NCBI GenBank assembly: GCA_964565665.1
Contig: CAZMFZ010000001.1
Coordinates: 6,668 to 70,667, forward strand
From: an uncultured Bifidobacteriaceae bacterium
Lineage (GTDB): Bacteria > Bacteroidota > Bacteroidia > Cytophagales > UBA9547
DNA length: 64,000 nucleotides
Reading direction: 5' to 3'
Both the position numbers and the translations under genes were made by a program. Under the pieces are notes generated by a model. The model was given only the letters and a program-made list of their open reading frames with translations, did no database searches and was not told where the DNA came from. Shown piece by piece: positions 1 to 64,000 of the stretch; the stretch's first letter is position 1, and each line of letters opens with the position of its first letter.

Positions 1-966
1 TTCTTCAAATATAAAAGCAGATCGCAATCGAGCCAAATTATTGGCATCTAAAGGGCCTAAACTATTGATGGGAGATAGAATAATGCCTGCTCCTACCCCC
101 AAAAATAAAGCTGTAACTATTATTGTATTTTTCTTCATGGTAATTATGGCAAAAAACACAAAAGCTGCAGGCAATATGGCATAAGCCGTTCTAGTACCCG
201 AAAACACCATCGATAGTAATAATACCAAACTGGTAGCCCACAGGTATAGTTTTCTGGCTATGCTCACTTTATCTAAACTCAGCACTATGCAAAGTACACC
301 AGCAAAAGCTGCCGTAATGCCAAATATGGTAGGTGAAGTAAAAAATGAACATTTCCTGAATTTGCCCCAATTGTAAAATAAGGAAAGTCGCTGCTCGTCA
401 CTCCTAATCCATTGCTCTTCAAATGGCAACAGCCCATGAAATTCTTGAAACAGCCCATACAAGCCCATAAGCAAACAGAGAAATACAAGTAATTCTATAA
501 AAAAATACAGCCGCTTTGGCGTGTTGATTACATAAGCTGCCACATAATAAAATAGTATAATCACAATCATAATCCTGATGCTAAATACCCAAGCCACTTT
601 CGAAATGGCATACGGATTAGCCACTTGCACCAAATTATATACTACCCATACAAGCAGCATTTTACCGGGAAGGTTGGTAAATACAGCCCATTCTTTTTTC
701 ATCATCATTTGCCAAATTACTGATAGCAACATCAGCACCACCAGTGCGTCCATTACTGTGCCTAGCGGCAAATCGGTAAATCGCAAAATTCCTAATATAA
801 AAAAAGAGACTATTAAGATTACATGCACCCCAAAATGCACATATTTCAGCGAGAAAATAACTACCGGAACGCCAATAGCAAGGGCTATTATAAAAATAGA
901 AAAAGGCAAAGAATCTATGGCAATCGCATAAGCAATAGCCACTGAAATCGCCAAAAATAGCACCAT
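1..966 (-). CDS. O-antigen ligase/polymerase-like (Wzy_C family) integral membrane protein; 3' end runs off the window
   Basis: The ORF is open to position 1, so it is absent from the track. Minus-strand translation from the ATG (964-966) reads MVLFLAISVAIAYAIAIDSLPFSIFIIALAIGVPVV..., with many hydrophobic spans. It contains ...LSMVFSGTRTAYAILPAAFVFF..., a loop motif typical of O-antigen-ligase domains. It is adjacent to a Wzx-type flippase. Confidence 0.6.
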   Translation of the reverse strand, partial: MVLFLAISVAIAYAIAIDSLPFSIFIIALAIGVPVVIFSLKYVHFGVHVILIVSFFILGILRFTDLPLGTVMDALVVLMLLSVIWQMMMKKEWAVFTNLPGKMLLVWVVYNLVQVANPYAISKVAWVFSIRIMIVIILFYYVAAYVINTPKRLYFFIELLVFLCLLMGLYGLFQEFHGLLPFEEQWIRSDEQRLSLFYNWGKFRKCSFFTSPTIFGITAAFAGVLCIVLSLDKVSIARKLYLWATSLVLLLSMVFSGTRTAYAILPAAFVFFAIITMKKNTIIVTALFLGVGAGIILSPINSLGPLDANNLARLRSAFIFEE

Positions 967-1145
967 GCCAAGTGGACTAAAATATTTCTTCTTAAAAAGT
1001 TGATCTGATATTAAATCAACCAAAGAAAAATTCTTAGCATCAAAAATTAAATTTTTCAATACACTATAAAAATATAACCTTCAAAAATATAACAAACAAA
1101 GTGAGTGCCACTACAATAACACTAATAATATAAATAAAAAGATCT

Positions 1146-2483
1146 TTATTTTCCACTTTTAGTAATCCGACTTAATAGGCTGATATAGAACAATTTATAA
1201 TATTGTATCGCATACATAATGATATTTAGAAAACGTATATCTAAAGTCCGCTTCAAATACACTTGCGTAAAAACAAACCCCAAAATACACATAGCCAAAG
1301 TGCCATAAGCTGTACCTATAATTCCTAGCCAAATGATGAAAAAGTAGTTTAAAACCAAGTTTATAACAATACTTGCTAGAATATAATAAAAATTAAGTTG
1401 CGGCTTGCCAATAGAGTCGAGTATAGTGCCAAACTGCCTCGCGAAAGGCAAAAATATCACTTGCAATAGGGTAATTTGCAGTATTGGCACAGCATCGGAA
1501 TAGGTAGGTCCGGCAATTATATTTACCAAATATGGAGCAAATACAATCATTAATACAATGCCTGGGGCTACCATACACAGTATTACCCCTACCGATTTTT
1601 CATAAAGTAGTTTGGCTGCACCCAATCCTTCTTCATATATTCTTTTAGAACTTTGTGGAAACACAATTGAAGCCACAGCATTTATTGGCACATCAAATAA
1701 ATTGACAATTCTAGCCGATAAATTATACAATGCTACAGACGTGGGTGCTAGCATATAACCCAGCAACATTTGGTCGCTCGATTTGAAAAAGGTAGCTCCA
1801 ATACTTGTGCCAAACGCAAACTTCCCATAGTGAAATAGCTTTTTAATCCATTCTGTATTGAATTCAAGGCTTAATTTCAGGTATTTTCTTGAAAATATAT
1901 AAGATGAAATAGATCCGATAATAGCCCCGAAGGTCTGAAAATTCACTATTTTCAACAAACTCAAGGCATCAGCATTTATAAAATGGTATACTATATAAAT
2001 AAAAAAACTGCTTTGGCGAATGAAATTGCTGATGAAAATACCTTTGAAATCAAGATTGGCCTGCTGAATGAAATTGAACTGAGAAAATGGAATCAGGGTT
2101 ATGGTAGTGAATATGTAAAACTTGAACATCAATTCCAATTGCGGACTATGCCACGATTGTGCCAAATATCCCGCTAAAAAAAAAATAAGTACAGATGAAA
2201 TGAGGGTGAGTAAAATATTCAAAGCCAATGAGGCCGACATTACAGAAGAATGTTCTCGCTCAGGCGTAGAAGCCAAAAATTTTACCACTGCATTCTGAAT
2301 AAGGCCATTTCTAGCCATTTCTATTAAAGTAGTTACCGACAGAAACAATGCCCAGATGCCAAATTCTTCTTTTGAAATAATTCTGATAAGCAGATAGAAG
2401 CCTCCAAAACCAAAAAACATGGTAGAAAGCTTTTCCATGATGGTGAGCAAACCCGAATTAATCCAGTATCCTTTTTGTGCCAA
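1146..2483 (-). CDS. polysaccharide/oligosaccharide flippase (Wzx, MOP superfamily)
   Basis: 445-aa polytopic membrane protein with a TTG start. The N-terminus ...FGFGGFYLLIRIISKEEFGIWALFLSVTTLIEMARNGLIQNAVVKF is typical of Wzx/polysaccharide biosynthesis protein families. Confidence 0.8.
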   Translation of the reverse strand: MAQKGYWINSGLLTIMEKLSTMFFGFGGFYLLIRIISKEEFGIWALFLSVTTLIEMARNGLIQNAVVKFLASTPEREHSSVMSASLALNILLTLISSVLIFFLAGYLAQSWHSPQLELMFKFYIFTTITLIPFSQFNFIQQANLDFKGIFISNFIRQSSFFIYIVYHFINADALSLLKIVNFQTFGAIIGSISSYIFSRKYLKLSLEFNTEWIKKLFHYGKFAFGTSIGATFFKSSDQMLLGYMLAPTSVALYNLSARIVNLFDVPINAVASIVFPQSSKRIYEEGLGAAKLLYEKSVGVILCMVAPGIVLMIVFAPYLVNIIAGPTYSDAVPILQITLLQVIFLPFARQFGTILDSIGKPQLNFYYILASIVINLVLNYFFIIWLGIIGTAYGTLAMCILGFVFTQVYLKRTLDIRFLNIIMYAIQYYKLFYISLLSRITKSGK

Positions 2484-2558
2484 TGTGTGCGGGTGAATGA
2501 AAATATAATATTATGCAAAAAAAACCTCAATCAGGTATAAACCTATTTACAACCTTAA

Positions 2559-2596
2559 AAAAGGTTGCCAATATTTGTAGCATTTGGCAACCTTTT
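2559..2596. other. perfect 13-bp-stem hairpin upstream of the flippase gene
   Basis: AAAAGGTTGCCAA (2559-2571) pairs with TTGGCAACCTTTT (2584-2596) around a 12-nt loop. It lies about 76 nt upstream of the flippase start. Role unknown (operator, 5' UTR structure or part of the adjacent repeat element). Confidence 0.35.
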
Positions 2597-2620
2597 GAAG
2601 GAAATTATTTCTACATACTC

Positions 2621-2686
2621 TGCCCTTGCAAGAGTTTTCCACCTGAAAGCCTATTTTTTAATTGGTGAAAATGCCAACTAAGGCCA
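2621..2686. repeat. left copy of a 66-bp direct repeat flanking the GTNAC array
   Basis: tgcccttgcaagagttttccacctgaaagcctattttttaattggtgaaaatgccaactaaggcca aligns without gaps to 3031-3096 with 10 mismatches in 66 (hand count). It contains the small hairpin TTGG-tgaaaatg-CCAA. Confidence 0.7.
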
Positions 2687-2709
2687 CATACACTTCAGAA
2701 GCCATATTT

Positions 2710-2935
2710 TTAACTCTAGTGTCACAACGTGAGCCTAAAGAATAACGTTGTGCAACTAAAGAGTAACGTTGTGTAACTCTAGTGTTACGATTTATAACTA
2801 ATGAGTAGCAACGTGTAACTCTCGTGTTACAGTGAGTGACTAAAGAGTGACAATTTGTAACTCTAGTGTTACAATGAGTGACTAAAGAGTTACAGTTTGC
2901 AACTCTAGTGTAGCAATCTGTAACACTAGAGTTAC
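2710..2935. repeat. phased array of ~11 x 21-bp units (22 GTNAC pentamers at alternating 11/10-bp spacing)
   Basis: GTNAC or one-mismatch variants start at 2710, 2721, 2731, 2742, 2752, 2763, 2773, 2784, 2794, 2805, 2815, 2826, 2836, 2847, 2857, 2868, 2878, 2889, 2899, 2910, 2920 and 2931. Two dyad types alternate: GTAAC-TCTAGT-GTTAC and GTGAC-TAAAGA-GT(G/T)AC. The last unit is the exact reverse complement of the first type. No ORF; many stops in all frames. Confidence 0.85.
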
Positions 2936-3030
2936 ATTGCCTAATAATAGAAATCGCAACTAACGAATGCTAGCCATAGTATCAGTTTACTATTTCCAAA
3001 CCAAAGCCCAAAATCAAAGTGTAAAATCTT

Positions 3031-3096
3031 TGCCCTGGCAAGTGTTGTCTACCTGTAAGCCTATTAGTTAGTTGGTGAAAATGCCAACCAAAGCCA
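3031..3096. repeat. right copy of the 66-bp direct repeat
   Basis: tgccctggcaagtgttgtctacctgtaagcctattagttagttggtgaaaatgccaaccaaagcca is the same length and orientation as 2621-2686, located 410 bp downstream of it. Confidence 0.7.
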
Positions 3097-3111
3097 GTCA
3101 GATTGGGCAAC

Positions 3112-3422
3112 TTAATTTAGAGGTTTATAATTCTCGTATTTGCCGAGTATCTGCTCTAAATGATATATTTCGTTTATATCATAAAAAGTAAAACCTTCTT
3201 CACCAATGATTTGCCACTTTCTGCGTTGAGAGGCAATTATTAGGTATATTTCAGGGAAATAAGCCAATGGCAAAAGTATTTCCAACCATCTTCCAGCACT
3301 ATACCTAATTTGTCTCTAAAAGCGAACCTCAATTTGGTTACCTTAGGTTTAATATGCAGAAATCCTGGAATCATTTTATAATAGCTTCTTAAAAAGGTTC
3401 TACAAAACCCTATAAATGGCAT
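3112..3422 (-). pseudogene. possible disrupted small gene of unknown family
   Basis: The track ORF 3240..3422 (...MIPGFLHIKPKVTKLRFAFRDKLGIVLEDGWKYFCHWLISLKYT**) ends in a double stop. A second frame continues as ...YFPEIYLIIASQRRKWQIIGEEGFTFYDINEIYHLEQILGKYENYKPLN*. This looks like one gene split by a frameshift. I cannot name the family. Its 5' end overlaps the GH13 stop. Confidence 0.2.
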
Positions 3423-5076
3423 ACGAAACGCCTTTCATCGTTAGTTTTGTACCATCTTTACTGGACACTTGAATTACTTTATTCCCATTTAAAAGCAATG
3501 TTTTCTTGCCCAATTTTACAGGCACTTCTACTTCCACATCTTGTCCTGAAGGGTTCACCGCTACCAGCACTTTTTCGCCTTGTTTCTCTCTCAAAAATAC
3601 GAAAGGATATTTATCTTTCTCAGCATACAAAATTTTGAAATCGGCATCGGCATCAAGTGCAATTTGATTTCTACGAGTATTCACCAATTTCTTTGTTTTA
3701 TTTAATAATGATGTTACGTTTTTATCTTGTTCGCTTGCGTTGGGAGATTTCGAAGCAGTATCAATGCCAAGCCAAAGTTTATTTGCTTGTGCTTTAGAAA
3801 ACCCTTTATTTTCCGCATTCGACCATTGCATAGGTGTTCTCGCACCCGAACGGGGAGGATAGCAGCCCTCAACTGAGGGTTGACCGTAAAGTTGTTTCAT
3901 CCCAATTTCATCGCCATAATAAATAAATGGCACACCAGGCATACACATTTGAAAAGCGTATATAAGTTCTAATTCTTCATCTGTACGATTTACGTTTATT
4001 CTTGACAAATCATGATTTCCGACAGGTAAAGAAATAAATCCTTTGCCTTTCGTGGCTTCATAATGCATATTGTATGCTTTCAAAAAAGCTGAAATATCGC
4101 CTTTGCCCTTTATATCAAACCAACTGTTGCCATCTCCCGATACATTATTGAGGTTTCTATTGGCTTCTTTTCTGAAAAGATTGTCATATTCGGGAATCCA
4201 ATGTAGAAAATCGGCTGTGAATCCGGCCTTAATAGCATCGATAGGATACGACCACTCCGATACCATGAATGCTTGCGGATAATCAGTATCTAACATTTGC
4301 TTTACTTCTTGCCAAAATTTAAAGCCTTCGCCATTTTTATCTTTGCGAATAATTGAGCCTGCCATATCTACCCTAAATCCATCGCAACCCATGTCGAGCC
4401 AATACCTCATTATTTTTTTCATCTCATCTCTCAATGCCATCACATCGGGGTGGGTAGCTGATAGCTGCCATTTTTGAGTTGTATCCGGTTCGCCATAGCC
4501 AAAGTTAAGTGCTGGTTGATGCCAGAAAAAGTTAGTCATATAGTTGCCATCACGCTCAGAAAAGCCGTTTATCATACCGCGACCTTTTTCTTTCCCCCCA
4601 TCGTTCCATGTTGAATTTGTCCAGATATACCAGTTTGAATATTTATTTTTCTCAGCTTTGGCCGATTCTTTAAACCAAGCATGGTCGATAGAAGTGTGCC
4701 CAGGTACAAAATCTACAATTACGCGTAAGCCACGTTTGTGTGCCTCTTCAAATAGTTTCTTGGTATCGTCAGTATTGCCATATCGGCTTGCTACTTTGTA
4801 ATAGTCGCTTACATCGTAGCCTGCATCTTTAAAGGGCGATTCGTAAAACGGATTGAGCCAAATGGCGCTTACGCCAAGGCTTTTCACATAATCAAGTTTT
4901 TCGATAATGCCTTTCAAATCGCCAATACCATCGGCATTGGTATCGTAAAAAGATTGGGGATAAATTTCATAAAATACAGCCGACTTTACCCAGCTTGGAA
5001 TGTGTGGGGCTGCATTTTGCGCTTGAATGAAAATACAAATTGTAAATGTTAAAAATGCTGCAAAGATGGTTTTCAT
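3400..5076 (-). CDS. secreted GH13 alpha-amylase-family glycosidase (alpha-glucosidase/oligo-1,6-glucosidase-like)
   Basis: It carries FYEIYPQSFYDTNADGIGDLKGIIEKLDYVKSLGVSAIWLNPFYESP, GLRVIVDFVPGHTS and GCDGFRVDMA, the classic GH13 conserved regions. The start is trimmed to MKTIFAAFLTFTICIFIQAQN (signal peptide) at 5076 rather than the TTG at 5133. Confidence 0.85.
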   Translation of the reverse strand: MKTIFAAFLTFTICIFIQAQNAAPHIPSWVKSAVFYEIYPQSFYDTNADGIGDLKGIIEKLDYVKSLGVSAIWLNPFYESPFKDAGYDVSDYYKVASRYGNTDDTKKLFEEAHKRGLRVIVDFVPGHTSIDHAWFKESAKAEKNKYSNWYIWTNSTWNDGGKEKGRGMINGFSERDGNYMTNFFWHQPALNFGYGEPDTTQKWQLSATHPDVMALRDEMKKIMRYWLDMGCDGFRVDMAGSIIRKDKNGEGFKFWQEVKQMLDTDYPQAFMVSEWSYPIDAIKAGFTADFLHWIPEYDNLFRKEANRNLNNVSGDGNSWFDIKGKGDISAFLKAYNMHYEATKGKGFISLPVGNHDLSRINVNRTDEELELIYAFQMCMPGVPFIYYGDEIGMKQLYGQPSVEGCYPPRSGARTPMQWSNAENKGFSKAQANKLWLGIDTASKSPNASEQDKNVTSLLNKTKKLVNTRRNQIALDADADFKILYAEKDKYPFVFLREKQGEKVLVAVNPSGQDVEVEVPVKLGKKTLLLNGNKVIQVSSKDGTKLTMKGVSYAIYRVL

Positions 5077-5139
5077 TAGTATAAAGATTGGTTTGTAAAA
5101 ATGTGAAGTTACAAATCTCTCTATAATTAGCAAAGTTAG

Positions 5140-6405
5140 CTACGTTGATTTTGGGAGTTTAATGGAGAGCGGAGTAGCCTTTTTCAACCGTTTGATTCTC
5201 AAGGGTTGCGTTTTCATGTAGGTGAATGATCGCCAAAGCCATTCTACAGGACCAAAATAAAAGTTTTTCATCCACCACCAAGACAGAAGTATTTCGAGGA
5301 TAAAAAACAACAATCCAATACTTATTGAAACTGCCACACCTAATTTGCCCATCAGGCCAAACCCTATTCCGTAAAACAAAAGCAGCCCAAACAGGCTTTG
5401 AAACAAGTAATTAGAAAGCCCGGTTTGCCCTACAAACCTTAGCCCATTCATACCATATTTCAATGGTGTTTTCCAAAAACAATAGGCAACTGCTAATAAA
5501 TACAATGCCGATAAACTGATTTGCTGAATGCCGTAATTGCTATTTTTTAAAAAGCGAGTGTACCAATAAGTTGTGAAATAAAGATTTTTAAATAAATATG
5601 CCAACAAACTAGAAATCAATACTAAAGCAATGGAGGCTATCAGAAGCTTGGCTATTTTTTTATGATTTGAAATGGTATTTAAAAATATATTATTCCTGCC
5701 TGCATACATTCCTAATAAAAACAACCCAATAGTAACTCCAAAGCGACCAGTTACTATTTGAAAATAAAAATTATCGGTAAATCCGCCTTCAATATTCATC
5801 TTTATTAATTCTAAAACTGACCCTGATTGTTTGATGATAAGTTGTTGAATGGCTGTGAATACTGGTTCATATATTATTTTCACCGACCCAGATGTAATTG
5901 CTATGGGTTTGTAAACCAATTGATTAGCCAGCTCTTTGCAAATCGGATAACTGAATACAATCAAAAAAACCGAGACGGCAAGCAATGCTTTGTTGCCAAG
6001 TTTACTCGCTGGGAATAAAAAAATAGATGCCAACCCATATATTTTTAGTATATCGCCTGCAAAAAAAAGACTGTGCAGTATGCCAAGAACGAGAAGAAAC
6101 GAAAGTCTTCGGGCATATTTTATTAAAAATGATGTTTCAAAAGCATGGGTGTGTTGAATTTGCAAGGCGAAATTTAACCCAAACAAGAAAGAGAATATGC
6201 TGAAAAACTTGCCAAATGTGAGTGCGAAGCTGAGATTTTCAAATAGCTTGTCGCAGCTGAAAATGATATTGTAATCGGGGTACGGAATAGGGCCGGCCAA
6301 GAAACCCAATGTTGCATGGTTGATAATGATGCCCAAAAGAGCAAATCCCCGCAGCACATCTATTACTGTATGCCTTTCTTTGGTACTAGATTGTTCCAAA
6401 CTCAT
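5140..6405 (-). CDS. DUF418 (YeiB-like) membrane protein
   Basis: N-terminal ERHTVIDVLRGFALLGIIINH and C-terminal FGPVEWLWRSFTY motifs with multiple TM helices between them. Confidence 0.7.
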   Translation of the reverse strand: MSLEQSSTKERHTVIDVLRGFALLGIIINHATLGFLAGPIPYPDYNIIFSCDKLFENLSFALTFGKFFSIFSFLFGLNFALQIQHTHAFETSFLIKYARRLSFLLVLGILHSLFFAGDILKIYGLASIFLFPASKLGNKALLAVSVFLIVFSYPICKELANQLVYKPIAITSGSVKIIYEPVFTAIQQLIIKQSGSVLELIKMNIEGGFTDNFYFQIVTGRFGVTIGLFLLGMYAGRNNIFLNTISNHKKIAKLLIASIALVLISSLLAYLFKNLYFTTYWYTRFLKNSNYGIQQISLSALYLLAVAYCFWKTPLKYGMNGLRFVGQTGLSNYLFQSLFGLLLFYGIGFGLMGKLGVAVSISIGLLFFILEILLSWWWMKNFYFGPVEWLWRSFTYMKTQPLRIKRLKKATPLSIKLPKST

Positions 6406-6543
6406 TCTGTTCGCTTCTCCTATTTGCTTTACATTTATAAATTACAAATATATAAATATCGGTTGTAGTTGTTGGGGAATGAATGGGCAGGCAATCTTTT
6501 TAGGCTTCCTATAATAAATAGAAAAATGAGAGTGGAAATGAGG

Positions 6544-7344
6544 CTAAAAATCAGTCTTAATTTTGGATAAAAAATCAGTTTCAGTTTTCTGCCCTGCTAA
6601 TTGGCCGCCATCCAATATCAATATTTGCCCAGTCATAAAGCTGCTTTCATTGCTGGCTAAAAATAAAAACGCAGGTGCAACCTCTTCTACTTTTCCAGTA
6701 CGATTCAATGGAATATATCTATCTACAAACTTCTGCACAAATTCGGGTGAGTCTATTTCAATCGACATTGGCGTTTGAATATAACCAGGACAAACAGCAT
6801 TTACCCTTATTCCCAAATGAGCCAACTCCAATGCCATAGTTTTGGTGAGCATGATTACACCTCCTTTCGAGGCATTGTAATGGGCATAGCCCGCCTCGCC
6901 ATCCATTCCGTTTTTACTTGCCATATTTACCACCACACCCGATTTTCGTTTTGCCATTCCTCTGCAAACCGCTTGGGAAATAAAGAACATTCCAGTGAGA
7001 TTGATATCTACAATTTTCTTCCAATCGGCCTCTTCAATTTCTAAAAATGGCGTTTCGCTTGCAATTCCGGCATTATTAATAAGTACATCTATTGGCGCAA
7101 TCGTTTCCGCTTTTGCTACAGCTTCATATACTTCTTTTCTATTGCTCACATCTACTAAGTAGGTGTAAACTCTTTTCGCCATCTTTTCAAGTTCTATTTT
7201 GGCAGTATTCAGATTCTCTGCATTGAAATCGAACAAGGAAAGTATTGCTCCTTCGGCTGCAAACTGTTTTGCAATTTCAAAGCCAATACCTCTTGCAGCT
7301 CCTGTGATTAAGACATGCTTGTTTTCAAATCTATTAAGTCTCAT
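6544..7344 (-). CDS. SDR-family oxidoreductase
   Basis: TGAARGIG Rossmann motif, NNAG, and the YxxxK site (YNASKGG). Confidence 0.85.
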   Translation of the reverse strand: MRLNRFENKHVLITGAARGIGFEIAKQFAAEGAILSLFDFNAENLNTAKIELEKMAKRVYTYLVDVSNRKEVYEAVAKAETIAPIDVLINNAGIASETPFLEIEEADWKKIVDINLTGMFFISQAVCRGMAKRKSGVVVNMASKNGMDGEAGYAHYNASKGGVIMLTKTMALELAHLGIRVNAVCPGYIQTPMSIEIDSPEFVQKFVDRYIPLNRTGKVEEVAPAFLFLASNESSFMTGQILILDGGQLAGQKTETDFLSKIKTDF

Positions 7345-7831
7345 TTATAGATATTTTAGGTTTTAAATAATCAATTTTAGATTGGGATGGCACACACATT
7401 TCACGAACAATGGCAGTATAGGAAGTATCGCCCGAGTACACCCTATAATCTAGCACCAAACTTTGAACCATGCCTGCGAAAACACAGGCAGGATTATTCA
7501 TCCAGTTTTCCCAAGTTTTGCCTTTGGCATAGTCTTTCGGATCACGCATGTGTGGCCCTTGAAAACAGCATGAAATATAATATAGCTTTGCTTTTGTGGC
7601 CGAATCGACAGGTGTACCCGATTTTTTGAATTCAGAAGCCCTTTTTGCCGTTTCTACATACGATGCACCAGGAATTTCAGGCTTGTAGCCGCCTAATAAT
7701 TTTCCCTTGTTATCAAGAATTTTCTTGTAGCCGCAAATAGAATCTGAAGTGGTAAGTTTTATTGTTTGGGCATTTGTGTAGGAAATAAAACCCCAAAATA
7801 GAATGTAAAATAAATAAGTAGTTTTTTTCAT
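7334..7831 (-). CDS. hypothetical secreted protein
   Basis: MKKTTYLFYILFWGFISYTNAQ signal peptide. Its stop overlaps the SDR start by 11 nt, an operon-like arrangement. No family recognised. Confidence 0.5.
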   Translation of the reverse strand: MKKTTYLFYILFWGFISYTNAQTIKLTTSDSICGYKKILDNKGKLLGGYKPEIPGASYVETAKRASEFKKSGTPVDSATKAKLYYISCCFQGPHMRDPKDYAKGKTWENWMNNPACVFAGMVQSLVLDYRVYSGDTSYTAIVREMCVPSQSKIDYLKPKISINET

Positions 7832-7868
7832 GTGTAGCATATAGATTATTGTATGAAATAGCTTTCAT

Positions 7869-7892
7869 AGCCCTCGGTTTAAACCGAGGGCT
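7869..7892. terminator. GGTTTAAACC-centred hairpin downstream of the aminotransferase gene
   Basis: AGCCCTC-GGTTTAAACC-GAGGGCT is a perfect palindrome 17 nt after the stop of the 7909..9237 gene. It is followed by TTTTG on the plus strand only, so terminator function is plausible but not classical for the minus strand. Confidence 0.45.
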
Positions 7893-7908
7893 TTTGTAAA
7901 ATAGATAT

Positions 7909-9237
7909 TTAGATTTCGCTCAACACCTGTCTAGTTATTTCAAGTGTTTTATCAATGTCTTCCATCGAATGCGAATAGCTTACCGAACCTTGTTTGCAAG
8001 CCAAGGGAATGTGGTAAATGCCTTTTTCAATCAATGCTTGTCTGTATTTAATATCGAATGCAAAATCGACATGGTGCAAAATATCGTGCAAATTTTGAGG
8101 CACTACTTTTGAGAAATACACGCAAAAAGCAGAAGCATTGGTAGACAAAACAATATCAATTCCTTTATCTTGAAATAATTGCTCAAGCCCATCATACAAA
8201 TGTTGGCTTACATTTTCAATTTGCTCATACACCTGAGGATTTTTCAATATTTTGAGCGTGGCAATAGCTGCAGCTGTATTGAATGGATGTGCATTATAAG
8301 TGCCAGCAATCAAAACCCGTTTTTGAGGAATAGGGTCATCAAACAAACTCATAATTTCCTTTCTACCTCCTATCACACCCAATGGAAAACCATTAGCAAC
8401 CGCTTTGCCAAATACTGAAAGATGAGGTTTTATGCCTGCCACACTTTGGTAACCTCCAAGTGCGGTGCGAAATCCTGTTTTCACCTCGTCAAATATGCAA
8501 ACTGTTCCGTTACGCTCGCACAAGTCATACAAATCTTTCAAATAGTTTTGTTGCGGATGTACTACACCAATATTTTGCATTACAGGCTCTAGCAGCACAC
8601 AAGCAATCGGGTATCTTTTCATCACATATTCTACTGAATCCAAATCATTGAAATTCACTATATGAACACGTCTCTTTGTCATTTCAGGTATACCAGCCGA
8701 CATGGGAATAAACGGATATTCACCCACAGTCACAAAAGGGCCGGTTTGTGCCAAAGTTGGCATTACAGCACGGGCTACTTCATTGTGCCAGCCATTGTAG
8801 CCTCCCATTATCAAAATAATATCTTCTCTTCCGGTGTAGGCTCTGCTTAATCGAATAGCGTGTGCGGTGGCTTCGCTGCCGGTGTTAGTGATCTGTACCA
8901 ATTCCATTGATGGCACTGCTTGGCAAAGTAATTGCGAAAGTTCTGCCTCCCACTGGTTTGTACCCGTACCCATCAATGAGGTAAAATCGTTCATCGATTT
9001 GGCTACGGCTTGGTTTACCTCAGCATAATTATGCCCTAAAAAATGAGGTGCAAACGCAGCGTGATAATCTATATATTCTTTGCCTTCAATATCGTACATC
9101 TTGCTACCTTTGGCAGATTTGAATACAATATTGGGCTTTACTTTTCTATTTAAAGAAACTACGCCTCCAGCAATATATTGAGAAGCTAAGGCAGTTATTT
9201 CTTCGCTTGGGATATTTTGGTGTATTTCTGATGTCAT
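7909..9237 (-). CDS. class-III (PLP) aminotransferase, glutamate-1-semialdehyde aminomutase-like
   Basis: 442 aa; ...YIDYHAAFAPHFLGHN..., GSEATAHAIRLSRAYTGR, and FDEVKTGFR (PLP-lysine motif). Confidence 0.8.
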   Translation of the reverse strand: MTSEIHQNIPSEEITALASQYIAGGVVSLNRKVKPNIVFKSAKGSKMYDIEGKEYIDYHAAFAPHFLGHNYAEVNQAVAKSMNDFTSLMGTGTNQWEAELSQLLCQAVPSMELVQITNTGSEATAHAIRLSRAYTGREDIILIMGGYNGWHNEVARAVMPTLAQTGPFVTVGEYPFIPMSAGIPEMTKRRVHIVNFNDLDSVEYVMKRYPIACVLLEPVMQNIGVVHPQQNYLKDLYDLCERNGTVCIFDEVKTGFRTALGGYQSVAGIKPHLSVFGKAVANGFPLGVIGGRKEIMSLFDDPIPQKRVLIAGTYNAHPFNTAAAIATLKILKNPQVYEQIENVSQHLYDGLEQLFQDKGIDIVLSTNASAFCVYFSKVVPQNLHDILHHVDFAFDIKYRQALIEKGIYHIPLACKQGSVSYSHSMEDIDKTLEITRQVLSEI

Positions 9238-9313
9238 AAATGAAGTAAATTTTTTCCAAACCTAGTATTTTGTATTCAAAAAACAATCATTTTTGTAAAC
9301 AATTTATTGATAA

Positions 9314-9952
9314 ATGAAAAAAGATTCACAGGCTGATTTGGTTTACCAAGAAATTAGAAGAAGGATATTAATTGGCCAAATGGAGTCTAATGCCCGAATT
9401 ACTGAAGACTTTTGGGCAAAAAAACTAACTGTAAGCCGCATGGCAATTCGGGAAGCGTTGACTAGATTATATGGTGAAGGATTAGTAGTGGCTGGTGAAA
9501 AAGGGGGTTATTATGTGACTGAAATGAAAGCCGAAGATGTAGTTGAAGTTCGCGAATTGCGTGAAATAATGGAATTGGCTGCCGTAAGGTTGGCTATGGA
9601 TAAAATTTCCGAAAGCCAACTCACAGATCTAGAAAATCTCTGCAAAGATTTTTCAGAAATGGTGCAAAAGGGCTATATTCTTGGGGCTTGCGAGGCAGAT
9701 ATTAAGTTTCACGAAATGCTCGTGCATTCCTCGGGCAATGAAAGGTTGTTGAAATCGTATCATAATGCCCATATTCCCTTATTTCATCAAAAAATAGGCA
9801 AATCTAAAGGGTATGTGGAAGATTATGACCTCACTAACAAAGAGCATTTAACTATTGTAGAAGCCTTGAGAAAGAAAGATTTAGCTCTGGCACAAGAAAC
9901 GTTGAAAAATCATTTCAGAAGAGGGGAATTGGCTATATTGGAAATGTTTTAA
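9314..9952 (+). CDS. GntR-family transcriptional regulator (FadR/FCD subfamily)
   Basis: An N-terminal wHTH (...KKLTVSRMAIREALTRLYGEGLV) plus a helical C-terminal domain. It is divergent from the aminotransferase-SDR operon. Confidence 0.8.
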   Translation: MKKDSQADLVYQEIRRRILIGQMESNARITEDFWAKKLTVSRMAIREALTRLYGEGLVVAGEKGGYYVTEMKAEDVVEVRELREIMELAAVRLAMDKISESQLTDLENLCKDFSEMVQKGYILGACEADIKFHEMLVHSSGNERLLKSYHNAHIPLFHQKIGKSKGYVEDYDLTNKEHLTIVEALRKKDLALAQETLKNHFRRGELAILEMF

Positions 9953-10295
9953 ATTTAATATCTACAGTTTCTTTGCAGCATTGGCTTCGGTAGTTTGCTA
10001 TAATTTCTTCATGAAATACCAGATTAAAATTCACTTTTTCTTATTTATGTTGGTTTCACTATAAATATCTGAGCAATAAAAATGTATTTTAAACTTTGTA
10101 ATATAATTCTCACATTTTTGCATAAAATTCCAAAGTATGTTTACTTAACTGGGTCGATATAATTGGGCATACCATTTTGAAGGAATAAATTTTTTTTTAA
10201 GTAAATATTAAATACCCTTCCCGTAAATCGGGATTAACCCTTGTATATCAAACCTTTAAAAAACCCCCATTCGGAGTTGGGGATTCTGATATTTT

Positions 10296-12803
10296 ATGAA
10301 ATTTATTTTTAGACTTTGCCAAACCTTTTACGCTTTTCTCTTTATCATTCTGTCTGCAAATTCGCAATACACCATTAAAGGTAAAGTAACTGACGCACGC
10401 AATGGCGATGCACTACCTTTCGTGATTTTGCAATTTAAAGGCACTGATATAGGTGCTCAAACCGATTTCGAGGGTAATTACAGCATCAAATCTACCTCAC
10501 TTCGCGATTCTTTGAAGGCTACTTATGTGGGCTATATCGCCAAATCGAAGTTGGTAAATAAAGAAGCTCCTATCCAAACCATCAATTTTCAACTTTACGA
10601 AGATACCAAACAACTTGGCGAAGTAGTAGTGAAACGTGGCGAAAATCCCGCATGGGAAATTCTTAGACGAGTGAATTTGAATAAAGCTAACAACGATAAA
10701 CGCTCTCTTTCTGCCTATGAATATGAAAGCTATTCGAAAGTGCAGATAGATATTGACAATATTTCCCAAAAATTACGAAAGAAAAAGCTTTTGAGAAATG
10801 TGATTGCTGCCATCGATAGCATGAAAAAAGTAACCAATGATGAAGGAAAGCCTGTAATTCCCATTTATATATCAGAAACTATCTCTAAAAATTATTATAC
10901 CAATACACCCTATCGCAATAAAGAGCTAATTACAGCCAATAAAATTGTAGGAATTTTAGATGAAAGCAATGGTAATTTCATTTCGCAGCTCACAGGCTCA
11001 AGCACTACCGATTTCAATTTCTACCAAAGTTATGTCCGTTTTTTAGGTAAAGATTTCGTGTCGCCCATTGCCGAAAGCTGGAGAGATTATTATGATTACG
11101 ATTTGGAAGACAGCCTGTTTATAGGCGATAATTATTGCTACAAGATAAATGTAAAACCAAAAAGAGAAGCCGATTTGGCATTTAAAGGCACTATTTGGGT
11201 TAATAAGGCCGATTATGCACTTGTAAGAAGCGACCTTGTGATTGGCAAAGCTGCCAATCTTAACTTTGTAGAGAAAATAAAAGTGCAGCAAGAAATGACC
11301 AAAACTGGATCTGGGCCTTATCTAGCATCAAAAGTTCGCTTCAGTGTAGATATGGCCGAATTTGCCGATAGTTCGGCAGGCTTTATTGTCAAATATTATA
11401 TTTCAAATAAAGGCATTGTCGAAAACCAACCTAAGAACGAAACCTTTTTCCGTGTAGGTTTAGAAGTAGCAGATACGGCTTCGCAAACTACCAATGAATT
11501 TTGGCTTAAAAACAGGCACGACACCCTAAGCGAAACCGATCGACAAGTGTACGCCATGGTAGATACCATTAAGAAATTACCTATTGTAAAGTCATACATT
11601 TCACTTTTTGATTTGGCAATCAATGGCTATAAAAGAGTTGGGCCCGTAGAGTTTGGGCCTTACATTCAGTCTATTGCTGTAAATGATATTGAAGGCTTGC
11701 GCATTAGAATGGGTGTGCGTACCAATATGAGTTTCAGCAAAAAACTACTTTTGCATGGTTTTGCTGCGTATGGCACTAAAGATGAAAAACTGAAATACGG
11801 ATTTGGGTTTGATTACTGGTTTTCAAAGAAAATGTGGTTTTTATTAGGAGGAGATTATAGCTACGATTTAGAACAGTTGGCTTTGTATTCCAATTATCGA
11901 GCTCCTGGCACAGGGCTGTTCTATGCTACTGCACGGTGGGGGAAGGTATCGCAGCGAACACCTTTTTATATTTCTAGTTTTTCTTTTTATACCCAGATTG
12001 ATATAATAAAAGGAATCACTCCCAAAATTCAATTTAATTATCAGGAATACGACCAAGTACCCAACTTAAATCTCAGCCAAAAATTTGGATATTTCGATGA
12101 AAACGGACAAATAAAAAACACCCTCATTAACTCCGATATATTATTTGAATTGAGAATAGCTCGCAGGGAAAAATTCCTTTATTTTGATCATAGGAGATTA
12201 GGTACTGGAAATCAGTTTATTCCAATTGTCACTTTGCGTTACAACCTCGGCTTGAAAGGAATAAATGGCAGCGATTTCAGTTACCACAAATATTCTGTAA
12301 ATCTTTACCAAAAAGTGACATTAGGGAAATTTGGGCAATCTATCTATTCAATGACAGCAACTTATATTCCCACCATTCTCCCCTACCCTTTGCTAAGTGT
12401 TCACTTAGGAAATCAAACTTTGGTTTACAATCCAGTAGGCTTTAGCATGATGAAATTTTTCGAATTTGTAAGTGATAAATCTATTACACTCAATTACCAG
12501 CATCATTTCAATGGCTTATTATTGAACCGCATACCGTTGTTTTACAAATTAAAATGGCGAGAAGTTATTTCCTGCAATGCCATTTGGGGTACTGTAAATA
12601 AACAAAATCAGGATTTGGTGCCAATTGGTTACAACACATTTAATAGGCTCGACCCTTCTATTCCCTACCTTGATGGAGGTGTAGGTATTGAGAACATCTT
12701 TAAATTCGTGAGGGTAGAAATGTATAGAAGACTCACTTATACTGAAGGCATTTCAGAACAAAATTTGTGGGGCGTAAAAGTGGGCTTGGCTTTGGCTTTG
12801 TAG
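10296..12803 (+). CDS. DUF5686 / carboxypeptidase-regulatory-like domain outer-membrane protein
   Basis: Signal peptide followed by YTIKGKVTDARNGDALPFVILQFKGTDIGAQTDFEGNYSI (CarboxypepD_reg fold). The 835-aa length and architecture are typical of the Bacteroidota DUF5686 family. Confidence 0.7.
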   Translation: MKFIFRLCQTFYAFLFIILSANSQYTIKGKVTDARNGDALPFVILQFKGTDIGAQTDFEGNYSIKSTSLRDSLKATYVGYIAKSKLVNKEAPIQTINFQLYEDTKQLGEVVVKRGENPAWEILRRVNLNKANNDKRSLSAYEYESYSKVQIDIDNISQKLRKKKLLRNVIAAIDSMKKVTNDEGKPVIPIYISETISKNYYTNTPYRNKELITANKIVGILDESNGNFISQLTGSSTTDFNFYQSYVRFLGKDFVSPIAESWRDYYDYDLEDSLFIGDNYCYKINVKPKREADLAFKGTIWVNKADYALVRSDLVIGKAANLNFVEKIKVQQEMTKTGSGPYLASKVRFSVDMAEFADSSAGFIVKYYISNKGIVENQPKNETFFRVGLEVADTASQTTNEFWLKNRHDTLSETDRQVYAMVDTIKKLPIVKSYISLFDLAINGYKRVGPVEFGPYIQSIAVNDIEGLRIRMGVRTNMSFSKKLLLHGFAAYGTKDEKLKYGFGFDYWFSKKMWFLLGGDYSYDLEQLALYSNYRAPGTGLFYATARWGKVSQRTPFYISSFSFYTQIDIIKGITPKIQFNYQEYDQVPNLNLSQKFGYFDENGQIKNTLINSDILFELRIARREKFLYFDHRRLGTGNQFIPIVTLRYNLGLKGINGSDFSYHKYSVNLYQKVTLGKFGQSIYSMTATYIPTILPYPLLSVHLGNQTLVYNPVGFSMMKFFEFVSDKSITLNYQHHFNGLLLNRIPLFYKLKWREVISCNAIWGTVNKQNQDLVPIGYNTFNRLDPSIPYLDGGVGIENIFKFVRVEMYRRLTYTEGISEQNLWGVKVGLALAL

Positions 12804-12894
12804 ATATTAATTATAAAGTTACTAACTCCTTTCAATATGGTGTTAATTAATGCTTTGTAAACTAAATTCACTAAATTCGAATTAAAAATTTGCC

Positions 12895-13133
12895 ATGCAG
12901 AACTCCATAATTACAATTGATAAAGAATTCAAAATGGGCAACCAGTTTTTACAGGCACTAGAGTGCCTATCAAATCACTTTTTGACTATTTAAGTACCGG
13001 TTAGAGTGTTGCAACTTATTTAGAGGATTATCCTTATGTAAATCATGCACAGGTGCTTGCAGCTATTTTATTTATGAGCAATTGGTTTTTGTCAACTACT
13101 GAAAGTTTATACAATGAAAATATTATTAGATGA
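12895..13133 (+). pseudogene. DUF433-family (putative antitoxin) gene with a frameshift and an in-frame TAG
   Basis: Frame 1 reads MQNSIITIDKEFKMGN.. The DUF433 core continues in another frame from 12942: PVFTGTRVPIKSLFDYLSTG*SVATYLEDYPYVNHAQVLAAILF..., with TAG at 13002-13004. The shift sits at ggcAAccag, where ggcAAAccag would restore GKPVFTGTRVP. The 3' end overlaps the next gene's ATG. Confidence 0.6.
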
Positions 13134-13434
13134 AAATCTGCCCATTAAATTAAAGTTCAGATTGCAAGAGTTTGAGATTTATACTGTCCAAGACATGAAA
13201 TGGGATAGTTATAAAAATGGGGATCTAATCAAAACTGCCATTCAACATGATTTTACTATTTTAATTACTTCGGATAAAAATATTGCTTATAAACAAAATT
13301 TAGCAAATCTAGGTATTGGAACTGTTGTCTTGAATGTAAAATTATTGAAATGGCAATATATAGAGCCGATGCTCTCAAAAATCAGAACTACAATTCCAAT
13401 TATTGCTTTAGGACAGGTAATTCTGATTGATTAA
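13114..13434 (+). CDS. DUF5615-family PIN-like protein (putative toxin partner of DUF433)
   Basis: MKILLDENLPIKLKFRLQE...DLIKTAIQHDFTILITSDKNI, 106 aa and intact. The DUF433/DUF5615 gene-pair arrangement is the usual one. Confidence 0.65.
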   Translation: MKILLDENLPIKLKFRLQEFEIYTVQDMKWDSYKNGDLIKTAIQHDFTILITSDKNIAYKQNLANLGIGTVVLNVKLLKWQYIEPMLSKIRTTIPIIALGQVILID

Positions 13435-13447
13435 AATTTCATCACTT

Positions 13448-14008
13448 TCAATTATTATACTTATTCATAGCAACCGCAATCCCTTCCATACAAAAGCTTA
13501 ATAAAGAATCTGATGCTTGGTTGAGTAAAAACGGAAGTTCTTTAAATTCCTCAGAGTTAAATCGGCTTAATACATAATCCACTTGCCGCCCTTTGGCATA
13601 TTCATGGCCAATGCCCATACGTAAGCGAGCATAATTTTCAGTTTGTAGCACTTCATTGATATTATTCAAGCCATTTTGGCCACCGCTTGAGCCTTTCCCA
13701 CGCATACGCAACTTGCCGAAGGGCAGGTTTAAATCATCTGTTATCACTAATATATTTTCTGGTGGAATCTTTAGCTGATGAATCCAATAGGCAACAGCTT
13801 TCCCACTCAAATTCATATAAGTAGTAGGCTTCATTAAATGAATGTTTTTTCCTTTGAACCTGTATTCGGCTTTATATGCCAATATATCGATTTCAAATTT
13901 TACGTTATTTATCTCTGCAAAATGATCTAAAGCCAAAAAGCCAATATTATGCCTTGTCAGTTCATATTCCGCACCAATATTCCCAAGTCCTGCTAGTAGA
14001 TAATTCAC
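13448..14008 (-). CDS. pth: peptidyl-tRNA hydrolase
   Basis: LLAGLGNIGAEYELTRHNIGF..., MKPTTYMNLSG, and GGQNGLNNI motifs; 186 aa. Confidence 0.9.
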   Translation of the reverse strand: MNYLLAGLGNIGAEYELTRHNIGFLALDHFAEINNVKFEIDILAYKAEYRFKGKNIHLMKPTTYMNLSGKAVAYWIHQLKIPPENILVITDDLNLPFGKLRMRGKGSSGGQNGLNNINEVLQTENYARLRMGIGHEYAKGRQVDYVLSRFNSEEFKELPFLLNQASDSLLSFCMEGIAVAMNKYNN

Positions 14009-14047
14009 TTTTAAAATATAATTGTTCTCGGTATAATAAATAACAAC

Positions 14048-14656
14048 TTATAACTCTATAGCTTCCAATATTTCGGCCAAATGATCGAAATCTTTTAACC
14101 CTGGTGCTATTTCCTTTCCTCCTTTTAACGAATACCCATATGGCTGATACACATTTTGCACTTCATCTATATTCTCTTTACCAAAGCCTGTGCTTAGTAT
14201 CAATTTATATGATTCTGACATCTCTTTTTTATTAAAATTCACATAATAATTATTCAAATCAGTAGCCGAATTTTCTAACAATATATATGACCCGATACGG
14301 GGATAGGTTTTCAATTCATTTGCCAAATTTATTCTATAAATAATATCAGTATTATCGCCAAAGTTGGGGTCTGCACCACCCAGATTATCAAATGAAGAGT
14401 CAATCAAAATGAAATCAGGCTTCAAATCTTTTGCTACCATTACTATATATTCATGCGAATCATCGCCAAATTCTGCCACTATTTTTACTCCACTTATCCA
14501 GCCCATTATTCCTAACGCAATGGAAGGCTCTATAAAATCATCACTTTGAGAGTCAAAGCAAAATCCAATCATTTCTACACCCATTCCAGCACAATAGCGG
14601 GCATCAGAAAGGTTGGTAATAGAGCGGACATAAACGGGATATTTTAGCATTAGCAA
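14048..14656 (-). CDS. phosphoribosylanthranilate-isomerase-like (TrpF-fold) protein
   Basis: VYVRSITNLSDARYCAGMGVEMIGFCFD resembles the TrpF N-terminus (K-I-C-G-I-T..DA..A...GAD.IGF.F). The C-terminal ...GGKEIAPGLKDFDHL also fits. The position of the catalytic Cys reads Ser, judged by eye. Confidence 0.5.
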   Translation of the reverse strand: MLMLKYPVYVRSITNLSDARYCAGMGVEMIGFCFDSQSDDFIEPSIALGIMGWISGVKIVAEFGDDSHEYIVMVAKDLKPDFILIDSSFDNLGGADPNFGDNTDIIYRINLANELKTYPRIGSYILLENSATDLNNYYVNFNKKEMSESYKLILSTGFGKENIDEVQNVYQPYGYSLKGGKEIAPGLKDFDHLAEILEAIEL

Positions 14657-14804
14657 CTTTATGAGTTTGGGGTTGGGGAAATTGACCTAAGCAAAGGCTT
14701 CAAATTTATCTTTATAAATAGAAAAGTTTCATTTATATTGAACCCGATTTATATCTGTAATAGGTGTTGCAAATAAAATCAAAAAACATCAATCTCTATA
14801 TAAA

Positions 14805-15116
14805 ATGGTTCAATTAGCCACAGATGCCGACTTCGCTTCCATTGTAAACGAAAAAGAAAATGTAATTGTAAAATACTATGCCGATTGGTGTGGTACCTGT
14901 AAGCTCTTTGCACCAAAGTTCAGGCGCTTATCAGAAGACGAGCGATTTTCTAACATCTCTTTCATAGAAATAAATGCAGAAGAAAGCCCTGAAGCTCGAA
15001 AATTGGGTGGAGTGAATAACTTGCCATTTGTAGCTACATTTACAAAAGGCAAATTGCAAGAGGCATATGCTACGGGCAAAGAGGAGGCAGTAATGGCAAT
15101 GCTAGAGAAATTATAG
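14805..15116 (+). CDS. thioredoxin-family protein
   Basis: 103 aa with a WCGTCK active-site motif (Thr in place of the usual Pro) and a thioredoxin-length fold. Confidence 0.8.
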   Translation: MVQLATDADFASIVNEKENVIVKYYADWCGTCKLFAPKFRRLSEDERFSNISFIEINAEESPEARKLGGVNNLPFVATFTKGKLQEAYATGKEEAVMAMLEKL

Positions 15117-15169
15117 ATTTACTTATATTATTTAATGGGAAACTTTAGCTAGAAACACCTAAATCGAAG

Positions 15170-15198
15170 TTCTCCTGTTAACTTTATAGTGAGGAGAA
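15170..15198 (+). terminator. putative intrinsic terminator after the thioredoxin gene
   Basis: TTCTCCT (15170-15176) pairs with AGGAGAA (15192-15198) and is followed by TTTGGTAATCATTTATTTTT. Confidence 0.45.
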
Positions 15199-15251
15199 TT
15201 TGGTAATCATTTATTTTTATAATTGAAAATAAAATCCAAACTTCCCAAACC

Positions 15252-16091
15252 CTAGCTTATCCCTATCCATTCCCAAAAAGTCTTTTTCTTCTTCAATTGG
15301 TCAACTTCTGCTATCTTATCTTGAATCAGAGCATAGGTATCTTCCGCCTTTGAGGCATATTTTGAGTTCGGATACTTGTCTATAAATGTCAAATAGTATT
15401 CGGTGGCTACCAAATAGCGTTCTTTCCTTTTAGTATCAATGCTTATGTCGGCATAATTGTATTGGGCACCTATTTTAAGGAAATTCACCTCTTCCACATA
15501 GCGTGAACTAGGGAAATCTTTAGCCACATTTTCAAAACAAACTACACTCGCCTTGTATTCTCGCATCAAATAATATTGCTTGGCCTGGGCATACGCTTTT
15601 TGCTCAAGTTTATAAGTAAGCTCATCAATTAGCTTGTTGCAAGCGTCAAGATTCTTGGTTTGTGAATAGCTTTCCAAATATTGCTGGAAAGATTCTAATG
15701 CTTTTTTAGTGTTGGTTTGATCAAGCTCAAAATCAGGTGAATCTTCGTAAAGCGATACGCAATGCATGTAATAGGCTTCTTCTGCAAACTCACTTCGTGG
15801 ATAAGTATCGTGAAATTTTTTAAAATAATATTCGCTCAACACATAATTTCCCTGATAAAATTGGCAATAGGCGAAATAAAAATTGGCCTTTTCGGCTTCG
15901 GCTTGGCCTTTGAGCAAGGGCATCATTTCTTCAAATAGGGTTCCTGCCTTATAGTATTCTTTATTAAGGTAATACTCTACAGCCGCTTTGTACTTAAGGT
16001 CGATATTTTCACTCTTTTGAATAATGGAAAATTTGCTGCAGCCTGATAATAGCAGGATTGTGAAACCAATGATTACAATAATTCTATTCAT
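15252..16091 (-). CDS. bamD: outer membrane protein assembly factor BamD (TPR lipoprotein)
   Basis: Lipoprotein signal (...LLLSGCSKF) and TPR-like repeats (YKAAVEYYLNKEYYKAGTLFEEMMPLLKG...). Size and layout are typical of Bacteroidota BamD/YfiO. Confidence 0.75.
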   Translation of the reverse strand: MNRIIVIIGFTILLLSGCSKFSIIQKSENIDLKYKAAVEYYLNKEYYKAGTLFEEMMPLLKGQAEAEKANFYFAYCQFYQGNYVLSEYYFKKFHDTYPRSEFAEEAYYMHCVSLYEDSPDFELDQTNTKKALESFQQYLESYSQTKNLDACNKLIDELTYKLEQKAYAQAKQYYLMREYKASVVCFENVAKDFPSSRYVEEVNFLKIGAQYNYADISIDTKRKERYLVATEYYLTFIDKYPNSKYASKAEDTYALIQDKIAEVDQLKKKKTFWEWIGIS

Positions 16092-16162
16092 AATTGCAAA
16101 TATATATTCCTTTGGCTTAGAAAGATGTAAATGTGTTAATTTTGTAAGCTAAACATGCCCAA

Positions 16163-17476
16163 TTGAAAACCAAAACTCTAAAAAAAAATAAAGTAAATAT
16201 AATAACGCTAGGCTGCTCTAAAAATTTGGTAGACTCTGAAATGATGCTTACCCAGTTGCGAGGCAATGGAATAAACGCTACCCATGAATCGGACAATGAC
16301 GATGCCTCAATCGTAATCATAAATACCTGCGGATTTATAGACAATGCCAAGCAAGAGTCTATCGACACCATACTTAGCTACGCAAATGCAAAGCAAAACG
16401 GCCTAGTAGATAAATTGTATGTGACAGGCTGCCTTTCCGAACGCTATAAAGACGACCTGCAAAAGGAAATCACCAATGTTGATGCTTGGTTTGGCACACG
16501 CGAATTGCCTGCCTTGCTTAAAAAGTTCAGAGCCGACTACAAACACGAGTTGGTGGGCGAAAGGCTTATAACCACCCCCACTCACTATGCCTATTTGAAG
16601 ATTGCTGAAGGCTGTGACAGGCCTTGTTCATTCTGTGCCATTCCAATTATGCGTGGCAAGCATCTTTCTACCCCAATTGAGGAATTAATAACCCAAGCCA
16701 AGGGACTTGCAGCCCGTGGAAGTAAAGAATTGATACTTATTGCACAAGATTTAACCTATTATGGCTTAGATATTTACCGAAAAAGAAGCCTTGATGAGCT
16801 ACTGAGGCGACTTTCTGATGTGGAAGGAATAGAGTGGATACGTTTGCAATACGCTTACCCTTCGGGTTTCCCTATGGAGATATTGGATGTGATGCGGGAG
16901 CGTGAAAACATCTGCAATTACCTCGATATGCCGCTGCAACACGTGTCGGATAACATGCTAAAACTGATGCGAAGGGGGCTCGACAAGCAGAAAACTATAG
17001 ATTTGGTAAATGCTATTCGAGATAAAGTGCCAAATATTGCTTTGAGGACTACATTAATTACAGGGCATCCAGGTGAAACAAAGAAAGACTACGAGGAACT
17101 GGTACAATTTGTAGAGAATACCAAATTTGAACGACTAGGTGTGTTTACATATTCACATGAAGAAAAAACCCATGCCGGAGATACAATGGGAGACGATGTA
17201 CCTGCCAAAACCAAGAAGAAACGTGCCGAAGAATTGATGGCAGTGCAGGAAAAAATATCGGCTAACCTCAATGAAGAAAAGGTAGGCCACACATTTAAAG
17301 TGCTTTTCGACAGGTTAGAGGGCGATTACTACATAGGCAGAACTGAATTTGACTCGCCTGAGGTGGATAATGAGGTGTTGGTAAATAAAAATACGCACAA
17401 AGTACGACTAGGCGATTTTTCACAAGTACATATTACCACTGCCACTGAGTTTGATTTGTATGGAGATATAATTTGA
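16163..17476 (+). CDS. rimO: ribosomal protein S12 methylthiotransferase
   Basis: VNIITLGCSKNLVDSE N-terminal domain, radical-SAM CDRPCSFCAIP, and a C-terminal TRAM domain. TTG start. Confidence 0.88.
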   Translation: MKTKTLKKNKVNIITLGCSKNLVDSEMMLTQLRGNGINATHESDNDDASIVIINTCGFIDNAKQESIDTILSYANAKQNGLVDKLYVTGCLSERYKDDLQKEITNVDAWFGTRELPALLKKFRADYKHELVGERLITTPTHYAYLKIAEGCDRPCSFCAIPIMRGKHLSTPIEELITQAKGLAARGSKELILIAQDLTYYGLDIYRKRSLDELLRRLSDVEGIEWIRLQYAYPSGFPMEILDVMRERENICNYLDMPLQHVSDNMLKLMRRGLDKQKTIDLVNAIRDKVPNIALRTTLITGHPGETKKDYEELVQFVENTKFERLGVFTYSHEEKTHAGDTMGDDVPAKTKKKRAEELMAVQEKISANLNEEKVGHTFKVLFDRLEGDYYIGRTEFDSPEVDNEVLVNKNTHKVRLGDFSQVHITTATEFDLYGDII

Positions 17477-17826
17477 TAAATATTTATTCTCTAAATTGAT
17501 ACTTGGATTCAAAAATTAAAGAATATCTAACTATTATTCCAAATTAGGGCGATTATCTGTCGCAATCCATCAAAAAATGAGAAGAAAAATATCTCCAAAT
17601 TAAATTTAGAAGGGAACTTTGACAAATGGTTCTCTCAAGATTTCGGGTAATTGTTCGAAAGGGGAGAAACTTAGAAACTAAAAGACATAGGTAAGGCAAT
17701 TGTTGAAACCGGCAAAAACTATTCTGATAACGGTTAGAATAATGCCTAGAAGACCACCGAAAAACATGGTATAGTTAAGCAATAATCCGCAAAGTTTACA
17801 ACCAAATGTTAAGCATTCATCTCAAA

Positions 17827-18189
17827 CTACACCGTAGATGTGAGCTTTATCCCTACGATACCCACTATTATCATGCCTAGAAATACAATTTGCCACGCAT
17901 TGAAGGGCTCTTTGTAGAAAAAAATCTCAATCAGTTGAGTTCCAATTAAAGCTATGCCTATAAACACAGCAAATGCAGTAGAGGCAGAGATCGTTTTGAT
18001 AGCTAAAGAATAGAAAAAGGCGTTTCCGATACCAAATAAAATAAAGCCCAGCAAAGGCAGCAAATCAACAAGCTTAGATACTTGAAAATCGACAAACACT
18101 TCCTTTACTTTGCCAAAGTCGAGGTACTTCATGTTGATAATCCAAGCGATTTGGAAAAAGGCAGCGATAAGTACGTAAAGCCAGTTCAT
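17827..18189 (-). CDS. SMR (SugE/EmrE)-like small 4-TM membrane protein
   Basis: 120 aa. MNWLYVLIAAFFQIAWIINMKY and the C-terminal ...FLGMIIVGIVGIKL align by eye to SugE. The position of the essential TM1 Glu reads Gln. Confidence 0.55.
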   Translation of the reverse strand: MNWLYVLIAAFFQIAWIINMKYLDFGKVKEVFVDFQVSKLVDLLPLLGFILFGIGNAFFYSLAIKTISASTAFAVFIGIALIGTQLIEIFFYKEPFNAWQIVFLGMIIVGIVGIKLTSTV

Positions 18190-19144
18190 ATATTGCAGAT
18201 AAAAATTTCTAAAGTATAAAACTTAATCGTGAGCTTTTTAGACTCTTTGAAAAACTAATACATAAATATCGTGCCAACATATTCCATCCTCCAAACTATT
18301 TTCTACACTCAAAAACTTAAGGAATAGCTATCAGCTATATATATGCAATATTCAGATCTATATACAAATCTAAACAGACAGCTTTTTGAATTAAAATGAG
18401 AAATATAATGTAAATATAAGCAAGCACCATATCAGTGAAAATATTTTAGATAAATCCATTTGTTCAGTTTGATATTTTGAACAATTATCTACAACTATTA
18501 AAAGTAAATAAGATATAATGGCATTTATATAGAAAACACCAGTACATCTCTTAACATTTTTTTAAGTATTGTATGCTAATTATAAACATTGTTGCAGATT
18601 TCATAATTTATAAGGCAATAAGTGTGAAGTATTTCGTTAATATTTTAATATATTTCGCATATATCACATTATTTATTAATGTAAGCCATATAATATTTCA
18701 ATATTGTAAATATTATATATATATTTTTATAAATACATATATAATACAAAATTTTATTCTTAATTATTGCATATTTCATAATAACTATGTGAAATATGTG
18801 ATGGATAATGTATACATTTTGATAAATTAGATTAGAATTATAACATATGCAGAAAGTTTGCTTCAAGTTTCAATTATTTACATCAAAAAATTATAAAATT
18901 CTGTAGATAAGAACCGACCAGCATTATATTCACTGTTCTAATATGAATTAAATCGAGGTATTCGTAAATGATATCACCAGATTTGTTGCAGACCTTCACA
19001 GTAATATCTCCACTTATGTAAATTTATAATCCTTTCTTCTTTCAGTTTGCTTCAAAACATTATTTATTGAGGCGTATCTCACGAAATTTGAATATAAAAT
19101 GATAATGTAAATTAATATTTTATGAATTATTGAATTAAAATTGA

Positions 19145-22084
19145 TTAATAACCAAATATTTCTGTCAATGTCAATTGCTTTAGCTTGCCATATTTTGCAA
19201 GTGTTGCGAAATTGAGCTTGTCTTTAGCCCCTATTACTAAAACCTTGCGAACTTTGCTCTTCGCATATTGATTATGGAAGCTTTGCACGGAAGTGTAGTC
19301 TGCTTTTTGCACTTTCTCAAATATATCTATCCTAATATCGGTCGATAATCCCATTTTCATGGCATTTTCATAATTGGCAAGTACAGCAGCCTTTGTGATT
19401 CTATCGGTACGCACGTTGTTTAGTATCGATTCTTTGGCTGTGGCGAACAAAGTTGCCGATTGCGGTATGCTATCTATCAATATACTGATTGCGGCCATGG
19501 CTTCGGGCAATTTATCGGCTTGTGTGCCTATGTAGCTCACATTGTAGTTGCTTAACTCTATGTCTTTCGCTACACTGTAGCGAGAACTGGCTGCATAAGC
19601 CAAAGCTTTCGATTCTCTTATCTCCTGAAACACAAGCGAACCCATGCCTCCACCAAAATACTCATTGTAAAGGGCAGATTGTGGCACAAGCTTGGCATCA
19701 TATTTCACAGATTTGGTGAGAAATAGCATTTCGGCTTGTACCATGTCGTAATCAACCCAATACACTTCATTTTCTGTAAATTCCAGTTCTTTAAATAGCT
19801 TTTTTGCCGGAATTTGTAGCAAATTCTTAGTAGTTTTGTGGTACTTATCAAGGCTACTTAGCAACACCTTGCCATCGAATGGCCCATAGTACAGTATTCG
19901 GTGCTGATACGACAACATTTGCTTGATAATGGCAATAAGTTTGGCCGATGTTATACGTTTCAGTTCGCTTTCACTCAATATATTGGTGAATGGCGACAAC
20001 AAACCATACTTTGCATAGCTTACCATAGCGGCTCTCAAAATAGTTGCTTTGTCGAGCTTGGCATCTGTCCGCTGCTTTAGTATGCCTTCGATCAACCTTT
20101 GCAGAGCCTCATCGTCTGCCTTAGGGTCGGCCAGCAAGCTCTCAAGTAACACGAGTGCTCTGTCGAAATTCTCTGAAAGTCCGCTCAATGCTACGCTCAT
20201 TCTGTCACTTCCTACACTAATATTATAAGTGCAGCCTAATTTGTAAAATTCCGTTTTTATTTGCTCGGGTGTAAGCTTAGACGTGCCAAGGTAATCGAGG
20301 TATGTCATGGCCAAGCCCACTTTTGCATCGTTTTCATTGCCCATGTCGAAGACATAGTTCAATTCAAACAAGCTATTCTCGTCATTCTTCTTATAATTTA
20401 GATCGATATTGCCTTTCAGCTTCAATTTCTGCAAATCTTTAGCATAATCTATGAATACTGGCTCAATATTCGCAGGTTTTGCCTGCATTACTTGCTGTAA
20501 AAACAGTGATTCTTTCTCTCTATTCACCGATACTGGCGTTATTTTAGGTTTAGGCACCTTTTCTATGGTAGTATCTTTGCCTGTAGTTTTGTACACTACC
20601 GCATAGTTGTCGCCATAATATTTATTGGCAAACGCTACCACATTTTGTTTGCTTACTTTGCCCATTTCCTCTAGAGCGGTCAGATAATCGGCCCAATTGA
20701 TGCCCTTTATGAAGGCATCTACTAGCATATCGGCACGAGATTCGTTGCTTTCCATCTGTTTCATCAGGCTTATCTTTTCATTGTTTACAATGGCTTGCAG
20801 CAACTCTGCATCAAACTTGCCTAACTTCACAGAATCGATTTGGGCAAGCACAAGGTTCTTCACTTCATCGAGCGTTTGCCCTTGGCGAGGGTTGGCGAAT
20901 ATAATATTAACGCTATAATCTTTCATGCTATAGGGAAATACAGAGGCGTTTAGCACCTTTTGCTTCTGAATAAGATTCAAATCAAGAACGCCTGCCTTAC
21001 CATTTGAAAGCACCTTGCTAAACATCTCCATAATACGCACATCTTTCGAAGCAGCCCCGGGAAAGCGGTAGCATAATGTTACACTGGCGGGCGATGGCCC
21101 TACAATAGTTTTCGAAATAGGGCTAGATATGGGCATTTCTTGATAAGAATTGAATGCAGGAACAGCCTTTGCCTTCTTTGCTCCCCAATATTTGTCTATA
21201 ATTTTTATAACTTCGTCAGGATTAAAGTCGCCACTCAAGCAAATTGCCATATTGTTTGGCACATAGTAGGTATAGAAATAGTTTTTTATTGCAGTAATGG
21301 AAGGATTTTTCAAGTGTTCTACCGTACCAATAGTGGTTTGTGAGCCGTAGGGGTGATGTGGGAACATGGCAGCGAAGGTAGTCTCTATTACTTTGCTCAT
21401 ATCATTGTCAAGGCCTCTATTTTTCTCTTCATATACAGCCTCAAGCTCAGTGTGGAATAACCTAGGTGTAAGCTCTCCAAAACGTTCGGCCTCTACCTTT
21501 GCCCATCTGTCTATTTCGTTGGCTGGTATGTCGTTTACATACACTGTTTGCTCAACCCAAGTGTATGCATTCGTACCTTGAGCCCCTATGCCCGAAACTA
21601 TTTTGTCGTATTCATTGGCAATGGCGTAAGTTGCGGCCACACCAGAGGTACTATCAATGAGTGCGTAAAGGCGGTTACGCTTTTTCTCATCTTTGGTGTT
21701 TCGATAGGTTTCATATAAAGCTTCGATTTTGTCAAGTTGTGTTTTTTCATTGGCCCAATCGGCTGTACCAAGCTTAGAAGTGCCTTTGAAAACGATATGT
21801 TCGAGGTAGTGGGCTAAACCTGTAAGCGAAGTGGGGTCATTTTTACTTCCGGCTTTCACAGCAATGTAAGTCTGAATACGAGGGGCGTTTTTATATACAC
21901 TCAGAAATACCGAAAGCCCATTTTGCAACTTGTAAATGCGGGTTTTCATAGGGTCGTTACTCACGGTTGTATAGGAATATCCGTTGGAAGCTACCGTTTT
22001 CGGCTGATAAGTTTGGGCAAAAGCATTTGCTATGGCAAGAATGGCAATGAAAAGGCAGGTAATTTTCTTTTTGAATGATAACAT
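19145..22084 (-). CDS. secreted M16 (pitrilysin/insulinase) family zinc peptidase
   Basis: 979 aa with a signal peptide and the inverted zinc motif HYLEHIVFKGT (HxxEH). Two M16 halves. Confidence 0.85.
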   Translation of the reverse strand: MLSFKKKITCLFIAILAIANAFAQTYQPKTVASNGYSYTTVSNDPMKTRIYKLQNGLSVFLSVYKNAPRIQTYIAVKAGSKNDPTSLTGLAHYLEHIVFKGTSKLGTADWANEKTQLDKIEALYETYRNTKDEKKRNRLYALIDSTSGVAATYAIANEYDKIVSGIGAQGTNAYTWVEQTVYVNDIPANEIDRWAKVEAERFGELTPRLFHTELEAVYEEKNRGLDNDMSKVIETTFAAMFPHHPYGSQTTIGTVEHLKNPSITAIKNYFYTYYVPNNMAICLSGDFNPDEVIKIIDKYWGAKKAKAVPAFNSYQEMPISSPISKTIVGPSPASVTLCYRFPGAASKDVRIMEMFSKVLSNGKAGVLDLNLIQKQKVLNASVFPYSMKDYSVNIIFANPRQGQTLDEVKNLVLAQIDSVKLGKFDAELLQAIVNNEKISLMKQMESNESRADMLVDAFIKGINWADYLTALEEMGKVSKQNVVAFANKYYGDNYAVVYKTTGKDTTIEKVPKPKITPVSVNREKESLFLQQVMQAKPANIEPVFIDYAKDLQKLKLKGNIDLNYKKNDENSLFELNYVFDMGNENDAKVGLAMTYLDYLGTSKLTPEQIKTEFYKLGCTYNISVGSDRMSVALSGLSENFDRALVLLESLLADPKADDEALQRLIEGILKQRTDAKLDKATILRAAMVSYAKYGLLSPFTNILSESELKRITSAKLIAIIKQMLSYQHRILYYGPFDGKVLLSSLDKYHKTTKNLLQIPAKKLFKELEFTENEVYWVDYDMVQAEMLFLTKSVKYDAKLVPQSALYNEYFGGGMGSLVFQEIRESKALAYAASSRYSVAKDIELSNYNVSYIGTQADKLPEAMAAISILIDSIPQSATLFATAKESILNNVRTDRITKAAVLANYENAMKMGLSTDIRIDIFEKVQKADYTSVQSFHNQYAKSKVRKVLVIGAKDKLNFATLAKYGKLKQLTLTEIFGY

Positions 22085-22217
22085 GGCGTAAAGTTTAACG
22101 AACTAGCAAATTAACGCATTTGCTTGTGAATATGGAAAGGATAATAGCTTGCCAAGCAAATGGCAGTTTTAATATTATGTATAATTAGCTAGTTTTGTAT
22201 CCAATACCTCATCAAAT

Positions 22218-22622
22218 ATGAACAAGTCAAATGTAGATGAAATGCTTCTTCAAATGATTGCACACAAAGTAAGGGAGACTCAGGAGAAATTCAGCAGAGG
22301 CGAAGCTCTTTCGAGTGCAGATGTAAATACACTTTTATTAAAGTCGCAATACAACAATATCAATCATCTGGATGAAAAACTAAACGATGTAACTGCTGAT
22401 GTAAGCTCGCTAAAGCATAGTTTTGAGATATTAGATACAAAAGTTAATTCTAGATTAGACTTATTTGAGAAGCATTTAGATACTTTCGAAAAAAACATTG
22501 ATTTTAAGATTCAAAAAGCTGTAAACGATAATATGAAATGGAGCATTGGGGTAATTGCTTTGCTTGTGGCGGTATTAAAACTTATAGATGTGATAATGGC
22601 TAAGTTACCTAATTTCTTCTGA
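22218..22622 (+). CDS. hypothetical coiled-coil protein with C-terminal membrane anchor
   Basis: 134 aa with heptad-like repeats (LDEKLNDVTADVSSLKHSFEILDTKVNSRLDLFEKHLDTFEKNIDFKIQ) followed by WSIGVIALLVAVLKLIDVIM. Confidence 0.5.
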   Translation: MNKSNVDEMLLQMIAHKVRETQEKFSRGEALSSADVNTLLLKSQYNNINHLDEKLNDVTADVSSLKHSFEILDTKVNSRLDLFEKHLDTFEKNIDFKIQKAVNDNMKWSIGVIALLVAVLKLIDVIMAKLPNFF

Positions 22623-22650
22623 CACTATTATTTTTAGCCACACGCTTGTT

Positions 22651-23415
22651 TTGTGCCATACAAAACACCCAATAATTAACCACACTTTGATTCACATTCT
22701 CAAAAAAGAACTCAATTCATTTTTCGATTCGCTCATTGCCTACCTGTTTATGGGCGTTTTCTTGGTAGCCATCGGGCTTTTCATGTGGGTATTGCCGGGC
22801 GAAAATGTATTAGATTCGGGCTTTGCCGACATGGAAACCTTATTTTCAAACGCTCCGTTCATATTGATGTTCCTCATTCCTGCCATCACTATGCGAAGCT
22901 TTGCAGAGGAGAAAAAAGCGGGAACTTTAGAATTGCTTTTTACCAAGCCTTTGCGTGATATTGATATCATTTTGGGGAAATTTTTAGCTGGTTTTACCAT
23001 CGCTGTACTTACTATTTTGCCGACTGTAGTGTATTATTTCTCTATTTCACAATTAGGCGACCCCAAGGGAAACTTAGATACTTCAGGAATAATCGGCTCC
23101 TATGTAGGGCTTATATTATTGGCTGGAGTTTTTACATCAATGGGTATTTTAGCTTCCTCACTATCCGACAATCAAATAGTTGCTTTTATTACCGCTATCA
23201 TTCTTTGCTACTTGTTTTATGCAGGGTTTTCAGCTTTGGCAGGGCTGGAAACATTCAAATCGGTTTCGGAAATTATTTTACAAATGGGAATTGCCTATCA
23301 TTACACATCGGTTAGTAGAGGCTTAATTGATTCCAGAGATTTGATTTATTTTTTGAGTATAATGGCGTTTGCCTTGGCCGCCACAAAATTGGTATTGGCT
23401 GCGAGAAAGTGGTAA
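22651..23415 (+). CDS. gldF: gliding-motility-associated ABC transporter permease GldF
   Basis: ILKKELNSFFDSLIAYLFMGVFL..., APFILMFLIPAITMRSFAEEKKAGTLELL..., and YHYTSVSRGLIDSRDLIYF closely follow GldF. There is no ATG; the likely start is the TTG at 22651 or 22687. Confidence 0.85.
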   Translation: MCHTKHPIINHTLIHILKKELNSFFDSLIAYLFMGVFLVAIGLFMWVLPGENVLDSGFADMETLFSNAPFILMFLIPAITMRSFAEEKKAGTLELLFTKPLRDIDIILGKFLAGFTIAVLTILPTVVYYFSISQLGDPKGNLDTSGIIGSYVGLILLAGVFTSMGILASSLSDNQIVAFITAIILCYLFYAGFSALAGLETFKSVSEIILQMGIAYHYTSVSRGLIDSRDLIYFLSIMAFALAATKLVLAARKW

Positions 23416-25182
23416 TTGAGCAATTTTACATGCTATATTTTGAAATTTAAGTTTCCTAAAATTTGGTTAAGATATAAGAATTTATTAGAAGAAAAGCCGT
23501 TGAATTATAACAAAAAACTGTACAATATTATCGATTTTTTGCTCCTAGTGGCTATTTTTATCTTGCTAAATGTAATCAGCTCGCATTATTTTTTTAGGGT
23601 AGATTTGACAGAAGAAAAACGATACACCATTGCCAATGCCAGTAAAAATACATTGCACCAATTGGATGATATTATTTTTGTAGAAATATTTTTAGATGGA
23701 GATTTGCCACCAGGATTCAAACGCCTTCAACGCAGTATTCGGGAAACATTAGATGAATTTAGAATCTTTTCAGGGGCAAATATTCAATACAAATTTACTG
23801 ATCCAACAGCAGAAACCAATGAGCAGCTAAAAGGCAGGTTTATGATGCAATTGGCTCAAAAAGGCGTGCAACCTACCAATATATTTGCCAATGAAAATGG
23901 AAAACAAACTGAAAAAATAGTTTTCCCTGGAGCAGTAATTTCCTTTAAAGGAAGGGAACGAGCCGTGATTTTTCTTAAAGGTTCGGCCGGGGTGAGTCCA
24001 GCTGAAGTACTGAATCAATCGGTGGAAGGCGTGGAATACGAGCTAATTTCGGCCATTAGAAAAATTGCACAACCACAACTAAAACGTATAGGAATTGTGC
24101 AAGGCCATGGCGAGGCTGACGGATTGCAATTGGATGAATTTTACCAAACTCTAAAGGAAAGCTATGCGGTTGATAAAATAAAATTGACTGATATTCAGAA
24201 TGTTACTTCATATTTTGATGTGCTCATTATTTCGCAACCCACTCAATATTTTACCGAATCTGACAAACTTAAAATTGACCAATTCGTGGTAAGGGGCGGA
24301 CGAGCTTTATTGTTTATAGACAAAGCCGAAATAAAAATCGAAAAATTAGGCACAGATGAAAGCCTTGCAGGTATTTATGACCTCAATATTGATGACTTGT
24401 TATTCAAATGGGGTGTGCGTGTGAACAATGATTTGGTGCAAGATTTGCAAAGCGGAGCCATTCCGATAGTAACTGGGATGCTGGGCGATAAGCCCCAAAC
24501 CCAACTGATGCCTTGGCGATTTTATCCGCTTCTTACCCAATTTAGCTCACACCCGATTGTAAAAAATATGGGGGCAGTAATGGGTAAATATATTTCAACA
24601 ATAGACACAGTGAAAGCCTTGGAAATCATAAAAACGCCTTTGGCTTTCACTTCAAAATACCATAAAATACAATCACTACCTGCAAAAATAGAATTGGAAT
24701 CGGCTAGAAAACAGCCTGACCCAGCCGAATTTGGAGGTGAGCCAAAAATAATTGGAATTTTGCTCGAAGGTAAATTCAAGTCATTGTTTAATAATAGACT
24801 TTCGCAGCAAATGCAAGATTCTATTGACTTCAAAGGCCAAGATGCAGATTCTAAAATTATAGTATTTTCCGATGGCGACATGATGAAAAACGAATTGGCA
24901 CCCGATGGAAAGCAAATTTTCCCCATTGGTTTTGACAGGTATATGGGCAAAAAATTCGCCAATAAAGATTTGATAGACAATGCATTAAATTATTTGTGCG
25001 ATGAAAACGGCCTGATGAATGTAAGGCTGAAAGAAGTGAAACTCCGTCCACTTGATAAGCAAAAAATACAAGACGAACGCCAAAAGTGGCAAATCATCAA
25101 TGTGGTAATGCCTGTGTTGCTTGTTATCATTTTTGGAGTGTTGAAATACAATTATCGAAAGAGGAAATACGAAAAGAAATGA
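23416..25182 (+). CDS. gldG: gliding-associated ABC transporter accessory protein GldG
   Basis: N-terminal TM segment followed by FFRVDLTEEKRYTIANASKNTL..., IFLDGDLPPGFKRLQRSIRETLDEF, and a C-terminal TM anchor. It immediately follows gldF. The true start may be downstream of 23416. Confidence 0.85.
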   Translation: MSNFTCYILKFKFPKIWLRYKNLLEEKPLNYNKKLYNIIDFLLLVAIFILLNVISSHYFFRVDLTEEKRYTIANASKNTLHQLDDIIFVEIFLDGDLPPGFKRLQRSIRETLDEFRIFSGANIQYKFTDPTAETNEQLKGRFMMQLAQKGVQPTNIFANENGKQTEKIVFPGAVISFKGRERAVIFLKGSAGVSPAEVLNQSVEGVEYELISAIRKIAQPQLKRIGIVQGHGEADGLQLDEFYQTLKESYAVDKIKLTDIQNVTSYFDVLIISQPTQYFTESDKLKIDQFVVRGGRALLFIDKAEIKIEKLGTDESLAGIYDLNIDDLLFKWGVRVNNDLVQDLQSGAIPIVTGMLGDKPQTQLMPWRFYPLLTQFSSHPIVKNMGAVMGKYISTIDTVKALEIIKTPLAFTSKYHKIQSLPAKIELESARKQPDPAEFGGEPKIIGILLEGKFKSLFNNRLSQQMQDSIDFKGQDADSKIIVFSDGDMMKNELAPDGKQIFPIGFDRYMGKKFANKDLIDNALNYLCDENGLMNVRLKEVKLRPLDKQKIQDERQKWQIINVVMPVLLVIIFGVLKYNYRKRKYEKK

Positions 25183-25219
25183 TGAATGATGAATGTTTTA
25201 AAAAAAAGCCAATTAAAAA

Positions 25220-26167
25220 GTGCCTAAATCAACCAAAATATTATCCATCATAGTCCTTATTCTAGCTATTTATGCTGGTTTTGCTCTATTCAAAGGCGAT
25301 AAAACAGATACTCTTGCTGTAGAAGATGCCCAGTTTGCCATAGCCGATAGCGGTACGGTCACAAAGATTATTCTCAAAACTAATCAAAACCCTGAATTGG
25401 AATTCACAAAGCCATTTGAAAACTGGTTGATAAACAATTCAATTCAGGCTGACGATGAAAAGATGTTCAACCTTATCCAATTTGTATATAAAGCCAGAGT
25501 AAAAAGGCCTGTTTATAAAGAGAAAATAGAAATGAGTGTTAATCAGTTGAAAAGCAAAGGTTTGAAAGTGAATTATATGGGAGAAAAAGGAGTGTTGAAA
25601 AGCTTTTGGCTGGGCTATTTTGGAGGTGTGGAAGACGAACTTGTAGCTATGATGGATGGATTTCAAACACCCTATATTGTGCAATTGCCAGGATTTAGTG
25701 GAAGTTTGGCTCAATTATTCAAACCAGAAATTGAAGCATGGAAAACCAGATTGATTTTTTCATCAAAAATAAGCTACATTGAAAATCTAAAAGTCAGTTT
25801 TAATTATTATCCAAAAAACAGCTTTGAAATTGAGAAAATGGGCAATAAGCATTCGGTACAAGATTTGCCAAAAGCAGATTCGATGCGATTGTACAGCTAT
25901 TTGCAATTATTTGAGCAGGTTGCTATTAAAGAATGGATTGCAAATTTTGCTAAAAAAGACAGTTTGCTTAATCAAAACCCAGCTTTTGAAATCAATTTAA
26001 CTGACAGAAACCCCAAAAAATCTAACAACATCATGATATATTTCGATGACAAACAAAAAGGCAATATATACGGATTGGTAGGCGAAAAGCAGGATTTGTG
26101 CATTATTAAACCTACCATATTTGAATACCTGCTTCAAAAGAGAAGTTTCTTTGAAGGAAAAAAATAA
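25220..26167 (+). CDS. hypothetical membrane-anchored protein (DUF4340-like, follows gldG)
   Basis: N-terminal anchor KILSIIVLILAIYAGFALF. The position after gldG matches where DUF4340 proteins are usually found. The family call is by context only. Confidence 0.4.
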   Translation: MPKSTKILSIIVLILAIYAGFALFKGDKTDTLAVEDAQFAIADSGTVTKIILKTNQNPELEFTKPFENWLINNSIQADDEKMFNLIQFVYKARVKRPVYKEKIEMSVNQLKSKGLKVNYMGEKGVLKSFWLGYFGGVEDELVAMMDGFQTPYIVQLPGFSGSLAQLFKPEIEAWKTRLIFSSKISYIENLKVSFNYYPKNSFEIEKMGNKHSVQDLPKADSMRLYSYLQLFEQVAIKEWIANFAKKDSLLNQNPAFEINLTDRNPKKSNNIMIYFDDKQKGNIYGLVGEKQDLCIIKPTIFEYLLQKRSFFEGKK

Positions 26168-26228
26168 CCTGGTGGCACAACTTTTATCCAAGGTAATTAG
26201 TTGAATTAAAGAACACCCAACTTCCCAA

Positions 26229-26630
26229 ATGGAAAATATTTATTCATCAGAATACTGTGATTTATATTTTGATTATCAACTTAGAGCAATGAAAGTAGTG
26301 TGGACAAGCAAGCAACTTAGAAATGAAGTTTTTAAATCTGTGCTCCAAACATTTGCTGAAAAAGCCATGAAATATAAGCCTAAAACACTTTTTGTAGATG
26401 CGAGACTACATATTTATACAGTGCCTCCTGATATTCAAAAATGGCATGATGAAAATATAATCCCTACCTATATTCAATCTGGAATCAAGAAAATGGCTTT
26501 TGTAACCCCAGAATTTTTATTTTCCGAATTGACAACCAAAAAAATATTTTCTCAGCTCAATGCAAAATTATCTTTGCCAACTCAATTTTTCAAAAGTGAA
26601 TCAGAAGCTCAAAATTGGTTAAATCAATAG
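26229..26630 (+). CDS. hypothetical protein
   Basis: 133-aa ORF with normal composition; no family recognised. Confidence 0.45.
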   Translation: MENIYSSEYCDLYFDYQLRAMKVVWTSKQLRNEVFKSVLQTFAEKAMKYKPKTLFVDARLHIYTVPPDIQKWHDENIIPTYIQSGIKKMAFVTPEFLFSELTTKKIFSQLNAKLSLPTQFFKSESEAQNWLNQ

Positions 26631-26688
26631 TGATCCACTTATCTAATGCTCTGATTATAATAATTACTAACTCTAAAATTCAATACTT

Positions 26689-27897
26689 ATGAACACATTT
26701 CGCTACTTTAATCTCACATTGATATTGTCTACCCTTTTTGCTTTCCAAACCGAAAGAGCAGCCATCTACGATTTACAACTCGAATTGGTAGCCGAAAATT
26801 TGGTTTCGCCAATTGCCCTAGAAAGCCCTAAAGACGGCACTGACAGGAAATTTGTAGTGGAGCAACGCGGCTTGGTTTACATAATTGATGCCAAGGGCAA
26901 GTTGCTGAATACCCCATTTTTAGACATTTCAAAAAAAGTATTAAAACTCACTTCTGGTTATGATGAACGTGGTTTATTAGGTTTGGCATTTCATCCAAAT
27001 TTCAAAGAAAACAAACGATTTTTTGTGTATTACAGTGCAACTGGCGAAACCAACTCAAGTGACCACATTGCTATTTTGGCCGAATACAAAGTAGGTGCTG
27101 CCGACCCAAATAAAGCCAATCCAACTGAAAGAGTGATTATGAGAATAGCCGAACCAGAATGGAATCACAATGGTGGGCAGTTATTATTTGATGCCCAAGG
27201 CAAACTACTTCTAGGGCTGGGCGATGGCGGAAGCGGTGGCGACCCGCATGGCGATCATGGCAATGGGCAAAACCTCAATTCACTGTTAGGGAAAATAATA
27301 AGAATAGATGTAGATGGCAAACCACCATACACCATTCCTGCTGATAATCCTTTTGTAGGAAAAGAAGGGGCTGACGAAATATATGCCTATGGACTTAGAA
27401 ATCCTTGGCGTTTTTCAATTGACAAGCAAACCGGAAGATTATTTTGTGGAGATGTGGGGCAAAATAAATATGAAGAAGTAAATATTATAGAAAAAGGTAA
27501 AAACTACGGCTGGAGGTTAATGGAGGGCTATCATTCATTCAATGAAGATGAAATGAAAACCCTACCAAATAAAGAATTGGTAGATCCAATTACTGAGTAT
27601 GATCACAATATTGGTTCAAGCGTTACGGGAGGCTACGTGTACAGAGGCAAACAATTGAAGAGCTTTATAGGCAAATATCTGTTTGGCGATTGGCGAGGCG
27701 TTCTTTTTAGCCTAGAAGAACAAAGCGATAAAACGTGGAAAAGACAACAGTTGAATGTGGAGTACCCAAAATTTAAAGAGCTCAACATCAATAGCTTTGG
27801 CGAAGATGCCAATGGCGAAATCTACATATTAGCTCAAGATTTAGATGGCCCGTTTCAACTTACTGGCAAAGTTTTTAGATTGAAAGCAGCAAACTAA
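26689..27897 (+). CDS. PQQ-dependent sugar (glucose/sorbosone) dehydrogenase-family beta-propeller
   Basis: Signal peptide; ...RGLLGLAFHPNF..., HNGGQLLFDAQGKLLLGLGDGGSGGDPHG.GQNLNSLLGKIIRIDVD, and YAYGLRNPWRFSID. Confidence 0.85.
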   Translation: MNTFRYFNLTLILSTLFAFQTERAAIYDLQLELVAENLVSPIALESPKDGTDRKFVVEQRGLVYIIDAKGKLLNTPFLDISKKVLKLTSGYDERGLLGLAFHPNFKENKRFFVYYSATGETNSSDHIAILAEYKVGAADPNKANPTERVIMRIAEPEWNHNGGQLLFDAQGKLLLGLGDGGSGGDPHGDHGNGQNLNSLLGKIIRIDVDGKPPYTIPADNPFVGKEGADEIYAYGLRNPWRFSIDKQTGRLFCGDVGQNKYEEVNIIEKGKNYGWRLMEGYHSFNEDEMKTLPNKELVDPITEYDHNIGSSVTGGYVYRGKQLKSFIGKYLFGDWRGVLFSLEEQSDKTWKRQQLNVEYPKFKELNINSFGEDANGEIYILAQDLDGPFQLTGKVFRLKAAN

Positions 27898-28052
27898 TGT
27901 AGATCCATTGCCCACTTGTTTTCATTTTCCACAGTAGAATCTCTAAATCTTTATACATAACTCTTATGGCTTTCTAATTGATTTTCAAATAACTTTGCAA
28001 TAGATGACTATCAACATTATTTTGTAAATTTTCCTACCTAATACTTCTAGAA

Positions 28053-28604
28053 ATGAGTTTTAACCCTTGGCACGATGTTAGCTATGGCGACAATGCACCA
28101 GAAATTGTGCAAGCTATTATTGAAATTCCGAAAGGAAGCAAAGCAAAATATGAACTTGATAAAGAAAGTGGATTGCTGAAACTTGACAGAATATTATATT
28201 CCTCAGTGCATTACCCTGCTAATTATGGTTTTATTCCTAAAACTTATTGTGACGACCAAGATCCTTTGGATATTTTGGTAGTTTGCTCTGAAGATGTAGT
28301 GCCGATGTGCCTAATAGAAGCCAAAGTAATTGGTGTGATGCAAATGATTGACGGCAATGAGAGAGACGATAAAATTATAGCAGTTGCCAAAAATGATATG
28401 GCAGTAAACTATGTGAATGACATTGAACAACTACCGCCCCACATGCTTGGCGAAATTCGTAGATTTTTTGAAGACTATAAAAAAGCAGAACACAAAGAGG
28501 TGATTGTTGAAGCATTCTACAACAAAAAATATGCTATTGAAATAATCGAAGAAGCAATATCTGCCTATAAAGAGAAATTTAAAACTTCTACTGAGGTTTA
28601 CTAA
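28053..28604 (+). CDS. ppa: inorganic pyrophosphatase (family I)
   Basis: NPWHDV..., IIEIPKGSKAKYELDKESGLLKLDRILYSSVHYPANYGFIP, and DPLDILV. Confidence 0.9.
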   Translation: MSFNPWHDVSYGDNAPEIVQAIIEIPKGSKAKYELDKESGLLKLDRILYSSVHYPANYGFIPKTYCDDQDPLDILVVCSEDVVPMCLIEAKVIGVMQMIDGNERDDKIIAVAKNDMAVNYVNDIEQLPPHMLGEIRRFFEDYKKAEHKEVIVEAFYNKKYAIEIIEEAISAYKEKFKTSTEVY

Positions 28605-28666
28605 TTGGAATATGGTGAGGATTATAAATGCCTAAATAAAATATCGCTTGTACTAAAGTCATTGTT

Positions 28667-29374
28667 TTGAAAAATATTCCAAAATTTCTACTTATTAATA
28701 TTTTTATAATTCAAGCTTGCGGGCAGGCACAGTATACAACTGTAGCTGCTAACAAATTTGAACAAGGCCTTCAGAACAATAAATCAATTCAGTTGGTAGA
28801 TGTGCGAACTGATGAGGAATATAATGCTTCGCATCTTGAAAATGCTCTGCATTTAGACATTAATGGTAGTGAATTTGAAAAATTGGCTTCATATATTGAT
28901 AAAAACAAACCTGTATATGTATATTGTCTCTCTGGCGGACGAAGTAAAAAGGCTTCGCAGTGGTTTGTAAATCAGGGCTTTACATCAGTTTTTAACTTAT
29001 ATGGAGGTATAAGTGCATGGGAGGCTCAGGGTAAAAAATTAGCGAAAGCTGACATAGCAATTGAAGATAAAATTTCCAAAATCGATTTCGAAAAACTTAT
29101 TCAATCCGACACATTGGTGATGGTAAGCTGGAATGCAAAATGGTGTCCGCCTTGTCAAAAAATGATACCTGAAATAGAGGTTTTTAAAAAAATAAACAAA
29201 AGCATTTTTGTTGCCATTATAGAAGCAACTGAAAATCATGAATTAGCGAAAAGAAACAAAGTTTCAGGGTATCCAACAATAGTGGTATATAAATTAGGGA
29301 AAGAAGTAATGAGAAATACGGATTTTCTCTCTGCCAATGAATTGAATGCCAAAGTATTAATTCTTAATGATTGA
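28667..29374 (+). CDS. rhodanese-thioredoxin fusion protein
   Basis: Rhodanese half (VDVRTDEEYNASHLENALHLD, active-site loop CLSGGRSKKAS) followed by a thioredoxin-like half (WCPPCQKMIPE). TTG start and signal peptide. Confidence 0.8.
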   Translation: MKNIPKFLLINIFIIQACGQAQYTTVAANKFEQGLQNNKSIQLVDVRTDEEYNASHLENALHLDINGSEFEKLASYIDKNKPVYVYCLSGGRSKKASQWFVNQGFTSVFNLYGGISAWEAQGKKLAKADIAIEDKISKIDFEKLIQSDTLVMVSWNAKWCPPCQKMIPEIEVFKKINKSIFVAIIEATENHELAKRNKVSGYPTIVVYKLGKEVMRNTDFLSANELNAKVLILND

Positions 29375-29772
29375 CAATGCCACTTAGCGAACTTACACAA
29401 TTTCAGGCATTTGTAGCTCAAAAATGTCCGCGTTGCAGAAAAGGAAATATGTTTAAATCTGCCACTTATAATATTGGCAAGTTTGGAGCAGCAAACACTA
29501 ATTGCCCCTATTGCGATTTGCACTTTGAGAGAGAACCCGGTTTTTTTACTGGAGCTATGTATTTCAGCTATGGTATAAATGTAGCACTTATTGCTATTGT
29601 TGGCGTAAGCACGCAGCTAATATTCAATCCCGATATATTTGTGCTTGTAGGTATTGTAAGTGCCGCCACCATTGTGGCCGTGCCTTTTACTTTTCGCTAC
29701 TCTCGAATGATGATGATGTATATGTTTTCAGGAGTAGAATATGATAAAAGTATATCAAAAAGTAGTTTGTAA
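29371..29772 (+). CDS. DUF983 membrane protein
   Basis: CPRCRKGNMF...CPYCDLHFEREPGFFTGAMYFSY followed by two TM helices. 4-nt overlap with the upstream gene. Confidence 0.75.
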   Translation: MTMPLSELTQFQAFVAQKCPRCRKGNMFKSATYNIGKFGAANTNCPYCDLHFEREPGFFTGAMYFSYGINVALIAIVGVSTQLIFNPDIFVLVGIVSAATIVAVPFTFRYSRMMMMYMFSGVEYDKSISKSSL

Positions 29773-29796
29773 ATACTTTAACATCCATAAAATATT

Positions 29797-31707
29797 TTAT
29801 AATATTTTACATTCAATTCTTCGGTTCATTTTACGGCTTATTTCAGCATCGTTGGGAGCTACAGGTTGCATATCGCCATAGCCTTTGTAATTGATTCTAT
29901 CGGCAGAAATACCATTTTCAACCAAATAATCTACTACCGATTCTGCCCTTCGGGTAGAAAGTGTGAGGTTATTTTGCTTCTGACCCACATTATCGGTATG
30001 TCCGCTAATTTCCACTTTTAGGATTTGGTTTTGATTTAGGAAATTTACCAGCCTATCAAGTTCTGAAAAAGATTTCTTCTCCAAATTGAATTTTCCAGTT
30101 TCAAAAAATAAATTATTTAAAGTTATCAATGCCCCTTTTTTTATGGGTTCGAGGTATACGTCTAAATTCAAAGGGTCGAAATTAGTTTCATTTTCAAAGT
30201 TGAAAGTATGGCTTTTGTACATATAGCCTTCTTTTATCACAAAAAGTGCATAGTGCGAATTTTCATTCAACACTACCAAATATTCACCATTTATTTTATC
30301 TGCTTTCACTGTACTTTCTACCTTACCGGTTTTTAAATTGATAAGTTCTACATTTGCGTCAATAGGTATTTGGGTAGATTTATCAAAAATGGAGCCGTTG
30401 GCGTACGTACTTTTTTGTTGAATAGCAGCTTCTTTGGGCAAATCAAACTCATATAAAAAATACCGTTCTTGATTATTTTGCGATTTGGCTTCTGCTGAAA
30501 AATATGCTTTTTTTCCATCTGCTGTAATAAAAATTGATGACTCTTCCAAATATGTATTTATAGGAAAACCTAAATTTTTGGGTGCTGTCCAGTTTGATGT
30601 GGAATCTGAATAGCAAACAAATAAATCGAAACTGCCAAAGCCTGGGTGAAAATCGGAGGAAAAATAAAGCGTACTCATGCTTGGGTGAATAAATGGGGCT
30701 ACTTCCCTACCCGAAGTGTTTATTAAATCACCAACATTAATGGCGTGACTCCAAGTGAAATTTTCATCGGCTTTGGCCATCCAAATATCTTCTTCACCAT
30801 AGCCACCAGGCCTTCTGGAAGAAAAATACAATGTCTTACCATCTGGAGAAAGAGAAGGTTGCGAATCCCAAAATTGAGAGTTGATGGCATTGCCCATGTT
30901 TTTTGGTTTCGACCAGTCATTTCCTTTTTTGTATGAAATAAACAAATCGCAATTATTTGTATTTCCATTTTGGGTACAAATAGTATAAACCAAAGTTTTG
31001 CCATCGGCAGAGATACTGCAAGTACCCTCATTAATATAAGGAGAGTTGATATTATCAGAAATAGACTCAGCAAATCCCCATTCACCATTTATTTTTTTCG
31101 AGATATAAATATCTTCAAATTCCTGTACACCTATGCGTTCACGCACAGTGAAAATCAAAGTGTGGTCATCAGCAGTTACCGCAGGGAAATATTGTTTCGC
31201 GTGCTTATTTATTTGGCTATTGAGTGGCTTAGGATTTATCTGCACCGATTTCGACTTATTTTCAATAGCATAGTTGCAATGCACAATATAGCGTTGGGTT
31301 TTTTCAAGAAAGTTTTTAGGTTCCTTTTTAAAAGTTAAGTACTTAACAAATAGCTTTTTAGCCACTTCATAATTACCCTCATGCAAATAAATTTCACCTA
31401 ATATTCTTGAGATAGAGGGGTTATTGAAATTTGAATCTATTTCAAGTATTTTCCCAAAATGAAATTTCACACCCTGCATATCTCGGTCGTAAGCCTTGTG
31501 AAGTATGCCTAATTGGTAATGAGCATCTATAAAATCAGGCGATTTTTCTAATGCTTTTTTGAAAGATACCATAGCATTGTCCCATTTACGATTTTTCAAT
31601 TCTTCAATGCCTTGATCGTATATTTTTTGTGCCTTTTTTGATTGAGCAAAAATTGGCTGAATCGAAAAAAGGATTGACAAGATAACAGTAGGTAAAATCC
31701 TAAGCAT
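29797..31707 (-). CDS. OmpA-family protein with N-terminal TPR and TolB-like WD40 beta-propeller repeats
   Basis: The C-terminal OmpA_C domain reads ISGHTDNVGQKQNNLTLSTRRAESVVDYLVENGISADRINYKGYGDMQPVAPN. TPR motifs lie near the N-terminus and repeated ...DGKTLYFSS.. propeller blades follow. The start is trimmed to MLRILPTVILSILFSIQPIFAQ (31707). Confidence 0.8.
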   Translation of the reverse strand: MLRILPTVILSILFSIQPIFAQSKKAQKIYDQGIEELKNRKWDNAMVSFKKALEKSPDFIDAHYQLGILHKAYDRDMQGVKFHFGKILEIDSNFNNPSISRILGEIYLHEGNYEVAKKLFVKYLTFKKEPKNFLEKTQRYIVHCNYAIENKSKSVQINPKPLNSQINKHAKQYFPAVTADDHTLIFTVRERIGVQEFEDIYISKKINGEWGFAESISDNINSPYINEGTCSISADGKTLVYTICTQNGNTNNCDLFISYKKGNDWSKPKNMGNAINSQFWDSQPSLSPDGKTLYFSSRRPGGYGEEDIWMAKADENFTWSHAINVGDLINTSGREVAPFIHPSMSTLYFSSDFHPGFGSFDLFVCYSDSTSNWTAPKNLGFPINTYLEESSIFITADGKKAYFSAEAKSQNNQERYFLYEFDLPKEAAIQQKSTYANGSIFDKSTQIPIDANVELINLKTGKVESTVKADKINGEYLVVLNENSHYALFVIKEGYMYKSHTFNFENETNFDPLNLDVYLEPIKKGALITLNNLFFETGKFNLEKKSFSELDRLVNFLNQNQILKVEISGHTDNVGQKQNNLTLSTRRAESVVDYLVENGISADRINYKGYGDMQPVAPNDAEISRKMNRRIECKIL

Positions 31708-31888
31708 TTTGTTTTTTTGTGGGTACAAATGGTTGAGTAGCTGCATAGTTTGCTTTACAGCCTCTATATTACGGAAGCATTTCGAAATTATATTGGTATT
31801 TGGTAAAATATAATTAAATAACATTTGTTCGTAGAATGCCGCATTTTTCGCTCTCAATTCTACAAGAATTAAGTAAAATGAATCCATA

Positions 31889-33268
31889 GTGAAAATATTG
31901 AAATTTGGTCAGTCTACCTTAAAAGACACTTCAAGTATAGCAAAAGTACTTGATATAATCGTTCAAAATCCTGAAAGTATTGTTGTAGTCTCGCCTCTTT
32001 TTAAAGTATCGAACAGGCTTGAGCAAATTGGTAAGCTTGCCATGGTGGGCAACAATTCCTACAAACCTATTTTACAAGAGATTGAAGATGAACATTTTGC
32101 CATAGCCAAGCATTTTGTAGATATTAAGCATCAAGCTAAAGTAATAGCAGGCTTAAAAGTGATGCTCAATGATTTGGAAGAAATATTGTATGGCGTATAT
32201 TTATTGTGGGAGCTTTCGCCTCGAACCAAAGACCATATTTCCACTTATGGAGTGAAACTTTCAGCATATTTGATGGCTGAGTGCCTAAAATCGAAAGGTG
32301 TAGAAGCTAATTATTTCGACATACAAAAAATCATTATCACCAATGATGTGTATGGCAATGCAGAAGTAGATAAAGATACTTCACTGAGCAATATAAAAGA
32401 GCAATTTGGTAAAATAAAAGGCATTTCGGTGGTAACGGGCAGCATTGGATCGACCTATAAAGGAGAATCATCAAACTTTGGAAAATCAGGCTCAAGCTTT
32501 ACATCAGCTCTTTTCGCTAATGCCCTCAATGCCAAATCAATAGAGATTTATACTGATCGTGATGGCATACTAAACACAGACCCTACTTTAGTTCACAATG
32601 CCTTTAGCTTAAAAGAAATAAGCTATGCAGAGGTAATGGAAATGAGTAATTTTGGCAATAGTTTTGTGTATCCGCCTGCCATTCAGCCAGCCATTATAAA
32701 AAATATTCCTATCACTATAAAAAACTTATACAATCACTCATTTGAAGGAACTGTAATTAAAAATGCTGCTACCGACAAAAGCCTGATTGTGAAAGCCAAT
32801 TCCTCTGTGCAAAATGTATCGTTAATAAATGTGCAAGGCAGCGGAATGATTGGCGTAGCTGGTGTGGCATCTCGTGTATTTGGCACGTTGGCACACGATA
32901 AAATAAGTGTGGTAATGATTACTCAGGCTTCTTCTGAGCATTCGATTTGCTTGGCTGTAAAGCCAGAAAACGGCACAAGAGCCCAATTGGCATTGCAAAC
33001 AGAGTTTATGGAAGAAATTCGTGAGAAGAAAATGGACAATATTTCACTCACGAAAGAGCTTTCTATTATTGCCATTATTGGCGAAAATATGAAACAAACG
33101 CCTGGAATTGCAGGCAAAATATTCACCTCATTGGGCGAAAATAGAATAAATGTAATTGCCATTGCTCAAGGTTCGTCTGAATACAATATTTCTGTAGTGG
33201 TAGAAATGAAGGATTTGGAAAAAACATTGAATGTTTTGCACAAGACTTTGTTTAACAATTACAACTGA
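31889..33268 (+). CDS. aspartate-kinase-like protein (amino-acid-kinase domain plus two ACT domains) with divergent catalytic motifs
   Basis: Overall aspartokinase architecture; the C-terminal ACT repeats are recognisable. Canonical motifs read KFGQSTL (not KFGGTS), NFGKSGSSFTSA (not LGRGGSDY.A), YTDRDG (not WTDV.G) and FGNSFVYP (not FGAKVLHP). GTG start. Confidence 0.7.
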   Translation: MKILKFGQSTLKDTSSIAKVLDIIVQNPESIVVVSPLFKVSNRLEQIGKLAMVGNNSYKPILQEIEDEHFAIAKHFVDIKHQAKVIAGLKVMLNDLEEILYGVYLLWELSPRTKDHISTYGVKLSAYLMAECLKSKGVEANYFDIQKIIITNDVYGNAEVDKDTSLSNIKEQFGKIKGISVVTGSIGSTYKGESSNFGKSGSSFTSALFANALNAKSIEIYTDRDGILNTDPTLVHNAFSLKEISYAEVMEMSNFGNSFVYPPAIQPAIIKNIPITIKNLYNHSFEGTVIKNAATDKSLIVKANSSVQNVSLINVQGSGMIGVAGVASRVFGTLAHDKISVVMITQASSEHSICLAVKPENGTRAQLALQTEFMEEIREKKMDNISLTKELSIIAIIGENMKQTPGIAGKIFTSLGENRINVIAIAQGSSEYNISVVVEMKDLEKTLNVLHKTLFNNYN

Positions 33269-33405
33269 AGTTAACTAGCGGTAATTTAGCAATGATAGTT
33301 TTAGCTCACTATCATTTACTAAGTAATTCTACTTCATAATTGTGATTTGATTTTCTACACGAAATACAAAGGATTCCACTAATTTTGTGGTGTTTTCTAA
33401 ATATA

Positions 33406-34008
33406 ATGCAAGCAACCTTTAGCACCGACTCATCAAACTCAGCCCACACATTGTCAATGTCTCCAGATGATTTCACTATTCGGGTAGCTTCCTCTGACGA
33501 TGAAAAATTTGCCGTAACTATTACCAATGAAATGGAAGAAAGTGCAAAAGCACGGGGTACAGGCATTGCCAAGCGTTCACCAGAATACGTAGCCAATAAA
33601 ATGAAGGAAGGAAAAGCGGTAATAGCTTTTCACCACGATGGCACTTGGGCAGGCTTTTGCTACATCGAAACTTGGGGCCATGGCAAATTTGTAGCCAATT
33701 CTGGCTTGATTGTGAACCCCATTTTCAGAAAAGCCGGATTAGCCAAATCTATCAAATACAAGGTTTTTGAGCTTTCAAGAACTACATTTCCCGATTCCAA
33801 AATATTTGGACTCACTACAGGGCTTGCTGTAATGAAAATAAACTCTGAATTGGGCTACGAACCCGTAACCTATTCTGAACTCACAGAAGATGAAGACTTC
33901 TGGAAAGGGTGCCAAAGCTGCATCAACTACCCCATATTGATGATGAAAGAGCGTAAAAACTGCCTCTGTACTGCTATGCTCTACAATCCTGAAGAGAAGG
34001 AGCAATAA
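33406..34008 (+). CDS. GNAT-family N-acetyltransferase
   Basis: ...FCYIETWGHGKFVANSGLIVNPIFRKAGLAKSIKYKVFELS... (acetyl-CoA-binding beta4-alpha3 region). The start is ambiguous (33385 alternative start, 33406 ATG or 33457 ATG). Confidence 0.7.
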   Translation: MQATFSTDSSNSAHTLSMSPDDFTIRVASSDDEKFAVTITNEMEESAKARGTGIAKRSPEYVANKMKEGKAVIAFHHDGTWAGFCYIETWGHGKFVANSGLIVNPIFRKAGLAKSIKYKVFELSRTTFPDSKIFGLTTGLAVMKINSELGYEPVTYSELTEDEDFWKGCQSCINYPILMMKERKNCLCTAMLYNPEEKEQ

Positions 34009-34293
34009 AAAAACCTTACACATGACTTCGGTTTTAAAGTGAAAGAACTTAATCCCACTAATCGCTCCAGCTGATATTGATTACCGCAATCCAGTAATTC
34101 CTATTCTGCAAAGTTCTGGCAATGTAATAGAATATTTAATGGACAAAAAACGGCATATTGAGTGATTCTTAAAATAAGTTGTTACGGAATTAGACGATAA
34201 GCAATCTCAGCTTTTTTTCAGAACCCACTCATAAAATATATTTGTAGGATAATATTCTAAAATAATTTATAATTACCGATAAAAATTATTCAC

Positions 34294-34401
34294 ATGGTTA
34301 GATTAGCACTTGCAGTTGGTTTTTTAGCAGTTTTCGGTATCGTTGGATACGCAGTTATATTGTTACTTATGAATTACTTTTCAACTAAAAATAAACCCTA
34401 A
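34294..34401 (+). CDS. possible 35-aa single-TM peptide
   Basis: Below the track cutoff. ATG..TAA encodes MVRLALAVGFLAVFGIVGYAVILLLMNYFSTKNKP and ends 12 nt before the SPFH-like gene. Confidence 0.3.
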   Translation: MVRLALAVGFLAVFGIVGYAVILLLMNYFSTKNKP

Positions 34402-34413
34402 ATATCTGAAACA

Positions 34414-35646
34414 ATGCTAACTCCAAATCTTAAAAGGGCAATTGTATTGGGAATTGTCTCTATACTTTCATTCATCTTGTTCCTAATAATAAATCCATTT
34501 TCTTGGAATGATGCCGGAAATAGAACCGTAGTAGAGCGAACCACTGGCGAACAAATAGTACAGTTTGCTCCAGGAATATTTTATGCAGGGTTTTTTTCTA
34601 AAGAAAAGGAATGGCCCAATCAAATATCTGTTACTTATCAGGAAGCCGTTGCCCAACTGGAAATAGAAGATAATGGAATTGAAGTAGGTCAGATTATGAT
34701 ACGGTTTAGTGATGCCACCACTGCCAATGTAAAAGGAATAACCCAGTTTATACTTCCTTCAGATGAGAAGGAAATGATATTGATTCATAATACACATAGA
34801 ACCCCTCAGTCACTTGTAGTAAAAAGGTTAGCACCTTATACCAAAGAATGTCTTCAATCTTCCGCACAATTAATGAGTAGTGAAAAGCATTACGGTGGGG
34901 GCAGAGCACAGATGGCACAGGATTTTATGGATCAGTTGAAAGACGGAGTTTATTTATTAAAAACGGAGGAAAATCTTGTATTTGATTCGCTCGAAAATGA
35001 TAAAAAAAGAGTTTATCAGACAGAAATACAATATGACAAAAAGACCTTATTACCCAAACGCAAACTTTCATCAATCAAAGAATATGGCATCACTGTGGCC
35101 GATGCAGCCATTACCGATGTTGATTATGAAGATAAAGTAGACCAGAAACTCACAAAAATCATTGATGCAGTTACGAAGTCTTCCATTTCTAAGCAGGAAC
35201 TAATGACAGCTCAACAGCAAACATTAACTGCAAAAGCAAAAGGAGAACAAGCACTCGTGGAGATTGAATATGAACAAAAACAAGAGCAAACCCGCCAAGT
35301 AGTAGAGGCTCAAACAAAAGTAAAAGTAGCTGAGCAAGATAAGTTGCAACAAAAAATAGCCTACGAAGGGGCAATTTTGGAAGCTAAGAAAATCAAAGAG
35401 TTGGCTGATGCTGAAGCTTATGCAAAATCCAAAATTATGAAAGCCGATGGAGCATTGGAGATGAAATTAAAAGCCCAAGTAGAAGTTCAAAAAGTATGGG
35501 CAGATGCTTTTGCCAGATACACAGGGGCGATTGTGCCTCAAATACAAACAGGAGGAGGCTCCGTGGGTAATGGGGCATTAAATTTTATGGATATAATGAC
35601 GGCTAAAACTGCAAGAGATTTCGCATTAGATCTAAAAAATAAGTAG
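34414..35646 (+). CDS. SPFH/band-7 (prohibitin-like) domain membrane protein with C-terminal coiled coil
   Basis: N-terminal TM helix, then NRTVVERTTGEQIVQFAPGIFYAGFF... with an SPFH-like core, then a long Q/E/K/A-rich coiled coil. Confidence 0.5.
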   Translation: MLTPNLKRAIVLGIVSILSFILFLIINPFSWNDAGNRTVVERTTGEQIVQFAPGIFYAGFFSKEKEWPNQISVTYQEAVAQLEIEDNGIEVGQIMIRFSDATTANVKGITQFILPSDEKEMILIHNTHRTPQSLVVKRLAPYTKECLQSSAQLMSSEKHYGGGRAQMAQDFMDQLKDGVYLLKTEENLVFDSLENDKKRVYQTEIQYDKKTLLPKRKLSSIKEYGITVADAAITDVDYEDKVDQKLTKIIDAVTKSSISKQELMTAQQQTLTAKAKGEQALVEIEYEQKQEQTRQVVEAQTKVKVAEQDKLQQKIAYEGAILEAKKIKELADAEAYAKSKIMKADGALEMKLKAQVEVQKVWADAFARYTGAIVPQIQTGGGSVGNGALNFMDIMTAKTARDFALDLKNK

Positions 35647-35664
35647 GTAGACAATCCAACTACA

Positions 35665-35701
35665 CAAAAAAAGCAACCTCGATTTAAGGTTGCTTTTTTT
35701 A
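35665..35701. terminator. bidirectional intrinsic terminator between convergent genes
   Basis: An A-run, then AGCAACCT (35672-35679), a 7-nt loop, AGGTTGCT (35687-35694), then a T-run. It lies between the SPFH-like gene (+) and sucD (-). Confidence 0.75.
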
Positions 35702-35722
35702 TATCTATGCGAAACTAAACTT

Positions 35723-36601
35723 TTATTTCGCCAATGCTTTCACTAAAGTATCGCCAATTTCGGCTGGAGAAATAGAAACAAATAATCCGCTTTCTCTCAT
35801 AATTTTGATTTTGGCTTCAGCTGTATCGTCTGCTCCACCCACTATGGCACCTGCATGGCCCATTCTGCGGCCTTTCGGTGCTGTTTGGCCTGCAATAAAC
35901 CCAACTACAGGTTTTCTGTTACCATCGGCTTTTATCCAGCGAGCGGCATCGGCTTCGTAGTTTCCGCCTATTTCGCCAATCATTACAATGGCATCTGTTT
36001 CTGGATCGTTCATCAACAACTCTACAGCATCTTTGGTAGGTGTACCTATGATTGGGTCGCCACCTATGCCAATAGCAGTTGATATTCCTAAGCCAGCTTT
36101 TACTATTTGATCGGCAGCTTCATAAGTTAAAGTGCCTGATTTCGATACGATTCCTATTCTTCCAGGTTTGAAAATAAAGCCCGGCATAATACCCACTTTT
36201 GCTTCTCCTGCTGTAATTACGCCAGGGCAATTGGGTCCAATCAAAGTAACATCGCTTTTGCTTTTCACATAGGCTTTGGCATAAATCATGTCATTGACTG
36301 GAATGCCTTCTGTGATACAAATAATCACTTTTATGCCTCCATCTGCAGCTTCCATAATGGCATCGGCTGCAAATGCAGGTGGCACAAATATTATTGATAC
36401 ATTCGCTCCGGTAGCTTTTACTGCTTCTTCTACAGTATTGAAAACAGGCCTATCTAAATGACTAGAACCTCCTTTTCCGGGAGTAACACCACCAACCACA
36501 CTAGTGCCATACTCAATCATTTGCTGGGCATGATACGAACCTTCAGAACCGGTAAAACCCTGAACAATTACTTTAGAATTTTTATTTACGAGTACACTCA
36601 T
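35723..36601 (-). CDS. sucD: succinate--CoA ligase subunit alpha
   Basis: [33 protein letters not shown]..., and the phosphohistidine loop MGHAGAIV. Confidence 0.95.
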
Positions 36602-36871
36602 TGGAATATGTGCGTGAAGATTAAGGTCTTAACTTGGAAATGAATAGTTGCAAAAATAGATTGATTAATATTCTAAGCAAAAAATACGGTTAAGATTATT
36701 TGAAATTTTATTAGTGCATTTTTAAAAAAGAACAAGGCAGAACAAAATGCACCTGCCTTTTAATCATCTAATTAAGTTACTTTCGATTCGATAAATATCT
36801 GTCTCAACTTATTTTCAGAAGTTATAATAATATAAATGTATTTGCTTAACCGCAGATACAATTGGCAGGAT

Positions 36872-37225
36872 CTACTCTTTTTTGTGGTCAGATTTTCTAC
36901 TATTATTCATATTATTATAATGAGAATATACTGTATTGATAAAGCCAAGGATTATTCCAATTCCCAATAAAATGTAAACAATTGTAAATAGTTTGCCAAA
37001 ATCGGTTTTAGGAGCAAAATCTCCGTAGCCAATAGTTGTCAATGTTACAACTGAAAAATAAAGCGCATCTAAAAAACTCCAACCTTCTACAAAATGATAG
37101 GTAAGTGTACCGATTAGCAGTATTACCATACTCGTATAAAGTAAATTGCGGTAGTTTTCGTCTTTTAGAAATGAGGAAATCGTTTTGAATACTATCATAA
37201 AATTGGCTTCTAATTTATTGTACAC
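36872..37225 (-). CDS. two-TM potassium channel family protein
   Basis: Selectivity filter TLTTIGYGD between two TM helices; 117 aa. GTG start, or an internal ATG nine codons in. Confidence 0.8.
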   Translation of the reverse strand: MYNKLEANFMIVFKTISSFLKDENYRNLLYTSMVILLIGTLTYHFVEGWSFLDALYFSVVTLTTIGYGDFAPKTDFGKLFTIVYILLGIGIILGFINTVYSHYNNMNNSRKSDHKKE

Positions 37226-37335
37226 TCTTATTAATGTCTCCTCGCTTTGGCCCCCCTACAAAGCATACAATTCCGACCTGTGAAGTCACTTGACGAGGAG
37301 GCTTATATCAACGAGGGCATCTCCAATTTCTAATG

Positions 37336-37701
37336 CTAACCCTTTGGCGAACGGTCTTTACAAAATACTTTGCTGATTACTTGATTGGTTTTCAATACGC
37401 GACAATGTTTCAATGAAATGGTTACGAATCCGCCATCATAATCGCGCAATATGCCCTTCCAAGCAAGGTTTGGTTTGCCGTATAACCCTTCTGCATATAT
37501 GATGGAGCCGCCTGCATTGTCAGTATTTACCATGCCAAATTTTTGAAGTGCTTTTGCCACCACTAATTCTCTGGCAAGCAAGTCAAATTTTGAACAATCT
37601 AATTCCAGATCTAGCTGTATTACGGCTCCTTCGGGTATTCCTCCTTCTGTGGGCCCGTCAGTCCAATGGGTTGGAAAAACAAATTGTTTTACTTGCCATT
37701 T
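37336..37701 (-). pseudogene. C-terminal fragment of an unidentified gene (no start codon, bounded by an upstream stop)
   Basis: The stop-to-stop frame reads KWQVKQFVFPTHWTDGPTEGGIPEGAVIQLDLELDCSKFDLLARELVVAKALQKFGMVNTDNAGGSIIYAEG... This reads like the tail of a larger protein. The track ORF (81 aa) is only its distal part. Confidence 0.3.
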
Positions 37702-38060
37702 TTATATTTAGTTCAAAATTCAATTTCAAGTGAGGATTTTGCAATTGCAAAGAATTCATAAAGCCTAACAGCTGGTTTCTACTTTATTTACCTTGCTCTA
37801 TTATTTATGAGCAAAAGTAACCTTATTCACTCAAAATTAACTCCCACATACTGCTATTAAAATACAAAATTGGACAAATGAAAACTGGCAGTCTTTTGAT
37901 TATTGGCTTGAAAGGATTTATTGCATGGCTGGCTTGTTGCACAAGACCTTTAACATTGGCAAAGCCTATTTCAATCGCTATAGCAAATATTGATTGAATT
38001 CTACTCTTAAACATATAATCATAAATGGCATATCAATGTCATTAACTTAAGATATTCCTT

Positions 38061-38104
38061 CTCCATTTATTGCCGTTGGTTTAAACCAACGGCAATAAAT
38101 GGAG
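38061..38104. repeat. 44-nt perfect palindrome centred on GGTTTAAACC
   Basis: CTCCATTTATTGCCGTTGGTTT|AAACCAACGGCAATAAATGGAG. It is flanked by a second inverted pair, ATTAACTTAAG (38041-38051) and CTTAAGTTAAT (38126-38136). Confidence 0.8.
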
Positions 38105-38198
38105 GCGTACCCATACGAATTAATCCTTAAGTTAATCACATTGAATGGTATATTGTAATTTGCACTCCAACAACACAGTGCAGGGAAAAGCTAAATGA

Positions 38199-39086
38199 AT
38201 GGAAATCCAAATAAATAAAATAGAATATATACCTGCCATCCCTTCTGCTTCTGGAATAGCTTATGTACAACCTTATATTTTTATCGTTGGCGATGATTCA
38301 AATTTTCTTTTTGTGTTGGATGATATGTGGAATGTAGTAACAACAGTGCAACTCTACACAGCCACAGAATTTAAATCGGAAGGCAGAATAAAGAAAAAAC
38401 ATAAAAAAGACCTGGAAGGATTAACTAAAATTAAGCTAAAGGGCAATGATTATGTACTCGCTATTGGCTCCGGCTCTACAGTACTTAGGGAACATGGGTA
38501 TTTGATCCAATCAGTTCCGCCATTCGAAGTCACAGCATTTAGCCTGTCGCGTTTTTATAGCCTACTTAGCAGTGAAATATTTAAGTTAGGAAATCATAAG
38601 CTCAATATTGAAGGAATAACTGCAGACGATGAAAAGATATACTTACTTCAAAGAGGCAATATATCTGGTTACAATAGTATGCTTAGCATAAAAACCGAAG
38701 ATTTATTTAATTTTATAAATGGTATTTCATCTATTCTACCCGATTATACTACTACAACTTTCAATCTTCCCAAAATTGGAGGGCTTATGTCAGGCTTCTC
38801 GGGTGCTGATATTATTCCGAATACTTCGCAATTAATTTTTTCTGCAACAGTGGAAAATACAGTAAATGAAATAGATGACGGTGAAATGCTTTGTTCTTAC
38901 ATTGGTATTATTGATTTGAAAAACAACAACCAAGTAGCTGATATTGTGAAAATAGAACCTGAAAACGTTGGAAAATTAGAATCGCTAGCCTTTCTTCAAA
39001 TGGATGATACTAGAATAAAAACAATAGCAGTTACCGACAATGATGGATTAGATTCTCAACTTATACAATTTGAAATCATACTTTAA
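38199..39086 (+). CDS. hypothetical protein (repeat/propeller-like, no signal peptide)
   Basis: 295-aa ORF with normal composition. Motifs such as NIEGITADDEKIYLLQRGN and KLESLAFLQ...IAVTDNDG hint at a beta-propeller-type fold. Family not recognised. Confidence 0.55.
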   Translation: MEIQINKIEYIPAIPSASGIAYVQPYIFIVGDDSNFLFVLDDMWNVVTTVQLYTATEFKSEGRIKKKHKKDLEGLTKIKLKGNDYVLAIGSGSTVLREHGYLIQSVPPFEVTAFSLSRFYSLLSSEIFKLGNHKLNIEGITADDEKIYLLQRGNISGYNSMLSIKTEDLFNFINGISSILPDYTTTTFNLPKIGGLMSGFSGADIIPNTSQLIFSATVENTVNEIDDGEMLCSYIGIIDLKNNNQVADIVKIEPENVGKLESLAFLQMDDTRIKTIAVTDNDGLDSQLIQFEIIL

Positions 39087-39141
39087 TCATTTTTTGAAAT
39101 ATAGCACTTACAGTATTTTTATATTTTGAGGAAAAGGCAAC

Positions 39142-39384
39142 TCACTGTAGTTTGTAATACATCAGCAAACCAAGGAAAGCCGATAACCCCAATACTAAAC
39201 TTATTATAGGTAATACGTTCCAAAGTATTTTCCACCCAAAAATGAAAGCCACGATTGAGCCCAAAAAGGCCATAGGAATACCTATCCAAGCAAGATTCAG
39301 AAAGAAACCATAGTATTCGAAAATTTCAAGTGCTTTAGGATTTGTATAGTCCATATGTCCGGGAACACCTAATGCACTCGCCAT
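39142..39384 (-). CDS. possible small 2-3 TM membrane protein
   Basis: 80-aa ORF, hydrophobic (FFLNLAWIGIPMAFLGSIVAFIFGWKILWNVLPIISLVLGLSAFLGLLMYY). It overlaps the end of the truncated PIN ORF and may be a by-product of the rearrangement. Confidence 0.3.
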   Translation of the reverse strand: MASALGVPGHMDYTNPKALEIFEYYGFFLNLAWIGIPMAFLGSIVAFIFGWKILWNVLPIISLVLGLSAFLGLLMYYKLQ

Positions 39385-39563
39385 GCATAAGAAAAACCCA
39401 ATTGAATGTAGTCTCTATAACCTAAAAACTCAATGCAAGTAATAAATGAAATGGTAAAATTCTCATTGATAACATCAGCTAAAAAAGCCAATCCATTTTC
39501 AGGGAGCTTTTTCATTTGAGCGTCAATAAGGCTATTGGTATCTATCAAATATTTCTTTCCCAT
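39369..39563 (-). pseudogene. truncated PIN-domain (VapC-like) toxin gene
   Basis: MGKKYLIDTNSLIDAQMKKLPENGLAFLADVINENFTISFITCIEFLGY is a good PIN N-terminal half. The ORF ends after 64 aa and no PIN C-terminal half is found in any frame downstream. Confidence 0.55.
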
Positions 39564-39793
39564 TCAGCACGGCTTTGGTTTACGTAGGCTTTCATTTTCT
39601 CACCTTCTTCATTACTCATTGTTCCAAAAAAATCAGATGGCTATTTCTTTTGCTGTATAGAAATGGTAATGTTGCTTTTTGCTTCTTCCTCAATATAGAA
39701 AAGGCAATGTACTTTTTTTCCTACATAATCTTTGGGGAATGAAATCTTCAAATCGTAGGTCTCATTTTGTGGAGTGTTTACTTGTAATATCAT
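39545..39793 (-). pseudogene. antitoxin-like gene interrupted by an in-frame TAG
   Basis: MILQVNTPQNETYDLKISFPKDYVGKKVHCLFYIEEEAKSNITISIQQKK*PSDFFGTMSNEEGEKMKAYVNQSRAEWERNI*, with TAG at 39641-39643 (minus strand). The C-terminal PSDFFG..S.EE......V...R.EWERNI tail is the type seen in Bacteroidota antitoxins upstream of PIN genes. The stop overlaps the PIN ATG. Confidence 0.5.
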
Positions 39794-40123
39794 ATTGCGC
39801 TTGATTTAGAAGCTTTTAGTACTGCAATGTACCAAAATTTTTTCTTTGCCCTTGATGTACTTCTCCAACAAGATATTAATTTCTAGACATAATATCTCCT
39901 GCTCATTGCAGCAAACTATTGAAAATTAAGACAGCTAACAAATTTTGGTATAGACAGGCTGAAACTATTCATTTTATAATTTAGTTGCGTGTCGGAGGGC
40001 AAGCCTCGGAAACCGAGTTTGTTATTTCTCTGTAATAATTATCCCGTGCTAGGTGGCACACCTAACACCCTTAAATTCAAAACCTAAGACGATTTATTTT
40101 ACCTGAATTTGTCTCTATTTTAT

Positions 40124-40147
40124 AGCCCACGGTTTAAACCGTGGGCT
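40124..40147. terminator. GGTTTAAACC-centred hairpin at the 3' end of the DUF6261-like gene
   Basis: AGCCCAC-GGTTTAAACC-GTGGGCT. Its right arm is duplicated 18 nt downstream (TTTAAACCGTGGGCa, 40151-40165), and that copy contains the gene's stop codon. Confidence 0.5.
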
Positions 40148-40151
40148 GAGT

Positions 40152-40916
40152 TTAAACCGTGGGCAATGAATTTATACCATCAGTGCCCTTGTTTTTATTT
40201 TCTCTATTCGCCAATATCAAATTGTATTTGGCTATCACGGAGTTGAGGCTGCCTACTAGATTGGTATAGGGGGCAGTATCCAGTTCGTCTTCTTCGGCTA
40301 AGGCAATACGGGCCTCGATGCCGTCACGCAATTTCTGCCATAGTGTTGTGGCCTCTTTACGTTTGTCTCTGAACTTGCCATCGGTAGGTTTTTTGTCGTC
40401 TTCCGAACGGGAGATGAAGGTTTGGTTGAAGGCAAGGTTGGCAGTGTTAAGTTCGTCTCTCCAATCTTCAATACCCAATGCTTTCAGGGCAGCAGCAAGT
40501 GAGGGTTTGGTGCTCCAATCGCTGATAATGGTACTCAAAGCGGCCGTTTCGGCTAGGTTATTTTTGTTGGCTATGGCAGCACCCGTGCCAAAGGTGAGCA
40601 CATGTTTGTATAAAGCCTCAGCATTTTTTTTGGTTTCAGGTTTGAAATGGTGCGTCAAACTTTCGAAGTAGAGTGCAATGCCTTTGATGGCTTCGTCTCT
40701 GCGGTAGTCTGCAGCGTTCACCTCGGGTGTCAAACTACTGCCTGTTTCCAAATTTAAGAGTTTGGCAGCCGCTGCACTTGTAGTTTTAAAAGCGGTAAAG
40801 GGCACCACAATACGCAATTTTGTAGGATCGTGCTTTTCACAAAGTGTCAAAATGTCGGCACCGAATTGTACAAACTCTTCGTTGCGTAAAGTAAAGATAT
40901 TGATGGAGTCTATCAT
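40152..40916 (-). CDS. hypothetical protein, DUF6261-like
   Basis: 254 aa. The N-terminus MIDSINIFTLRNEEFVQFGADILTLCEKHDP resembles the Bacteroidota DUF6261 family as I recall it. It is visibly more G+C rich than its neighbours: a hand-counted 60-nt sample at 40321-40380 gave 29 G+C, against 20 in 38641-38700. Confidence 0.55.
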   Translation of the reverse strand: MIDSINIFTLRNEEFVQFGADILTLCEKHDPTKLRIVVPFTAFKTTSAAAAKLLNLETGSSLTPEVNAADYRRDEAIKGIALYFESLTHHFKPETKKNAEALYKHVLTFGTGAAIANKNNLAETAALSTIISDWSTKPSLAAALKALGIEDWRDELNTANLAFNQTFISRSEDDKKPTDGKFRDKRKEATTLWQKLRDGIEARIALAEEDELDTAPYTNLVGSLNSVIAKYNLILANRENKNKGTDGINSLPTV

Positions 40917-40935
40917 GGAAATATAAATTATTAGG

Positions 40936-41262
40936 AGGTGAAAGAAAGAAAATTATTTTATGGCTAAATTAAATGAATTTGACGACAGCATTTTATCTAA
41001 GAGCAATCGTAAAATGTATTTGACAGCTGTTTTTTCAGTTTTAGGTACCCTCAAATAAATTTGATGGCATAATTTTGTTTAAAAATAGCAATCAAATAAA
41101 TTTGAAAGCTATTTATAATTTAAATGTAACCGCCAAAAGAATTTGAAAGCCATTTTTTTGATTTTTGAAGGCATCAGATGGATTTGAAATCCACTTTTTA
41201 TATTTTGTACTTATCAAATAAATTTAATTTCTACCCTTAATATTTTTTTCATCTACCATTAC
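40936..41262. repeat. tandem array of ~8 degenerate 41-bp units headed by ATTTGA
   Basis: ATTTGA (or AGGTGA/ATTTAA at the ends) starts at 40936, 40977, 41018, 41059, 41100, 41141, 41182 and 41222, giving spacings of 41,41,41,41,41,41,40. Three unit junctions form the near-palindrome TCAAATAAATTTGA. Each unit has a T-run about 12-20 nt in. Confidence 0.8.
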
Positions 41263-41470
41263 CAAAGGAAATCTTAAATGGCACAGGGAGTAAAGATAAA
41301 GATTATAGAGTTTTCGTGTACGATTGTCAGAGTAAGGGCAAGGTAAATAAGGAGAATAAAAATTAAAAGTTTTTATGAAAGTTTTTTTGAATTAAATTCA
41401 AAATAAAATAGGTTTGAGGTAATGAGAAAGACAAGAGACTAGGATATATTTACAACTAGACAATAGGCTT

Positions 41471-41581
41471 ATGTTGCCTGTGGCTCAAAAAACAAATCTT
41501 CAATTGAACATTACAGGGATATTGCTATATATAGATGGTAATTTTATCCAATACTTGGAAGAAGAAGCAATCGGGCGATAA
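41471..41581 (+). pseudogene. BLUF-domain-like gene remnant
   Basis: The short frame MLPVAQKTNLQLNITGILLYIDGNFIQYLEEEAIGR* carries the BLUF core signature (N..ITG.LLY..G.F.Q.LEG). An upstream frame has ..RLGYIYN* resembling the BLUF N-terminal strand. Stops and shifts occur on both sides. Confidence 0.35.
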
Positions 41582-41675
41582 GTAGGTGTTTTTTAGTCTG
41601 ATAATAAAACAAAGTGCAGAATTTGGCCAGCTATTCATTCCCCTATTTTGTATCTTGCAAATAAAAATATATCCT

Positions 41676-42070
41676 ATGAGCATAATCAAAATACCCCTAC
41701 ACTTCGAAGGTGACAAAGGCGAAAAAACATTATACACGCTTTTCGGTAGCGGCTCTACCTATTCCTGTATCCACCCATCATACATTCATAAGCTATGTAC
41801 GGGCATTAAATTTAAAATCCTATGCACTTTGGCACGGCCTCTGAAGGTGCATATATAGAGGTAAAAAAAGCATGCAGACTAGAGTTTTACATTGACGATG
41901 TAAGGCTTACAGATGAATTTTATGTGGTGCCAGGCTTATCTGAAGAAGCTATAATAGGTGCCACCACCATGCAAAAATAGCGTATGGAGCTAGATTTTGA
42001 GCATGATAAGCCGATAGTTGACCCTCGGGTAGCTAAGCTCATCCTTATCAATTTGATTAGGAAGGGGTAA
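41676..42070 (+). pseudogene. retropepsin-like aspartic protease gene with a frameshift and an in-frame TAG
   Basis: MSIIKIPLHFEGDKGEKTLYTLFGSGSTYSCI... has Gly where the D-S/T-G catalytic Asp is expected. The frame ends at 41858. A second frame continues as ..ASEGAYIEVKKACRLEFYIDDVRLTDEFYVVPGLSEEAIIGATTMQK*RMELDFEHDKPIVDPRVAKLILINLIRKG*, with TAG at 41978-41980 where W is expected. Confidence 0.5.
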
Positions 42071-42121
42071 AGGATGAGATTTGTCTAACTTCCAAAAAGT
42101 TGACAAATCTAAAAAGAAATG

Positions 42122-43369
42122 CTACTTCCTCACCTGCCCGTTGCCCTTCACCAGCCATTTGTAGCTGGTAAGTTCATTCAAACCCATTGGCCCACGGGCG
42201 TGAAGTTTTTGTGTACTTATGCCAATTTCTGCTCCCATGCCAAACTGAGCCCCATCTGTAAAAGCTGTAGAAGCATTGGCGTACACAGCCGCGGCATCTA
42301 CATTTCTAAAAAACTTGGCAATATGTGCTTCGTTTTCAGTGATAATGGCTTCGCTGTGGTTAGAGCTGTAATCTGAAATATAGGTTAAAGTATCGTCAAG
42401 TGATGCTACCGTTTTAATGGCCATTTTATAATCTAAAAACTCAGTACCAAACGATTCCGGAGTGGCATGTTGCAGCAACCCAACAGGGTAATTTCGGGAT
42501 AACGAGGCGAATGCTTTTTCATCAGCATAAATAATAACTTTGCTTTCTTGCATTGGAGCAATCAACTTTGGCAAATCTCCTAATCTCGCTTCATGTATTA
42601 ATAGACAATCCAAAGCATTGCACACGCTTACTCTTCTTGTTTTGGAATTATTGATGATTTCTTTTCCTTTCTCCACATCGCCAAATTCATCGAAATACAC
42701 GTGCACTATGCCAGCGCCTGTTTCGATTACTGGTACTTTGGCATTTTGCCGCACATAATCAATTAGGCTTTGGCTACCTCTGGGAATAAGCACATCTACG
42801 TAGCCAACGGCACCCAACAATTCGGCAGTGGCTTCTCGATTGGCGGGTAGCAAACCAATGGCATTCTCGTCTATTTCGAAATCTTTTAATACAGATTGTA
42901 TTAATGTCACAATGGCAATGTTCGAATATTCTGCATCGCTGCCGCCTTTTAAAATAACTGCATTTCCCGATTTCAAACAAAGAGCAAAACAATCGAAAGT
43001 AACATTAGGTCTGGCTTCATAAATAATACCTACTACGCCCAAAGGCACAGTAATTTTCTCAAGCTCCAACCCATTTTCCAGTATTCGCTTTTCAATACTT
43101 TCCCCAACAGGGTAAGGCAGCGAAGCTACAATTCGTATTTCTGAGGCAATATTTTCTATTCTATGTTTTGACAAAAGCAGACGATCGTACTTTGGGTCTG
43201 CCTTATCCATTCTAGCCAAATCTCTTTCATTTTCTACAAGAATAGTTTGGTGTTGGGCTACAGCTTTATCGGCCAATGCCAATAGAATAGCGTTGATTTT
43301 ATCAGCCTCCAAAGTATTGAGCATTCTGGAAGCTTTTTTTACTGCTTTAAATAGAGATTGGTTTTTCAT
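42122..43369 (-). CDS. proA: glutamate-5-semialdehyde dehydrogenase
   Basis: 415 aa; ...[16 protein letters not shown]..., the [11 protein letters not shown] catalytic Cys region, and the C-terminal ...[19 protein letters not shown]. Confidence 0.92.
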
Positions 43370-44455
43370 TTATTCAATCAAATATAAATAATCATAATGC
43401 ACCATAGGCTTTTGATTCTTTTGCCCTATCAGTTCGCTGCCGCGCTTTGCACTGTATTGCACCTTACCTAAGCCAATCACTTTTCCTTTTTCATCAGCTA
43501 TTTTCACCACATCGCCCGATTGAAATTCTCCATTTATTTTCACTATACCAACTGTGAGCAGGCTATTGGCTTTCACTGCAAGCAATGCCGATTTGGCACC
43601 TTCATTTATTATTATCTCTCCTTTGGTAAGGGTTTCTGCAAATGAAATCTGCTTCTTAGCACTTGATATAAGCTTTTTAGGCACAAAAGTAGACCCTATT
43701 ACACATTCATTATCTTTCAATAAATCAATCAATATATGCTTCTTTTTCCCATTCCCTATTTTTACAGTAATGCCATTGGCAGCTACTTTACGGGCTATAT
43801 TCGATTTTGTAATCATTCCGCCACGCCCAAAATCAGATTTAGACGAATGCACAAATTGAGCAAAATCTATCTTTTCGCCTATCTTTGAGATAATTTTACT
43901 ACTCGCATCCTTAGGATTGCCATCGTAAAGACCATCTACATTACTCAAAATAAGTAGTGCATCCGCATTGGTAATGGTGGCAATCAGCCCTGCAAGTTCA
44001 TCGTTGTCGGTAAACATAAGTTCAGTTACCGAAATCACGTCATTTTCATTTACAATTGGCAATATCCCGTTTTGTAGCAGAGCATTGAAGCAATTTTGCA
44101 TGTTTATATAGTGAACTCTATCTCTAAAATCTTCCTTCGTTACCAATACTTGAGCACAGTTAATGCGATGGTTTTGGAAAAGCTGATAATAATTTTGAAG
44201 TAATTTCACTTGCCCCACAGCAGCAAATACCTGTCTGGAAGCTACAGAATCAGTTTTATCAATCAAATTTACCATTCCCCTACCCGATGCTACTGCACCT
44301 GAAGAAACCAAAATAATTTCAACGCCTGCTTTCTTAATTTCAGCAATTTGAAGTGTTAATTGAGCCAAAGCTAATTCATCTAAATTGCCATTTTCACTCG
44401 TAAGTACATTCGAACCTATCTTAACTACTACTTTTTTGTACTTATATTCAGACAT
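43370..44455 (-). CDS. proB: glutamate 5-kinase (with PUA domain)
   Basis: VVVKIGSNVLT..., VSSGAVASGR, FTDNDELAG, and a C-terminal PUA domain. It directly abuts proA. Confidence 0.92.
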   Translation of the reverse strand: MSEYKYKKVVVKIGSNVLTSENGNLDELALAQLTLQIAEIKKAGVEIILVSSGAVASGRGMVNLIDKTDSVASRQVFAAVGQVKLLQNYYQLFQNHRINCAQVLVTKEDFRDRVHYINMQNCFNALLQNGILPIVNENDVISVTELMFTDNDELAGLIATITNADALLILSNVDGLYDGNPKDASSKIISKIGEKIDFAQFVHSSKSDFGRGGMITKSNIARKVAANGITVKIGNGKKKHILIDLLKDNECVIGSTFVPKKLISSAKKQISFAETLTKGEIIINEGAKSALLAVKANSLLTVGIVKINGEFQSGDVVKIADEKGKVIGLGKVQYSAKRGSELIGQKNQKPMVHYDYLYLIE

Positions 44456-44602
44456 CGGAATTTAATTAACAAATACAGACACTTGCTCTACCATCTTTAA
44501 ATAAAATTAAGGCCTAAAGCCGATGGATAATTGCTAAACTTTGGTTTAATTTGCAGGTTGTAAAGGTAGTGGTGAATTCCAAAACTGTAACGCAAACTAA
44601 AG

Positions 44603-45367
44603 ATGAATTTGCAAATTAAAGAAGAGGGTCAGTTCAAATATGTTGAAGAAGGCCAAGGAGATGTGCTATTGCTATTGCATGGGTTGTTTGGTGCATTGAG
44701 CAATTGGGATGCAGTTATCAGGCACTTTTCAAAAGATTTTAAGGTGATAATTCCTTTATTGCCCATTATAGAAATGCCTATCAAAGAGGCTACTGTAGAT
44801 GGTTTGGTGCTGTTTGTAGAGAAATTTGTAGTTCAAAAAGGGCTTTCTGATGTCACACTTTTGGGAAATTCACTTGGTGGGCATTTGGCTTTAGTTTACA
44901 CTTTAAGAAATTCAAGCAATGTAAAAAGAATAGTTTTAGCTGGAAGCTCAGGTTTATTTGAAAATTCAATGGGTGGTACGTATCCCAAACGTGGCGATAG
45001 AAAATATGTGGAAGAGAGGGTGCGTTATACATTTTTTGATCCAAATACTGCCACACAAGAATTGATTGATGAAGTTTTTGACATCACCAACAGCATCAGA
45101 AAAGGATTAAATATAGTGGCAGTGGCTAAATCGGCACAAAGACACAACCTTGCCCATGAAATTTCAGTTATTAAGCAACCGGTACTTTTAATTTGGGGGC
45201 TAAATGATACCATTACTCCACCAAGCGTGGCACATGAGTTCAATCGTTTGTTGCCAAATTCTGAGCTTCGGTTTATCGACAAATGCGGCCATGCTCCGAT
45301 GATGGAGCAGCCTGAAAAATTTAACGAATATGTAGACGAATTTTTAAAAGTAGCTGTAGTTGCATGA
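44603..45367 (+). CDS. alpha/beta-fold hydrolase
   Basis: LLLLHGLFGALSNWD, the nucleophile elbow GNSLGG, and a C-terminal ..CGHAPMMEQP. Confidence 0.8.
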   Translation: MNLQIKEEGQFKYVEEGQGDVLLLLHGLFGALSNWDAVIRHFSKDFKVIIPLLPIIEMPIKEATVDGLVLFVEKFVVQKGLSDVTLLGNSLGGHLALVYTLRNSSNVKRIVLAGSSGLFENSMGGTYPKRGDRKYVEERVRYTFFDPNTATQELIDEVFDITNSIRKGLNIVAVAKSAQRHNLAHEISVIKQPVLLIWGLNDTITPPSVAHEFNRLLPNSELRFIDKCGHAPMMEQPEKFNEYVDEFLKVAVVA

Positions 45368-46026
45368 CAAATGAAACGCTTATTAATCTGACCATTCCAT
45401 TTTTAAAACCCTCAGATAATGTGCGTTTGGCTACCGATTTACTTATCGAAAACAAACTTTATCTATTGCCAATTGTAGATGAAAAGCTTTTTCTAGGCTA
45501 TATTTCTGAAGATTCTCTGCTAGATATTTCACACAATAAAAAAATAGGTTCTTTAATTCCAGAAAAACCCAATGCTTTTGTAAAAGCTGAAATGCACTAT
45601 TTTGAGGCGCTGAGGCAAATGAACTTGCACGATACCGACATTATTGCTGTTCAAGATTCAGAAGAACGATTTTTAGGTTCCATTTTAAAAGCCGACATTT
45701 CTACCTATTTTTCCAATTTGGGTTTTGTAAATGCTCCAGGTGGTATTTTGGTACTTTCTGTTATGAATAACAGCTACTCGGTAGCCGAAATAAGCCGAAT
45801 CGTAGAAAGCAACGATTTAAAAATATTATGCTTTTATATTGAAGACAATCCGGAAGACGGATTTGAAAGCTTTATTACGTTAAAATTAAATAGAATCGAC
45901 CTTACCCGATTAATTGCCTCTTTTGACCGTTTTGGCTACAAAATAGAAGCCGATTTCCACGAATCAGCTTTCCAGCCCATAGAATCCGAGCGATTAGATA
46001 TGCTAATGCGATACCTGAATGTGTGA
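45364..46026 (+). CDS. CBS-domain-pair protein
   Basis: Two CBS-like modules (...LPIVDEKLFLGYISEDSLLD; ...IIAVQDSEERFLGSILKADI). 4-nt overlap with the upstream gene. Confidence 0.6.
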   Translation: MTNETLINLTIPFLKPSDNVRLATDLLIENKLYLLPIVDEKLFLGYISEDSLLDISHNKKIGSLIPEKPNAFVKAEMHYFEALRQMNLHDTDIIAVQDSEERFLGSILKADISTYFSNLGFVNAPGGILVLSVMNNSYSVAEISRIVESNDLKILCFYIEDNPEDGFESFITLKLNRIDLTRLIASFDRFGYKIEADFHESAFQPIESERLDMLMRYLNV

Positions 46027-46060
46027 TTTGTAGCACATGTCTGTTTGAATGAACTAATAT

Positions 46061-46657
46061 TTATTCAAACACCTCTTTTAAATAAATACTCAATCCCTCA
46101 ATCACATTCACATTTAAAGTTTCCTCGGCAGCATATTTTTTCAACAATTTGTATTTGCCGTTCTCAAGCAAAAATACATCTACAATTTGCTCAAGAGGGC
46201 TTACTATCCAGTATTCTCTTACGCCAGCCTCTTCATAAAGGTCAAATTTTACTGTAATATCGTTTTGCCTTGTAAATGGCGACAATATCTCAATAATCAA
46301 ATCTGGTGGTCCATTGCAGCCACGTTCATCAAGTAGTGATGGATCGCAAATCACACAAATATCGGGCTGCACTACTGTAAATACCTCATTATCATTGTCT
46401 TTGTGTTGTAATCGTACATCGAATGGGGCATCGAATACTTGGCATCTTTTCTTTCTCAAATACGACCCAATTTCAACCAAAATATTTTTGCTTACTCTTT
46501 GGTGGTATGTACTCGGTGCAGGAGACATAGGCACTATTTTACCCTTTATTAATTCTACCCATTCCTCAAATTGCCAAGTGAGATAGTCGGAATATGAATA
46601 TGTTTTGGAAGGGTCTAACTGAGATATATCTGTTATCATTGTAATTAGATGAGTCAA
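46061..46657 (-). CDS. Uma2-family (DUF820) endonuclease
   Basis: YSDYLTWQFEEWVELIKGKIVPMSPAPSTYHQRVS..., VVQPDICVICD, PDLIIEILSP, and YEEAGVREYWIVSP. Confidence 0.8.
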   Translation of the reverse strand: MTHLITMITDISQLDPSKTYSYSDYLTWQFEEWVELIKGKIVPMSPAPSTYHQRVSKNILVEIGSYLRKKRCQVFDAPFDVRLQHKDNDNEVFTVVQPDICVICDPSLLDERGCNGPPDLIIEILSPFTRQNDITVKFDLYEEAGVREYWIVSPLEQIVDVFLLENGKYKLLKKYAAEETLNVNVIEGLSIYLKEVFE

Positions 46658-46683
46658 AAATCTAAATTAATCAAAATAGCCAA

Positions 46684-47745
46684 TTAAAAATCAGTACTAG
46701 TATTGTATGTTTCAAACTTTTCAATCACTGCTTGAAAATCATGTGGCAATTGGGTGTCAAACTGCATCCTTTCTTTAGTAAACGGGTGAATAAAACCTAA
46801 AGTCTTGGCATGTAAAGCTTGACGCGGCATAAGTTTAAAACAATTTTCAACAAACTGTTTGAATTTTCCAGTTTGCTGTCCTCTCAATATTTTTGTTCCA
46901 CCATACGTTTCATCGCCAAAAAGCGGATGCCCCAAGTGCTTCATGTGAGCTCTTATTTGATGGGTTCGCCCCGTTTCCAAATTGCATTGTATTAGCGATA
47001 CATAATCATATGATTTGAGTAATTTGTAATGAGTAATGGCAATTTTTCCCTTTTCAGGGTCATCATATACGGCTGAAATTTTTCTATCTTGAAGGCTGCG
47101 ACCCAAATAAGTTTTGATCGTTCCTACAGGCTCTTTAGGCACACCCCAGACCAATGCATAATAGGTTCGTTCTATGGAATGGTCGAAAAATTGCTTGGCT
47201 AAAAAACTCATCGCAAATTCTGATTTGGCTACCACCAATAGGCCAGAAGTGTCCTTATCTATTCTATGTACCAAACCAGGTCTTACTTCTCCATTTCTAT
47301 GGGTAGGAAGGTTTTGAATGTGAAATACAAGTGCATTTACAAGTGTGCCTGTCCAATTGCCGTAAGCAGGATGCACTACCATACCCGGTTTTTTATTTAC
47401 TAGCAACAAATATTCATCCTCATAAACAATATCTAAAGCAATATTCTCAGCCAATATTTCTTCATTGCGAGGCGGATCGGGCAATACAATGGTGATTACA
47501 TCAAGCGGTTTTATTTTGTAGCTTGCTTTTACAGATTTTCCATTTATTTGAATTGTCTCGGCATCAATCGCATTCTGAATGCGATTTCTAGTAGCATTTG
47601 GCAACCTATCTACCAAAAATTTATCAACCCTGATTTGTGATTGTCCCTTATCAGCAATTATACGGTGATGCTCAAAAAGTGTGTCTTCCGTTGCTAAATC
47701 TACTTCTTCAATATCATCTGCCCTATTTTCTTCCATTTGCAGCAA
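46684..47745 (-). CDS. RluA-family 23S rRNA pseudouridine synthase (RluD-like)
   Basis: N-terminal S4 domain (RVDKFLVDRLPNATRNRIQNAI), the catalytic HRIDKDTSGLLVVAK, and GRTHQIRAHM. The start may be the ATG at 47736. Confidence 0.85.
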   Translation of the reverse strand: MLQMEENRADDIEEVDLATEDTLFEHHRIIADKGQSQIRVDKFLVDRLPNATRNRIQNAIDAETIQINGKSVKASYKIKPLDVITIVLPDPPRNEEILAENIALDIVYEDEYLLLVNKKPGMVVHPAYGNWTGTLVNALVFHIQNLPTHRNGEVRPGLVHRIDKDTSGLLVVAKSEFAMSFLAKQFFDHSIERTYYALVWGVPKEPVGTIKTYLGRSLQDRKISAVYDDPEKGKIAITHYKLLKSYDYVSLIQCNLETGRTHQIRAHMKHLGHPLFGDETYGGTKILRGQQTGKFKQFVENCFKLMPRQALHAKTLGFIHPFTKERMQFDTQLPHDFQAVIEKFETYNTSTDF

Positions 47746-47991
47746 AATTAGCAGATTTTAAACGTATTAAATTTGAATCATTTACTATACCTACAACAAA
47801 GATTTATTTAAACAGACAGCTAGAGCATTTACCAAAAATAAAAAATTAAGTTTTGCATTGAAAGGCAATTTTTCTAGTTTTGCACTCCTTTTTTGGGAAT
47901 ACTCTGATTAAACCATTTTTATTGGTTTTCAACGTCCGGCTTGAGTGTCAAGCTTAACATTTACAGACAAACATTTAATTATATTCTACTG

Positions 47992-49038
47992 ATGAAGTTA
48001 TCTGAATTCAGCTACACTTTGCCCTCCGAACTTATTGCTCAATATCCGACAGAAAACCGTGATGATTGCAGGCTGATGGTGGTAAATCGTGCTACAAAAA
48101 CAATTGAACACAAAACTTTCAAAGATGTATTGGGCTATTTTGATGAAGGTGATGTGATGGTGGTAAACGATTCTATGGTGTTTCCTGCTCGTTTGTATGG
48201 AAATAAAGAGAAAACAGGAGCGAAGATTGAGGTGTTTTTGCTGCGTCAATTGGGTAAAGAGGCTCATTTGTGGGATGTGTTGGTTGATCCAGCTAGAAAA
48301 ATAAGGGTAGGCAACAAACTTTATTTTGGCGAAGGTGAATTAGTAGCAGAAGTAATTGATAACACTACTTCTCGTGGTAGAACTATTCGATTTTTATTTG
48401 ATGGCACCTCAGAAGATTTCATGAAAGTAATAGATGAATTAGGTGAAACGCCTATTCCTAAATATATCAAGCGAAAAGTTGAGCCTGAGGACAGAGAGCG
48501 CTTTCAAACCATCTTTGCCAAAAAAATTGGTTCTGTAGCTGCTCCATCAGCAGGAATGCACTTTACAAAACAATTAGTAAAGCGTTTTGAACTGAAAGGT
48601 GTTAATATCGATACCATGACTTTGTATGTGGGTCTAGGCTCGTTTCGTGCCGTTGATGTGGAAGACCTCACCAAACATAAAATGGATTCAGAACATTTTA
48701 TTATTCCAGAGCATACTGTAGATAAAGTAAACATAGCCCTTGATGAGAAAAAACGTGTATGTGCTGTAGGTAGCACTGTATTGCGATCGATGGAATCGTC
48801 TGTATCTGCCAACAATAGGCTGAAGCCAAACGATATTTGGACTGATAAATTTATTTTTCCTCCCTTCGATTTTAAAATTTGCAATGCCTTCATCACAAAT
48901 TTCCACGCCCCAGATTCTACTTTGCTAATGATGGCAAGTGCTTTCGGTGGGTTTGAATTGATAAAAGAAGCTTACGATGTAGCAATAAAAGAAAATTATC
49001 GATTTCTCACGTATGGCGATGCAATGCTAATTATCTAA
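47992..49038 (+). CDS. queA: S-adenosylmethionine:tRNA ribosyltransferase-isomerase
   Basis: [19 protein letters not shown]...R.DCRLMVV..., [13 protein letters not shown], and [12 protein letters not shown]. The track ORF starts 17 codons earlier at a TTG. Confidence 0.92.
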
Positions 49039-49050
49039 TTGTCAAAAAAC

Positions 49051-49088
49051 AAAAAAAAATAGGCTTCGAAAACGAAGCCTATTTTTTT
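49051..49088. terminator. bidirectional intrinsic terminator between queA and the GH1 gene
   Basis: An A-run, then AATAGGCTTCG (49058-49068), loop AAAA, CGAAGCCTATT (49073-49083), then a T-run. Confidence 0.8.
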
Positions 49089-49126
49089 GTAAGTATCTAA
49101 AGATTTTTTCGGAAATCAATTAACAA

Positions 49127-50569
49127 CTATTTACCGAGAGAAAAACCATTTTTTATTCCCTTGGCGTACCAATAGCCACTTTTTTTGATAGTTCTTTTCA
49201 AAGTGTGAAAATCGGTATGCACCAATCCCAACCTGCTCCAATCGCCCCATTCGTAGCTATCCATCAAAGTCCATACGGTGTAGCCTTGCAGATTTACGCC
49301 ATCATCTATTGCTTTTTTACAAACTTTAATATGGGCAAATATGTATTCGATTCGTTTATTGTCAACTACTTCGCCATTGAAATCGACATTATCATGGTCG
49401 TCATTGTAGCCATTTTCAGTAATGATAATCGGTATGCGATGATAGCGTTTGTCCAAGTCTTTCAATATGGAATATAAACCTTCGGGCTCCATTCCGAAGT
49501 TTTTCGCTTTGCCATATTCTCTTTTTAATGTATTGGTTTCATAAGGCCACCAGCCATCGGGATTATATTTTACTTTATCTGTTTGGTAATAATTAAGCCC
49601 CAAATAATCTATCGGTGTGCTTATTATTTTCATGTCTCCTTCTTTTATTTCTGGCATTACTATGCCTTTTGATTTATACCAGTTCCAAATCATTTCCGGA
49701 TATTTACCAAGCAATATCGGGTCGGCAAACCAAGGATGATGCTTATCATTCAGCCTTTTGGCTGCATCTAAATCTTCTTGTTTTTCAGTTTCAGCAATAT
49801 TGTATGAGTAATCGAGTGTGATGCCTATTTTCCCTTTCAAATTCAATTCACGATATGCTTTTACCGCCATTCCATGTCCTAACAACAAATGATGTGTAGC
49901 AAGCAAAGCAGTAGAAATATCTTTTATTCCTGGTGGATGCGTGCCCACAAAGTAGCCCATAAATGCCACCACCCAAGGTTCGTTGTGTGTGCCCCAAAAG
50001 TCTACATCATTTCCAAAAGTTGAAAAACAAAATTTTGCATAATTGGAAAAATGCGTAGCCAATTCTCTATTTGCCCAGCCGCCTATATTTTGTAACTTCT
50101 GGGGTAAATCCCAGTGATTGAGTGTTACCACAGGTTTTACACCATGCTTTTTTGCCAAATCTAATATTTCCTTGTAGAAAGCAACACCTTTCAAATTAGC
50201 TTCACCAAATCCATCGGGAAATATTCTTGTCCAAGAAATGGAAAAACGATAGGAGTTTACATTTAGCCTTTTAAGCAACTCAATATCTTGTTTGTATAAG
50301 CGATAATGATCGCAGGCTACATCTCCAAGCACTTTTACGTTATCGGGAATATGACTCCATCTGTCCCAAATCGACTCTCCTTTTCCATCTGCATTCCAGC
50401 CACCTTCTATTTGATAGGCCGAAGTAGATACCCCAAAAAGAAAATCTTTGGGAAATTTTATACTCTCATCCGGGCCTGAGTTCACAGCCGCTTCAGATGG
50501 AATTCCTAATCCTACCGCCAAACTCGTTAATGAAGCATTTTTTAAAAAATCTCTTCTTGAATCCATCAA
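49127..50569 (-). CDS. GH1 beta-glucosidase with Tat-type signal
   Basis: MMDSRRDFLKNASLTSLAVGLG (twin-Arg), ...YRFSISWTRIFP, TLNHWDLPQ, the NEP acid/base, and the ITENG nucleophile. Confidence 0.88.
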   Translation of the reverse strand: MMDSRRDFLKNASLTSLAVGLGIPSEAAVNSGPDESIKFPKDFLFGVSTSAYQIEGGWNADGKGESIWDRWSHIPDNVKVLGDVACDHYRLYKQDIELLKRLNVNSYRFSISWTRIFPDGFGEANLKGVAFYKEILDLAKKHGVKPVVTLNHWDLPQKLQNIGGWANRELATHFSNYAKFCFSTFGNDVDFWGTHNEPWVVAFMGYFVGTHPPGIKDISTALLATHHLLLGHGMAVKAYRELNLKGKIGITLDYSYNIAETEKQEDLDAAKRLNDKHHPWFADPILLGKYPEMIWNWYKSKGIVMPEIKEGDMKIISTPIDYLGLNYYQTDKVKYNPDGWWPYETNTLKREYGKAKNFGMEPEGLYSILKDLDKRYHRIPIIITENGYNDDHDNVDFNGEVVDNKRIEYIFAHIKVCKKAIDDGVNLQGYTVWTLMDSYEWGDWSRLGLVHTDFHTLKRTIKKSGYWYAKGIKNGFSLGK

Positions 50570-50846
50570 ATAAAAATATTGAATTACAAAGAAAGAGTAT
50601 AACTTTTACTTTAACAACCTTAGGTTTGGGATTCAATTTTATTCGTAATTTTGAAAATTAATATGCCCTACTACTTAATATTTATATTTTATATAGTTTC
50701 AAATATTGGGTAGTGAAAATGCTATAGTATTGATATTGAGCACTTAATAATTCGTAGAAGATCTAATTTTATCAAATTTCCCTTATTTTACCAATAAATA
50801 AATCCAATTCACTTTATAGAATCGTTAGTATTTCAATGCTCAGCCT

Positions 50847-51398
50847 GTGAAGCTATATAAACTAAAATTAACAGAAGAGGAGCTGATAGAAAGGCTCAAA
50901 AACAGAGATAAAACTGCATTTTCGGCTTTGTATGATAGCTACTCCGATGCACTTTATGGCATTATTATGAAAATCGTGCGTACAGATCCGCCTGCTGAAG
51001 ATGTACTCCAGGAAGTGTTTGTGAAAATTTGGCACAAAATCGATAGCTACAGCCATGAAAAAGGCACTATTTTCACTTGGATGTTAAATATCTCTAGAAA
51101 CTCAGGAATAGATACATTACGCTCGGAAGGGTATAAAAAATCTGCGGCCTTTTATGATATTGATTAGAAAACTAGTGCTATTGATAAATTTCATAGTGAA
51201 AATTATAAAGTTGAGCATATTGGCATTAAAGAAATAGTGGAGAAATTAAAACCAGAACATAGAGTAATTATCGACCTAATATATTTCAACGGATATACCC
51301 AAGCTGAAGTGGCAGAGCAATTGAGTATGCCACTTGGTACAGTGAAAACCCGAGTAAAACTAGCAATGAATCATTTAAGAGAAAATTTTGCCGACTAA
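50847..51398 (+). pseudogene. ECF (sigma-70 family) sigma factor interrupted by one in-frame TAG
   Basis: Region 2 (...DVLQEVFVKIWHKIDSYSHEKGTIFTWMLNISRNSGIDTLR) ends ...AAFYDID*, with TAG at 51165-51167. The same frame continues KTSAIDKF...EHRVIIDLIYFNGYTQAEVAEQLSMPLGTVKTRVKLAMNHLRENFAD* (region 4). The total of 552 nt is a single frame with no other lesion. Confidence 0.7.
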
Positions 51399-51401
51399 CC
51401 A

Positions 51402-52190
51402 ATGGAAGCAACATCAATAATAGAATCTGGAATAGTGGAAAGTTATGTGCTTGGCGTGGCTACTGAAAACGAGATAAAAGAGGTGGAACTTTGGGCAATT
51501 AAATCGCCTCGAATTGCTAATTTATTGATGGAAAATAGAAAAGCTTTAGAAAAATATGCCTTGGCTTTTGAACTTCCATCACCAGCAAGCGTAAGAGATA
51601 AAATTTTTAATCAAATCAACATGGAAAAGCAAACTAAAGAGATTGAATTAACACCTATTTCTCCTATAAAAACTTGGTGGGTAGCAGCTTCGCTAGTAAT
51701 ATCAACTGCGAGTTTGCTAGGAAATGTATATTATGGGACTCAAACTGAAAAATTGAAAGGGCAGCTTTCGCAAATTAGTAAAACCAACAACAGATTAACT
51801 TATGAAAATCTGATAAATAAAGCCAATTACAGAAGTGCGGCAGAGCAACTTTCACTTTTGCATAAGCACGGAAGCAAAACTACTCATTTGGAAGGTTTAG
51901 AAATTTCCAAAGAATCGTCTGCTATGATTTATTGGAATTCTGAAACCAAGAATTTGTATTTATCAATAGACAATTTACCCAAAGCACCGAATGGTAAACA
52001 ATATCAATTGTGGGCTTTGGCGGATGGAATACCTGTAAATGCTGGTGTAATTGAGCCTAATGCTCAACAAAATTCATTGATAAAAATGAAACTAACAGAA
52101 AAAGCACAAGCATTTGCCATATCGCTTGAAAATACTGGCGGTGCCGCCTCTCCAACCAAGAATGCGATATTTGCAATGGGCAATATTTAG
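51402..52190 (+). CDS. anti-sigma factor (RskA-like C-terminal domain)
   Basis: It starts 3 nt after the sigma stop. It has an N-terminal zinc-less anti-sigma helix region, a central TM segment (WWVAASLVISTASLLGNVYY), and C-terminal ...KQYQLWALADGIPVNAGVIEP...AFAISLE..GG. Confidence 0.7.
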   Translation: MEATSIIESGIVESYVLGVATENEIKEVELWAIKSPRIANLLMENRKALEKYALAFELPSPASVRDKIFNQINMEKQTKEIELTPISPIKTWWVAASLVISTASLLGNVYYGTQTEKLKGQLSQISKTNNRLTYENLINKANYRSAAEQLSLLHKHGSKTTHLEGLEISKESSAMIYWNSETKNLYLSIDNLPKAPNGKQYQLWALADGIPVNAGVIEPNAQQNSLIKMKLTEKAQAFAISLENTGGAASPTKNAIFAMGNI

Positions 52191-52239
52191 AATGAAATTG
52201 AAAATTGCAGTTGGAATCTTTTTTCTTCAGGGAAAAAAG

Positions 52240-54159
52240 TCAAAACTTAAACCAAGCCTCCGTGAGATTGCCCATATTGTCGACTGCACCCAACAATAAA
52301 TTACCTTTAATAGGTGTGGTGGTATCTCTTAAGTCAGTATAAATTACGTTATACTTGGCTTCATAGTGCATTAATATAAATTTACCATTTAAATAGCCAT
52401 ACCAATGGTTTACACCCGAAAGATTGTCGCTCATTTTAAATAATAGGGTTTTGCCTAGAGATTTGAAATAAGTGATTCTAGGGGGAGTAGTATCGGTTCT
52501 AATGGCAAAATCTCCAAATATTTTAGTGCCAAACCGAATGTTATTCCCCATCCAAACACCGCCAGAAAATTTGCCCCTTTTCTTATGATCAAGATTGTAA
52601 ACAGCCGATTTAGCTTTATTTTCTACTTCAAAATCTGGCTTTAAAGTAATCGAAACAGAGGAAAAAAGCGGAATACTAGGACGTTGAATGGTGAAAATTT
52701 GATTTGCATAATTGATGTCGAGGAATACAGTATCGAAAACTGATTTTTTAGGAAACATGATATCAAGATTTGGGCTGGAATAATTGATCGCCAGATTTGA
52801 AGGGATTACCTCTTCAAATGTAAATTTTAATCTCTGTTTTCCGGCATACATCGAATCAGGAAGCCCCATTCGCATATCCCATAAATACACTTGTTCGTTG
52901 TTTTTTACATAAGAAGGATCAACTACTATTTTCTTGTTTCTAAAAAATAAATTTGCCGTATTCTCTTGATTTCCAAAGCATTCTATTTTCAATATATTCT
53001 CAAATTCATTATGTCTTAAATAAGGAATTACTTTCTTGGGCTTTGATTTGCCTTTGAAGGCTGCTGCTTTAGCAGTTTGATTTTTTGTGCCTTTGATTTT
53101 AAAATGGAGTGAGGTTGTGTTGCGATACGAATCTACTATTTTCACTGTTACATCATGCAAAAGTGTGTCGTTGATAAATACTTTACCGCTTTCTTTCTCT
53201 GCTTTATATGTTTTAAGTTCATTTCCGTCTGACACATAACAGCGTTGAAAAAAAGTTTTGTAGCGTTGTGCCATTTCATAGTCAATATGTGCATTTATGT
53301 AGGGGTTTTCCTCAAAACCAATGCGTTGAATATCGTGAGTAAATATTTTTTTATTGTCGAAATACATCTCTAATAAGCTAATGCCATATAAATTGGACGC
53401 ATCGTTCATTTTGTCGTATGTCACCATTTCCAAACCTATCCATCCCCAAACATGAATGGGGAAACGTAGCACATAATTATTGATTTCTTTTATAGGAATG
53501 AATTCCATTCTCCCAAACTCACCTTCTACCCTTGCCTCTTTTCCAAAAGTTTTTAAAGCAATTTTGTTGATTATAGGTTGCTCGGAATCAATTATTTCAG
53601 GGAAATTAAAAAATAAGGGATTAAGAAGTCTTTCATTTTCATCGCGAATTTCCCAATGCAAATGTGGTCCACCAGATGAGCCAGTATTGCCAGAATAAGC
53701 AATTACTTGCCCTTTTACAACTTCCAACTTGCCTTTTTGTAACAATAAATCAGTTTCATTGCACTGCTCTTTGTACAAAAACTCCTTAATAAATTGCCCA
53801 ATTTCACCATTGAACCACTCTAAATGCCCATACACGGTAGTCAAACCATTCGGATGCGAAATGTATAGTGTGTTCCCATAGCCCTTGTGATTAACAGCAA
53901 TTCTAGATACATATCCATCAGCCGAAGCATACACTGGCAATCCAGTTTTTTGGTCGGTTTTAATATCAAGTCCACCATGAAAATGATTGGTGCGTAACTC
54001 ACCCATATTTCCTGAGAGATAATTTCTCTGTTTTGGTTTGATAGGAAATTGAAAATAATCTTTCTGATAAACTGAATATTGTGCCTCAATGGCTTCAGAA
54101 ACCAAACAAAAAAAAATAATTACTGTTATTTTTAGAGAGATGAGCCTAAATCCTTGCAT
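52240..54159 (-). CDS. M23-family metallopeptidase with large C-terminal extension
   Basis: HFHGGLDIKT...PVYASADGYV...GYGNTLYISHPNGLTTVYGHL...GNTGSSGGPHLHWEIRD. The start is trimmed to MQGFRLISLKITVIIFFCLV (54159). Confidence 0.8.
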   Translation of the reverse strand: MQGFRLISLKITVIIFFCLVSEAIEAQYSVYQKDYFQFPIKPKQRNYLSGNMGELRTNHFHGGLDIKTDQKTGLPVYASADGYVSRIAVNHKGYGNTLYISHPNGLTTVYGHLEWFNGEIGQFIKEFLYKEQCNETDLLLQKGKLEVVKGQVIAYSGNTGSSGGPHLHWEIRDENERLLNPLFFNFPEIIDSEQPIINKIALKTFGKEARVEGEFGRMEFIPIKEINNYVLRFPIHVWGWIGLEMVTYDKMNDASNLYGISLLEMYFDNKKIFTHDIQRIGFEENPYINAHIDYEMAQRYKTFFQRCYVSDGNELKTYKAEKESGKVFINDTLLHDVTVKIVDSYRNTTSLHFKIKGTKNQTAKAAAFKGKSKPKKVIPYLRHNEFENILKIECFGNQENTANLFFRNKKIVVDPSYVKNNEQVYLWDMRMGLPDSMYAGKQRLKFTFEEVIPSNLAINYSSPNLDIMFPKKSVFDTVFLDINYANQIFTIQRPSIPLFSSVSITLKPDFEVENKAKSAVYNLDHKKRGKFSGGVWMGNNIRFGTKIFGDFAIRTDTTPPRITYFKSLGKTLLFKMSDNLSGVNHWYGYLNGKFILMHYEAKYNVIYTDLRDTTTPIKGNLLLGAVDNMGNLTEAWFKF

Positions 54160-54255
54160 TTGACGATAAAAATAGAAATAATTGCAGTGAGAGTTTTGTA
54201 AATTCGACACAGTTTATCCACAATATCAAAATTGTGGTAAGAATAAAACAGAAAA

Positions 54256-54528
54256 ATGGAAGCAGTATTGTCTAAAATTAAAAAAAATGCTCCTTTGGGA
54301 TTTAAAGAGTTTGAAACCTTTATGAAAAAGGATTTTGAGGGGCTTTTTGTTTTCCACCGACTCACAATTGAATCAATGCCTTATGAAATGCTATTAGGTT
54401 TTTTTATTGTATTTTTTGAGAGCAATGACATTGATTTTTCAATTGCAGACACCAATAAGGAGATTATTCTGCACACAATTGCTGAAACTTTTCAGGAGTT
54501 TGAAAAAGTGATAGGGCATTATAGTTAA
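54256..54528 (+). CDS. hypothetical protein
   Basis: 90-aa ORF with normal composition; no family recognised. Confidence 0.4.
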   Translation: MEAVLSKIKKNAPLGFKEFETFMKKDFEGLFVFHRLTIESMPYEMLLGFFIVFFESNDIDFSIADTNKEIILHTIAETFQEFEKVIGHYS

Positions 54529-54555
54529 GATTTATCCCTTTATTTCCCAAATACA

Positions 54556-55209
54556 TCACTCAAATCCTGAGTCAATTTTTTTATCTTTTTGCTCTTCAGT
54601 TTGCCCTTGTAAGTAATACACATAGCCAAGTGTAATAGAGGTTATTCTGTTGTTTTCCAGCGACTTAGGTACTACATTAGTAATCGAAAAAGCATACCTT
54701 CCCTCTAAAAACAATGCTCCAGGTCCGATAGGGTATGAAACACCCACACCAGCACAAAGCCCCAATTCCAAAAAGTTTGTTGAGAAATCTTTGGCGTAAT
54801 TGAGCGGCAATTCACCGGTAACTTTTCTTGAAAAATTCACTCCAATATATGGTCCTGCATTAAAAAAAAGTTTCAGTGGAATCTCTTCTTTGATTGATTT
54901 TGAGAATCGAAATAAGATGGGAATATCAATGGCACTAATTTCATTTTTACCACTGGCTCTGTTAGCACCTCCTTTTTGGCTAAATAAAATCTCTGCTACA
55001 AAAGATGTAGTACCGTTTGCTCCGAAATTCATTATACCCACAGCTCCCACATTGGCTCCAATAGCCGATTGCCCAACAGAAAAATTATCTGCAAAATAGG
55101 AGATATTTACTCCACCTTTGCCGCCAATACCAAAACTAGGTCTTGTACCCTGAGAAAATGACGTGAAAACTATTAAGATAATAAATACGAAGGCTACTAT
55201 TTTTTTCAT
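54556..55209 (-). CDS. outer-membrane beta-barrel (porin-family/OmpW-like) protein
   Basis: MKKIVAFVFIILIVFTSFSQ signal peptide, alternating amphipathic strands rich in G/A/S/F/Y, and a C-terminal ..TLGYVYYL. Trimming the start to 55209 removes the overlap with miaA. Confidence 0.6.
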   Translation of the reverse strand: MKKIVAFVFIILIVFTSFSQGTRPSFGIGGKGGVNISYFADNFSVGQSAIGANVGAVGIMNFGANGTTSFVAEILFSQKGGANRASGKNEISAIDIPILFRFSKSIKEEIPLKLFFNAGPYIGVNFSRKVTGELPLNYAKDFSTNFLELGLCAGVGVSYPIGPGALFLEGRYAFSITNVVPKSLENNRITSITLGYVYYLQGQTEEQKDKKIDSGFE

Positions 55210-55287
55210 GGATAAGATACAATTTAGCCTTTGAACGATATTTTTATAATTTTGGATTGATTGTAGTAGACTTTCATTAAAAACTGA

Positions 55288-56202
55288 ATGCAAAATAACA
55301 AAAAATACTTAGTAGTAGTATGTGGAGCAACGGCAGTGGGGAAAACGGCTTTGGCTATTCAATTGGCCAATGAGTACAATACTGAAATTGTTTCTGCCGA
55401 TTCCAGACAGTTTTTTGCAGAAATAAGTATTGGCACCGCCAAGCCTAGTAAAGAAGAAATGGCATTGGCAAAACATCATTTTATAGGCCATATTTCAATA
55501 GAAACAAATTTCAATGCAGGTAGATACGAAGTAGAGGGATTAGAGAAACTAAATCAATTATTTCTCAGATATAATGTAATTGTTTTGGTAGGTGGCTCAG
55601 GGCTTTATATCAATGCACTTTGCAATGGCATGGATGAAATACCAGAAATAATGTCTGATATTCGTTCTCAACTCAACAAAAAGTTTAAATTAGAAGGCAT
55701 CGAACCACTTTTACAGCAATTGAAAAGGCTAGATGAAGTTTATTACAATGAAGTAGATCAAAGTAATCATATTCGTATTATCAGGGCTTTGGAAGTTTGC
55801 CTATCTACTGGAAAACCATTTTCATCCTACAGAAAAAAAACAAGAAAAGAAAGGGACTTTGAAGTGATAAAAATAGGATTGAACTTAACGCGAGAAGTTT
55901 TATATAATAGAATAAATGAAAGGGTAGATGCCATGTTGGCCGCAGGATTAGTAGCAGAAGTACAATCATTAATACCTCAAAAGCATTTAAATGCGTTGCA
56001 TACCGTAGGCTACTCGGAATTGTTCGATTATTTTGACGGCCAAATTTCCTTTGAAATAGCAGTTGAATTAATAAAACAACACACCAGAAACTTTGCCAAA
56101 CGGCAATTGACATGGTTTAATAAAGACGCTGATATTCAATGGTTTGAACCCAATGATTATACATCAATTGCAGAATATTTAGCCTTAAAAATAAAGCCTT
56201 GA
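55288..56202 (+). CDS. miaA: tRNA dimethylallyltransferase
   Basis: The P-loop GATAVGKTALAIQLA, then IVSADSRQFF.E..IGTAKP, and GGSGLY. Confidence 0.9.
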   Translation: MQNNKKYLVVVCGATAVGKTALAIQLANEYNTEIVSADSRQFFAEISIGTAKPSKEEMALAKHHFIGHISIETNFNAGRYEVEGLEKLNQLFLRYNVIVLVGGSGLYINALCNGMDEIPEIMSDIRSQLNKKFKLEGIEPLLQQLKRLDEVYYNEVDQSNHIRIIRALEVCLSTGKPFSSYRKKTRKERDFEVIKIGLNLTREVLYNRINERVDAMLAAGLVAEVQSLIPQKHLNALHTVGYSELFDYFDGQISFEIAVELIKQHTRNFAKRQLTWFNKDADIQWFEPNDYTSIAEYLALKIKP

Positions 56203-56858
56203 TACATTTTCACACTGTCCCCAATTGGATAAAAAGATTTTTTAAAAGTTTCGTTTGGCATATATCTACGAAAGAGAAAATTATTTACCTCACTTTTGAT
56301 GATGGACCCATTCCTGGAGTAACAGAATTTGTAATTGATGAATTAGCCAAATACAATGCCAAAGCCAGTTTTTTCTGTGTGGGCGATAATATCTCGAAAA
56401 ACCCTGATGTGTTTATAAAGTTGGTAAGAGCTGGTCATGCCATCGGAAACCACACTTTCAATCATGTAAAAGGCTGGCAAATGAAGAATGAGGCCTATTT
56501 CGAAAACATTTCAAGATTTGAAAAAGAAATAGAAAATTTTAATTTAAAATTCAATCTAGCTAGTTTTCAGCATGACAATTTAAAATTATTTCGTCCGCCT
56601 TACGGGCGAATAAAACCCTCACAAGCCAAAGTATTGAGGCAAGATTATAAAATAATAATGTGGGATGTGCTCACCTGCGACTACGACAAACTATTATCGC
56701 CCGAATGTTGCCTTGCTAATGCTATCAAGTATACCAAACCAGGTTCTGTAGTACTATTTCACGATAGTCTAAAAGCAGAAAGGAACATGAAATTTACATT
56801 GCCTAAGTATTTGGAGCATTATGCAAACCTGGGTTATCAATTCGAAAGCTTGGCATAA
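56199..56858 (+). CDS. polysaccharide deacetylase (NodB/CE4) family protein
   Basis: IYLTFDDGP, GNHTFNH, and LFRPPYG motifs. Confidence 0.8.
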   Translation: MIHFHTVPNWIKRFFKSFVWHISTKEKIIYLTFDDGPIPGVTEFVIDELAKYNAKASFFCVGDNISKNPDVFIKLVRAGHAIGNHTFNHVKGWQMKNEAYFENISRFEKEIENFNLKFNLASFQHDNLKLFRPPYGRIKPSQAKVLRQDYKIIMWDVLTCDYDKLLSPECCLANAIKYTKPGSVVLFHDSLKAERNMKFTLPKYLEHYANLGYQFESLA

Positions 56859-56918
56859 TTTTAATAGAGTTTTGTTTGATTTTTACTATCATTATACCAA
56901 ACTCACTCTCACTGTACC

Positions 56919-57371
56919 ATGCAAGCTACTAGGAAAAATTCTGCACGCATCTTTGAAAAATTCTCTACCCTGGCTACCAAAGCAACAGGCACACCTTTGG
57001 CATTTATTTTTGCATTTGGTATAATATTAATTTGGGGAATAACAGGTCCTTTTTTCAATTTCTCAGATACATGGCAATTGGTGATAAACACTAGCACTAC
57101 CATTATTACCTTCTTAATGGTATTTTTAATTCAACAATCGCAAAACAAAGACACTACTGCCATTCAACTCAAGCTCAATGAACTTATAGCTGCAAATAAG
57201 CATACCAGCAACCGATTAATTGATATTGAAGACCTTTCGGATGAGGAATTAAATGAACTAAAAAAGTTTTATGTTCGATTGTCTGAGCTATCAAAAGGCG
57301 AGAATAGCTTTTTCAAGTCACACTCTTTAGATGAAGCCGAGAAGATACACGTTAAAAAGTTTGGTAAATAA
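56919..57371 (+). CDS. low-affinity iron permease family protein
   Basis: ...GTPLAFIFAFGIILIWGITGPFFNFSDTWQLVINTSTTIITFLMVFLIQQSQNKDTTAIQLKLNELI is characteristic of this family. Confidence 0.75.
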   Translation: MQATRKNSARIFEKFSTLATKATGTPLAFIFAFGIILIWGITGPFFNFSDTWQLVINTSTTIITFLMVFLIQQSQNKDTTAIQLKLNELIAANKHTSNRLIDIEDLSDEELNELKKFYVRLSELSKGENSFFKSHSLDEAEKIHVKKFGK

Positions 57372-57390
57372 TCCTTTCATCACCATAAAT

Positions 57391-58395
57391 TTATTCAAAA
57401 TTATAAACCACACCCAGCATCAGCCTACCAGCATTGCCTATTACCTGGCCGTTTAGTTTTTCTGCATAAGGTTTTTGAAAAAGGGTTTGTACAATAAACT
57501 GTTTGTACATGATATCAATCCCTGCTTGATAAAACCAAGTATAACCTCCTGTAAATTCCCTGATATTGCCATTGAGTTTATCTCTTTCAGAAAACTCATA
57601 ATAATTTCCAATCTTAGGTAAAAAGCTAATTTCATTTATTTTAAGGGTGTAATAAAAGTTTGCCATCGCATTCCACTTGTTGCCAAACTGTACATTATTT
57701 TCGCCTTTGGTGCAATACCGATAATTTAAAAATACATCTGCACCCCATTTATCGTTGGTAATCAGATAATTAAGGCGAGCAATAATATCAACACTGCTTG
57801 TACCAGGCTGGATGTCGTAGCCATAAGTTTTGCTGTTTGCACCTGCATTGTATTTTCCAGTAGGTATTTTCAACCCTAAACCGGGTTTTACAATATGCTT
57901 TATCCAGCCTGTTTCAAATGTATGGGTGTAATCAGCTGCCACAATAGCATCGCCAAAACCATTGATATTAAAACTCGAATCTTTGACCGGATATGGCGAT
58001 TGCCATACTTGTTTGTAATACAATTGGCTATGTACATATGGGATAATCAATTGGAAATTCCAATGCTTTTTATAGGCATAATTACCGCGTAACTCAATGG
58101 TTTGGTACATTTCAAAATCATTTTTATGATTGAAAAATTGCGTCCCTTCCTCTTCAGGCACATGATTTTCTCTGGCATTTGCAGCTTGTAAAGAAGCTGG
58201 ATTAATATAATATCGATTGGGTTCGCTTTTATAATCGTAGCCATTGAAAAATCTTTGCCTATAAAATACCCCTACATAACTTTGATTTCTGCGATTGGCA
58301 TACTCGAAAATATTGCAGATGTCGCATGACGAAGATAAATTCGAAATGGTGATTGCAAAAAATAATAAACTATGTCTTGTAAATAAAGTTTGCAT
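57391..58395 (-). CDS. putative outer-membrane beta-barrel protein with N-terminal CxxC
   Basis: Signal sequence ending ..NLSSSCDICN, then alternating aromatic/glycine strand patterns through to ...GRLMLGVVYNFE. It is the last gene of the MbnP/peroxidase cluster, 11 nt after the peroxidase stop. Confidence 0.5.
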   Translation of the reverse strand: MQTLFTRHSLLFFAITISNLSSSCDICNIFEYANRRNQSYVGVFYRQRFFNGYDYKSEPNRYYINPASLQAANARENHVPEEEGTQFFNHKNDFEMYQTIELRGNYAYKKHWNFQLIIPYVHSQLYYKQVWQSPYPVKDSSFNINGFGDAIVAADYTHTFETGWIKHIVKPGLGLKIPTGKYNAGANSKTYGYDIQPGTSSVDIIARLNYLITNDKWGADVFLNYRYCTKGENNVQFGNKWNAMANFYYTLKINEISFLPKIGNYYEFSERDKLNGNIREFTGGYTWFYQAGIDIMYKQFIVQTLFQKPYAEKLNGQVIGNAGRLMLGVVYNFE

Positions 58396-58406
58396 TAATA
58401 AATGTC

Positions 58407-59438
58407 TTAATTTAATGATTGGGATGTAAATTCATAATCATCAAGTGTCTTTAAGAATATTTTCAGGTCTTCGATTTCAACAATAGAAAGTTGAAACCCG
58501 GGTTTAGGGATTTTCTCATCAAGCGTTGCCGAATATTTTATTCCACTATTATAGTGTGTTAATACTTCATCAATGTTGGCAAATCGGCCATCATGCATGT
58601 AGGGCGCTGTGAAGGATAAATTTCGCAATGAAGGAGTTTTGAATTTGCCTACATCCACAATATTACCAGTAATTCTATACCTGCCCTTATGAATATTTTC
58701 GTGGCTATTATCATTAAAACTACTGTCTAAGCCATTGTTATGAAAATCAAAATCGGTAAAGAAATCGGCTTTGTGGCAGCTTTCGCATTTGCTTTTAAAT
58801 ATTTCCAAACCTTTCAATTCTTGCAAAGTCAATATTTCTCCTTCCAATCTCACATATTTGTCATATTTGGAATTAGCTGAAATAAGCGAACGCTCAAATT
58901 GAGCAATAGCATGCACCAATAAAGTGGTGTTGATGGAATCCACTCCAAATGCCTCTTTAAATAATATAGGATATTTTGCGGAAAGGCGAAGCTCAGTTAT
59001 TAATTCACTCAAGTTTTGCTTCATTTCATCTTCGTGCTGCAAAGGAGCAAATACTTGTGATTCAAGATTTTTAGCTCCACCATCTGCAAAATAGCCCTTT
59101 GCCCAAGCTATATTGAATAATGCTGGTGCATTTCTTAACATTGGTATTCCTGAAATACCTTTGTTTGAGAAAGCCAATCCATCGGAAAACGCCTTGTCAG
59201 CATGGTGACAAGCAGCACAGGCTATTGTATTATTCCCAGACAAAATAGGGTCGAAAAACAATTTCTTTCCTAATGCTATTCCTTTTACAGTAGCGCGATT
59301 ATCTGTAGGTTGTGGCAATTCAGTGGAAAAATTCTTAGGCACTTCAATTGCGATAGATGAATTTGGCTGCAAAATTTCACCATCTTGTGAACAAGAGTAC
59401 ATAAAAATTAAAAAAACAAGAAACACAAGTTTTTTCAA
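58407..59438 (-). CDS. di-haem cytochrome c peroxidase (MauG/MbnH-like) lipoprotein
   Basis: Two haem-binding motifs, CAACHH and CESCHK. Lipobox ..FMYSCSQ. Its size and the ...FKTPSLRNLSFTAPYMHDGRF region are typical of the CCP/MauG family. Confidence 0.85.
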   Translation of the reverse strand: MKKLVFLVFLIFMYSCSQDGEILQPNSSIAIEVPKNFSTELPQPTDNRATVKGIALGKKLFFDPILSGNNTIACAACHHADKAFSDGLAFSNKGISGIPMLRNAPALFNIAWAKGYFADGGAKNLESQVFAPLQHEDEMKQNLSELITELRLSAKYPILFKEAFGVDSINTTLLVHAIAQFERSLISANSKYDKYVRLEGEILTLQELKGLEIFKSKCESCHKADFFTDFDFHNNGLDSSFNDNSHENIHKGRYRITGNIVDVGKFKTPSLRNLSFTAPYMHDGRFANIDEVLTHYNSGIKYSATLDEKIPKPGFQLSIVEIEDLKIFLKTLDDYEFTSQSLN

Positions 59439-59588
59439 AAACCGAGAAATTTTAAGCTTGAATAGAATGTATGGCGGAATGATAAACCTAATTTATTACC
59501 AATCCAATACCGAAAGCTATCGATACCGGATTGGGCAAATAATCTAGAATACAACTCAATGTGTGGCCACATTGATTGGTAATTCAAT

Positions 59589-60434
59589 TTATTCCTCATC
59601 TGCCTGATGCACATGATGTAGTAAAAATACGCCATTTTTTTGTGCATAGTTATCAGCAATTTTAGAGGCCAAAGCAGCATCAACCATTGGGCTGTTGCTT
59701 ACTTTTAAATCAAGTACATTTGTTTCCGCCCCGATGCTACCAAATACACCTAAAAAATTGTTTTTGAAGTGTAGTTCTGGCGATCCTGTTTTCACTACTT
59801 TGGTATTTTCTGGCAAATCAAATGTAAGGGTTTTGTAGTTGGCATCTAAGCCTATATGGTATGAATAGTAACCATATTTACCCGTGCTTATTTCGTATCG
59901 CCCTTCCATTTTCATGAAAATATAACCAGTATTCCAAGTCCAACTCATACCTATTGTCTCGCTCAAATCGCCAGTTTTTTTTGTTAAATCATGGTTTCTA
60001 ATTTCATCTACACCTATGCTGTATGAAATTTTAGAATAACTGCCTACTGGCACACCAGTAATTTCGATATCTTCTTTAATACTTTTGGGGGTATATTCTA
60101 TTAAATGATAACTATTTGGCTCACTAAAGGATTTGCCCAAACTATCGGTAAGCACAATATTGCTAATCCAATACCTCACACTGTTTATAGTGATTTTATT
60201 TCCCGCAGCATTAGTATAGATATTAGTAAGTGCGGTTGTAGAATCCTTGATGCCAGAATTGTCTAAATTTAATTTTGTATACACACCCTCTTTTAATGTT
60301 TGGGTATCAAAATACAAACTTACCTTTCCAGTATCAGTAGGCTTCGGGTCGTCTTTTTTGGTATCTTTTGTACACGACCAATAAGTAACCAATATTGAAA
60401 TAATTAGAAATGTGTTTTTCATTTTGTTTTTCAT
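59589..60434 (-). CDS. MbnP-like lipoprotein (paralog 2)
   Basis: Lipobox ..TYWSCTKD. Motifs RYWISNIVLTD, YSIGVDEIRNH, MSWTWNTGYIFMKMEG and YSYHIGLDANYKTLTFDL are shared with the upstream paralog. As I recall, they also match the MbnP family that pairs with MbnH-type peroxidases. Confidence 0.6.
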   Translation of the reverse strand: MKNKMKNTFLIISILVTYWSCTKDTKKDDPKPTDTGKVSLYFDTQTLKEGVYTKLNLDNSGIKDSTTALTNIYTNAAGNKITINSVRYWISNIVLTDSLGKSFSEPNSYHLIEYTPKSIKEDIEITGVPVGSYSKISYSIGVDEIRNHDLTKKTGDLSETIGMSWTWNTGYIFMKMEGRYEISTGKYGYYSYHIGLDANYKTLTFDLPENTKVVKTGSPELHFKNNFLGVFGSIGAETNVLDLKVSNSPMVDAALASKIADNYAQKNGVFLLHHVHQADEE

Positions 60435-60476
60435 TTTGTTTAATTTTTAAATTAAAGTGTAAAATTATTTTTTGAA

Positions 60477-61220
60477 TTAAGGATTTACGATTTTGCTGAT
60501 AGAAAACATGCCTGCTGCATAATTCGAGCCAATCTTGTCAGCATCAGAATTTTGCATGGCTTGGTCCACCTCATCAAAATCTATTAAATAAGGGCTTCTG
60601 AACATACCATTAATATTCACCTTCACCTTGATTATGGAAGTTTTACCAGCCTCTATTTTCAAGTTCGAACTTAAATTGAAACTCAAAGATTTATAATTTT
60701 TGTCTTCACCTACATGAAATACTAACGCCCCATTTTTCGTAGGTGTTACATACTCTCCTTCAAGTAGTAGAAATTTGTAGCCCGTATTCCAATCCCATGT
60801 CATGCCACTACCTGGTGCTAATTCACCCAAATGGACAGTACTATGGTTATTTACAGAATCCACACCTATATCAAAACTTAAATTGGAATAATTGCCAACT
60901 TCTATACTATCGATTATGAAAGCTTTTTTAATAAATTCTGATGTATAGCTTATCAGGTTATAATTTTCCTTTTTAATAAAATTTAATCCTACTGCACTTA
61001 ATGATCTAAAATGAACAAAAAACTTAAATTGCTCAATTAAAAAAGTGTCGTTAGCAGGCGACAGATATTGTTTGGTATACAATTCTAAAGGAATAGTATC
61101 GATGTAGGGTTCAAAAACCAATTGAAGCTTACCTGTTTTTATTAGCATAGGTTCTACAGCTTTATCTTGTTTACAGGCATAGACAAGCAGGAGTACCCCC
61201 AAAAGTGTAACTTTTTTCAT
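60477..61220 (-). CDS. MbnP-like lipoprotein (paralog 1)
   Basis: Lipobox ..LVYACKQD, then FDIGVDSVNNH, MTWDWNTGYKFLLLEG and LVFHVGEDKNYKSLSFNL. Confidence 0.6.
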   Translation of the reverse strand: MKKVTLLGVLLLVYACKQDKAVEPMLIKTGKLQLVFEPYIDTIPLELYTKQYLSPANDTFLIEQFKFFVHFRSLSAVGLNFIKKENYNLISYTSEFIKKAFIIDSIEVGNYSNLSFDIGVDSVNNHSTVHLGELAPGSGMTWDWNTGYKFLLLEGEYVTPTKNGALVFHVGEDKNYKSLSFNLSSNLKIEAGKTSIIKVKVNINGMFRSPYLIDFDEVDQAMQNSDADKIGSNYAAGMFSISKIVNP

Positions 61221-61328
61221 CAGCTTTGAAATTGAATAATAGATAAAATTAAAGGATAGAATATTCCAAAAAACACTGAGATTGTGTTTTATATACTAAA
61301 ATATTAATGGAATAAAATATAAAATGTA

Positions 61329-61703
61329 CTAAGCGACAATTGGCGGCTTATTGAGGGAAGTAAAAAAATCAGAGCTATTATAGCAATTCTTAGTAAAATA
61401 TTTTTGAAGTGAAAAAATACTAGGATTTAGTAGCACAAATTCATTTGAAACTGAGGTAAATTCAAATGAAAGATTGAGATTTTGAAGGCTATTTTCATTC
61501 CCTTTTGCTTGTTCGGCTTTTTTTAAGGTTTTATTTAGGTGACATTTGCCATTACATTTCAATTTGGGTTTGGCTTTATTTACGCAAAAATTTTGGGTGA
61601 AATAGGTTTTATTGGCTTCATAAGTCAGTTGCAAAATGCCCACAGAAAACATATTGACTGATAATAAAAAAATTAGACTAAAAGCAATTGCCTTTTGAAA
61701 CAT
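61329..61703 (-). CDS. hypothetical membrane-anchored protein with C-x9-C-x3-C-H motif
   Basis: N-terminal TM segment (AIAFSLIFLLSVNMFSVGIL), then FCVNKAKPKLKCNGKCHLNKTLKK. It is the first gene of the cluster, 108 nt upstream of MbnP-like paralog 1. Confidence 0.45.
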   Translation of the reverse strand: MFQKAIAFSLIFLLSVNMFSVGILQLTYEANKTYFTQNFCVNKAKPKLKCNGKCHLNKTLKKAEQAKGNENSLQNLNLSFEFTSVSNEFVLLNPSIFSLQKYFTKNCYNSSDFFTSLNKPPIVA

Positions 61704-61839
61704 GAAGCAAATATAGGATAATTTAGAATGAAGAGATTGTTAATACGTTGTTTTTAACAATGTTTTTAAAACTCATTATCAAATGGATGTTATAGTATAC
61801 TAAATTGAATCGGTAAATCAAGTGAAATTTTAGCAACGA

Positions 61840-63855
61840 ATGACTATAAGAACTACACTCCTACTTGTTTATATTACATTTTTGCCATTTCTACTGTATT
61901 CGGCTGACGATATATATGATATTTCTAAAAACATTGCCTCTGAAAGCCAAAAACCTTATTTAAAAATATTTGCAGACTCTTCAAAGAATATAAGCTTACA
62001 TGATATATCCAAAGAAAATAGTGGTGTTAAATTTATTCCTTTCGATAAAAAACACATTAATTCTAATATAAAAACCCATTGGCTTCAATTAAAGGTAGAC
62101 AATTCTTCATTATTTACTCAAACCAAATATTTTGGGTTTGGCGATGCTATCGAGTATATTACTTTATTTGAGTTCAAAAATGATAGTTTGATAAATTGTA
62201 TGCTTTTGGGTTCAAAAATCCCCGTTGATAATAGAGAAATAAAAACAGGCAGGGATAATATTTTCAAAATTACTATTCCTAAAAAATCTACCCGCACTTT
62301 TTATATTAAGCTTGAGAACGAATCGCGGTTTGCCAAGCAATTTTTAGGTTATTTATCTGAATATTTTATAGTTTATAGTCCATCCTTTTTTGAAAGTAAT
62401 TTTACAAAAGGCAGAATATTCAATTCGTTTTATTATGGGGCTATTTTCATTATGTTTTTTTATAATTTGTTTTTGGCATTCTCGCTCCGCAGTAGGGAAT
62501 ATGCAGCCTATGTGGCCTTTACTGTAGCCTTTTTTATCTTTAATTTATTTTCGGATGGCTACCCCTCCGAGACAATATTTGCCCATTTGCCCAATAGAGA
62601 CCGTTTGCTGCGGATATTTGTAGCACCCACTACGTTCATAGCTTATATAGTATTTAGCCGCATTTATCTTAAAACAAAAACTATCACGCCCCGAGCAGAT
62701 AAGCTATATTTTGTATTGGTGGTACTGTTGGCTTCGTGTTATATACCCATAGCTATGGGGCATTGGTGGATAGGAAGAAACCTGATGACATATATACTAA
62801 TTGCATTCATAGCCTATTATGCAGTGGTATCAGTTGTGTGCTATAAAAGAGGGTATAAACCTGCACTTTTCTATATTGTGGGCAATGCAATGCTGCTGGT
62901 TTCCGGATTGATATATGGACTCTACTTACTGGCCTTCATTCCTCACAATGGCTATACAAGAATAGTAGAATATTTGCCTCAAGTTGGCTCCATATTCGAG
63001 CTGGCTTTCTTTTCGTTGGGCTTGGCTCAAAGAATAAAAATAGCAGAAAATGCTAAATCGATGGCTCAGTTACAAACCATAGAGGCCATGACGGAGAATA
63101 AGCATATTTTACTGATGCAAAATGAAATATTGGAAACCAAGGTAACGCAAAGAACCGAAGATTTATTTGTGGCCAATAGAGAGCTAAATGGTGCGAATAC
63201 TGAGCTTAAGAAGACTGTGCAACAGATTGAAACAGAACGAAAGAGAATAGACCAATTGCTTCTAAATATATTGCCGAAAGAAATAGTGCTGGAGCTGAAA
63301 CAAAAAGGGACAGCCGTACCTCGACATTATGAGATGGTAAGCGTATTATTTGCCGATTTGGTGAATTTTACCTCGTACGCTGCCAAATTGCCTCCAGCAG
63401 AAATAACCAAGAAACTCGATACACTATTTTACGAATTTGATAAAATATGTGCCAATAATAGCCTTGAAAAGATTAAAACTATAGGGGATTGCTATATGGC
63501 AGCCGGGGGATTGCCCTTAAGCAACGCTACCAACGCCTTAGATGCAGTGAAAACGGCCTTGGCGATGATAGAAGTAATTAAAGATTCGGAATGGCAATTA
63601 AGAATAGGCATACATACTGGGGCTGTGGTTGCTGGTGTAATCGGCATAAACAAATTTGCATATGATATTTGGGGCGATGTAGTGAACATAGCTTCCAGGC
63701 TAGAATCGACCAGTGAAAATAATAGGATAAATATATCGAAGGAGACCTATTTGCTGGTGAAAGATGAGATAAGTTGCGAATATCGGGGTAAACTGGCCGC
63801 AAAAAACAAGGGAGAAATAGATATGTATTTCGTGCAAGCCACAGATACTGTTTAA
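61840..63855 (+). CDS. 7TMR-DISM receptor fused to a class III adenylate/guanylate cyclase domain
   Basis: An N-terminal extracellular domain, seven TM helices and a coiled coil, then VSVLFADLVNFTSYA...KIKTIGDCYMAAGGLP...LRIGIHTGAVVAGVIG.NKFAYDIWGDVVNIASRLES. Confidence 0.85.
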   Translation: MTIRTTLLLVYITFLPFLLYSADDIYDISKNIASESQKPYLKIFADSSKNISLHDISKENSGVKFIPFDKKHINSNIKTHWLQLKVDNSSLFTQTKYFGFGDAIEYITLFEFKNDSLINCMLLGSKIPVDNREIKTGRDNIFKITIPKKSTRTFYIKLENESRFAKQFLGYLSEYFIVYSPSFFESNFTKGRIFNSFYYGAIFIMFFYNLFLAFSLRSREYAAYVAFTVAFFIFNLFSDGYPSETIFAHLPNRDRLLRIFVAPTTFIAYIVFSRIYLKTKTITPRADKLYFVLVVLLASCYIPIAMGHWWIGRNLMTYILIAFIAYYAVVSVVCYKRGYKPALFYIVGNAMLLVSGLIYGLYLLAFIPHNGYTRIVEYLPQVGSIFELAFFSLGLAQRIKIAENAKSMAQLQTIEAMTENKHILLMQNEILETKVTQRTEDLFVANRELNGANTELKKTVQQIETERKRIDQLLLNILPKEIVLELKQKGTAVPRHYEMVSVLFADLVNFTSYAAKLPPAEITKKLDTLFYEFDKICANNSLEKIKTIGDCYMAAGGLPLSNATNALDAVKTALAMIEVIKDSEWQLRIGIHTGAVVAGVIGINKFAYDIWGDVVNIASRLESTSENNRINISKETYLLVKDEISCEYRGKLAAKNKGEIDMYFVQATDTV

Positions 63856-64000
63856 AAATCGTTTGGTGCTATGGCTTTCCAGTGTCGCAACGATTTGCTG
63901 AAATCATAGTTGAATACAAATCCTTTTTGTGCCAGTACTTTTGGCACTATATGCGTTGGTCTGGCCACTTTTTTTACTCTATCAGGATGTATGCCATTTA
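63852..64000 (-). CDS. C-terminal end of an epimerase-family (TIGR01777/DUF1731-like) protein; 5' part off the window
   Basis: The minus-strand frame open to the window edge reads ..NGIHPDRVKKVARPTHIVPKVLAQKGFVFNYDFSKSLRHWKAIAPNDF*. The ..VP.KL...GF.F.Y.....L pattern resembles the YfcH-type C-terminus. The stop overlaps the cyclase stop by 4 nt. Confidence 0.35.
   Translation of the reverse strand, partial: NGIHPDRVKKVARPTHIVPKVLAQKGFVFNYDFSKSLRHWKAIAPNDF

Follow-up and report, generated by a model that had tools for sequence, protein, structure and literature searches.

A helically phased array of 22 GTNAC-type sites upstream of a polysaccharide operon: a candidate cooperative binding array in a Bacteroidota chromosome

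What role, if any, can be assigned to a stretch of chromosome that is full of stop codons and in which a palindromic pentamer, GTNAC, recurs with the period of the DNA helix? The array that raises this question occupies positions 2710 to 2935 (no strand assigned) of the window, the entire 64,000-nucleotide stretch of DNA that was analyzed. It consists of 11 head-to-tail units of 21 bp without any indel, each composed of a 16-bp core (GTNAC-N6-GTNAC) and a 5-bp variable spacer, and its borders are sharp. The 22 pentamers comprise 14 exact GTNAC copies and eight degenerate ones (seven with one mismatch and one with two), their start-to-start distances alternate between 11 and 10 bp without interruption, and all 22 GTNAC-type sites are on one face of the DNA helix. 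The coordinates and spacing given in the initial annotation were all confirmed by a direct check of positions, and a recount gave the same three mismatch classes. The description as 22 sites with a strict 11/10-bp spacing is true but is the same statement as 11 indel-free 21-bp units with two GTNAC pentamers each: a 21-bp unit with two pentamers 11 bp apart yields the alternating spacing as long as indels are absent, and this represents one observation, not two.

The array contains 14 exact GTNAC sites within its 226 bp, compared with at most 4 and on average 0.35 in windows of this length in the rest of the 64 kb. In a Rayleigh/Fourier analysis of these exact sites, the power is highest for a period of 10.5 bp, with 13.7 out of a possible 14 (the best tile outside the array in the same window scores 2.9), and the comparison with shuffled sequences that the initial annotation had proposed gave no shuffle of equal power (0 out of 20,000, top shuffle 4.2). 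Tandem Repeats Finder reported periods of 21, 42, and 84 bp, the first and the last of them with 0% indels, and a repeat search recovered eight in-register copies with a 21-bp spacing within the array.

The units can be divided into two types. The type A core GTAACTCTAGTGTTAC (positions 2773–2788, no strand; further A cores start at 2710, 2815, 2857, and 2899) is a near-perfect 16-bp palindrome with CTAG at its center, and the type B core is GTGACTAAAGAGTGAC (positions 2836–2851, no strand; further B cores start at 2731, 2752, 2794, and 2878). Alternation of the two types produces a 42-bp super-period, and the previously described succession of units, A B B A B A B A B A A', is correct. The final unit A' (positions 2920–2935), an inverted variant of A, had been described as its exact reverse complement; it is indeed inverted but, since A matches its own reverse complement at all but 2 of 16 positions, amounts to A with two substitutions. 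Each unit is a dyad in which two 5-bp arms enclose a 6-bp center, as is usual in a site for a dimer, and the center (ACTCTAGTGT or ACTAAAGAGT) is kept at least as well as the pentamers. Columns 5, 10, 13, and 16 of the unit are invariant, and the identity between units is only 60% for adjacent units and 71% for units of the same type.

The array is not an assembly artefact. Three further assemblies from three samples (L141, L166, and L167) contain it with an unchanged copy number, which makes four independent assemblies in total, and its orientation is identical in all four. The sole difference over the 3.6–4.0 kb that were compared is position 2710, which is a T in the present sequence and in L141 (TTAAC) and a G in L166 and L167 (resulting in an exact GTAAC). 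The assemblies represent one population, so the constant copy number is weak evidence. A very improbable explanation of the array is an invertible promoter for the polysaccharide operon that uses the inverted end units (positions 2711–2726 and 2919–2934) as recombination sites. Capsule loci of Bacteroidota are a classic setting for invertible promoters, and the end units form a 16-nt inverted repeat that is 94% complementary, 192 nt apart, and located upstream of an operon with a flippase as its first gene. However, inverted repeats arise trivially from A units that are nearly their own reverse complement, a recombinase gene is absent from the window, and only one orientation is seen in the four assemblies.

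The array was absent upstream of the flippase gene in relatives (79% and 66% identity) and downstream of the GH13 gene in relatives (78–46% identity), and the GH13 relatives in GTDB (≤62% identical) contain neither the array nor D2, the direct repeat described below. Closer relatives found by protein look-ups (78, 77, 74, 72, and 71% identity for GH13, 79 and 66% for the flippase) differ in the neighboring genes, a tblastn search of their neighbor proteins against the gap recovered no remnants except gene ends, and an nhmmer profile of the 42-bp unit found only self copies when compared with 175 loci. The absence of the array from orthologous loci, which the initial annotation had counted against a site-specific function, was thus observed but is not decisive because the relatives are distant (≤79% amino acid identity) and nonsyntenic.

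This lineage-specific presence fits a functionless minisatellite, in which slippage or unequal crossing-over would have multiplied a quasi-palindromic unit of 21 bp whose copies are now diverging neutrally in decaying intergenic DNA. Amplification in 21-, 42-, or 84-bp blocks would keep the register automatically, and the helical phasing would be a coincidence of the unit length. The higher-order periods of 21, 42, and 84 bp are typical of unequal crossing-over, the youngest 42-bp blocks (at 2815 and 2857) are identical at 38 of 42 positions, the neighborhood includes a pseudogene broken by a frameshift and a 69-nt segment that is present twice, and the only single-nucleotide polymorphism in 4 kb falls within the array, as expected of a mutable or gene-converting repeat. 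What this explanation accounts for less well is the complete lack of indels despite a unit divergence of ∼30–40%, a unit built on exactly the half-site grammar that known binding sites use (PMC3087709, PMC2665219), a grammar that is strongly enriched in functional phage arrays, and, as a weak argument given the single population, the constant copy number in the four assemblies. A concentration of the mismatches in the spacers and the N positions also speaks against it. The GT.AC columns contain 9 of 53 mismatches where ∼20 are expected (P = 0.013 with all registers searched), and the spacer and N columns contain 21 of 32 within-subfamily mismatches where 12.4 are expected (P = 0.002), with both tests using a column partition that was suggested by the same data. 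An initial value of P = 4e-4 was downgraded as the A/B classification had used the central columns. In line with neutral divergence, omnibus tests for unequal conservation among the columns were not significant (P = 0.086 and P = 0.29). The signs of selection within the array are no more than suggestive (P ∼ 0.01), and a neutral minisatellite is regarded as somewhat unlikely, though it is the main rival of the binding explanation given below.

The initial annotation treated the gap around the array as noncoding; it contains a DUF2442 pseudogene, two 69-nt direct repeats, and a hairpin with a 13-bp stem. The two copies of the direct repeat D2 (positions 2618–2686 and 3028–3096, both on the plus strand) bracket the array and are 84% identical to each other, without a third copy in the 64-kb window. 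The first copy includes the palindrome-like TTGGTGAAAATGCCAAC, and the second directly follows the 3' end of the pseudogene (positions 3112–3374, minus strand). The pseudogene carries a 1-nt deletion after ...VLEDG, around position 3285, and shows 77% identity to the PF10387-containing protein P0241 and, at the DNA level, 72.6% identity to L172 over 270 bp. A 60-aa open reading frame at positions 3243–3422 is explained by the DUF2442 frameshift and had only a spurious phmmer match among 1.8 billion proteins. On the minus strand, the gap is preceded by a GH13 alpha-amylase-family gene (positions 3400–5076) and followed, downstream of the array, by a Wzx-like polysaccharide flippase gene (positions 1146–2483; the gene call is 430 aa with an ATG at 2438), the leading gene of a flippase-Wzy operon. 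The array is located 227–272 bp upstream of this operon, in the same transcriptional direction. Sigma-70-type promoter and terminator matches inside the array did not rise above shuffles, based on a consensus that is unsuited to Bacteroidota.

Between the array and the flippase start, a perfect 13-bp stem (AAAAGGTTGCCAA/TTGGCAACCTTTT) that encloses a 12-nt loop and leads into a T run on the minus strand (positions 2559–2596) looks like an intrinsic terminator; it was missed by the terminator scan because its loop exceeds 8 nt. The same scan identified no terminator directly after the GH13 gene. Both observations agree with the array being part of a transcript, either a long GH13 3' untranslated region or a noncoding RNA that ends at this hairpin, with tandem GUAAC/GUUAC hairpins that would function as RNA structures, and the minus strand of the region folds far better than shuffles (z = −5.9). 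However, the plus strand folds equally well (z = −5.9), which indicates palindromic DNA, rather than a strand-specific RNA, as the origin of the signal. Furthermore, the individual stems in the array fold are only 5 bp long and no Rfam family matched at the gathering threshold in the whole window (a local search with E up to 10 returned chance-level matches only); tRNAs were not found either. A function at the RNA level is therefore considered improbable.

The region is ordinary chromosome, and the genes across 66 kb are housekeeping genes. Pfam scans of the open reading frames identified no replication, partition, recombinase, OmpR-type, or HTH_36 gene in the 64 kb, no Trans_reg_C protein was found in the 66 kb of the genome that are covered, and the earlier remark that no cognate partition, replication, or regulator gene is adjacent to the array holds and extends to the whole 64 kb. 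A tblastn search of 103 viral initiators against the 64 kb matched only the array repeats themselves. Neither a second 16-bp core nor the B+A pattern occurs elsewhere in the 64 kb; there is thus no sign of a regulon, and a dispersed multicopy repeat, which had been put forward as evidence against a site-specific function, was not observed within this range. A chromosomal origin was rejected based on the lack of a DnaA-box cluster (boxes in the window are at chance level, with none near the array) and of a GC-skew switch. The flanks of the array have a GC content of 29–40% in a genome of 36% GC and therefore do not form a distinct AT island. In L141, a split C5 methylase is located ∼6 kb to the left of the array.

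Phased arrays of the same pentamer are recurrent in phages. Arrays of at least five GTNAC pentamers at 11/10-bp spacing were found in at least 120 viral contigs, compared with 11 for the composition-matched control motif ACNGT, an at least 10-fold excess. Among 120 of these viral arrays, 103 are located inside an open reading frame, and the domains identified in 94 distinct array-containing reading frames include Phage_rep_org_N (36), DnaB_2 (7), HTH_36 (4), DnaT (2), and RP-C (1). The viral arrays are mostly located inside replication-initiator genes and so represent origin iterons, as in SPP1, where gp38 binds the oriL direct repeats inside its own gene, gene 38 (PMC6316719). Phased GTNAC arrays are accordingly a widespread phage-origin signature in initiator genes that could be used to predict origins in viral contigs. 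A minority of phage arrays are noncoding: one is located beside HTH_36 genes and displays alternating GTAAC/GTTAC with a 42-bp super-period (L114), one is located next to a giant replication protein (L019), and a family of arrays (L039) is located upstream of a putative small-terminase/terminase pair.

The array in the window shares with the phage origins the GTNAC pentamers at alternating 11/10 bp, which place the sites on one face for an oligomerizing initiator, and with iterons in general the tandem 17–22-bp repeats at a spacing of about two helical turns. It differs in that it has 22 sites with palindromic N6 cores, whereas phage arrays have 5–10 sites that are mostly in one orientation; the longest among the 120 viral arrays listed has 10 sites, so that the present array is twice as long. 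Phage arrays usually encode an 'NVT..SN'-type heptad linker next to a GA/CT-rich tract, whereas the array is rich in stop codons, and it lacks a cognate initiator gene, an AT-rich unwinding element, DnaA boxes, residence on a mobile element, and sequence similarity to any phage array.

These comparisons bear on the idea that the array is the relic, or an orphan copy, of a cis-site that once served a phage, plasmid, or integrated element now lost, such as its iterons, centromere, or packaging site. The cognate gene would have been deleted since, and the site may still titrate proteins of an incoming related element. In plasmid biology, titration of initiators by iteron arrays in trans is well established. 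The noncoding phage arrays follow the same logic, the 69-nt direct repeats bracket the array as an insertion might, and the DUF2442 pseudogene and the split methylase indicate decay nearby. On the other hand, the 66 kb contain no phage, plasmid, or integrase gene, and a blastn search ('distant' mode) of positions 2596–3110 against 50,697 phage and 72,556 plasmid records found no similarity. The unit pattern is also missing from viral contigs: palindromic N6 cores at a 21-bp period were found there in two matches only, both tail-fiber-like coding repeats, and exact patterns of the D2 core and the B+A core pair had no match. The same patterns had no match in JGI metagenome contigs, a weak result given that L166, a JGI contig that carries the pattern, was also missed. 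Together with the length of the array, which exceeds that of all viral arrays listed, these results make a relic unlikely.

Two published proteins read the same half-site. GlnR, an OmpR/PhoB-family winged-helix response regulator of actinomycetes, binds GTnAC-n6-GTnAC in Streptomyces, and strongly regulated promoters carry up to four tandem sites (GTnAC-n6-GTnAC-n6-GTnAC-n6-GTnAC) (PMC3087709), such that the n6 spacing places successive sites about one helical turn apart. The half-site and the inner spacing are identical to those in the array, and every 16-bp core fits. GlnR sites, however, comprise two to four pentamers at a uniform 11-bp spacing (22-bp period) in actinobacterial nitrogen-metabolism promoters, whereas the array comprises 22 pentamers at 11/10-bp spacing (21-bp period) next to polysaccharide genes in a Bacteroidota chromosome. 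No other site occurs in the 64 kb, and no OmpR-type gene is found in the window. The second protein, EbfC of Borrelia, binds the broken palindrome GTnAC as a homodimer with high affinity, prefers DNA with two sites over DNA with one, assembles into tetramers and octamers, and changes the DNA conformation (PMC2665219). Although the EbfC/YbaB family is nearly universal in bacteria (PMC9610160), the preference for GTnAC has been shown only for the Borrelia protein and is absent in the orthologues of E. coli, H. influenzae, B. subtilis, Deinococcus, and Caulobacter (PMC2720974, PMC12539628, PMC9610160). The array offers 14 exact sites for such a protein, but phased arrays have not been described for EbfC.

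The initial annotation also compared the array with partition centromeres. Tandem phased short repeats nucleate a cooperative nucleoprotein filament at parC of R1 and pSK41 (bound by ParR) and at sopC of F (bound by SopB), and the 43-bp repeats of sopC, each with a 16-bp inverted repeat, are comparable with the 42-bp A+B super-unit. These centromeres adjoin parMR or sopAB genes on plasmids, whereas the array is chromosomal, the sequences are unrelated, and no ParM/ParA and ParR/ParB genes are adjacent; the analogy to ParR/parC fails on the absence of the defining parMR genes, although the phased tandem layout is shared. REP/BIME elements also alternate two variants of a palindromic unit in tandem intergenic clusters, but they and MITEs occur as dispersed copies (hundreds for REP/BIME), whereas neither array unit has another copy within the 64 kb and the array units are 21 bp long and strictly phased. 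A CRISPR array was rejected based on variable parts of only 5 bp and the lack of cas genes.

The explanation that we tentatively prefer, with less than even confidence, is that the array acts in cis as a site for the cooperative binding of a sequence-specific, probably dimeric protein of the winged-helix or HTH type whose gene is located elsewhere in the genome. Each 16-bp core presents two GTNAC half-sites one helical turn apart and would offer room for one dimer, and since the cores are repeated every 21 bp, or two turns, up to 11 dimers might line up on the same face over ∼226 bp, where contacts between adjacent dimers could build a filament or a wrapped complex. Most likely, the array would then either control the flippase-Wzy operon, by silencing, insulating, or activating it, or titrate the binder. 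Such a cooperative array would explain the exact 10.5-bp phasing without indels despite the divergence of the units and the scarcity of mismatches in the GT.AC columns relative to the spacer and N columns, and it has parallels in the recurrent phased GTNAC arrays of viral contigs that coincide with initiator genes and in the GTnAC readers GlnR and EbfC (PMC3087709, PMC2665219). It is weakened by the lack of a candidate binder gene and of a second core in the 64 kb, the missing array at the loci of relatives, the location in decaying DNA beside a pseudogene, and the null results of the omnibus conservation tests. The part of the initial reading that concerns one helical face, dyad units, and an iteron- or centromere-like layout therefore stands, and binding and function are putative.

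A bolder and unlikely reading is that the orphan 22-site array is a dedicated protein sink or nucleation center. It could silence or insulate a surface-polysaccharide operon by loading a winged-helix regulator, or a nucleoid protein of the YbaB/EbfC type, as a filament upstream of it, or it could act as a phage-iteron decoy that soaks up the replication initiators of incoming phages, which would represent a defense that acts purely via DNA.

If the array is a neutral minisatellite, it calls for caution, as any indel-free 21-bp tandem repeat looks helically phased. If a protein does bind it in vivo, no longer natural GTnAC-n6-GTnAC array would be known, and it would represent a chromosomal architecture of the iteron or centromere kind without an adjacent partner gene. 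It would then point to long-range or trans control of the polysaccharide operon, protein titration, or possibly phage-origin mimicry.

The array at 2710-2935 is real and statistically extreme. All 22 of the pentamers listed in the initial annotation lie at the coordinates claimed for them, and the alternation of 11 and 10 bp from start to start is without exception over the 22 sites. Fourteen sites are exact GTNAC, while any other 226-bp stretch in the 64 kb contains at most four. The periodicity check against shuffled sequence proposed in that annotation bears out the phasing: for the exact sites, the phase statistic peaks at 10.5 bp (13.7/14) compared with a maximum of 2.9 outside the array in the same window, and 0 out of 20,000 shuffles matched the observed value. 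Tandem Repeats Finder reports periods of 21, 42, and 84 bp, and a repeat search returned eight in-register copies. Read directly from the sequence, the array consists of eleven 21-bp units arranged head-to-tail with sharp borders, and the unbroken 11/10 alternation merely restates this arrangement, in which none of the units has an indel and each carries two GTNAC pentamers 11 bp apart.

Each unit consists of a 16-bp core followed by a 5-bp variable spacer. Two core types, A (GTAACTCTAGTGTTAC, a near-perfect palindrome around CTAG) and B (GTGACTAAAGAGTGAC), alternate in the order A B B A B A B A B A A', where A' is the inverted variant. The A core and its reverse complement agree at all but 2 out of 16 positions, and this near self-complementarity accounts for the inverted last unit, for the numerous inverted repeats and for the strong folding on both strands (z = -5.9 for each strand). 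Given this explanation of the folding, an element that acts at the transcript level is very unlikely, and an inverton based on the inverted repeats is the least probable of all readings considered.

The array was found in three other assemblies from three samples of the same population (L141, L166, and L167), showing that it is not an assembly artefact. The four assemblies differ only at 2710 over the 3.6-4.0 kb compared. At this base, the first of the first site, the window and L141 have T whereas L166 and L167 have G; the T to G change makes the first pentamer (TTAAC) an exact GTAAC.

Constraint on the array sequence is suggestive, not proven. An early conservation test (P = 4e-4) was partly circular because the A and B classes are defined by the central columns; the corrected omnibus dispersion over columns gave P = 0.086 for all units and P = 0.29 within subfamilies with the diagnostic columns left out. 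The four invariant unit columns (5, 10, 13, and 16) gave P = 0.046, the GT.AC columns P = 0.013 (9/53 mismatches, all registers searched) and the spacer and N columns P = 0.002 (21/32 within-subfamily mismatches), and the core centres are at least as conserved as the pentamers. No indels separate the units at 30-40% unit-to-unit divergence, which points in the same direction as constraint, yet whole-unit amplification alone keeps the register. A neutral minisatellite in decaying DNA, to which such amplification would belong, is a possible but rather unlikely origin of the array.

Read on the minus strand, the gap comprises the GH13 stop, a DUF2442 pseudogene, D2b, 91 bp, the array, D2a, a hairpin, and the flippase; the D2 pair, the hairpin and the pseudogene are absent from the initial annotation. 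D2 is a 69-nt direct repeat with one copy on each side of the array (2618-2686 and 3028-3096), 84% mutual identity and a 17-nt core (TTGGTGAAAATGCCAAC) that is identical between the copies. The hairpin (2559-2596, perfect 13-bp stem, minus-strand T run) separates the array from the flippase, whose ORF lies 76 bp downstream, and is flanked by A and T runs. Its sequence looks like a bidirectional terminator that would block read-through from GH13 or the array, or serve as an attenuator of the polysaccharide operon. The DUF2442 gene (3112-3374, minus strand) is inactivated by a 1-nt deletion and lacks the upstream partner ORF present in L172 (the DUF2442 locus of a relative), where a 52-aa partial ORF overlaps the gene start.

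The host is an uncultured member of the Bacteroidota with Cytophagales MAGs as nearest relatives, and the array is flanked by a GH13 amylase-family gene and a Wzx-like flippase gene that is followed by Wzy. Elsewhere in the window, the scanned ORFs (≥100 aa) have functions typical of a chromosome (e.g., Pth, thioredoxins, BamD, a radical-SAM/TRAM methylthiotransferase-family enzyme, an M16 peptidase, ABC transporter parts, pyrophosphatase, aspartokinase, SucD, QueA, MiaA, an ECF sigma/anti-sigma pair, and adenylate cyclase). None of them encodes a replication, partition, recombinase, transposase, OmpR-type or HTH_36 protein, neither a DnaA-box cluster nor a skew change was found, and the closest regulator is a GntR/FCD gene at a distance of 6.4 kb. 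A relic or orphan cis-site from a lost mobile element is an improbable source of the array, and a blastn search of the gap region against phage and plasmid collections gave no match. Several other features were observed in the surroundings. A C5 cytosine DNA methylase, probably a pseudogene, is split into two ORFs (94 and 116 aa; L141 8525-9178) about 1.3-2.0 kb outside the window on its left side, just past the flippase-Wzy genes. A 106-aa ORF with sigma-70 region 2 only (50847-51167) possibly represents an ECF sigma factor that is truncated or frameshifted; an RskA-type anti-sigma gene (51402-52190) follows 235 bp downstream. Two adjacent MbnP-family paralogues adjoin a di-haem cytochrome c peroxidase (MauG-like) gene (59589-61220), with a perfect 2.4-copy 12-bp tandem repeat (TGTTTTTCATTT) where the two paralogues meet (60413-60441). 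A small DUF5615/PIN-like ORF, possibly a toxin (13114-13434), and a Uma2-family putative endonuclease (46061-46657) are each isolated amid housekeeping genes.

The array is lineage-specific and orphan. Relatives were retrieved with their flanks for GH13 (78-46% identity) and for the flippase (79% and 66%), and all of these loci lack the array, D2, and the hairpin. Their neighbour genes are unlike those of the window, and the 66% flippase relative carries a Wzc-like gene immediately upstream of the flippase. The A core, the B+A core pair and D2 do not recur within the 64 kb and have zero occurrences in the viral contigs scanned. Metagenome scans, including those for D2, were also empty, a weak negative since they also missed L166, a JGI contig in which the pattern is present.

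At least 120 viral contigs contain five GTNAC pentamers at 11/10 spacing, compared with 11 contigs for the composition-matched control ACNGT, and phased arrays with 5-10 sites (e.g., L005 2906-2952, L012 5978-6056, and L111 9576-9675) exceed the control in frequency at least 10-fold in IMG/VR contigs. Among the matches listed, 103 out of 120 contigs have the array within an open frame of ≥190 aa with a consistent strand relation, and the 94 distinct frames contain the domains Phage_rep_org_N (36), Phg_2220_C (8), DnaB_2 (7), HTH_36 (4), DnaT (2), and RP-C (1). Homologues in GenBank phages are annotated as replisome organiser, replication initiation protein or DnaD. Domains and annotations thus mark the viral coding arrays as origin iterons embedded in the initiator gene, an arrangement described for SPP1 oriL inside gene 38 (PMC6316719). 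Most viral arrays are located within replication-initiator genes, where they encode a linker of "NVT..SN"-type heptads beside a GA/CT-rich tract. Non-coding arrays were found in L114 (10 alternating GTAAC/GTTAC sites with a 42-bp super-period, adjoining two HTH_36 genes), in L019 (upstream of a 1309-aa replication-type protein) and in L039 (6055-6132) and the L001 family (L001, L004, L007, L014, L038, L050, L091, L101, L103, and L112). The conserved array of L039 and the L001 family (6-8 GTAAC/GTTAC sites) is bordered on one side by a prohead protease gene and on the other by a gene for a divergent 144-aa HTH protein with weak Terminase_5 similarity (small-terminase-like), followed by a 528-aa probable large terminase, and may be a packaging (pac) site or a control region of the packaging operon. 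Phased GTNAC arrays may be usable more generally as a sequence marker from which phage replication origins can be predicted. None of the viral arrays resembles the window array in sequence, none of the 120 matches listed exceeds 10 sites compared with 22 in the window, and no palindromic N6 cores with a 21-bp period were found in the viral contigs except in coding matches.

Published readers of GTnAC provide further analogues. The target of GlnR, an OmpR-family regulator of Streptomyces, is GTnAC-n6-GTnAC, and promoters under strong GlnR regulation contain a tandem of four such pentamers (PMC3087709). EbfC of Borrelia, from the YbaB family, is a dimeric GTnAC binder that favours two sites over one and forms higher oligomers (PMC2665219), whereas EbfC/YbaB orthologues of five other species have no GTnAC preference (PMC2720974, PMC12539628, PMC9610160). 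Assignment of the array to iterons, parC, GlnR boxes, REP, CRISPR, invertons or Rfam families fails in each case on at least one defining feature, and its resemblance to iterons, centromeres, and OmpR-type tandem boxes is confined to a possible mode of action. The geometric interpretation in the initial annotation is reasonable in the light of the viral arrays and the GTnAC readers, although function is unproven; by analogy, the array would, if functional, be a variant of the known kind of helically phased protein-binding repeat arrays. The best-supported reading, at somewhat less than even probability, is a cooperative binding platform for a dimeric protein whose gene lies elsewhere in the genome. 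Each 16-bp core would accommodate one dimer and, with cores two helical turns apart, as many as 11 dimers would line up on the same face of the DNA. The position of the array 227-272 bp upstream of the flippase-Wzy operon and the terminator-like hairpin between them suggest that such a platform may control the operon or titrate its binding protein.

What the first reader, a model, noticed from the sequence alone, without database searches (positions are those of the whole stretch)
37226..42121. A ~4.9-kb 'gene graveyard' between the K+ channel gene and proA
Housekeeping genes flank a block in which almost every recognisable gene is broken:
- a start-less C-terminal gene fragment (37336-37701)
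- a truncated PIN toxin gene (39369-39563)
- its antitoxin, carrying an in-frame TAG (39545-39793)
- a BLUF-like remnant (41471-41581)
- a retropepsin-like gene with a frameshift, a TAG and a D-to-G change at the catalytic motif (41676-42070)
Only two sizeable ORFs look intact: a 295-aa hypothetical protein and a G+C-richer DUF6261-like gene. The block also carries two GGTTTAAACC palindromes and a 41-bp tandem array. No integrase, transposase or tRNA marks its edges. It therefore reads as an old, decaying accessory island or recombination hotspot rather than a recent insertion. Such regions are where lineage-specific systems are gained and lost, so the two intact unknown genes deserve attention.
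Basis: partly seen in the sequence, partly recalled or inferred. Interest (0 to 1): 0.55.

Follow-up and report, generated by a model that had tools for sequence, protein, structure and literature searches.

The report
Pseudogene cluster hiding a conserved repeat-gene module
The 4.9-kb stretch really is a cluster of six broken genes that is still decaying in this uncultured Bacteroidota species, but its "41-bp tandem array" belongs to a live, apparently undescribed module: 41-42-bp palindrome repeats that sit upstream of DUF6261 genes in very distant relatives.

Summary
They appear in up to five independent assemblies, so they are not sequencing errors. A second strain (99.25% identical) carries different lesions in the same genes, so decay is ongoing.

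There is no integrase, transposase or tRNA, and no close relative with an empty site. "Decaying region" is therefore supported. "Accessory island" is not shown.

The main new result concerns the 41-bp array. It is a degenerate 7-unit array (40969-41255) that ends 53 bp upstream of the intact DUF6261 gene, which is under purifying selection. In 27 of 33 metagenome loci with DUF6261 homologues (25-47% identity between them; 22 of 26 after removing near-duplicates), a 41-42-bp tandem array of palindrome-bearing units lies 26-210 bp upstream of the gene. Among 1171 control genes only 7 show this (p = 6e-43).

Nothing matches in Rfam, and the paper library has nothing on this array-gene link. The predicted DUF6261 fold (pLDDT 92.7) has no structural match.

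My best reading is a phased DNA operator-like array that controls DUF6261. The mechanism is inferred, not shown.

The parts
37336..37701 (-). 5'-truncated remnant (C-terminal ~120 aa) of a rare hypothetical-protein family, with no start codon. The second strain has an extra 1-bp deletion at 37616.
38033..38144 (.). 112-nt composite hairpin. Its core is a perfect 44-bp palindrome (38061-38104) centred on GGTTTAAACC. The RNA fold is -56 kcal/mol (z -11.3). Short-read assemblies break here.
38199..39086 (+). Intact DUF6929/DUF6910 gene (295 aa, full profile coverage). Between the two strains 6 of 8 SNPs are non-synonymous (pN/pS about 0.84), so constraint looks relaxed or diversifying.
39142..39413 (-). 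Remnant of a small membrane-protein gene (102 aa in relative L134, 82.5% identity). The first ~14 codons are lost at the junction with the PIN fragment, and the remaining ORF is 80 aa (39142-39384). It is frameshifted at 39196 in the second strain.
39369..39563 (-). PIN (VapC-like) toxin gene remnant: residues 1-54 of 125.
39545..39793 (-). Antitoxin pseudogene with an in-frame TAG at 39641-39643. Homology continues past the stop.
40119..40171 (.). GGTTTAAACC hairpin (perfect palindrome 40124-40147) plus a partial duplicate (40150-40170). The duplicate supplies the last 4 codons and the stop codon of DUF6261. Probably the terminator.
40152..40916 (-). Intact, full-length DUF6261 gene (254 aa). 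All 3 SNPs between strains are synonymous. G+C is 45-49% against about 36% locally. The predicted fold is an elongated all-helical bundle.
40917..40968 (-). Leader/promoter region of DUF6261. It lies within a hypervariable patch (40918-40997) that is 19% divergent between the two strains.
40969..41255 (-). Degenerate tandem array of 7 x 41 bp. The core is GCTTTCAAATTTATTTGA on the gene's sense strand, containing the palindrome TCAAAT-nn-ATTTGA. ATTTGA is invariant in 6 of 7 units. This is the family-typical upstream element of DUF6261 genes.
41471..41581 (+). BLUF-domain remnant (about 30 of 92 profile positions).
41676..42070 (+). Retropepsin-like aspartic protease pseudogene. The catalytic Asp codon is GGT (41745-47; AGT in the other strain). 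There is a 1-bp deletion at 41813 and a TAG at 41978-80. The other strain instead has a 2-bp deletion at 41973-74.

Best explanation
The Kch-proA interval is a chromosomal stretch under weak selection. Six genes are decaying in place by point mutation and small or large deletions:
- a hypothetical gene,
- a VapBC-type toxin-antitoxin pair (two genes),
- a small membrane-protein gene,
- a BLUF gene,
- a normally well-conserved retropepsin-like protease gene.

This is shown. The lesions are real, they differ between two strains, and the interval diverges about three times faster than synonymous sites next door.

The toxin-antitoxin pair lies between two genes (DUF6261 and the membrane protein) that are adjacent in a relative. 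A deletion then fused the middle of the PIN gene to the 5' end of the membrane-protein gene. That is inferred from one relative.

Two units are still alive. One is a DUF6929 gene that is intact but evolving almost neutrally. The other is a DUF6261 gene together with its own upstream element, a tandem array of 41-bp units that each carry a short palindrome.

The array-gene pairing is conserved across the DUF6261 family at 25-47% protein identity and in unrelated genomic contexts (shown).

I infer that the array works as double-stranded DNA. The palindromic sites repeat every 41-42 bp, about four helical turns, so they face the same side of the helix. Dimers of a sequence-specific protein could then load side by side and control the DUF6261 promoter about 50-200 bp downstream. 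The palindrome sequence changes from lineage to lineage, and DUF6261 is the only gene that always travels with the array. The binder is therefore either DUF6261 itself (autoregulation or titration) or a lineage-specific factor encoded elsewhere.
For: Lesions and homologues.

Independent assemblies that match at the lesions.

Strain-specific independent lesions.

Divergence between strains: 36 differences in 3154 bp plus 5 indels in the non-intact parts, against 5 in 1369 synonymous sites in the flanks (p = 0.01). DUF6261 has pS 0.018 and pN 0.

No mobility genes or tRNA.

DUF6261 next to the membrane-protein gene in relative L134, without the toxin-antitoxin pair.

Array in the window.

Array-gene association:
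- The best upstream autocorrelation lag is 41/42 (or its double) with z>=3 in 27 of 33 loci, or 22 of 26 after collapsing near-duplicates.
- Only 7 of 1171 control genes show this (p = 6e-43).
- Tandem Repeats Finder finds arrays of 2-8 copies ending 26-210 bp (median 80) before the start codon.
- In those loci, 41-42-bp arrays occur only within about 420 bp upstream of the DUF6261 start.
- A 27%-identical member fetched independently (L135) has 8.2 x 42 bp.

The unit has a fixed orientation and a shared plan: an outer inverted repeat such as CCCGAAAG...CTTTCGGG, an inner palindrome, and CCAAACA on the sense strand.

Evidence for DNA over RNA:
- The period is held at 41-42 bp while the sequence diverges.
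- Non-Watson-Crick positions in the stems show no G:U excess (16 G:U, 11 A:C, 22 other).
- The sense strand folds no better than the antisense strand (more stable in 10 of 26 arrays).
- In the window one arm (ATTTGA) is invariant while its partner drifts without compensation.
Against: Limits on the decay reading:
- No sister species is available, so the ancestral content of the interval and the order of events rest on one short contig (L134).
- SNP counts are small, and MAG consensus sequences can mix strains.

Limits on the array mechanism:
- DUF6261 proteins are acidic (median pI 5.3).
- The confident model (pLDDT 92.7) shows no helix-turn-helix or other known DNA-binding fold, and Foldseek finds nothing below E 0.05. 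This weakens the idea that DUF6261 is the binder.
- Many units can also be drawn as one ~40-nt nested hairpin (outer plus inner stem). That suits a single-stranded RNA or DNA role and would explain the constant unit length without helical phasing.
- No canonical Bacteroidota -7 box (TAnnTTTG) is found between array and gene in most loci, so the transcription start relative to the array is unknown.
- The 33 loci were retrieved with two peptide patterns and may over-represent one part of the family. One other member (L139, 29% identity) has only 1-2 degenerate units.
Confidence: 0.7

Rival explanations
1. One reading: the whole block is an old horizontally acquired accessory island (a remnant of an integrated plasmid or ICE) that is decaying. 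The toxin-antitoxin pair would be its addiction module, and the array a leftover iteron or centromere site.
For: - A toxin-antitoxin remnant is present.
- DUF6261 is richer in G+C than its surroundings.
- The tandem array of palindrome-bearing units resembles F-plasmid sopC, which has 12 x 43-bp repeats each with a 16-bp inverted repeat (PMC3177203).
- Within-species divergence is elevated.
Against: - No integrase, transposase, rep, par or conjugation gene, no tRNA and no flanking direct repeats.
- The array goes with DUF6261 in about 26 unrelated chromosomal contexts with no ParA/Rep partner.
- The retropepsin-like gene is a common chromosomal gene of Bacteroidota.
- DUF6261 and the membrane-protein gene are neighbours in a relative beside mqo.
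- DUF6261 has no hits in viral contigs, and the toxin and antitoxin fragments have none in plasmids.
Confidence: 0.15
2. The array acts as single-stranded nucleic acid. It would be transcribed as a 5' leader or a separate RNA made of tandem ~40-nt nested hairpins, which control mRNA stability or translation or sequester a protein.
For: - Most units can form an outer 6-9-bp stem plus an inner 4-6-bp stem with a 3-4-nt loop.
- Arrays fold well below shuffled sequences (z -2 to -10).
- Both stems change sequence between loci while staying complementary.
- No -7 box lies between array and gene in most loci.
Against: - No G:U over A:C bias.
- No preference for the sense strand in folding energy.
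- In the window one arm is invariant while the other decays.
- No Rfam family matches.
- Dyad symmetry is equally what a dimeric DNA-binding protein needs.
Confidence: 0.2
3. The array is a selfish or neutral repeat (a REP/BIME-like palindrome cluster or a slippage minisatellite). It has no role for DUF6261 and merely tends to accumulate there.
For: - The genome has other palindromic repeats: the GGTTTAAACC hairpins and a 21/42-bp array at 2706-2935.
- Young arrays are 90-95% uniform, as after recent expansion.
- In some loci a Y1-transposase-like gene with its own 44-bp arrays sits next door.
Against: - Position, orientation, period and unit plan are conserved at 25-47% protein identity in unrelated contexts.
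- In old arrays the core motif is kept while the linkers drift.
- 41-42-bp arrays are essentially absent upstream of other genes (7 of 1171).
Confidence: 0.08
4. The lesions are artefacts or programmed recoding, and the genes are functional.
For: None beyond the general possibility. The 1-bp deletion at 41813 lies in an A/T run.
Against: - The lesions match at 100% identity in four independent assemblies and at 99.5% in a fifth.
- The catalytic Asp is lost.
- More than half of the PIN domain and the N-terminus of the 37336-37701 gene are physically absent.
- The second strain has different lesions in the same genes.
Confidence: 0.02

Closest known systems
F-plasmid sopC centromere with SopB (type Ia partition)
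   Same: A tandem direct array of about 4-helical-turn units (43 bp in sopC, 41-42 bp here). Each unit carries a short inverted repeat, and the array sits next to a gene it is functionally tied to (PMC3177203).
   Different: No ParA/SopA or ParB/SopB homologue is present. The contexts are chromosomal and varied. The array is upstream, not downstream, and has 2-8 units, not 12. DUF6261 is acidic and has no known DNA-binding fold.
Iteron or operator arrays upstream of autoregulated plasmid genes (Rep iterons, R1 parC/ParR); named from general knowledge
   Same: Phased repeats directly upstream of the associated gene, with repeat sequences that differ between lineages.
   Different: Iterons usually repeat every ~11 or ~22 bp and go with Rep or ribbon-helix-helix proteins. 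No replication or partition gene is linked here.
REP/BIME palindromic repeat clusters and their Y1 (RAYT) transposases
   Same: Clusters of short extragenic palindromes. In about 10 loci a Y1_Tnp-like gene with its own 44-bp arrays lies next to DUF6261.
   Different: The units are in strict head-to-tail orientation with a fixed period and are tied to one gene family. They are not scattered through intergenic regions.
CRISPR arrays
   Same: Tandem units that contain a palindrome. In about 10 loci DUF6261 lies inside a type II-C cas9-cas1-cas2 locus.
   Different: There are no unique spacers, because the whole 41-42-bp unit repeats. The period is far shorter than repeat plus spacer. Most arrays are nowhere near cas genes.
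Pseudogene-rich variable regions (decaying toxin-antitoxin modules, 'junkyard' intervals) in bacterial chromosomes
   Same: Clustered truncated and frameshifted genes, elevated polymorphism, and strain-specific lesions.
   Different: No mobile-element hallmarks. One of the decaying genes (retropepsin-like) is otherwise strongly conserved across Bacteroidota.

Membership tests
Genomic island / integrated mobile element | Integrase, transposase or conjugation genes at or near the edges | tested here: not met
   ORFs within about 9 kb on either side are housekeeping genes. Nothing of this kind lies inside the interval.
Genomic island / integrated mobile element | Insertion next to a tRNA/tmRNA gene, or flanking direct repeats | tested here: not met
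   No tRNA in the 64 kb. No flanking direct repeats.
Genomic island / integrated mobile element | Absent from the same site in close relatives | not testable with these tools
   The closest proA in 185,579 species genomes is 67% identical and has different neighbours.
VapBC-type toxin-antitoxin pair (PIN, PF01850) | Complete PIN domain of ~125 aa including the C-terminal acidic residues | tested here: not met
   Only residues 1-54 remain. It is a remnant, not a functional member.
VapBC-type toxin-antitoxin pair (PIN, PF01850) | Uninterrupted upstream antitoxin ORF overlapping the toxin start | tested here: not met
   The gene layout is kept, but there is an in-frame TAG at 39641-43.
Retropepsin-like aspartic protease (125-132-aa Bacteroidota family) | Catalytic D(S/T)G motif | tested here: not met
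   The window has G and the other strain has S where all 16 aligned intact homologues have D. Pfam retropepsin models only appear when D is restored, and then below their cut-offs.
Retropepsin-like aspartic protease (125-132-aa Bacteroidota family) | Full-length homology to the family | tested here: met
   The repaired reading frame is 82% identical over 99% of its length to P0009, and there are more than 1200 hits.
BLUF domain (PF04940) | Complete ~92-residue domain | tested here: not met
   Only profile positions 22-51 are present.
DUF6261 (PF19775) | Match above the Pfam cut-off, full length relative to the family | tested here: met
   93.5 bits against a cut-off of 27. It aligns over residues 1-250 to homologues of 240-255 aa, and 1258 representative clusters match.
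DUF6929 (PF22000) | Match above the Pfam cut-off, full profile coverage | tested here: met
   242 bits, profile positions 2-286 of 286.
sopC-like partition centromere | Tandem ~43-bp repeats, each with an inverted repeat | tested here: met
   7 x 41 bp with the TCAAAT-nn-ATTTGA palindrome in the window; 41-42 bp x 2-8 in relatives.
sopC-like partition centromere | Linked ParA-type NTPase and ParB-type binding protein, on a replicon that needs partition | tested here: not met
   No such genes in the window or in the conserved neighbourhoods.
CRISPR array | Conserved repeats separated by unique spacers of similar length | tested here: not met
   The whole unit repeats (up to 95% matches in L132). 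The period of 41-42 bp is too short.
Structured RNA family (Rfam) | Match to a curated covariance model | tested here: not met
   No hit at gathering score in the window. No hit at E<=0.1 in six array-bearing loci.
Structured RNA (generic) | Strand-specific pairing signal (G:U tolerated, sense strand favoured) | tested here: inconclusive
   16 G:U against 11 A:C. The sense strand is more stable in 10 of 26 arrays. There is no positive signal, and the numbers are small.

The most novel reading that the evidence does not exclude
The 41-42-bp palindrome array plus DUF6261 is a self-contained, previously undescribed nucleoprotein module of Bacteroidota. A helical protein of a new fold, found in more than 1000 sequence clusters, would be controlled by, or would itself assemble on, a phased array of lineage-specific palindromes. 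The module has moved into many chromosomal contexts, including the inside of type II-C CRISPR-Cas loci.
Probability: 0.4. Interest if true: 0.72.

Novelty: new variant of a known kind. Interest (0 to 1): 0.58.

Why it matters
The pseudogene cluster is ordinary biology, but it is a clean case. Two strains carry different lesions in the same genes, so gene loss is caught in progress. One of the genes being lost is a small retropepsin-like protease that is otherwise 60-80% conserved across Bacteroidota and has no known function.

The more useful result is the rule that DUF6261 genes come with a 41-42-bp tandem palindrome array upstream.
- It turns an anonymous domain family into a testable system: a cis element, a gene and a clear phenotype to assay.
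- It adds a repeat class that annotation pipelines and Rfam do not flag.
- It explains why short-read contigs often break just upstream of these genes.

Tried and rejected
- Synteny of the Kch-proA interval. The genome scan with proA gave at best 67% identity. None of the 80 loci has Kch or sucD near proA, and the nearest (L004) has other genes after proA. Exact-protein look-ups found only the same species.
- Context of the retropepsin-like gene in four relatives is different each time, so it gives no ancestral layout.
- PADLOC and NCBIfam gave nothing for any island protein.
- PDB sequence searches gave nothing.
- Plasmid tblastn for the toxin and antitoxin fragments found no match.
- A viral-contig scan for DUF6261 found no relative.
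- The idea that each unit is a Bacteroidota promoter fits only the A+T-rich window units, on the strand pointing away from DUF6261, and not the family. I rejected it on inspection.
- Other control genes with a lag-42 signal (L020, L083, L095, L051) are not DUF6261 relatives.
- Paper searches for DUF6261, DUF6929 and for 42-bp repeats in Bacteroidetes found nothing relevant.

Full report
**Setting.** The window is low-G+C (~36%) Bacteroidota DNA from an uncultured organism. The closest proA among 185,579 species genomes is 67% identical. The interval 37226-42121 lies between a small K+ channel gene (36872-37225, Ion_trans_2) and proA (42122-43369). The flanks on both sides are housekeeping genes: sucD, a Band_7 protein, aspartokinase, proB, an alpha/beta hydrolase, a pseudouridine synthase and queA. 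ORFs of at least 90 aa cover 39% of the interval, against 84% of the whole window. There is no tRNA in the 64 kb.

**Checking the lesions.**
- The reading frame at 37336-37701(-) matches residues ~88-194 of hypothetical proteins of up to 207 aa (55-63% identity). It has no start codon, and tblastn finds no trace of the missing N-terminal part upstream.
- The 64-codon ORF at 39369-39563(-) is the first 54 residues of 125-aa PIN proteins (up to 89% identity). After that, homology stops.
- The frame at 39545-39793(-) aligns over 75 residues with the antitoxin half of a fused gene call (P0129), running straight through the TAG at 39641-43.
- The BLUF match passes Pfam's cut-off but covers only positions 22-51 of 92.
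- The retropepsin-like gene, once its frame is repaired, has more than 1200 intact homologues of 125-132 aa and is 82% identical to the closest. All 16 aligned intact homologues have Asp in LFDSGST, where the window has Gly. The window also has a 1-bp deletion at 41813 and TGG->TAG at 41978-80.
The 80-codon membrane ORF at 39142-39384(-) is 82.5% identical to a 102-aa protein encoded right after DUF6261 in a related organism (L134). Nucleotide homology runs to 39413, where it meets the PIN fragment. One deletion therefore removed the 3' half of the PIN gene and the 5' end of this gene.

**Not artefacts, and still decaying.** Contigs from three Logan runs and one JGI metagenome are 100% identical to the window over the lesions. 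A fifth assembly (JGI 3300015360) matches at 99.5%.

A MAG contig of the same species (L084, GCA_038331695.1) is 99.25% identical over 12.5 kb but differs in exactly the broken genes:
- It lacks the window's frameshift and TAG in the retropepsin-like gene, and has a 2-bp deletion instead.
- It has Ser where the window has Gly at the catalytic position.
- It has an extra frameshift in the 37336-37701 fragment, and another in the membrane-protein remnant.

Divergence between the two strains is 36 differences in 3154 bp plus five indels in the non-intact parts. At synonymous sites of seven flanking genes it is 5 in 1369 (p = 0.01). DUF6261 has three synonymous changes and no replacement. DUF6929 has six replacements among eight changes.

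**Island or not.**
- Nothing marks the edges: no integrase, transposase, tRNA or flanking repeat.
- Defence-system and NCBI family models give nothing.
- The retropepsin-like gene sits in a different chromosomal context in each of four relatives.
- The DUF6261 and membrane-protein genes are neighbours beside mqo in L134.
- No close relative is available to show an empty site.

I therefore accept "decaying, weakly constrained interval" and regard "accessory island" as unproven.

**Palindromes.** GGTTTAAACC occurs three times in the window against 0.07 expected. All three copies sit in the loop region of perfect hairpins whose stems differ by compensating changes.
- The copy at 38061-38104 is a perfect 44-bp palindrome inside a 112-nt hairpin (-56 kcal/mol, z -11). 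Short-read contigs end there.
- The copy at 40124-40147 follows DUF6261. A partial duplicate of it supplies the last four codons and the stop codon of that gene.

These are most simply terminator-like or REP-like hairpins specific to this species. They do not occur in 1.4 Mb of other Bacteroidota loci.

**The 41-bp array in the window.** Tandem Repeats Finder reports nothing. However, ATTTGAWRKC occurs four times at exact 41-bp spacing, and looser matches extend this to seven units at 40969-41255. Lag-41 autocorrelation is 0.47 against a mean of 0.30, and none of 2000 shuffles reaches it. The array ends 53 bp upstream of the DUF6261 start codon.

**The array in other DUF6261 loci.** I built a DUF6261 alignment from a full-library search (1258 representative clusters; the window protein is full length). 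With it I fetched 33 metagenome loci that encode homologues 29-38% identical to the window protein.
- In 27 of 33 loci (22 of 26 after collapsing near-duplicates), the 450 bp upstream of the gene has its strongest periodicity at 41 or 42 bp, or the double, with z>=3.
- This holds for 1 of 98 other genes in the same loci and 8 of 1073 in unrelated loci. Two of those eight are this species' own DUF6261 gene. The comparison gives p = 6e-43.
- Tandem Repeats Finder shows arrays of 2-8 copies ending 26-210 bp (median 80) before the start codon. In those loci, 41-42-bp arrays occur only within about 420 bp upstream of the DUF6261 start.
- A member only 27% identical, fetched by a different route, has 8.2 x 42 bp. 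Another member has just one or two degenerate units.

**Unit plan.** Units share a plan and an orientation relative to the gene: an outer inverted repeat (commonly CCCGAAAG...CTTTCGGG), an inner short palindrome, and CCAAACA on the sense strand. The window's core GCTTTCAAATTTATTTGA lines up with the CCAAACA/inner-palindrome part.

**Genomic contexts.** The contexts are otherwise unrelated. In about ten loci from one lineage, the module lies between cas9 and a Y1-transposase-like gene followed by cas1-cas2.

**How it may work.** Several things point to double-stranded DNA recognised by a dimeric protein on one face of the helix:
- The period is fixed at about four helical turns while the sequence diverges.
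- There is no excess of G:U over A:C mismatches.
- There is no strand preference in folding energy.
- In the window one invariant arm faces a drifting partner.

The closest known architecture is F-plasmid sopC (12 x 43 bp, each with a 16-bp inverted repeat bound by SopB; PMC3177203). No partition or replication genes accompany the array here.

DUF6261 is the only gene that always travels with the array, which makes it a candidate binder. Against that, it is acidic (median pI 5.3). Its confident predicted structure (pLDDT 92.7) is an elongated helical bundle with no match in PDB or BFVD.

An RNA or single-stranded role for ~40-nt nested hairpins remains a serious rival. No Rfam family matches, and the paper library holds nothing on DUF6261 beyond one incidental mention.

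**Verdict.** The graveyard itself is ordinary. The conserved array-DUF6261 module inside it is the part worth following.

Noticed in passing
window 2618-3096: A second repeat element lies in a 916-bp ORF-free gap upstream of a Wzx-like polysaccharide flippase gene (1146-2483, -). It has about 11 units of 21 bp (42-bp super-period, 2706-2935) built on the palindrome TGTAAC-TCTAGT-GTTACA. It is flanked by 69-bp direct repeats (84% identical) at 2618-2686 and 3028-3096.
   Followed up: partly
window 7864-7895: Third copy of the GGTTTAAACC hairpin (GCCCTCGGTTTAAACCGAGGGC), just after the stop of the 7909-9237(-) gene. Its stem differs from the two island copies by compensating changes.
   Followed up: partly
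L101-L105, L111, L116, L118, L130 (e.g. L105 1115-9203): In one freshwater lineage the DUF6261 module sits inside a type II-C CRISPR-Cas locus: cas9 (1541 aa), 42-bp array, DUF6261, Y1_Tnp-like gene (200 aa), cas1, cas2. The Y1_Tnp-like gene is flanked by its own 44-bp tandem arrays (L105 6736-6903 and 7527-7697).
   Followed up: partly
window 40918-40997: An 83-bp patch covering the DUF6261 leader and the first array unit is 19% divergent between two strains that are otherwise 99.25% identical. This may reflect unit turnover or gene conversion in the array.
   Followed up: partly
window 41676-42070 and proteins P0009-P0128: The small retropepsin-like protease family (125-132 aa) is unusually conserved across Bacteroidota (60-82% identity, more than 1200 hits). 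It is uncharacterised and sits in a different context in every relative examined. Whether this species keeps another copy is unknown.
   Followed up: partly
L134 1-20; L001-L003 ends: Short-read (Logan) contigs end exactly at the 44-bp palindrome and 19 bp upstream of a DUF6261 start. These repeats therefore break assemblies, and the arrays are probably under-represented in metagenome contigs.
   Followed up: no
window 18190-19144: A 955-bp stretch with no ORF of 90 aa or more, containing an A+T-rich near-palindrome at 18711-18746. Not examined further.
   Followed up: no
window 46061-46657: A Uma2-family putative endonuclease gene (E 2e-33) lies among the housekeeping genes downstream of proBA. 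A Uma2 gene also lies near the retropepsin-like gene in relative L096.
   Followed up: no

Follow-up and report, generated by a model that had tools for sequence, protein, structure and literature searches.

A putative envelope copper operon of Bacteroidota headed by a small three-Cys ORF resembling CruR/CutF-type leaders

Results

Gene content of the locus

The window, i.e. the whole stretch of 64,000 nucleotides analyzed, carries five ORFs, all on the minus strand, which an earlier note had described as an envelope gene cluster and which were all recovered with the same limits (Table 1). They encode, in the direction of transcription, a small three-Cys protein, two lipoproteins, a di-haem enzyme and a beta-barrel. 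The region is most likely a single operon, with its promoter abutting the small ORF, and its cargo most likely an envelope copper-handling module.

The same set of genes, including the duplicated MbnP, is repeated at one relative locus, L092, where the barrel is 65% identical. Among 86 sampled Bacteroidota loci, MbnP and CCP genes occur together in 21, and are adjacent in most; the barrel is also present in 16 of these 21, which gives the full module of small ORF, MbnP, CCP and barrel in 16/86. The genes are found together well beyond the source genome (L003, L005 and L092 among others), and the arrangement is therefore not due to chance.

Upstream, across a gap of 136 bp, lies the divergent 7TMR-DISM adenylate cyclase (61840-63855 by Pfam) described previously. 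In 91 related loci it does not recur as a neighbour, so the suggested co-regulation with the cluster finds no comparative support. At the other end, a gene of the PF04120 iron-permease family adjoins the barrel gene, in convergent orientation. A terminator consensus scan of the region returned 5 sites, against 3.3 expected, and so gives weak evidence for any one of them; the hairpin just 3' of the second MbnP gene, within the 150-nt gap that precedes the enzyme gene, may raise the amount of MbnP relative to the enzyme.

Table 1. Features of the five-gene region, listed in the direction of transcription
Feature	Position	Strand	Description
Bacteroidetes-type -7 promoter box TATATTTG (TAnnTTTG)	61708..61715	-	4 nt upstream of ATG of putative leader
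Putative leader ORF	61329..61703	-	124 aa
Cys-motif codons, C40-x9-C50-x3-C54-H55	61539..61586	-	three Cys invariant family-wide, His not
P120-P121 codons, CCG CCA	61341..61346	-	three residues before stop; proposed ribosome-stalling site
Leader-MbnP intergenic region	61221..61328	-	108 nt, A+T-rich
MbnP-like lipoprotein 1	60477..61220	-	247 aa; lipobox Cys16; Pfam MbnP 117.5 bits
MbnP-like lipoprotein 2	59589..60434	-	281 aa; lipobox Cys21; Pfam MbnP 131.8 bits
Terminator-like hairpin	59556..59575	-	8-bp stem, 3 G-C pairs; consensus scan
MbnH-like (MauG-family) di-haem lipoprotein	58407..59438	-	343 aa, TTG start; Pfam CCP_MauG 176 bits
Outer-membrane beta-barrel	57391..58395	-	334 aa; AlphaFold2 and Foldseek

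MbnP-like lipoproteins and di-haem enzyme

The two lipoproteins are paralogs (31% identity, E = 3e-35), as had been noted, with the common motifs IGVD, GM(S/T)W(T/D)WNTGY and (Y/F)H(I/V)G, and each has a lipobox. Profile searches place both in the MbnP family of Pfam, the gathering score of which is 27, but not at the NCBIfam equivalog level (40.5 and 34.3 bits, with a cut-off of 140). The two proteins are members of a divergent, lipidated MbnP subfamily, in which the four Cys seen in methanotrophs are missing.

The AlphaFold2 model of the 281-aa paralog (pLDDT 84.8) was compared with the PDB by using Foldseek, and its sole match was the MbnP crystal structure 7L6G (E = 1e-8). The W-x-W and His positions, previously singled out as candidate ligands, are conserved in both paralogs, and GM-W-x-W and H-x-G align with 7L6G in the profile match. 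Candidate copper-site residues are M140, W142 (W-x-W with W144) and H169 in lipoprotein 1, and M163, W165 (W-x-W with W167) and H193 in lipoprotein 2; W165, W167 and H193 are invariant in the family alignment A7. No paper on Bacteroidota MbnP was found in the literature searched.

As expected, the 343-aa protein carries a lipobox, MYSC, and two haem sites of the CxxCH type (C74AACH and C218ESCH), and its CCP/MauG type is borne out by Pfam and by the best PDB match, MbnH 6E1C (6.5e-40). The family model nearest to it is that of MbnH, TIGR04039, with a score of 223.5 bits, below the cut-off of 362.85. In the alignment with MbnH, Y296 (THYNSG) corresponds to the Tyr of 'DIYSEG'. At the F-W-D-G Trp position, in contrast to MbnH, the window enzyme has Ala118; this Trp is kept in 21/23 relatives, and its replacement makes MauG-type chemistry less certain in the enzyme of the window.

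Outer-membrane barrel

The AlphaFold2 model (mean pLDDT 83.4) of the last gene product, which starts ..SSSC24DIC27N, is an all-beta barrel, in keeping with its first description. No Pfam or NCBIfam model matched the 334-aa sequence; of its relatives, one gave a weak Phenol_MetA_deg match and 3/18 gave weak matches to FapF NCBIfam models. The closest solved folds, identified by Foldseek, are the COG4313 channel Pput2725 (PDB 4RL8, 3e-11) and FapF (PDB 5O65/5O67, 8e-11 for the latter entry), both only 12-14% identical to the window barrel and, unlike it, belonging to families without an invariant N-terminal C-D-x-C and without MbnP/MbnH association. C24, D25 and C27 are invariant in alignment A4, and C24-D-x-C27 lies at the mature N-terminus.

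In methanotrophs, oxidation of a Trp to kynurenine completes the copper site, according to the outline given in PMC11951088, through which the Methylosinus trichosporium OB3b proteins are also cited (PDB 7L6G and 6E1C; Kenney 2019, Manesis 2021). The MbnP fold, the aligned GM-W-x-W and H-x-G and a MauG-like partner enzyme are common to the two systems. The window differs in that its MbnP proteins are duplicated lipoproteins without the four Cys behind the original name of TIGR04052, in having a small outer-membrane barrel and not the TonB-dependent MbnT, and in the lack of methanobactin genes.

The small ORF and its family

The C-x9-C-x3-C-H motif reported for the 124-aa protein is present. 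The three Cys proved to be conserved, but the His did not stand as a family feature: it is found in 74/89 sequences, the others having Y, F, E, V or Q, and the residue following the third Cys is H in 116/146 cluster representatives. Invariant columns, in 87 sequences, are C40, N42, P46, C50, G52, C54, P120 and P121. The Pro-Pro pair is located 1-9 residues, mostly 2-4, before the stop in 89/89 family loci, and is present in 145/146 cluster representatives; in the family loci, 63-76 residues (median 68) separate it from the third Cys, and the sequence in between is variable. The protein has a hydrophobic segment at its N-terminus, followed by the Cys motif and by a linker which is variable and about 67 residues long, and closes with the Pro-Pro end; the tail is FHPP or FRPP in the family, and N-K-P-P-I-V-A in the window. 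Past the hydrophobic stretch the sequence is rich in Lys, and membrane topology is ambiguous.

The family is large, with 7,469 clusters at 50% identity and at least 563 Bacteroidota species loci. The ORF is often missed by gene callers, for example in L092. No Pfam or NCBIfam model matched the ORF or its 86 relatives, and Pfam DUF2946 did not match any of 87 members, even with E <= 10 allowed, so that homology to CruR/CutF is not established.

The position of the promoter box, only 4 nt before the ATG, implies a leaderless or near-leaderless transcript. TAnnTTTG, which we take to be the promoter consensus of Bacteroides and Flavobacterium promoter studies, is found in 59/86 family loci at a distance of 105-160 nt 5' of the first Cys codon, where about 4 would be expected from base composition, by our own estimate. 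A start codon follows the box by 4-5 nt in about 24/58 unique sequences.

The small ORF is almost always the first cistron of the sampled operons, with the promoter box immediately ahead of it; L003 and L040 contain a second copy, located downstream of another gene on the same strand. The operons which it heads are of the MbnP-CCP-barrel, YtkA-TonB receptor, TonB receptor-PepSY and barrel types, with MbnP, CCP, barrel, YtkA, TonB receptor and PepSY_TM genes as cargo. Under the same leader, Met content is 5.7% in YtkA partners and 8.4% in one partner barrel. The initial description as an extra Cys/His protein of this cluster is less apt than that of a CruR/CutF-like leader which heads many different metal-uptake operons, and its His is unconserved.

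The gap that separates the small ORF from the first MbnP gene holds a weak hairpin at 61266-61290 (AAAACAC-7 nt-GTGTTTT, followed by TTGG). The predicted RNA fold is no better than those of shuffled sequences (z = -0.78), nor is it conserved in L092, hence an RNA element is not established. The search 3' of the ORF revealed neither a conserved RNA structure nor a clear terminator, and in some members of the family the ORF is followed by almost no gap.

Discussion

Comparison with CruR and CutF

CruR (DUF2946) of Bordetella pertussis is a copper-responsive upstream ORF (PMC9426467), the arrest of which has been confirmed in vitro (PMC12992588). The leader-TBDT-PepSY architecture of B. pertussis cruR-bfrG-bp2921 (PMC9426467) is also seen in loci of the present family. 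Both are small proteins that have a hydrophobic or export segment at the N-terminus and carry an invariant Cys motif; about 3 residues from the stop comes a conserved x-x-P-P, at a constrained distance from the Cys motif. Both are encoded by the first gene of TonB receptor, PepSY or MbnPH-like operons, with a non-trivial intergenic gap. They differ in the Cys motif (C-x9-C-x3-C, as opposed to CXXC in CruR), in the tail (F-H/R-P-P, or N-K-P-P in the window, as opposed to RAPP), in spacing (about 67 residues, as opposed to 45) and in composition, no C-rich Rho site being apparent in the A+T-rich operons of the present family.

RAPP/RGPP uORFs beside copper genes are reported to be absent from Bacteroidota (PMC12992588). 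CutF-like proteins are reported to be frequent there (PMC9426467, PMC9973294), with 19% of 5,334 hits in a survey, and TonB-like neighbours (PMC9973294; bioRxiv 10.1101/2025.02.05.636593). In Rhodobacter capsulatus CutF, a rise in copper melts a stem-loop over the ribosome-binding site of the next gene, and a detoxifying oxidase is turned on (PMC9973294). The putative leader of the window resembles CutF in its CxxxC (the last two Cys, C-x3-C), C-terminal Pro-rich motif of the proposed stalling type, N-terminal signal-like segment and size under 150 aa; apart from a cleavable signal peptide, it agrees with the published 'CutF-like' filters as far as these were tested. Unlike CutF, the family has uptake-type cargo, and no stem-loop is detectable over the ribosome-binding site of the next gene at the window leader.

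Proposed function and alternatives

The reading which best accounts for these data, with a probability of roughly 0.55, is that of an operon of copper cargo (MbnP, MbnH-like enzyme and barrel) placed behind a CruR/CutF-like metal-sensing leader. Invariant Cys and Pro-Pro, promoter position and varied operons follow the logic of the CruR/CutF arrest peptides, and for this reason the 124-aa protein is interpreted as a regulatory leader peptide, rather than as a dedicated structural component. A ribosome translating it would pause at (F/N)-(H/R/K)-P-P, a few codons before the stop, by which time the three-Cys motif, located some 67 residues earlier in the chain, should already be outside the exit tunnel; Cu(I) bound to this motif may then alter the length of the pause, and with it the level of transcription or translation of the downstream operon. 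As the downstream genes are of the import type (TonB receptors, PepSY, YtkA, MbnPH, barrels), a CruR-like polarity is expected, with the operon active at low copper and shut off when copper is abundant.

By analogy with the methanotroph proteins, the MauG/MbnH-like lipoprotein would be expected to oxidise to kynurenine the first Trp of the conserved Met / Trp-x-Trp / His site that each paralog carries, thus completing a copper site. The barrel, with its N-terminal Cys-Asp-x-Cys, would provide the outer-membrane path for the metal or a metal-ligand complex, as a substitute for the TonB-dependent transporter which accompanies MbnPH in Proteobacteria.

The small protein could instead be a stable, membrane-anchored metal-binding part of the MbnP/MbnH/barrel machine, such as a Cys3 metallochaperone or a thiol-redox partner, as implied by the earlier note, with the Pro-Pro being structural or serving as a docking or degradation signal. 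Its hydrophobic anchor, its three invariant Cys and the fact that it always shares its strand with envelope metal genes would all suit such a role, and the gaps of -7 to 11 nt seen at some loci would suit the translational coupling of a true subunit. A specific partner is made less likely, however, by the unrelated cargo that follows the same protein (YtkA-TBDT, TBDT-PepSY, barrel-Ig130, MbnP-CCP); its linker is constrained in length and unconserved in sequence, it is nearly always the first cistron behind a promoter box, apart from the second copies, and gene callers often skip it (L092). We regard this alternative as unlikely.

A regulatory leader for copper cargo also has to be weighed against an operon for another metal or substrate, such as iron, haem or zinc uptake, or peroxide-linked envelope redox, in which the MbnP fold would be reused for a different ligand. 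TBDT-PepSY pairs occur in siderophore-iron systems too, the barrel is adjoined by the convergent PF04120 gene, the four Cys of methanotroph MbnP are missing from the lipoproteins, which score below the NCBIfam cut-off, and the enzyme is without the F-W-D-G Trp. On the other hand, both paralogs, and the family as a whole, retain the Met/Trp/His positions that align with the motifs of 7L6G, and the partners found under the same leader belong to families that are Met-rich or include YtkA, domains of which are linked to Cu(I). Met-rich partners (YtkA and one barrel) and the all-thiol sensor motif, which favours Cu(I) over Fe, are hints of copper, and a non-copper operon seems somewhat less probable still than a stable Cys subunit.

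That the MbnP paralogs are surface lipoproteins capturing a ligand outside the cell and passing it to the barrel, in a SusD/SusC- or HmuY-like manner, is the most doubtful proposal. In its favour, the acidic residues after the lipobox Cys in 21/31 MbnP-like proteins (CSSDDD, CKKDE; CTKDTKKDD in the window) resemble the Bacteroidota lipoprotein export signal, and the genes are paired with that of an outer-membrane barrel. Against it, such acidic residues are also found in 15/20 di-haem enzymes, which need periplasmic haem attachment, so that the pattern may not discriminate, and the barrel has small channels as its closest solved folds, unlike a SusC-type transporter. It would refine the copper-cargo reading rather than replace it, the di-haem enzyme maturing the paralogs in the periplasm before their export.

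Organization and recurrence of the operon

Five co-directional ORFs were found, by ORF listing, at the minus-strand positions where the earlier note had placed a five-gene envelope cluster. Their coordinates are reported in the table, along with those of the adjoining genes and of the elements from related loci discussed in the text. Taken together, they form a Bacteroidota variant of the MbnP/MbnH system, composed of a lipidated and duplicated MbnP, an MbnH-like enzyme, a Cys-tipped barrel and a presumed leader peptide. The genes co-occur beyond this genome: the complete set, including the MbnP duplication, is found again in L092, the closest relative, whose barrel is 65% identical. The duplication was seen in three loci, the third being L020. 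Two other loci, L003 and L012, show a leader followed by a CCP_MauG di-haem enzyme (CCP), and then a leader-MbnP-CCP-barrel series. For the MbnP-CCP-barrel genes of L005, a leader ORF was searched on the same-strand side and none was detected.

Features of the window and of related loci (loci labelled L are in other assemblies)
Feature	Locus	Coordinates	Strand	Length	To next gene	Remarks
-7 promoter box	window	61715-61708	-			TATATTTG; ATG at 61703
Leader ORF	window	61329-61703	-	124 aa	108 nt	
MbnP-like lipoprotein	window	60477-61220	-	247 aa	42 nt	candidate copper-site residues M140/W142/W144/H169, by alignment with 7L6G
MbnP-like lipoprotein	window	59589-60434	-	281 aa	150 nt	candidate copper-site residues M163/W165/W167/H193, by alignment with 7L6G
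Di-haem enzyme	window	58407-59438	-	343 aa	11 nt	TTG start
Barrel	window	57391-58395	-	334 aa		last gene of the five
Divergent neighbour	window	61840-63855				7TMR-DISM / guanylate_cyc protein
Convergent neighbour	window	56919-57371	+	150 aa		convergent with the barrel gene
Leader ORF	L092	4344-4742				uncalled in the assembly's annotation
Di-haem enzyme	L092	6839-7909				
Tandem modules	L003	4045-4479, 5653-6075				two leader ORFs
Tandem modules	L012	6926-7993				two leader ORFs
Barrel homologue	L001	8001-9011				47% identical
Met-rich protein	L047	7566-8636				directly behind leader
Met-rich protein	L038	8553-9614				directly behind leader
Met-rich protein	L064	8561-9622				directly behind leader
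Met-rich protein	L039	8491-9552				directly behind leader
His-rich lipoprotein	L007	9526-9918				3' of barrel
His-rich lipoprotein	L042	9539-9931				3' of barrel

Tandem modules with two leader ORFs are present in some genomes (L003, L012, L040 and L060). The divergent gene was recognized by Pfam as the 7TMR-DISM cyclase described previously; the hint of its co-regulation with the cluster was dropped, since an adenylate cyclase homologue is absent near all 91 related loci. An unrelated 7TMR-DISM histidine kinase lies about 6 kb off in L003. The 150-aa gene convergent with the barrel carries PF04120 (Iron_permease family) in the records of the metagenome contigs identical to the window.

The MbnP-like lipoproteins

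The two lipoproteins are paralogs, as proposed, with 31% identity (E = 3e-35). Their assignment to MbnP held at the level of the family, not of the equivalog: both were matched by Pfam PF20243 (MbnP), with 117.5 bits for the 247-aa and 131.8 bits for the 281-aa protein against a gathering score of 27, but both remained below the cut-off of 140 of the NCBIfam equivalog TIGR04052 (MbnP_like_WxW), with 40.5 and 34.3 bits, respectively, over just their central 70-75 residues. A profile built from 32 Bacteroidota MbnP homologues matched the crystal structure 7L6G (E = 8e-5), aligning its 'GMmWsWstGYkF' with 'GMAWNWQAGRRF', so that GM-W-x-W falls on 'GMAWNW', and its 'fHiGs' with 'HVGS'. The first Trp of W-x-W is invariant in the 32 sequences, while the Met, the second Trp and the His are nearly so. 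For the 281-aa paralog, an AlphaFold2 model (pLDDT 84.8) had 7L6G, in six chains, as its only significant PDB match (E ~1e-8, probability 1.0, TM ~0.5). Given these Pfam, profile and fold matches, together with sub-cut-off TIGR04052 scores, both lipoproteins are genuine but divergent members of the MbnP family. They are lipidated, the lipobox Cys being the sole conserved Cys in the Bacteroidota alignment, whereas MbnP of the methanotroph type has four conserved Cys. The possibility that one paralog is the 'canonical' MbnP was discarded, as both are about equally far from single-copy relatives.

The copper site of MbnP is made of His, Met, water and kynurenine-174, which is formed from one Trp in a conserved WxW motif (PMC11951088). 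Ligand identities were taken from that work and mapped onto the paralogs by alignment, not from coordinates, and the residues reported in the table are hence candidate ligands. By this correspondence, both paralogs would bind copper after conversion of a Trp to kynurenine, and the kynurenine-based copper site would possibly extend beyond methanotrophs.

The di-haem enzyme

The 343-aa protein has the lipobox and the two CxxCH sites that had been described (C74AACH and C218ESCH), and is matched by Pfam PF03150 (CCP_MauG) with 176 bits. Its top NCBIfam match is TIGR04039, the MbnH family, with 223.5 bits, below the cut-off of 362.85 but ahead of the MauG model (181.3). The closest solved relative is MbnH (6E1C, 6.5e-40). 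Y296, in THYNSG, falls on the Tyr of 'DIYSEG' in MbnH, and in the CcP alignments no Met is matched to it in the manner of canonical peroxidases; by analogy with MauG and bCcP structures, this Tyr may be the distal ligand of the second haem, instead of Met.

Of 23 enzymes encoded in related operons, 21 keep a Trp within F-W-D-G, presumably the residue that lies between the haems of MauG and bCcP. The window enzyme has Ala118 in its place (Y-F-A-D-G-G), as borne out by two independent metagenome assemblies (L093 and L094); a His is found in the closest relative, L092, and an Arg in one of the two CCPs of L020, these being the three loci in which MbnP is duplicated. In assemblies L093 and L094 the gene call, of 331 aa, begins at an internal ATG (MYSCSQ...) and lacks the signal peptide; with the TTG at 59438 as start, MKKLVFLVFLIFMYSC is recovered.

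All together, the results support the MbnP/MbnH reading at the family and fold level, not at the equivalog level, and extend the pair from methanotrophs to another phylum and envelope context.

The outer-membrane barrel

The 334-aa protein begins with ..SSSC24DIC27N and is an all-beta barrel in the AlphaFold2 model (pLDDT 83.4), in agreement with the earlier description. It matched no Pfam or NCBIfam family. Foldseek related the model to the COG4313 channel 4RL8 (E = 3e-11) and to FapF 5O67 (8e-11), with target-normalised TM values of 0.64-0.71. The fold is thus shared with the COG4313/FapF class, whereas an above-threshold profile match is absent: one barrel relative reached 14.6 bits with PF13557 (Phenol_MetA_deg), below the gathering score of 22, and 3 of 18 relatives weakly matched the FapF model (best E-value 5e-6). 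C24, D25 and C27 are invariant across the 18 homologues; C24 may be lipidated or may form the free N-terminus once the signal is removed.

This small Cys-tipped outer-membrane barrel stands where a TonB transporter would be. To our knowledge, copper entry into Bacteroidota is poorly understood; a recurrent gene set for its study is offered by the MbnP-like lipoproteins, the di-haem enzyme presumed to mature them, and the small barrel with its Cys pair. A barrel homologue at L001 lacks MbnP, CCP and leader ORF, and its neighbour on the opposite strand is a cluster with a Plug/TonB receptor, DUF4154 and GAF. The 109-aa gene ahead of it was considered as a leader and is not a homologue of the family, so the barrel family also occurs outside this operon type.

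The leader ORF family

Relatives of the 124-aa protein encoded by the first ORF were 22 in a word-indexed search, while a pattern scan, using one genome per species, confirmed at least 563 leader loci. The best 80 of these at least 563 are all from Bacteroidota, except for one MAG labelled Kuenenia. HMMER, run over 1.84 billion cluster representatives, identified 7,469 leader clusters (at 50% identity) with E <= 1e-3, the number being 4,622 for E <= 1e-10; the matches listed are all about 110-150 aa long. No relevant Pfam or NCBIfam model matched any of 87 members of the family.

The family signature is composed of a hydrophobic N-terminal segment of ambiguous membrane topology, an invariant C-x-N-x2-K-P-x3-C-x-G-x-C, a linker of unconserved sequence and constrained length (63-76 residues, median 68), and an invariant Pro-Pro located 1-9, mostly 2-4, residues ahead of the stop. 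The tail reads FHPP in 94 of 146 sequences and otherwise FRPP, FQPP or FKPP, the window having NKPP. The motif C40-x9-C50-x3-C54-H55, noticed previously, is present in the window, but its His is not a family feature. A variant c-type haem site of the CxxxCH kind could be ruled out on this basis: the three Cys are invariant, while about 20% of the members have Y, F, E, V or Q instead of the His following the third.

In 59 of 86 loci, where about 4 would be expected, the Bacteroidetes -7 promoter box, TAnnTTTG, precedes the first Cys codon by 105-160 nt. Among 58 unique sequences, about 24, that of the window included, have a start codon 4-5 nt after the box. From the position of the box and the spacing of the start codon, the small ORF is the first cistron, and its mRNA is probably leaderless or nearly so. 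An 'ATCA' element, recurrent by eye about 25 nt upstream of the box, was discarded, as its position is not fixed and it carries no information content.

Genes following the leader

In order to describe the cargo, the genes downstream of 86 distinct leader ORFs were assigned to families, with labels confirmed by Pfam.

Gene families downstream of 86 leader ORFs
Downstream genes	Loci
TonB-dependent receptors (TBDT)	33/86
MbnP	32/86
MbnP + CCP_MauG	21/86
MbnP + CCP_MauG + barrel	16/86
Barrel family	30/86
YtkA-domain lipoproteins, usually YtkA-TBDT	19/86
Met-rich (8.4% Met) barrel-like protein	4/86
TBDT-PepSY_TM	3/86

The cargo is a new variant, and the leader family is large and mechanistically testable. 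The Met-rich proteins, of 353-356 aa, have a barrel-like look, an N-terminal C-x3-C-x-C and stretches such as MNMQMHMLMGMYG and HDHSMPGMEM, and no Pfam match; in three of the four loci, the genes behind them code for an MbnP-like protein and for small proteins resembling cytochromes. This family is a candidate Cu(I) channel. A His-rich (4.3% His) lipoprotein of about 130 aa, with weak Ig-like or DUF4625 matches, is found in L007, L042 and seven more loci, always 3' of the barrel, in leader-barrel operons devoid of CCP.

Comparison with CruR and CutF

CruR of B. pertussis is a DUF2946 upstream ORF that combines an export signal with a CXXC and, at a distance of 45 residues from the CXXC, a RAPP placed three residues ahead of the stop; its nascent chain acts as the copper sensor and governs Rho-dependent termination ahead of bfrG, coding for a TBDT, and bp2921 (Roy et al., PMC9426467). 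Its homologues lead operons with TBDTs, PCuAC, YcnI, CopC and MbnPH-like genes (PMC9426467), and the arrest was confirmed in vitro (Fujiwara et al., PMC12992588). CutF, in which a Sec signal is combined with a CxxxC and a C-terminus rich in Pro, responds to periplasmic copper by stalling (Öztürk et al., PMC9973294).

The point-by-point fit to this logic suggests that the leader is most likely a copper-sensing arrest peptide. The leader family shares with CruR/CutF an N-terminus resembling a signal, a Cys sensor, a spacer of constrained length, x-x-P-P close to the stop, the first-cistron position and a copper-type cargo; like CruR, the leader heads operons of copper-related envelope genes (TBDT, PepSY_TM, MbnP/CCP, YtkA). 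Motif and spacing differ, CXXC, RAPP and 45 residues in CruR corresponding to C-x9-C-x3-C, FHPP/FRPP/NKPP and 63-76 residues in the leader family, and sequence homology is not detectable. We infer ribosome stalling, the identity of the metal and the direction of regulation. As an arrest peptide, the leader would be a widespread regulator of Bacteroidota metal-uptake operons, and would provide studies of ribosome stalling with a new class of sequences.

The region behind the leader ORF gave no support for a conserved RNA switch or attenuator, nor for a convincing terminator: the leader-to-MbnP spacer had a fold z-score of -0.78, it showed no conservation with the L092 spacer, weak terminator-like hairpins were limited to 24 of 76 spacers, and Rfam returned no matches. 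Membership of the leader in DUF2946 (PF11162), the family of CruR, was rejected, since none of 87 family members matched the model, even at E <= 10.

A catalogue of 5,334 'CutF-like' proteins, 19% of them from Bacteroidota, is available; its filter selects proteins shorter than 150 aa that have a signal at the N-terminus and PP at most 15 residues from the other end, and whose gene is followed on the same strand by another within 1,000 nt, the seed rule also asking for CxxxC (PMC9973294). The window leader is 124 aa long, with PP at 120-121, C50-x3-C54 and the next gene 108 nt away; its N-terminus is hydrophobic, a cleavable signal being not evident by inspection. The family may already be contained, unnamed, in that list. 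Both the arrest-peptide concept and a bioinformatic catalogue already exist, the leader family itself having no Pfam or NCBIfam model.

A wider reading, to which we assign a probability of about 0.35, is that these small ORFs are Bacteroidota-wide metal-sensing arrest peptides (C-x9-C-x3-C, about 67 residues, F-H/R-P-P), unrelated in sequence to DUF2946 and translated from leaderless or nearly leaderless mRNAs, which gate most TonB and non-TonB copper-uptake operons of the phylum. If true, it would explain why surveys keyed to RAPP/RGPP found such uORFs beside copper genes to be missing from Bacteroidota (PMC12992588), and would add a stalling motif and a spacing rule that are both new. The lipidated MbnP pair and the Cys-tipped barrel would then be a TonB-independent copper route into Bacteroidota, copper being the presumed substrate of the barrel.

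Leader ORFs are sometimes missed by gene callers, and annotation of the family in public genomes is probably incomplete; a family model would aid genome annotation. The leader ORF of L092, for instance, is present in the sequence and was left uncalled in the annotation of that assembly.
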